A DNA stretch of 6,223 nt from a virus. The notes beneath the pieces are model-generated. The model worked only from the letters and a program-made list of their open reading frames with translations. It was not told the origin of the DNA and did not search any database. The stretch is taken from positions 1-6,223 of IMG/VR virus record IMGVR_UViG_3300045988_008367; one strand, written 5' to 3'. Positions 1 to 6,223 of this stretch are shown here, in pieces. Within the stretch, counting starts at the first letter, position 1; every line of letters begins with the position of its first letter. Made by a program: the position numbers and the translations under genes.

Positions 1-55
1 GAAATCTGATACAATGTTTGACCTCAAATATTGTAACTGGAACAAGGATATGTTG
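1..55. repeat. Terminal redundancy, left copy (circular-genome assembly overlap). Identical to 6169-6223.
   Basis: Direct comparison: gaaatctgatacaatgtttgacctcaaatattgtaactggaacaaggatatgttg occurs at 1-55 and again at 6169-6223. The offset of 6168 is divisible by 3, so the capsid reading frame is continuous across the junction. Confidence 0.95.
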
Positions 56-1087
56 ATGGGTGTTCTTCCGAACTCTCAGTTTGGTGATGTTGCTGTTGTT
101 GATATTGAAAATTCTTCTATTCCTGATGTTGTTTTGGGCAAAGATTCTATAAAGAGTTCTATTGGTGTTGCCTCTGCTGTTTCTTCTAACACTGCAGCAG
201 TTCCTTTCTTTGCTCTTCAGGCTTCTAAAGACAATACTTTGCCTGTAGGTTCTACACTTCGTTTCGATTTGTCCACATTACAATCTCAATTTACAGTTCT
301 TGCCCTTCGCCAAGCCGAGGCCCTTCAGCGTTGGAAAGAAATCAGCCAATCAGGTGACAGTGACTATCGAGAACAAATTCGTAAACATTTTGGTGTGAAT
401 TTACCTCAAGCTCTTTCTAATATGTGTACTTATATTGGTGGTATTTCCCGCAATCTTGATATTAGTGAGGTTGTAAATAATAACCTTGCTTCTGAAGACA
501 CTACCGCTGTTATTGCTGGTAAAGGTGTCGGTGCTGGAAATGGTTCATTTACTTATACGACTAACGAGCACTGTGTTGTTATGTGTATCTATCATGCTGT
601 TCCCTTGCTTGATTATACAATTACTGGTCAAGACGGACAGTTGCTTGTCACTGATGCTGAAAGTCTTCCGATTCCTGAGTTTGATAATATTGGTATGGAA
701 GTTCTTCCTATGACGCAAATTCTCAACTCTCCCAAAGCTTCTATTGCCAATCTGTTCAATGCAGGTTATAATCCTCGTTATTTCAACTGGAAAACCAAGC
801 TTGATGTTATCAATGGTGCGTTTACCACTACTCTTAAGTCTTGGGTTTCTCCTGTTACTGAATCTCTTCTTTCTGGATGGTTTGGTTTTAGTTATAATGA
901 AGGTGATGTTAATCCGAGCACCAAGGTTATTTTGAATTATAAGTTCTTTAAGGTTAGTCCTTCTGTTCTTGATCCTATTTTTGGTGTTAATGCTGATTCG
1001 ACCTGGGATACTGACCAGCTTTTGGTCAATTCTTATATTGGTTGCTATGTTGCTCGTAATTTGTCTCGTGATGGTGTACCTTATTAA
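2..1087 (+). CDS. VP1: Major capsid protein VP1 (F-like), C-terminal part. Continues from 5405-6168 across the circular junction. TAA stop at 1085-1087.
   Basis: The reading frame is open from base 2 and in phase with 5405-6223 through the 6168-nt offset. The track ORF 14-1087 is only its first in-window ATG. The joined gene is 764 + 1087 = 1851 nt, i.e. 616 codons plus stop. Strong NNT codon bias. The N-terminal part carries microvirus capsid motifs (see feature 5405-6223). Confidence 0.93.
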   Translation, partial: KSDTMFDLKYCNWNKDMLMGVLPNSQFGDVAVVDIENSSIPDVVLGKDSIKSSIGVASAVSSNTAAVPFFALQASKDNTLPVGSTLRFDLSTLQSQFTVLALRQAEALQRWKEISQSGDSDYREQIRKHFGVNLPQALSNMCTYIGGISRNLDISEVVNNNLASEDTTAVIAGKGVGAGNGSFTYTTNEHCVVMCIYHAVPLLDYTITGQDGQLLVTDAESLPIPEFDNIGMEVLPMTQILNSPKASIANLFNAGYNPRYFNWKTKLDVINGAFTTTLKSWVSPVTESLLSGWFGFSYNEGDVNPSTKVILNYKFFKVSPSVLDPIFGVNADSTWDTDQLLVNSYIGCYVARNLSRDGVPY

Positions 1088-1101
1088 TTTTTGTTTTGAT
1101 T

Positions 1102-1584
1102 ATGATAGGAAAATTTAATTCTTTGGAATGTCTGGAACAAGGTTTTGGACTTATTCCTAATGTTGAGCCTGATGCTTTTGCAGTTGCTCCTGAATTTGAT
1201 TGCACTGAGGAACTTCGTGTAGAGATTGATGATACTGATGAAACTTGTCCGGTTCGTTATACTTCTGACGTTCGTTTGATTCTCCACACTAAGGACTTGG
1301 CTTCCCGTGCTGGTCTTGCTATTGCTTCTAAGTTTGGTCAAAGTAAACAGTCTGCTTCTCAGATTCAGCAGATTATGGATAACATGTCTGATGATGACCT
1401 TTTGGCGACGGTTCGTTCCCGGTATGTTCAGTCTCCTTCTGAGATTATTGCTTGGTCTAAAGAGTTGTCGGCTTATGCTGAAAACCTTGAATCTCAGGCT
1501 CAAGAGTTGATTGACATTGAAAACGCTAAACAAGATGCAGAAAAGGCGGTTGCTGCTTCCGCTGATGCTGCTTCCTCTGAATAA
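1102..1584 (+). CDS. Hypothetical acidic protein, 160 aa from the ATG. Possibly an internal scaffolding (VP3-like) protein; function not established.
   Basis: The track ORF 1096-1584 begins at TTG, and the first ATG is 1102. Same NNT codon bias as neighbouring genes. D/E-rich sequence (EIDDTDE, MSDDDL, C-terminal AEKAVAASADAASSE). It lies between VP1 and VP2, and its TAA (1582-1584) overlaps the VP2 ATG (1584-1586) as TAATG. I recognise no family-specific motif. Confidence 0.7.
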   Translation: MIGKFNSLECLEQGFGLIPNVEPDAFAVAPEFDCTEELRVEIDDTDETCPVRYTSDVRLILHTKDLASRAGLAIASKFGQSKQSASQIQQIMDNMSDDDLLATVRSRYVQSPSEIIAWSKELSAYAENLESQAQELIDIENAKQDAEKAVAASADAASSE

Positions 1585-2645
1585 TGGGTCTTCTTGGTTC
1601 AATCGCTGGTGGTCTTCTTGGCATTGGTTCTTCTGCTATTCAGAATTCTCAGAATAGACAGAATGTCCGGGAGACTAACCAGATGAACTATAAGATAAAT
1701 CAGATGAACAACCAGTTTAACGAGCGTATGGCGATACAGCAGCGTAATTGGCAGGAGAATATGTGGAATAAGGAAAATGCTTATAACACTGCTTCTGCTC
1801 AGCGTCAACGTCTCGAAGAAGCTGGTTTGAATCCTTATCTGATGATGAATGGTGGTTCTGCCGGTGCTGCTCAATCAGCTGGTTCTGGAGCTTCTGCCTC
1901 TTCTTCTGGTGCTGCTGTCATGCAGCCTTTCCAGGCTGATTACTCTGGTATCCAGCAGGCTATTGGTTCTGTGTTTCAATCTCAGGTCCAGCAGGCTCAA
2001 GTCTCTCAGTTACAAGGACAGAAAAACCTTGCGGATGCCCAGGCTATGCAGGCTCTCTCTAATGTTGATTGGTCTAAGATGACGAAAGAGACTCGTGAAT
2101 ACTTGAAAGCTACAGGTTTGGCTCGTGCCCAGCTTGGTTATTCCAAGGAAATGCAGGAACTTGATAATATGGCTTTTGCTGGCCGTCTTTTGCAGGCTCA
2201 GGGTACTTCCCAGTTGCTTGATGCTGAAGCCAAGACTGTTCTTAACAAATATCTTGATCAACAGCAACAGGCTGATTTGAATGTTAAGGCCTCTGAGTAT
2301 TACAATCAAATGTCTCATGGTCATTTGAACTATAATCAGGCTAGGAAGGTTCTTGCTGATGAGGTTCTTACTTATGCCCGTGCCAAAGGTCAGAAAATCA
2401 GTAATAAGGTTGCCGAAGCTACTGCTGACTCTTTGATTCGAGCTTCTAATGCTTCCAATCATTCGAATGCTGAATTTGAGATCGAAGCTTCTAAGTTCAA
2501 TCGTGAACGTGCTCGTTCTCGAAGTATTGAAGATTGGTACCGTGCCCGTAATGAAGGAAAGAAGTATAAATATTATGATGCTGACAAGATTGTGCATTAT
2601 GGTACTTCTATTGGTAATACTATAGGAAACTTCTTGCCTTGGTAG
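1584..2645 (+). CDS. VP2: Minor capsid / DNA pilot protein VP2 (H-like), 353 aa.
   Basis: Gly-rich hydrophobic N-terminus (MGLLGSIAGGLLGIGSSAIQ). Followed by the segment RQRLEEAGLNPYLMM, which I recognise as the conserved AGLNP region of microvirus VP2/H proteins. Long Q/A-rich predicted helical stretch. Position downstream of VP1. Ends TAG (2643-2645), immediately followed by an in-frame TAA. Confidence 0.85.
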   Translation: MGLLGSIAGGLLGIGSSAIQNSQNRQNVRETNQMNYKINQMNNQFNERMAIQQRNWQENMWNKENAYNTASAQRQRLEEAGLNPYLMMNGGSAGAAQSAGSGASASSSGAAVMQPFQADYSGIQQAIGSVFQSQVQQAQVSQLQGQKNLADAQAMQALSNVDWSKMTKETREYLKATGLARAQLGYSKEMQELDNMAFAGRLLQAQGTSQLLDAEAKTVLNKYLDQQQQADLNVKASEYYNQMSHGHLNYNQARKVLADEVLTYARAKGQKISNKVAEATADSLIRASNASNHSNAEFEIEASKFNRERARSRSIEDWYRARNEGKKYKYYDADKIVHYGTSIGNTIGNFLPW

Positions 2646-2667
2646 TAACTTTTGTTTGTCTTGTTTT

Positions 2668-2705
2668 GCCCGGTTCGTAGTGATACGCGCCGGGTTTTGT
2701 TATTT
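2668..2705 (+). terminator. Rho-independent-terminator-like hairpin plus T-run, downstream of VP2.
   Basis: CCCGG (2669-2673) pairs with CCGGG (2690-2694). The stem is extendable by a T2674-G2689 wobble and by C2676-G2687 and G2677-C2686. It is followed directly by TTTTGTTATTT. It lies 23 nt after the VP2 stop, at the end of the single apparent transcription unit. Confidence 0.45.
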
Positions 2706-2720
2706 GGAGTAACTTCTGGC

Positions 2721-2739
2721 AACCGCGCGTAGCGTGGTT
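2721..2739. repeat. Hairpin: 8-bp stem with a GTA triloop.
   Basis: AACCGCGC (2721-2728) pairs with GCGTGGTT (2732-2739), including one G-T wobble. The loop is GTA (2729-2731). The core GCGTAGC (2727-2733) fits the d(GC-GNA-GC) mini-hairpin pattern. Confidence 0.6.
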
Positions 2740-2815
2740 ATGCACCTCCCTGAATTCCGGGAGACTCCGTCGACTGGAATCAGAGCCGTTAGGCTATAGT
2801 ACTGCCTTCCTTAAA

Positions 2816-2839
2816 GCTTGCCGTTTGCAACGCGTAAGC
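2816..2839. repeat. Hairpin: about 10-bp stem with one bulge. Alternatively a GC-GTAA-GC mini-hairpin.
   Basis: GCTTGCCGTT (2816-2825) pairs with AACG-c-GTAAGC (2829-2839), with C2833 bulged and a G2820-T2835 wobble. The loop is TGC. The 3' arm alone reads GCGTAAGC (2832-2839). Confidence 0.5.
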
Positions 2840-2894
2840 AATTTCCCTTTAATCTCTTCTCTTCCGTCGCCGCTAAACACCTAAAATATAAATT

Positions 2895-2903
2895 GGCGAA
2901 GCC
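2895..2903. repeat. GGCGAAGCC mini-hairpin containing d(GCGAAGC).
   Basis: GGC (2895-2897) pairs with GCC (2901-2903) around a GAA loop. There is an exact GCGAAGC heptamer at 2896-2902. Confidence 0.55.
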
Positions 2904-2923
2904 TACCTGAGTTTGCCCAAAGG

Positions 2924-2948
2924 GAAAGCGATTTACCTCATCGCTTTC
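2924..2948. repeat. Perfect 8-bp inverted repeat with a 9-nt loop.
   Basis: GAAAGCGA (2924-2931) is the exact reverse complement of TCGCTTTC (2941-2948). The loop is TTTACCTCA (2932-2940). Confidence 0.65.
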
Positions 2949-3039
2949 AGTCTCCCCCTTGTCTTATATACGCAAACTCACAGACCAGCCTGCCACCCAC
3001 ATAGCTATTGTTTATTTATGTTAATAATTTACATGACTA

Positions 3040-3072
3040 TTTGTTTTTTTCAAATCTTTATTCATATCTTTG
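3040..3072 (+). promoter_or_regulatory. Candidate Bacteroidetes-type promoter: -33 TTTG and -7 TAnnTTTG.
   Basis: TATCTTTG at 3065-3072 is an exact match to TAnnTTTG. TTTG lies at 3040-3043, with 21 nt between the two elements. The site is 42 nt upstream of the first ATG of the gene chain (3114) and in the only sizeable non-coding block. Caveat: short T-rich motifs recur by chance in this genome, e.g. TAAGTTTG at 1328-1335 inside a gene. Confidence 0.3.
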
Positions 3073-3113
3073 CTCCTGTCTTTAAAACATGTCTAATTTA
3101 AATTTTTAATTTT

Positions 3114-3287
3114 ATGGAAAAGTATTATCTGTGTTCTATCCAGTCAAAGGTAAATCCTAATCAGAACGAAACTGTTCTTGTACCCGTTGACGAAGTTTCT
3201 GCATTTGTTTCTTCAAATCTTCGTCCGGATTGTATTCTTATCATTTCTCAATGTTCAACCTTTAAAGCAATTCCTGATGAAAAGTGA
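3114..3287 (+). CDS. Hypothetical protein, 57 aa (MEKYYLCSIQSKVNPNQNETVLVPVDEVSAFVSSNLRPDCILIISQCSTFKAIPDEK). First gene of the chain. Absent from the ORF track.
   Basis: Runs from ATG 3114 to TGA 3285-3287. 30 of 57 codons end in T, matching the bona fide genes. The overlapping track frame (3178-3276) has only 9 of 33. A/T-rich leader like the other starts. No recognisable homology. Confidence 0.5.
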   Translation: MEKYYLCSIQSKVNPNQNETVLVPVDEVSAFVSSNLRPDCILIISQCSTFKAIPDEK

Positions 3288-3366
3288 AACTAAATCTAAA
3301 ATCTGGTCTGCTATTATTGCAGCTGCTGTTAGTCTTCTTACGTCTATTGCACAAATATTTTCGTAA
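3277..3366 (+). CDS. 29-aa mini-ORF resembling a Sec signal peptide or single-pass membrane anchor (MKSETKSKIWSAIIAAAVSLLTSIAQIFS).
   Basis: ATG 3277 lies inside the track ORF 3178-3366. 16 of 29 codons end in T. Lys-rich n-region (residues 1-8), hydrophobic core (IWSAIIAAAVSLLT), and small residues at -3/-1 (S-I-A before Q26). It overlaps the 57-aa ORF by 11 nt. It is in the same frame as the peptidase gene, which starts 3 nt after its TAA. Confidence 0.45.
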   Translation: MKSETKSKIWSAIIAAAVSLLTSIAQIFS

Positions 3367-3369
3367 GCT

Positions 3370-3678
3370 ATGAACCCGAAATTAATGGATTTAATTGAAT
3401 GGCTTCTTCGTAAGAATGTTCATTTCGCTGTTACTTCTGCTTTTCGTACTTCAGAACAGAACATTAAGTGCGGCGGTTCTCATAATTCTCAACATCTAAC
3501 TGGTGATGCTGTTGATTTGAAGCCTATTGGTCTTTCAGTAGACGATTTTATTTTGAAAATTAAATGTTCTGGTTTTAGATTCGACCAGCTTATAAAGTAT
3601 CGCACATTTGTTCATGTTTCCTTTTCTCGTGCTCGTAGCCCCCGTCAAGTGGAATTAGATTTTACTGATAGAAAATGA
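3370..3678 (+). CDS. Peptidase M15-family (VanY / M15_3-like) zinc peptidoglycan peptidase, 102 aa. Putative endolysin.
   Basis: Exact S-x-H-x-x-G-x-A-x-D signature: SQHLTGDAVD, aa 40-49, nt 3487-3516. Preceded by VTSAFRTSEQNIKCGG, which parallels the (S/T)SGYR...N..GG block of M15_3 domains. Distal FVHVS His at aa 82, nt 3613-3615. 57 of 102 codons end in T. The TGA stop overlaps the rep ATG (ATGA at 3675-3678). Confidence 0.8.
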   Translation: MNPKLMDLIEWLLRKNVHFAVTSAFRTSEQNIKCGGSHNSQHLTGDAVDLKPIGLSVDDFILKIKCSGFRFDQLIKYRTFVHVSFSRARSPRQVELDFTDRK

Positions 3679-5378
3679 TTACCAAGGAATTGCAGAATAA
3701 GCTGGTGACTCGTTGTCAGCATCCTCGTACGGTTGTTAACAAGTATACACATGAGCCTGTTCTTGTGTCTTGTGGCTCTTGTCCTTCTTGTATCCTTCGT
3801 CGTTCCGGGATTCAAACAAACTTGCTTACTACTTATTCTGCTCAATTTCGTTATGTTTATTTTGTTACTCTTACTTATGCTCCTTGTTTCCTTCCTACTT
3901 TGGAGGTTTCGATTATTGAAACTTGTACGGACGATATTGCGGATGTGCCCTGCGTTCCCGATATTGATGACCTGGATGCTGGTGACCCTAACACTTATTT
4001 GTTTGGTTTTCGCAGCGTTCCTCGTTCCGCTTCTGTTAAGTTGAAGAATTCTACCGTCGAACGCACTTTTAAAGACCCTGAAGTTCGGTTTACTTATGGC
4101 ATGAAGCCTAAGGAGCTTTTGTCTATTCTTGGAAAGGTTAAGCATAATGTTCCCAATAGGATTCCTTATGTTTGTAATCGTGACCTTGATTTGTTTTTGA
4201 AACGTTTAAGAAGTTATTACCCGGATGAAAAATTACGTTACTACGCTGTATCAGAATACGGCCCTACCAGTTTCCGCCCGCATTGGCATTTGTTATTGTT
4301 TTCCAATTCCGAACGATTCTCGCAGACTGTTCTTGAAAATGTATCTAAGGCTTGGTCTTACGGACGTTGTGATGCATCACTCTCGAGAGGATTCGCAGCT
4401 CCGTATGTTGCGTCGTATGTTAATAGTTTTGTCGCTTTACCCGACTTTTATACTCAGATGCCAAAAGTGGTGCGACCTAAATCCTTCCATTCCATTGGAT
4501 TTACAGAATCAAATCTCTTTCCTCGAAAGGTACGAATTGCCGAAATTGATGAGGTTACCGATAAGTGCCTTGATGGAGTCCGCGTTGAGCGCGATGGATA
4601 TTTTCGCACAATTAAACCTTCTTGGCCGTATCTCCTTCGATTATTCCCCCGATTTTCGGACTCTATTCGTAAACTTCCATCGAGTGTTTACCAATTATTA
4701 TATGCTGCGTTCACTGCGCCCCAACGAGTCATTCACAGCGGATGTGCAGATTTAACTTGTGACCCTTTTAACGAGAATACTCCATTTAAACAAAGTATTT
4801 TGTCTTTTTGTAAACAGTATTTAAATTATGTAGATAATTATGGAAAAAGAAATGACGAGCGAAATATTCTTGCACCTCAAGCACGTTTACCGCATAGTGA
4901 TATTCTCATTCTTTCTGAATGTCGTTTGTACGATGGTGTTGATTTGGAAGCTTCTCATCGTCTCTCCCGCGTATACCGTTTTTTCCTCGGAATTGCGAAA
5001 TTTATTCGAACATATTCAACAGACGGATGTTCAGAGCTTTTCTGGTCCAGCGGCACTCCTGGAGGAGAACTCTTTGGCCGGGAAAAGTTCTTGCGCATCA
5101 TCTCCGGGAAAATAGTTGATTTTTGGAATCGTTATGATTACAACCGTCTTGTAGATTTCTATCAAACCTTGGAAGATTCCAATGACAAGGATTTGGTAGA
5201 CTTTGAGCTTCGTAACTATTCCTTCCGTTATGATAGAACTTCTCGTGATAAGGTGAAACCTTACCATGAATTACCTCTTGTTCGTCGTTTGGCTGCTGCT
5301 TCATTGATGAAATGTCGGGATAAGGTCAAACACAAGAAGGCTAATGATTTGTTTGGTATTTTTTCTTATCATGACTGA
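3675..5378 (+). CDS. VP4: Rolling-circle replication initiator, HUH superfamily (VP4 / phiX gpA-like), 567 aa.
   Basis: N-terminal Cys cluster CGSCPSC. Motif 1 FVTLTY (nt 3861-3878). HUH-type motif RPHWHLLLF (HWH at 4281-4289). Double-tyrosine motif YVASYVN (Tyr codons 4404-4406 and 4416-4418), compare phiX174 gpA YVAKYV. Confidence 0.93.
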   Translation: MITKELQNKLVTRCQHPRTVVNKYTHEPVLVSCGSCPSCILRRSGIQTNLLTTYSAQFRYVYFVTLTYAPCFLPTLEVSIIETCTDDIADVPCVPDIDDLDAGDPNTYLFGFRSVPRSASVKLKNSTVERTFKDPEVRFTYGMKPKELLSILGKVKHNVPNRIPYVCNRDLDLFLKRLRSYYPDEKLRYYAVSEYGPTSFRPHWHLLLFSNSERFSQTVLENVSKAWSYGRCDASLSRGFAAPYVASYVNSFVALPDFYTQMPKVVRPKSFHSIGFTESNLFPRKVRIAEIDEVTDKCLDGVRVERDGYFRTIKPSWPYLLRLFPRFSDSIRKLPSSVYQLLYAAFTAPQRVIHSGCADLTCDPFNENTPFKQSILSFCKQYLNYVDNYGKRNDERNILAPQARLPHSDILILSECRLYDGVDLEASHRLSRVYRFFLGIAKFIRTYSTDGCSELFWSSGTPGGELFGREKFLRIISGKIVDFWNRYDYNRLVDFYQTLEDSNDKDLVDFELRNYSFRYDRTSRDKVKPYHELPLVRRLAAASLMKCRDKVKHKKANDLFGIFSYHD

Positions 5379-5404
5379 TAATGTTTAATTTTAAATGTTT
5401 TTTT

Positions 5405-6223
5405 ATGGCTTCTTACACTGGAATGTCCAATCTTCAGAATCATCCTCACCGTTCTGGATTTGATATTGGACGTAAAAATGCGTTTACCGCGAAAGTTGGT
5501 GAGCTTCTTCCCGTTTATTGGGATATTTCTATGCCTGGTGATAAGTATAAGTTCAATGTTGAGTATTTCACCCGTACTCAGCCCGTTGAAACTTCTGCTT
5601 ATACTCGGTTGCGTGAATATTTTGATTTTTATGCTGTACCGTTGCGTCTTCTTTGGAAGTCCGCACCTTCCGTGTTGACACAAATGCAGGATATTAATCA
5701 GATTCAAGCTTTGTCTTTGACTCAGAATTTGTCGCTTGGTACTTATTTGCCTTCTTTGAAACTTTCTGTTTTTAATAGTGTCTTTTATAGGCTCAATGGT
5801 AATGTTGATAATCCTGGTTCTGATGAAGGATTTAAAAATATGTTCGGTTTTTATCGTGCTGATTTATCTTGGAAGCTTTTATCTTACCTTGGATACGGAA
5901 ACATGATTTATTCTTCTCCTTCTTCCGGAAACCGTTGGTGGTCTACTTCTTTAAAAAATACTGGTGCTTCGTCACCTTATACCCAGTTGTATATACAGAA
6001 CAATTATGTAAACGTTTTCCCTCTTCTTGCTTATCAGAAGATTTATCAGGATTTTTTCCGCTGGTCTCAATGGGAAAAAGCTAATCCTTCTTCTTATAAT
6101 GTTGACTATTTTACTGGTGTTTCTCCTGACCTTATTTCCGTTCTTCCTCTTATCAGTTCTGATTACTGGAAATCTGATACAATGTTTGACCTCAAATATT
6201 GTAACTGGAACAAGGATATGTTG
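5405..6223 (+). CDS. VP1: Major capsid protein VP1, N-terminal part. Runs off the window end and continues at base 2. Not in the ORF track because it has no in-window stop.
   Basis: My translation from ATG 5405 is stop-free to 6223: MASYTGMSNLQNHPHRSGFDIGRKNAFTAKVGELLPVYWDISMPGDKY...EYFDFYAVPLRLLW...PLLAYQKIYQDFFRW. These match the conserved microvirus capsid blocks: R-S-x-F-D...G-x-L-P...PGD, the FxVPxRxxW block, and the P-L-x-A-Y block. An in-frame upstream ATG at 5381 is a less likely alternative start. Confidence 0.92.
   Translation, partial: MASYTGMSNLQNHPHRSGFDIGRKNAFTAKVGELLPVYWDISMPGDKYKFNVEYFTRTQPVETSAYTRLREYFDFYAVPLRLLWKSAPSVLTQMQDINQIQALSLTQNLSLGTYLPSLKLSVFNSVFYRLNGNVDNPGSDEGFKNMFGFYRADLSWKLLSYLGYGNMIYSSPSSGNRWWSTSLKNTGASSPYTQLYIQNNYVNVFPLLAYQKIYQDFFRWSQWEKANPSSYNVDYFTGVSPDLISVLPLISSDYWKSDTMFDLKYCNWNKDML
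6169..6223. repeat. Terminal redundancy, right copy. Identical to 1-55.
   Basis: See feature 1-55. Confidence 0.95.

What the first reader, a model, noticed from the sequence alone, without database searches (positions are those of the whole stretch)
3277..3372. Signal-peptide-like mini-ORF in frame with the peptidase, separated only by TAA plus one codon
Seen directly: ATG 3277 opens a 29-codon ORF with textbook Sec-signal architecture. It has an MKSETKSK n-region, a hydrophobic IWSAIIAAAVSLLT core and an S-I-A motif at -3/-1. It ends at TAA 3364-3366. Both 3277 and 3370 are 1 mod 3, so the peptidase ATG is in the same frame after a single GCT codon. Reading through the stop would yield MKSETKSK...SIAQIFS-x-A-MNPKL..., i.e. 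a secreted or signal-anchored endolysin. Three readings are possible. (a) Low-level readthrough or a polymorphic stop meters export of the peptidase. (b) The peptide is a separate, very small holin-like or membrane partner. (c) A formerly exported endolysin was split by a nonsense mutation or sequencing error. Each is unusual for Microviridae. Same-frame placement alone has a 1-in-3 chance probability. The signal-like sequence is what makes it notable.
Basis: partly seen in the sequence, partly recalled or inferred. Interest (0 to 1): 0.7.

Follow-up and report, generated by a model that had tools for sequence, protein, structure and literature searches.

The report
Tiny membrane gene beside microvirus endolysin
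The 29-codon ORF is a real, strongly conserved gene for a 3-kDa single-helix membrane protein that always sits just upstream of a small cell-wall peptidase in gut Bacteroides microviruses, most likely a miniature holin-like lysis partner and not a signal peptide joined to the enzyme by stop-codon readthrough.

Summary
ATG 3277 to TAA 3364-3366 encodes MKSETKSKIWSAIIAAAVSLLTSIAQIFS, followed by GCT and then the in-frame ATG of a 102-aa M15_3 peptidase.

The ORF is a selected gene. It occurs in 66/66 distinct related junctions, with dN/dS about 0.07 in its own frame and above 2 in the shifted frames. Its peptide is more conserved than the peptidase.

The stop codon is always present: TAA 54, TAG 12, sense 0. 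Two database "fusions" are TAG-read-as-Gln gene-calling artefacts. Three genomes carry extra tandem stops. Five genomes of the same lineage have the peptidase out of frame.

Two more distant peptidase lineages carry an equivalent 27-31-aa membrane mini-ORF that is always out of frame. In one it overlaps the peptidase start as ATGA.

Readthrough, a polymorphic stop, a split pseudogene and a sequencing error are therefore rejected. What is conserved is a tightly coupled module of mini membrane protein plus signal-less endolysin.

An integrated copy places the host in Bacteroides.

Best reading: a holin-like partner of the endolysin. That function is inferred, not shown. The gene is already in databases only as "hypothetical protein".

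The parts
3114..3287 (+). ORF57. A conserved 57-aa hypothetical protein and the first gene of the coupled chain. Its TGA (3285-3287) lies 8 nt inside the mini-ORF, in the ATGAAAAGTGA overlap.
   Evidence: dN/dS is 0.19. 434 database relatives exist, all unnamed, with no Pfam domain and from microvirus-sized contigs. It is annotated 'hypothetical protein' in GenBank relatives. No Pfam or PHROG hit.
3277..3366 (+). Mini-ORF of 29 codons plus TAA. It has a cationic N-terminus (MKSETKSK), one amphipathic transmembrane helix (I9-F28) and almost no C-terminal tail. Predicted topology is N-in/C-out.
   Evidence: Present in 66/66 junctions. dN/dS 0.065-0.075. Hydrophobic-moment permutation p = 0.0097. 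Summed Hessa-scale dG is about 0.1 to 2.4 kcal/mol over 17-21 residues (scale values recalled from memory). The exact sequence is in nr/MGnify as 'hypothetical protein [Microviridae sp.]' on 49 contigs.
3364..3366 (+). Genuine stop codon of the mini-ORF (TAA).
   Evidence: TAA in 54 and TAG in 12 of 66 distinct junctions, never a sense codon. TAA/TAG interchange preserves termination.
3367..3369 (+). 3-nt spacer (GCT), unconstrained in sequence.
   Evidence: It varies as GCT, ATC, ATT, GTC, ACC, TTC, GCC, GCG, GTG and ATA among relatives. It is replaced by 9-56-nt spacers in 8 genomes.
3370..3678 (+). 102-aa M15_3 (LAS-type) zinc peptidase, the putative endolysin. It has no signal peptide or SAR segment. 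Its TGA overlaps the Rep ATG (ATGA).
   Evidence: Pfam PF08291 E 5.9e-13. PHROG 894 'endolysin' E 2.4e-17. Invariant R26, H42-x6-D49 and H82. The AF2 model (pLDDT 65) gives weak best matches to LAS folds ShhN 6dmy_B and DD-peptidase 1lbu. It lacks the roughly 35 N-terminal residues of canonical relatives.
3675..5378 (+). Replication initiator (Rep/VP4-like), the last gene of the overlap-coupled chain.
   Evidence: Pfam PF23343 E 2.1e-12. ATG 3675 overlaps the peptidase stop.

Best explanation
The mini-ORF is an independent gene. It is translated from its own ATG and terminated at its own stop, and it encodes a 3-kDa single-pass membrane protein.

The protein has a cationic N-terminus in the cytoplasm. 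It has one amphipathic helix with a Ser/Thr/Gln/Ala stripe along one face. It has essentially no periplasmic tail.

The gene sits in an overlap-coupled chain, ORF57 then mini-ORF then M15_3 peptidase then Rep, of a temperate Bacteroides microvirus. The peptidase has no export signal and so needs help to reach the murein.

The most likely mechanism is that the mini-protein accumulates in the inner membrane. It oligomerises through its small/polar face and permeabilises the membrane in a holin-like way. The co-translated peptidase then reaches and cleaves peptidoglycan cross-links, lysing the cell.

Shown here:
- The gene is real and under purifying selection.
- The stop is real.
- The module is conserved in three lineages.
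- The junction is tight.
- The helix is amphipathic.
- The peptidase has no signal peptide.
- The host is Bacteroides.

Inferred:
- Membrane insertion and topology.
- Oligomerisation.
- Hole formation.
- A lysis role for the peptidase.

The in-frame TAA-NNN-ATG layout of the window's lineage is a historical accident of a very short intergenic spacer, not a recoding device.

The confidence of 0.55 refers to the holin-like function. Confidence that this is a real, independently translated and selected gene is about 0.9.
For: Real, selected gene:
- 66/66 junctions carry it, dN/dS is 0.065-0.075 and the shifted frames exceed 2.
- The lineage-2 counterpart MKSNNIWKIVIGAVSAALGYILNAIGL has dN/dS 0.088 over the 46 81-nt copies of 49 lineage-2 loci.
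- A third form, MSTENNKKTNWITAVISAIVAALTSLLSNLA, occurs in L135 and L137, and a further variant in Dulem virus 243.

Co-occurrence with the short M15 peptidase:
- Every mini-ORF DNA hit is followed by the peptidase.
- Every microvirus peptidase locus whose upstream flank could be read has a mini-ORF immediately upstream.

Tight coupling:
- The spacer is 3 nt in 57/66 junctions.
- Lineage 2 has an ATGA overlap in 47 of its 49 loci and a GTGA overlap (GTG start) in L129 and L136.
- Lineage 3 has a 2-nt gap.
- The ORF57 stop overlaps the mini-ORF start and the peptidase stop overlaps the Rep start.

Peptidase needs a partner:
- Neither it nor any sampled relative has a signal peptide.
- dsDNA-phage relatives lie beside TM-protein ORFs typical of lysis cassettes.
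- Roux 2012 reports the same for prophage homologues.

Helix properties:
- Amphipathic in all three lineages, with permutation p of 0.0097, 0.028 and 0.001.
- Weak PHROG hits go to holin family 443, at E 0.13 and 0.011.

No competing candidate in the flanking region:
- The only other hydrophobic ORF upstream (2913-3101) lies in DNA conserved at all codon positions, with frame-shifting indels between genomes.

Host:
- An integrated copy is flanked by Bacteroides genes, with GyrA 89-91% identical.
Against: - No experiment links either gene to lysis.
- At 29 aa the protein is far smaller than any characterised holin I know of. From memory, class II holins are about 68-71 aa. BhlA/TpeE-type single-helix holins are about 8 kDa (PMC9527704).
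- It lacks the usual charged C-terminal domain.
- The PHROG holin hits are not significant and could reflect TM composition alone.
- Homology among the three mini-ORF types is only suggestive, with hhalign probability 40% and 72%.
- How a one-helix 3-kDa protein would pass a folded 11.7-kDa enzyme is unknown.
- No spanin-like outer-membrane component was identified.
- Synonymous divergence in the mini-ORF (dS 0.29) is lower than in its neighbours (0.65-0.80), so some unexplained nucleotide-level constraint also acts.
- An overprinted single-gene lysis protein elsewhere in the genome was not searched for and cannot be excluded.
Confidence: 0.55

Rival explanations
1. Other membrane role. The mini-protein is real but is not the hole-former. 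Examples are an antiholin or timing regulator, a membrane tether or chaperone for the peptidase, a superinfection-exclusion factor of the prophage, or a free-standing signal-peptide mimic that is inserted by Sec/YidC and interferes with signal peptidase I or the translocon.
For: - The lineage-1 sequence has full signal-peptide architecture and an A|Q site that fits the Bacteroidetes Q-rule (PMC5837995).
- Substitutions at the -1 position are only A, S or G.
- Hydrophobicity is marginal, with summed Hessa-scale dG about 0.1 to 2.4 kcal/mol.
- The phage is temperate, and small TM proteins of prophages are often exclusion factors (my own knowledge).
- Its size is below that of any known holin.
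Against: - Strict positional coupling to the peptidase in three lineages points to a joint function with it.
- The A|Q-type motif is absent from lineages 2 and 3.
- The conserved amphipathic polar stripe is not a signal-peptide feature.
- No other candidate hole-former was found in the region flanking the module.
Confidence: 0.3
2. Programmed or leaky stop-codon readthrough makes a small amount of a 133-aa Sec-exported (signal peptide plus peptidase) endolysin, metering export.
For: - The ORFs are in frame with only TAA plus one codon between them in the window and in 57/66 relatives.
- The hypothetical fusion would carry an SPase-I-type SIA|Q site suited to a Bacteroides host.
- In L017 the peptidase ATG is ATA.
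Against: - The stop is never a sense codon (0/66).
- TAA predominates, at 54/66.
- L019 has four consecutive in-frame stops, and L021 and L070 have two.
- Among the 8 spacer-length variants, 5 break the frame and 3 keep it, close to the 2:1 expected without constraint.
- Lineages 2 and 3 are always out of frame.
- There is no downstream RNA structure (z = +1.12, covariation -0.69).
- No tRNA gene is present in the genome.
- The two database 'fusions' are TAG translated as Gln by the gene caller.
Confidence: 0.03
3. A recently split pseudogene or a sequencing or assembly error. On this view a formerly signal-peptide-bearing endolysin was interrupted by a nonsense change.
For: The layout is in frame, and the upstream piece has signal-peptide-like architecture.
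Against: - The same stop is present in 66 independent assemblies from many samples, with TAA/TAG variation.
- The peptide is under stronger purifying selection than the peptidase.
- No sampled M15_3 relative, microviral or otherwise, carries an N-terminal signal peptide.
- A very ancient split followed by neofunctionalisation cannot be excluded, but nothing supports it.
Confidence: 0.02
4. A pure translational-coupling leader. The ORF exists only to deliver ribosomes to the peptidase start in a host that lacks Shine-Dalgarno initiation, and the peptide itself has no function.
For: - Start and stop overlaps chain ORF57, the mini-ORF, the peptidase and Rep.
- The spacer is at most 3 nt in nearly all genomes.
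- No Shine-Dalgarno motif is visible upstream of either ATG (direct reading).
Against: - A leader whose peptide is irrelevant would not show dN/dS of 0.07-0.09 in two lineages.
- It would not keep a conserved amphipathic TM helix across three lineages.
- Coupling is probably real, but as an additional property and not the sole function.
Confidence: 0.05

Closest known systems
Canonical holin-endolysin lysis cassettes of dsDNA phages (e.g. lambda S/R; small single-helix holin-like proteins of the BhlA/TpeE family, TCDB 1.E.27)
   Same: - A small membrane protein gene lies directly adjacent to, and is co-expressed with, a signal-less muralytic enzyme.
- One TM helix with a polar/small-residue face and a short charged cytoplasmic end.
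- M15_3 relatives in dsDNA phages sit in such cassettes (Roux 2012).
   Different: - Only 29 aa (3 kDa), against about 70 aa or more for the smallest characterised holins.
- No amphipathic or charged C-terminal domain.
- No significant sequence match to any holin family.
- Found in a 6.2-kb ssDNA microvirus.
- Hole formation is untested.
M15_3 peptidase genes of Alpavirinae/Gokushovirinae microviruses (Roux et al. 2012, PMC3394797; Kirchberger et al. 2022, PMC9239249)
   Same: - Same enzyme family, same proposal that it is an endolysin, and the same gut/Bacteroidetes setting.
- Kirchberger et al. note that the peptidase moves between families in a block of about 700 nt. That is the size of ORF57 + mini-ORF + peptidase here (565 nt).
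   Different: Those papers do not describe the 27-31-aa membrane ORF. Roux et al. mention only an adjacent 'unknown' ORF in 5 of 11 cases. Kirchberger et al. explicitly omit overprinted genes. GenBank relatives leave the mini-ORF unannotated or absorb it into a wrongly extended peptidase CDS.
Sec signal peptides of Bacteroidetes obeying the Q-rule (Bochtler et al. 2018, PMC5837995)
   Same: - A positive n-region, a 13-residue h-region, small residues at -3/-1 (S-I-A) and Gln at +1.
- The host is Bacteroides.
   Different: - It is not attached to any mature protein. A stop follows 4 residues after the putative site in 66/66 genomes.
- The motif is absent in sister lineages.
- The helix is significantly amphipathic.
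Single-gene lysis proteins of small phages (phiX174 E and ssRNA-phage Sgl proteins) and small pore-forming type I toxins such as TisB (29 aa; from memory)
   Same: Very small single-helix membrane peptides encoded by minimal genomes, or able to depolarise membranes on their own.
   Different: - Sgl proteins act without a phage muralytic enzyme. phiX174 E, like several other Sgls, blocks murein precursor synthesis.
- Here a dedicated peptidase is always co-encoded.
- No sequence similarity was tested or claimed.

Membership tests
Sec/SPase I signal peptide of an exported protein | n-region with net positive charge, hydrophobic h-region, c-region with small residues at -3/-1 (plus Gln at +1 in Bacteroidetes) | tested here: met
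   Direct reading of MKSETKSK / IWSAIIAAAVSLL / TSIA|Q. Position -1 is A, S or G only, and +1 is Q in 64/66. SignalP and DeepTMHMM were not available.
Sec/SPase I signal peptide of an exported protein | Covalently continuous with the mature domain it exports | tested here: not met
   A stop codon is present in 66/66 junctions. The only two 'fusions' among the best 120 of 1137 database hits are TAG-as-Gln artefacts.
Sec/SPase I signal peptide of an exported protein | Cleavage-site motif conserved among homologues | tested here: not met
   Lineage 2 ends ...YILNAIGL* and lineage 3 ends ...LLSNLA*, with no A|Q.
Programmed stop-codon readthrough / recoding | Reading frame of the downstream ORF conserved relative to the upstream ORF | tested here: not met
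   5/66 lineage-1 junctions are out of frame. All 49 lineage-2 and both lineage-3 junctions are out of frame.
Programmed stop-codon readthrough / recoding | Single leaky stop, stimulatory context or structure, or a suppressor tRNA | tested here: not met
   TAA in 54/66, and 2-4 tandem stops in L019, L021 and L070. RNA fold z = +1.12 and no covariation. No tRNA gene.
Holins | Small phage membrane protein with at least one TM helix | tested here: met
   20-residue hydrophobic stretch I9-F28, KD17 maximum 2.11, cationic N-terminus. Membrane insertion itself was not tested.
Holins | Encoded next to and co-expressed with the endolysin gene | tested here: met
   3-nt spacer or an ATGA overlap in three lineages, and complete co-occurrence.
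Holins | Sequence membership in a described holin family | tested here: not met
   No Pfam hit. PHROG holin family 443 only at E 0.13 (window form) and 0.011 (lineage 3), below significance.
Holins | Charged hydrophilic cytoplasmic terminal domain | tested here: inconclusive
   An 8-residue K-rich N-terminus is predicted to be cytoplasmic. There is no C-terminal domain at all.
Holins | Forms lethal membrane lesions that release endolysin at a defined time | not testable with these tools
   Needs expression and complementation experiments.
SAR (signal-anchor-release) endolysins | Weakly hydrophobic N-terminal TM segment on the endolysin itself | tested here: not met
   The peptidase N-terminus MNPKLMDLIEWLLRKNVHF carries D, E, R and K and has no hydrophobic run.
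Peptidase M15_3 / LAS zinc peptidases (applies to the downstream gene) | Profile match above the curated threshold, plus an H-x6-D ... H zinc-ligand motif | tested here: met
   PF08291 at 49.3 bits against a 23.2 cut-off. H42-x6-D49 and H82 are invariant across lineages. Fold matches to ShhN and DD-peptidase are weak (E 0.014 and 0.23).
Single-gene lysis (Sgl) proteins | Causes lysis alone, without a phage-encoded muralytic enzyme | not tested
   A peptidase is always co-encoded here, which argues against this but does not exclude it.

The most novel reading that the evidence does not exclude
The 29-aa protein is a complete holin and by far the smallest known. In this lineage it looks like a free-standing Bacteroidetes signal peptide. 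Together with a minimal 102-aa M15 peptidase it forms a mobile two-gene lysis module of about 400 nt. A large clade of temperate Bacteroides microviruses would then lyse by a holin-endolysin mechanism and not by single-gene lysis.
Probability: 0.4. Interest if true: 0.7.

Novelty: new variant of a known kind. Interest (0 to 1): 0.5.

Why it matters
How microviruses other than the phiX174 group lyse their hosts is unresolved. The M15 peptidase has been proposed as an endolysin since 2012, but with no account of how a signal-less enzyme crosses the inner membrane.

A universally co-encoded, strongly selected 27-31-aa membrane protein supplies a concrete and directly testable candidate. If confirmed, it would define the minimal size of a holin. 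It would also give a very compact lysis cassette of about 400 nt for use in Bacteroides.

The case also flags systematic annotation problems:
- The mini-ORF is missing from most GenBank microvirus records.
- It is absorbed into a wrongly extended peptidase CDS in others.
- It is fused to the peptidase by callers that read TAG as Gln.

Tried and rejected
The host was obtained instead from an integrated copy on an ENA contig.
The exact-sequence look-up worked.
- P0001 and P0002 (133 aa) looked like natural fusions, but their DNA carries TAG.
- The RNA-structure explanation for the junction and for the low dS was rejected. The MFE is not better than shuffles, and the alifold covariation term is -0.69. 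Rfam gave no hit.
- A longer two-helix isoform from an upstream in-frame start was rejected as a general feature. It is interrupted by stops at 11-20 codons in 15/66 genomes, and 22/66 lack an ATG, including the window and the prophage.
- The hydrophobic 62-aa TTG ORF at 2913-3101 was rejected as a rival holin. It lies in DNA conserved at all codon positions, with frame-shifting indels between genomes.
- ORF57 and the positionally equivalent lineage-2 ORF65 show no BLASTP similarity.
- A PDB sequence search with the peptidase gave nothing. The AF2 model was only moderate (pLDDT 65), so the fold matches are weak.
Full report
**1. What is there**

The window is a complete, circularly permuted microvirus genome of 6223 nt.
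- It aligns end to end with an integrated copy.
- It carries a capsid F-family gene, a pilot-protein-sized ORF, a Rep and an M15_3 peptidase.

At the coordinates given:
- ATG 3277 opens a 29-codon ORF, MKSETKSKIWSAIIAAAVSLLTSIAQIFS, closed by TAA at 3364-3366.
- GCT follows at 3367-3369.
- ATG 3370 starts the 102-aa peptidase in the same frame.
- The ORF57 stop (TGA 3285-3287) lies inside the mini-ORF start (ATGAAAAGTGA).
- The peptidase stop overlaps the Rep ATG (ATGA).

The four genes therefore form an overlap-coupled chain.

**2. Is the mini-ORF a gene?**

GenBank relatives (Dulem and bajarodmic viruses, 78-85% DNA identity) keep it but do not annotate it.

A degenerate DNA pattern for its core found 60 IMG/VR contigs, nearly all microvirus-sized at 4.1-8.0 kb. 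With the other loci this gives 66 distinct junctions.
- The peptide is identical to the window's in 37 of them and differs by 1-3 conservative changes in the rest.
- Nei-Gojobori pN is 0.02 and pS is 0.24, so dN/dS is 0.065-0.075 in this frame.
- The two shifted frames give 2.1-2.3.
- The peptidase and ORF57 each give 0.19.

So the ORF is protein-coding and under stronger constraint than its neighbours. The exact 29-mer is already in nr and MGnify as 'hypothetical protein [Microviridae sp.]' on 49 contigs.

**3. Is the stop real, and does the frame matter?**

- The stop is TAA in 54 junctions and TAG in 12. It is never a sense codon.
- A search with an artificial fusion returned 1137 proteins.
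  - A fusion would gain score from the extra 31 residues and so rank at the top.
  - Among the best 120 only two covered the mini-ORF part.
  - Their contigs carry TAG at that position, and the tool reports that the gene does not translate to the protein under table 11.
  - They are therefore products of a caller that read TAG as Gln.
- The spacer is 3 nt in 57 junctions. Its sequence drifts freely.
- Eight genomes have other spacer lengths.
  - L021 and L070 carry a TCGTAA duplication that adds a second in-frame stop.
  - L019 has four consecutive stops.
  - L037, L071, L077, L040 and L044 have 13-, 16-, 16-, 32- and 56-nt spacers that put the peptidase out of frame.
  - Three in-frame against five out-of-frame variants is what an unconstrained frame predicts.
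- The junction has no significant RNA structure (z = +1.12; covariation term -0.69).
- The genome has no tRNA gene.

**4. More distant relatives**

A full HMMER scan showed two things.
- Canonical M15_3 relatives are 125-150 aa. They start with the usual HFTLxE segment and have no signal peptide.
- About 100-aa forms like the window's make up a few diverged groups.

Fetching loci for those groups gave 50 microvirus loci with readable flanks and peptidases 41-56% identical to the window's.
- Every one has a mini-ORF immediately upstream.
- 49 loci have MKSNNIWKIVIGAVSAALGYILNAIGL-type ORFs of 27-28 aa. dN/dS is 0.088 and the shifted frames exceed 1.6.
- In these the TGA overlaps the peptidase start codon (ATGA; GTGA in L129 and L136).
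- L135 and L137 have MSTENNKKTNWITAVISAIVAALTSLLSNLA followed by TAG, two bases and then ATG.
- Dulem virus 243 has MANKQNLWRIIIGAVSAALGYVLNTLGL with the same overlap. The GenBank CDS there extends the peptidase upstream in the wrong frame.

All of these are out of frame with the peptidase.

Profile comparison of the types gives only suggestive homology, with probability 40% and 72%. Position, size, N-terminal charge and a Trp before the helix are shared.

The conserved entity is therefore a mini membrane ORF tightly coupled to a short signal-less M15 peptidase. It is not a fusion.

**5. Properties of the peptide**

- The N-terminus is net positive and the C-terminus has no tail, so N-in/C-out is predicted by the positive-inside rule (inference).
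- Hydrophobicity is moderate. KD17 is 2.1, and summed Hessa-scale dG is about 0.1 to 2.4 kcal/mol (scale values recalled from memory).
- In all three types the Ser/Thr/Gln/Asn/Gly residues line one helical face. Hydrophobic-moment permutation p values are 0.0097, 0.028 and 0.001. This is expected of an oligomerising or pore-lining helix, not of a signal-peptide h-region.
- The lineage-1 C-terminal TSIA|Q fits the (-3,-1) rule and the Bacteroidetes Q-rule (PMC5837995). That motif is absent in the other types.
- PHROG gives only sub-threshold holin hits, at E 0.13 and 0.011.

**6. Context and host**

- A copy of this lineage is integrated in a 112-kb ENA contig, between a TPR-protein gene (with gyrA just upstream of it) and a Usp gene (with BatD beyond).
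- Its GyrA is 89-91% identical to Bacteroides spp..
- Comparison with the window places the attachment point between window 3012 and 3112.
- The peptidase matches PHROG 'endolysin' at E 2.4e-17.
- It keeps the LAS zinc ligands.
- dsDNA-phage relatives lie beside TM ORFs typical of lysis cassettes. Roux et al. 2012 report the same and first proposed the microvirus peptidase as an endolysin.
- Kirchberger et al. 2022 describe transfer of the peptidase between microvirus families in a block of about 700 nt. That is compatible with a mobile ORF57 + mini-ORF + peptidase module.
- Neither paper, nor my other literature searches, mentions the mini-ORF.

**7. Interpretation**

A signal-less muralytic enzyme needs a way across the inner membrane. 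The only gene that is always with it is a strongly selected, amphipathic one-helix membrane protein translated immediately before it.

I therefore favour a holin-like role, at about 0.55. A different membrane role sits at about 0.3. A pure coupling leader is at about 0.05. Readthrough is at about 0.03, and a split or sequencing error at about 0.02.

The gene's reality and independence are shown. Its membrane insertion, oligomerisation and lytic action are inferred.

**8. Novelty and score**

The peptidase is known, and holin-endolysin cassettes are known. What is new is recognising a conserved partner of 27-31 aa in three microvirus lineages, well below the size of any characterised holin. That makes it a new variant of a known kind.

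Interest is 0.5.

Noticed in passing
window 2860-3000, inverted repeat 2924-2932 / 2940-2948: A block of DNA is 90-99% conserved at every position across 54 genomes, with no third-position wobble. It contains a perfect 9-bp inverted repeat, GAAAGCGAT-ttacctc-ATCGCTTTC. It is probably a non-coding cis element, such as a replication origin or a recombination or packaging site. The 62-aa TTG ORF at 2913-3101 that overlaps it is probably not a gene.
   Followed up: partly
L159 9400-15900 (ENA ERZ28624435 scaffold_74); window 3012-3112: An integrated prophage of this same lineage lies in a Bacteroides contig (GyrA 89-91% identical to Bacteroides spp.). It sits between a TPR-protein gene and a Usp gene. 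Homology to the window breaks between 3012 and 3112, so the attachment site lies in that T-rich stretch. The prophage carries an extra 60-aa ORF (9547-9729) that is absent from the window.
   Followed up: partly
L017 156-557 and L018 794-1195 (proteins P0001, P0002): Public protein databases hold 133-aa mini-ORF-peptidase 'fusions' that arise only because a gene caller translated an in-frame TAG as Gln. They are annotation artefacts and could mislead homology-based claims of fused forms.
   Followed up: yes
L017 246-266: In this relative the peptidase start codon is ATA instead of ATG (TAG GTC ATA AAT...). The next Met is residue 6. It is unclear whether the enzyme starts at ATA, at Met6 or is poorly expressed.
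   Followed up: no
junctions of L019, L021, L070, L037, L071, L077 (equivalent to window 3361-3369): Recurrent tandem duplications of the 6-7-nt unit (A)TCGTAA occur at the mini-ORF stop, giving 2-4 stop codons or a frame change. This is a local hotspot for slippage. A TTACG...CGTAA 5-bp complement (window 3336-3340 / 3361-3365) is invariant but shows no covariation.
   Followed up: partly
window 3154-3276 (mini-ORF frame upstream of ATG 3277): The mini-ORF frame stays open for 41-75 codons upstream, overlapping ORF57, in 50/66 genomes, and 44/66 have an in-frame upstream ATG. The extension would add a second hydrophobic helix, giving a 58-86-aa protein. It is interrupted by stops in 15/66 genomes, and the window and the prophage have no ATG there. 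It is not a conserved feature, but it could be a lineage-specific longer isoform.
   Followed up: partly
window 3277-3363: Synonymous divergence in the mini-ORF (dS 0.29) is less than half that of ORF57 (0.65) and the peptidase (0.80). No RNA structure or second coding frame explains this.
   Followed up: partly
window 3370-3678: The peptidase lacks the roughly 35 N-terminal residues (the HFTLxE... segment) found in canonical 125-150-aa M15_3 proteins. It may be close to a minimal LAS catalytic domain. AF2 confidence was only moderate (pLDDT 65).
   Followed up: partly
window 3065-3072: TATCTTTG matches the Bacteroides -7 promoter consensus TAnnTTTG (recalled from memory). It lies 42 nt upstream of the ORF57 ATG. 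The number of matches in the window is at chance level (6 found, 6.3 expected), so this is only a candidate promoter for the ORF57-mini-peptidase-Rep unit.
   Followed up: no
L162 912-1286 (GenBank PP511391.1, XCD03853.1): The annotated 124-aa 'hypothetical protein' of Dulem virus 243 is the peptidase extended upstream in its own frame across the mini-ORF. The real mini-ORF (28 aa, other frame) is unannotated. In the same way, one 37-aa lineage-2 mini-ORF carries a JGI label 'HdeD (DUF308)', probably a composition-driven match.
   Followed up: yes

Follow-up and report, generated by a model that had tools for sequence, protein, structure and literature searches.

A compact M15_3 peptidase and an upstream membrane peptide as a putative endolysin and holin-like partner in a Bacteroides-associated microvirus

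The present analysis suggests, with a probability that we put at about 0.6, that this microvirus encodes an M15_3 endolysin which is made in the cytoplasm and let out by a minimal partner acting like a holin. The 102-aa peptidase would be a minimal, single-domain, zinc-dependent peptidoglycan peptidase acting as the endolysin of a temperate, Bacteroides-associated virus. A peptidase of this kind was already known in microviruses; the new point is an unannotated, conserved gene for a 29-aa membrane peptide. This gene lies immediately upstream of the peptidase gene and had been overlooked in the first reading of the window, i.e. the whole stretch of DNA analyzed here (6,223 nucleotides of the IMG/VR record IMGVR_UViG_3300045988_008367). 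The features discussed below are collected in Table 1.

Table 1. Features of the putative lysis and replication region, with positions in the window.
Feature	Position	Strand	Description
Promoter, Bacteroides-type	3040..3072	+	TTTG-N21-TATCTTTG (-33 / -7 elements), 42 nt upstream of the hyp57 ATG
hyp57	3114..3287	+	57-aa conserved protein, first gene of the module; 434 homologues
Membrane peptide	3277..3366	+	unannotated, single-pass, 29 aa (MKSETKSKIWSAIIAAAVSLLTSIAQIFS); candidate holin-like partner
Peptidase (putative endolysin)	3370..3678	+	compact Peptidase_M15_3 / LAS-type zinc peptidase, 102 aa
Predicted substrate-carboxylate Arg of the peptidase	3445-3447		R26
SxHxxGxAxD signature of the peptidase	3487-3516		S40-Q-H42-L-T-G45-D-A47-V-D49
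Predicted Zn ligand of the peptidase	3493-3495		H42
Predicted Zn ligand of the peptidase	3514-3516		D49
Predicted Zn ligand of the peptidase	3613-3615		H82
Rep/VP4 replication initiator	3675..5378	+	567 aa; Pfam REP_ORF2-G2P E=2e-12; PHROG 942 E=6e-35

The window holds a complete circular microvirus genome of 6168 nt, which is matched by Phage_F, pilot and Rep profiles. Its major capsid protein (MCP, ~620 aa) is 42% identical to VP1 of the Bacteroides fragilis microvirus phiHBP1. Relatives are integrated as prophages adjoining gyrA, and the GyrA of these contigs shares 89-91% identity with that of Bacteroides spp. A scan of 185,579 species-representative genomes revealed no prophage copy and only a weak partial match in a Conexibacter MAG; the evidence for prophages therefore comes from two metagenome scaffolds. 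The virus is not phiX-like and not demonstrably a gokushovirus; it appears to belong to an Alpavirinae-like, Bacteroides-associated lineage. The earlier note had set the gene against phiX-like microviruses and gokushoviruses, a framing that does not fit the sizes of the MCP and of Rep (567 aa), the identity of the MCP with that of phiHBP1 and the Bacteroides-like prophage contigs.

M15_3 peptidases were previously reported in six Alpavirinae and five Gokushovirinae; an endolysin role was proposed for them, and five of these 11 genes adjoin an "unknown" ORF (Roux et al. 2012, PMC3394797). M15 peptidases are also known from phiHBP1 and from roseophages of the Occultatumvirinae, and the nearest GenBank genomes (87% nucleotide identity) already label the gene "peptidase". 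The earlier note mentions M15-like ORFs in some gut-virome microviruses, but the novelty attached to the gene was overstated, since its annotation exists and an endolysin role was proposed in 2012. Our literature search found no experiment on any microviral M15 peptidase. The gene studied here shares its Pfam family, virus family and proposed role with those of Roux et al., whose Alpavirinae copies are linked to Bacteroidetes. Whereas they saw a sporadic horizontal acquisition, the gene is here fixed, in a compact 102-aa form, and paired with a mini membrane peptide.

The assignment of the peptidase to the M15 family, initially based on the SxHxxGxAxD signature and a distal His, was corroborated by profile searches. 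Pfam PF08291 (Peptidase_M15_3) matches with E=5.9e-13 and 49.3 bits, well above its gathering score of 23.2, and PHROG 894 "endolysin" matches with E=2.4e-17; both are far beyond chance. The ORF opens with ATG and closes with TGA. Its distal His is H82, inside F80-V-H82 (an FxH motif), and its product also carries an FDQ motif whose D72 is a candidate acidic general base. The NCBIfam search gave no useful match. Since a PDB search with the single peptidase sequence returned only noise, a profile search was needed. Its best solved structure is 1LBU (E=5e-12), whose H154, D161 and R138 are aligned with H42, D49 and R26 of the peptidase; R26 sits in S-A-F-R-T, facing G-F-R-S of 1LBU. H82 is aligned with the third and last His of Sonic hedgehog (Shh) N-domain chains.

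Structure prediction gave a concordant picture. The AF2 model (pLDDT 87) has 1LBU as its best PDB match in Foldseek (E=3e-3, prob 1.0), followed by Ply500, LysB4 and VanY. Against BFVD, 34 matches were obtained at E<1e-3, all of them M15A-type viral peptidases with TM-scores of 0.6-0.79. Support for a LAS fold is moderate, the TM-scores against solved structures being low. 1LBU also carries a further domain, which binds the wall, at its N-terminus, and the catalytic His195 of its HxH motif corresponds to F80 in the peptidase. The TM-score between the two is only 0.51, and substrate specificity is not transferable from this enzyme. The peptidase would cleave peptide bonds of peptidoglycan in a Zn-dependent manner, as shown for its relatives LysPM1 and the phage ST79 endolysin.

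Some features of the peptidase count against an endolysin reading. The Pfam profile is covered only from position 43 to position 108 of 108, and the ~35-45 N-terminal residues of typical 130-150-aa M15_3 members are missing. In these typical relatives, the profile match itself starts at residue 45-55. The peptidase is a truncated variant of M15_3, and this truncation is no ground for excluding it from the family. Near the metal, Ser84 stands at the position of D106 of LysPM1, the Asp of its HxD motif, and Tyr77 at that of Glu177 of Shh. The partial profile coverage, the HxS in place of HxD and this Tyr would suit a protein whose catalysis is weakened or lost and which acts, for instance, in regulation or by binding murein peptides. 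We consider such a loss of function improbable: the HxS/FDQ signature is common to many full-length relatives including annotated endolysins, the Zn ligands, S40 and N31 are invariant (R26 exceeding 90% in distant relatives), and the active LysPM1 has only 116 aa.

The comparison with LysPM1 deserves more detail. This endolysin of Proteus phage Homer is an active Zn-dependent single-domain M15_3 enzyme with the triad H63/D70/H104 and R47 (PMC13461873); the phage ST79 endolysin is likewise a single-domain M15_3 protein with experimentally demonstrated activity (PMC5025407). LysPM1 and the peptidase share SxHxxGxAxD, (F/W)xH and a Tyr a few residues ahead of the last His, and their spacing agrees (16 residues from R to H, 40-41 from H to H). 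They differ in that the Asp located two residues past the last His of LysPM1, a proposed proton shuttle, is Ser84 in the microviral enzyme, which is 14 residues shorter; moreover, the phage that encodes LysPM1 is tailed and infects a proteobacterium. The endolysin reading of the microviral peptidase is favored by its subfamily (FDQ ... (W/F)xHxS), which is that of annotated tailed-phage endolysins encoded beside membrane proteins.

More than 1400 homologues of the peptidase were found, mostly of 102 aa and on contigs of ~6.2 kb, with equal synteny in several clades. N31, S40, H42, D49 and H82 do not vary across 75 diverse relatives, and H42 and D49 are likewise invariant in 39 close ones. H82 and R26 are also unchanged in close relatives, and R26 is conserved in over 90% of distant ones. 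The dN/dS of the gene is 0.19, and within clade A it occurs in divergent allelic types (61-80% identity), which may reflect an exchange of cassettes. As counted previously, 57 of its 102 codons end in T (55.9%); this proportion lies near those of MCP (60.1%), scaffold (56.2%), pilot (51.6%) and Rep (48.3%), against 25% and 31% when this stretch is read in its two off-frames. The impression of a long-resident gene was thus well founded: it is probably fixed and vertically maintained in a very large lineage, as judged from these comparisons.

No export signal was found at the N-terminus of the peptidase, in agreement with the earlier note: the maximal Kyte-Doolittle 19-residue mean over residues 1-35 is 0.53. 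This segment contains D7, E10, R14 and K15, and residues 3-14 form a helix of the folded domain in the AlphaFold model. A signal-bearing or SAR endolysin was ruled out on the basis of this low hydropathy, these charges and this modelled helix. Because it lacks both signal and anchor, the peptidase would be made in the cytoplasm, and it would have to cross the inner membrane to act on murein.

The most likely route would be provided by the co-conserved peptide encoded just upstream, whose stop codon lies 3 nt ahead of the peptidase ATG. This peptide has a Lys-rich N-terminus and a hydrophobic span from W10 to F28 (Kyte-Doolittle 17-residue mean of 2.1), and it closes inside or just past the helix (...SIAQIFS), its charges being N-terminal. 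It was found in 64 of the 65 clade-A loci, with identities of 82-100% (61-80% for the peptidase in the same loci). Among its codons, third positions vary in 23 of 30 and second positions in five of 30, and its dN/dS is 0.08. The coding signature is strong, and the nearly invariant peptide is, like the peptidase, under purifying selection. In mar62, clade B, Dulem virus 226 and MG945488, the gene of the compact peptidase is immediately preceded by that of a 27-29-aa counterpart. This adjacency is kept in four lineages although the identity of MCP and Rep drops to 26-42%. The peptide was not found described in the literature that we searched, and the GenBank annotation of relatives omits it; in the record of Dulem virus 226, the peptidase is mis-started across the peptide gene and annotated as 124 aa. 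In bajarodmic virus 1155, the M15_3 peptidase is full length, and the TM protein encoded ahead of it (54 aa) is unrelated.

A longer version of the peptide ORF (62-86 aa), with a second hydrophobic segment, was considered and rejected: its upstream part is an off-frame of hyp57, which in 15 loci runs into stop codons within 11-26 codons and often lacks an ATG. In the window, this longer ORF (3178-3366) has no Pfam match, and the 29-aa peptide has none in NCBIfam.

In the window, the ORFs of peptide and peptidase share one reading frame with only TAA-GCT between them, and the same 3-nt gap occurs in most clade-A loci, so that read-through of the TAA would yield one membrane-anchored protein. 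We regard this as extremely unlikely and rejected it. Spacers of 9, 15 and 21 nt (four loci) exist besides spacers of 13, 16, 16 and 32 nt (four others), i.e. the frame is not kept. An ATGA overlap places the ORFs of clade B, Dulem virus 226 and MG945488 in different frames, and another locus, L039, carries a 54-nt insert with stop codons between them.

If the two proteins are separate, the peptide would accumulate in the membrane and permeabilize it in a holin-like manner; the peptidase would then reach the wall and cut peptide stems or cross-links. The peptide shows two hallmarks of holins, namely a small size with one predicted TM helix and a gene adjacent to that of a putative endolysin. 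Counting against a holin-like action are its short length, the absence of a hydrophilic, highly charged C-terminal tail and the lack of a significant holin match: the only holin-family hit was phrog_443, with a non-significant E=0.13. A charged C-terminal tail is typical of holins, and the characterized holins that we know of are all far longer than 29 aa. The peptide should be considered holin-like in its proposed role and not a member of a holin family. That it is a genuine holin or a pinholin-like trigger, forming with the 102-aa peptidase a minimal two-component lysis cassette of less than 400 nt, is a tentative proposal to which we give somewhat less than even odds.

The peptide could also be the lysis effector itself, either as an inhibitor of wall synthesis or as a membrane disruptor, the peptidase being an accessory that speeds lysis or clears murein. 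In phiX174, a single small membrane protein, E, lyses the host, its transmembrane domain acting on MraY; lysis by one such protein is known in microviruses. The constraint on the peptide is also stronger than that on the peptidase, as shown by the dN/dS values and by its near-invariance next to the divergent allelic types of the peptidase within a clade. However, the peptide does not resemble E in sequence, its TMD contains no proline, it always accompanies the compact peptidase, and the metal ligands of the latter are all kept under purifying selection. In addition, phiHBP1 lyses its host without such a peptide. Overall, this explanation is unlikely, and a peptidase that does the lysing with the help of the peptide is preferred.

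Several known systems offer partial parallels to a peptide that releases an endolysin. In Xanthomonas phage Suba, a 39-aa single-TM "putative holin" (gp58), encoded immediately upstream, overlaps by ATGA, as in microviral clade B, the M15_3 endolysin gp59, which belongs to the same FDQ/HxS subfamily as the microviral peptidase. However, Suba is a tailed dsDNA phage, its holin label comes from annotation only, and a spanin-like gene lies downstream. No sequence similarity was detectable between gp58 and the microviral peptide, and no spanin-like outer-membrane function was found in the microvirus. In Bacteroides phage BF702P1, the M15_3 gene likewise follows one whose product has several TM segments. 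The first cultured microvirus of Bacteroidota, phiHBP1 (PV598014), belongs to the same broad group (42% identity for MCP, 27% for Rep). Its M15_3 peptidase is full length (134 aa), is encoded after Rep and not before it, and has a small ORF of ~54 aa ahead. The search next to this peptidase gene yielded no membrane peptide of 27-29 aa; as phiHBP1 forms plaques, such a peptide is not universally required.

Among other microviruses, the closest experimental case is Ebor (Tainavirinae), whose Gp7 is a peptidoglycan hydrolase verified by zymogram and whose Gp1 is a predicted membrane protein of 45 aa (PMC11980548). Ebor is a temperate, dif-associated prophage of Rhodobacter and belongs to another subfamily; no adjacency or functional link has been reported between Gp1 and Gp7 (PMC11980548), and Gp7 may be a hydrolase of another type than M15_3. 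Traces of Gp7 were detected in virions, which would suit the alternative that the microviral peptidase serves entry. In that case it would be virion-associated or released early and would make a local opening in the wall through which DNA is delivered, a task that M15_3 domains perform in the tails or baseplates of tailed phages. Its structural neighbors include M15A C-terminal domains of very large virion proteins (Atu_ph03, 1191 aa; Gp5 OB-fold), and a baseplate hub protein is also among the matches. Nevertheless, the peptidase gene belongs to a non-structural module with Rep, apart from MCP, scaffold and pilot, T=1 capsids offer little room, and the pairing with a membrane peptide suits exit from the cytoplasm and not entry from outside. 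Since the members of this M15_3 subfamily that are small and free-standing are also annotated or demonstrated endolysins, we see little chance that entry is the role of the peptidase, and lysis remains the preferred one.

The organization of the module (hyp57, TM peptide, peptidase, Rep) is consistent with joint expression. A single Bacteroides-type promoter would drive this tightly packed string, and its short junctions (an 11-nt overlap between the 3′ end of hyp57 and the start of the peptide gene, the 3-nt gap and an ATGA overlap) could allow translational coupling. The ATGA overlap with rep described in the earlier note was recovered (TGA at 3676-3678, ATG at 3675-3677), and among 87 sequences, comprising the window and 86 fetched loci, 59 have the identical AAAATGATTA peptidase/rep junction. 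The promoter is the only match of the consensus in the window, where 0.49 are expected by chance, and is not significant alone; the motif occurs in 55 of 64 related loci, its 3′ end clustering at position -41 or -42 relative to the first base of hyp57. This consensus reportedly comes from Bayley et al. 2000. Scans of the window for sigma-70 promoters showed no enrichment of promoter-like sites, and no terminator or Rfam match was found in it. Counting against the proposed reading, co-transcription with Rep would leave the membrane peptide as the sole temporal control.

All the homologues of hyp57 are labelled "hypothetical", and no match to it was found in Pfam, PHROG or NCBIfam. Its AF2 model (pLDDT 86) is beta-beta-alpha-beta, with no significant structural match. 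The hyp57 profile did not significantly match the ORF of 54 aa located ahead of the peptidase gene in phiHBP1 (E=0.16).

For annotation, this work implies that public microvirus records omit the peptide gene and that some mis-start the peptidase across it. With two genes and ~400 nt, the peptide-peptidase pair provides a concrete and cheap hypothesis on lysis. If the peptide proves to be a holin, it would inform on the lower size limit for holin function; to our knowledge, a 27-29-aa peptide would be the smallest holin known. The canonical holin-endolysin strategy would then be miniaturized in a ssDNA phage, and synthetic biology would gain a lysis module of very small size. If the peptide is not a holin, the exit of a signal-less endolysin from the cytoplasm becomes a sharply posed question. 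Bacteroides-associated microviruses are among the commonest phages of mammalian guts. If the proposed mechanism is true, these abundant microviruses of the human and animal gut would lyse Bacteroides by a mechanism unlike that of phiX174.

The first and last 55 bases of the window (1-55 and 6169-6223) form an exact repeat and, therefore, the window represents a genome that was assembled as a circle, with a true length of 6168 nt, the end repeat being an assembly overlap. All its genes are carried by the + strand. The closest GenBank records are the faecal microviruses Dulem virus 236 (87% nucleotide identity across 97% of the genome), Dulem virus 257 and bajarodmic viruses 1134 and 410, which have the same gene order and in which the gene preceding rep is already labelled 'peptidase'. 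In GenBank relatives, the MCP begins at a Met matching residue 9 of the longest ORF (window position 5405); therefore, its true start may be 5405 instead of 5381.

Features of the viral genome (window coordinates)
Feature	Position	Strand	Basis
MCP (about 620 aa)	5381 across circular junction to 1087	+	ORF and profile matches
Scaffold	1102-1584	+	
Pilot	1584-2645	+	
Non-coding block, 470 nt	between pilot and hyp57		
hyp57 (57-aa ORF)	3114-3287	+	
Membrane peptide (29-codon ORF)	3277-3366	+	
Peptidase	3370-3678	+	
Rep	3675-5378	+	

The non-coding DNA that separates the pilot stop from the promoter region includes a G+C-rich block (2646-3010) that is kept in the Bacteroides prophage copies. As ssDNA, it folds better than 100 of 100 shuffles (z = -3.4); at its start, a T-run comes after a GC hairpin (about 2669-2705), and Rfam gives no match. 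Possible roles of this block are those of a complementary-strand origin, of the structural-operon terminator, or both.

An earlier note, made from the sequence alone, had recognized the ORF preceding rep as an M15 zinc peptidase. This observation as a whole is confirmed and all its sequence statements are correct: the protein has 102 aa, carries the SxHxxGxAxD metal-binding signature (S40-Q-H42-L-T-G-D-A-V-D49) and a distal His (H82, within F-V-H), and lacks an export signal, its N-terminus not being hydrophobic. T-ending codons amount to 57/102, compared to 52-60% in the structural genes and 25-31% in the off-frames of the same DNA. The peptidase TGA overlaps the rep ATG (ATGA), a junction found identically in 59 of 87 sequences (86 fetched loci and the window). 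Profile and structure searches also agree with this assignment. In Pfam, Peptidase_M15_3 matches well over its curated threshold (E=5.9e-13), the match being confined to profile positions 43-108, and PHROGs family 894 'endolysin' matches as well (E=2.4e-17). An AlphaFold2 model built on 39 homologues (pLDDT 87) has the Streptomyces albus G zinc DD-peptidase (1LBU) as its best solved-structure neighbour, followed by the Listeria phage endolysin Ply500, LysB4 and VanY. In a viral structure library, 34 matches have E below 1e-3, all of them to M15A-type peptidases, including several from other microviruses.

A profile of 75 diverse relatives matches 1LBU (E=5e-12) and also the Hedgehog N-domain. 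H42, D49 and R26 align with H154, D161 and R138 of 1LBU, whose ligand assignments are given in PMC13461873, and H82 aligns with the third zinc ligand of Sonic hedgehog. N31, S40, H42, D49 and H82 are invariant in all 75 relatives, which speaks against the rival explanation that the peptidase is a non-catalytic derivative. The protein is indeed devoid of 35-45 N-terminal residues present in ordinary family members, and an exhaustive search revealed that lengths of ~100 aa characterize a narrow sub-group, most relatives having 130-150 aa. Furthermore, no obvious acidic general base is present: the Asp proposed after the last His of LysPM1, the endolysin of Proteus phage Homer, is replaced by Ser84 and the position of Hedgehog Glu177 by Tyr77, the remaining candidate being D72, in the conserved FDQ motif. 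The FDQ/HxS signature is common to many full-length relatives, including annotated endolysins, and for this reason is read as a subfamily trait and not as a loss of function.

The peptidase had also been regarded as a long-resident gene, which is borne out by its >1400 homologue clusters and its location directly before Rep in 80 of 80 fetched viral contigs. The majority of the homologues have exactly 102 aa and are carried by contigs of about 6.2 kb, and dN/dS is 0.19. Within clade A, i.e. the clade of the window, no protein is less conserved than the peptidase (61-80% identity versus 79-96% for Rep and 76-94% for MCP), whereas between clade A and a distant clade none is more conserved (50-54% versus 26-42% for the other proteins). 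This pattern suggests exchange of peptidase alleles, as a cassette, among related viruses atop vertical descent. Across 64 fetched loci (L001-L064), identity of the peptidase to that of the window splits into two classes, 61-64% and 68-80%, the neighbouring peptide and Rep being at least 90% identical; that of Dulem virus 236 is only 61% identical despite the overall DNA identity of this virus. The pilot of the same loci likewise divides into two groups of alleles, with about 70% or about 90-97% identity to the window; this division does not follow the similarity of MCP and Rep, a sign of mosaic genomes.

Directly upstream, a 29-codon ORF stops 3 nt before the peptidase ATG. In its product, MKSETKSKIWSAIIAAAVSLLTSIAQIFS, a Lys-rich N-terminus leads into a single hydrophobic helix with many Ala, Ser and Thr residues (hydropathy 2.1). 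It was found in 64 of the 65 clade-A loci (82-100% identity), the sole locus without an intact copy (L019) having a stop codon and a frameshift. Third codon positions are variable in 23 of 30 cases versus 5 of 30 for second positions, differences from the consensus are 169 synonymous and 61 non-synonymous, and dN/dS is 0.08; judging from these substitutions, the ORF is a real gene under selection as a protein and not merely as DNA. Microvirus mar62 carries a counterpart, MKAETKSKLWAAIISALVSLLSNLANIL, in the same place. In clade B, a more distant lineage, the counterpart MKSSNIWKIVIGAVSAALGYILNAIGL (19/25 third and 1/25 second positions variable) has a stop overlapping the peptidase start by ATGA. 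Close variants of the counterpart also lie beside a compact peptidase in Dulem virus 226 and MG945488; in bajarodmic virus 1155, the M15_3 peptidase is full-length and has an unrelated membrane protein of 54 aa before it. A longer two-helix ORF around the peptide was rejected, its upstream part being broken by stop codons in many loci, as was a read-through fusion with the peptidase, whose frame is kept neither among spacer variants nor between clades.

The peptide gene is absent from the GenBank annotation of the relatives. In Dulem virus 226 (L090, PP511489), the annotated start of the 'peptidase' CDS (1138-1512, 124 aa) reads across the 3' end of the membrane-peptide gene; this CDS is called 21 codons too early, its likely start being the ATG at position 1201 of the locus (ATGA overlap). 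The annotated 178-aa M15_3 peptidase of bajarodmic virus 388 (L095, PQ006501, 904-1440) is hydrophobic close to its N-terminus (hydropathy 2.0 around residue 18), owing either to a real signal-anchor on the enzyme or to another mis-called start.

The Bacteroides promoter consensus, reportedly described by Bayley et al. in 2000 as TTTG, 17-23 nt, TAnnTTTG, was used as the scan pattern. Its sole match in the window (3040-3072, 42 nt before the hyp57 ATG) is not significant alone, 0.49 matches being expected by chance. However, the motif is present in 55 of 64 related loci, its 3' end clustering at -41 or -42 from the hyp57 start. Given this fixed distance, hyp57, peptide, peptidase and Rep appear to form a single transcription unit whose junctions are very short and along which we infer translational coupling. 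hyp57 has 434 homologues, all unnamed, and invariant Cys7, Cys40 and Cys47; its beta-beta-alpha-beta model, although confident (pLDDT 86), has no structural neighbour. Relatives have an extra 60-aa ORF before hyp57.

Integrated viral copies are present in metagenome scaffolds of 112 kb and 69 kb. In both scaffolds they occupy one and the same site of the chromosome, with a TPR gene beside gyrA, clpB and htpG on one side and a usp gene beside the BatD aerotolerance genes on the other. Integration has opened the viral circle between about 3012 and 3112 in window coordinates. The direct repeat ATATTAAACAT[A/T][A/C]TGCTGATATT flanks integrated relatives (locus L003, about 9468-9495 and about 15900-15925; also locus L089). 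This integration looks like the dif/XerCD type, which is known for other microviral prophages. The scaffold GyrA is 89-91% identical to that of named Bacteroides species, and the MCP of the window shares 42% identity with that of phiHBP1, the first Bacteroides fragilis microvirus brought into culture. Both likenesses indicate a diderm host, in which the cytoplasmic membrane separates the enzyme from its substrate.

The interpretation given in the earlier note, in which a dedicated peptidase implies a different lysis or entry strategy, is as a whole supported in part only. The best-supported reading is that the peptidase would act as a cytoplasmic endolysin and the membrane peptide as its holin-like partner. 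Single-domain M15_3 endolysins are proven in tailed phages (LysPM1, 116 aa, Zn-dependent, PMC13461873; phage ST79, PMC5025407). Xanthomonas phage Suba encodes an M15_3 endolysin of this subfamily whose start overlaps (ATGA) the gene of a 39-aa 'putative holin', and another such enzyme follows a multi-pass membrane protein in Bacteroides phage BF702P1; the microviral pair resembles a miniature of this layout. A less likely rival explanation is a role of the peptidase in entry. Several points count against the holin-like reading: the peptide has no charged C-terminal tail and no significant similarity to holin families, and no equivalent was found next to the longer peptidase of phiHBP1. The search for an outer-membrane (spanin-like) function found none, which also counts against a holin-endolysin system. 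Alternatively, the membrane peptide could itself be a single-gene lysis protein, although its conserved place beside the peptidase speaks against this.

M15_3 peptidases were described in Alpavirinae and Gokushovirinae in 2012, with a proposed endolysin role (PMC3394797), were mentioned in passing by Kirchberger et al., and were reported in marine Occultatumvirinae, in Rhizobium microviruses (as 'lys') and in phiHBP1. The Ebor paper (PMC11980548) presents a peptidoglycan hydrolase that, according to the authors, is the first from an ssDNA phage to be verified by experiment; a membrane protein of 45 aa is also listed there. Therefore, the peptidase belongs to a known kind and its novelty is low. 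No description of the peptide partner was found in the papers searched, and the novelty of the peptide-peptidase module is moderate. The interest of the finding thus lies mainly in the conserved peptide partner.
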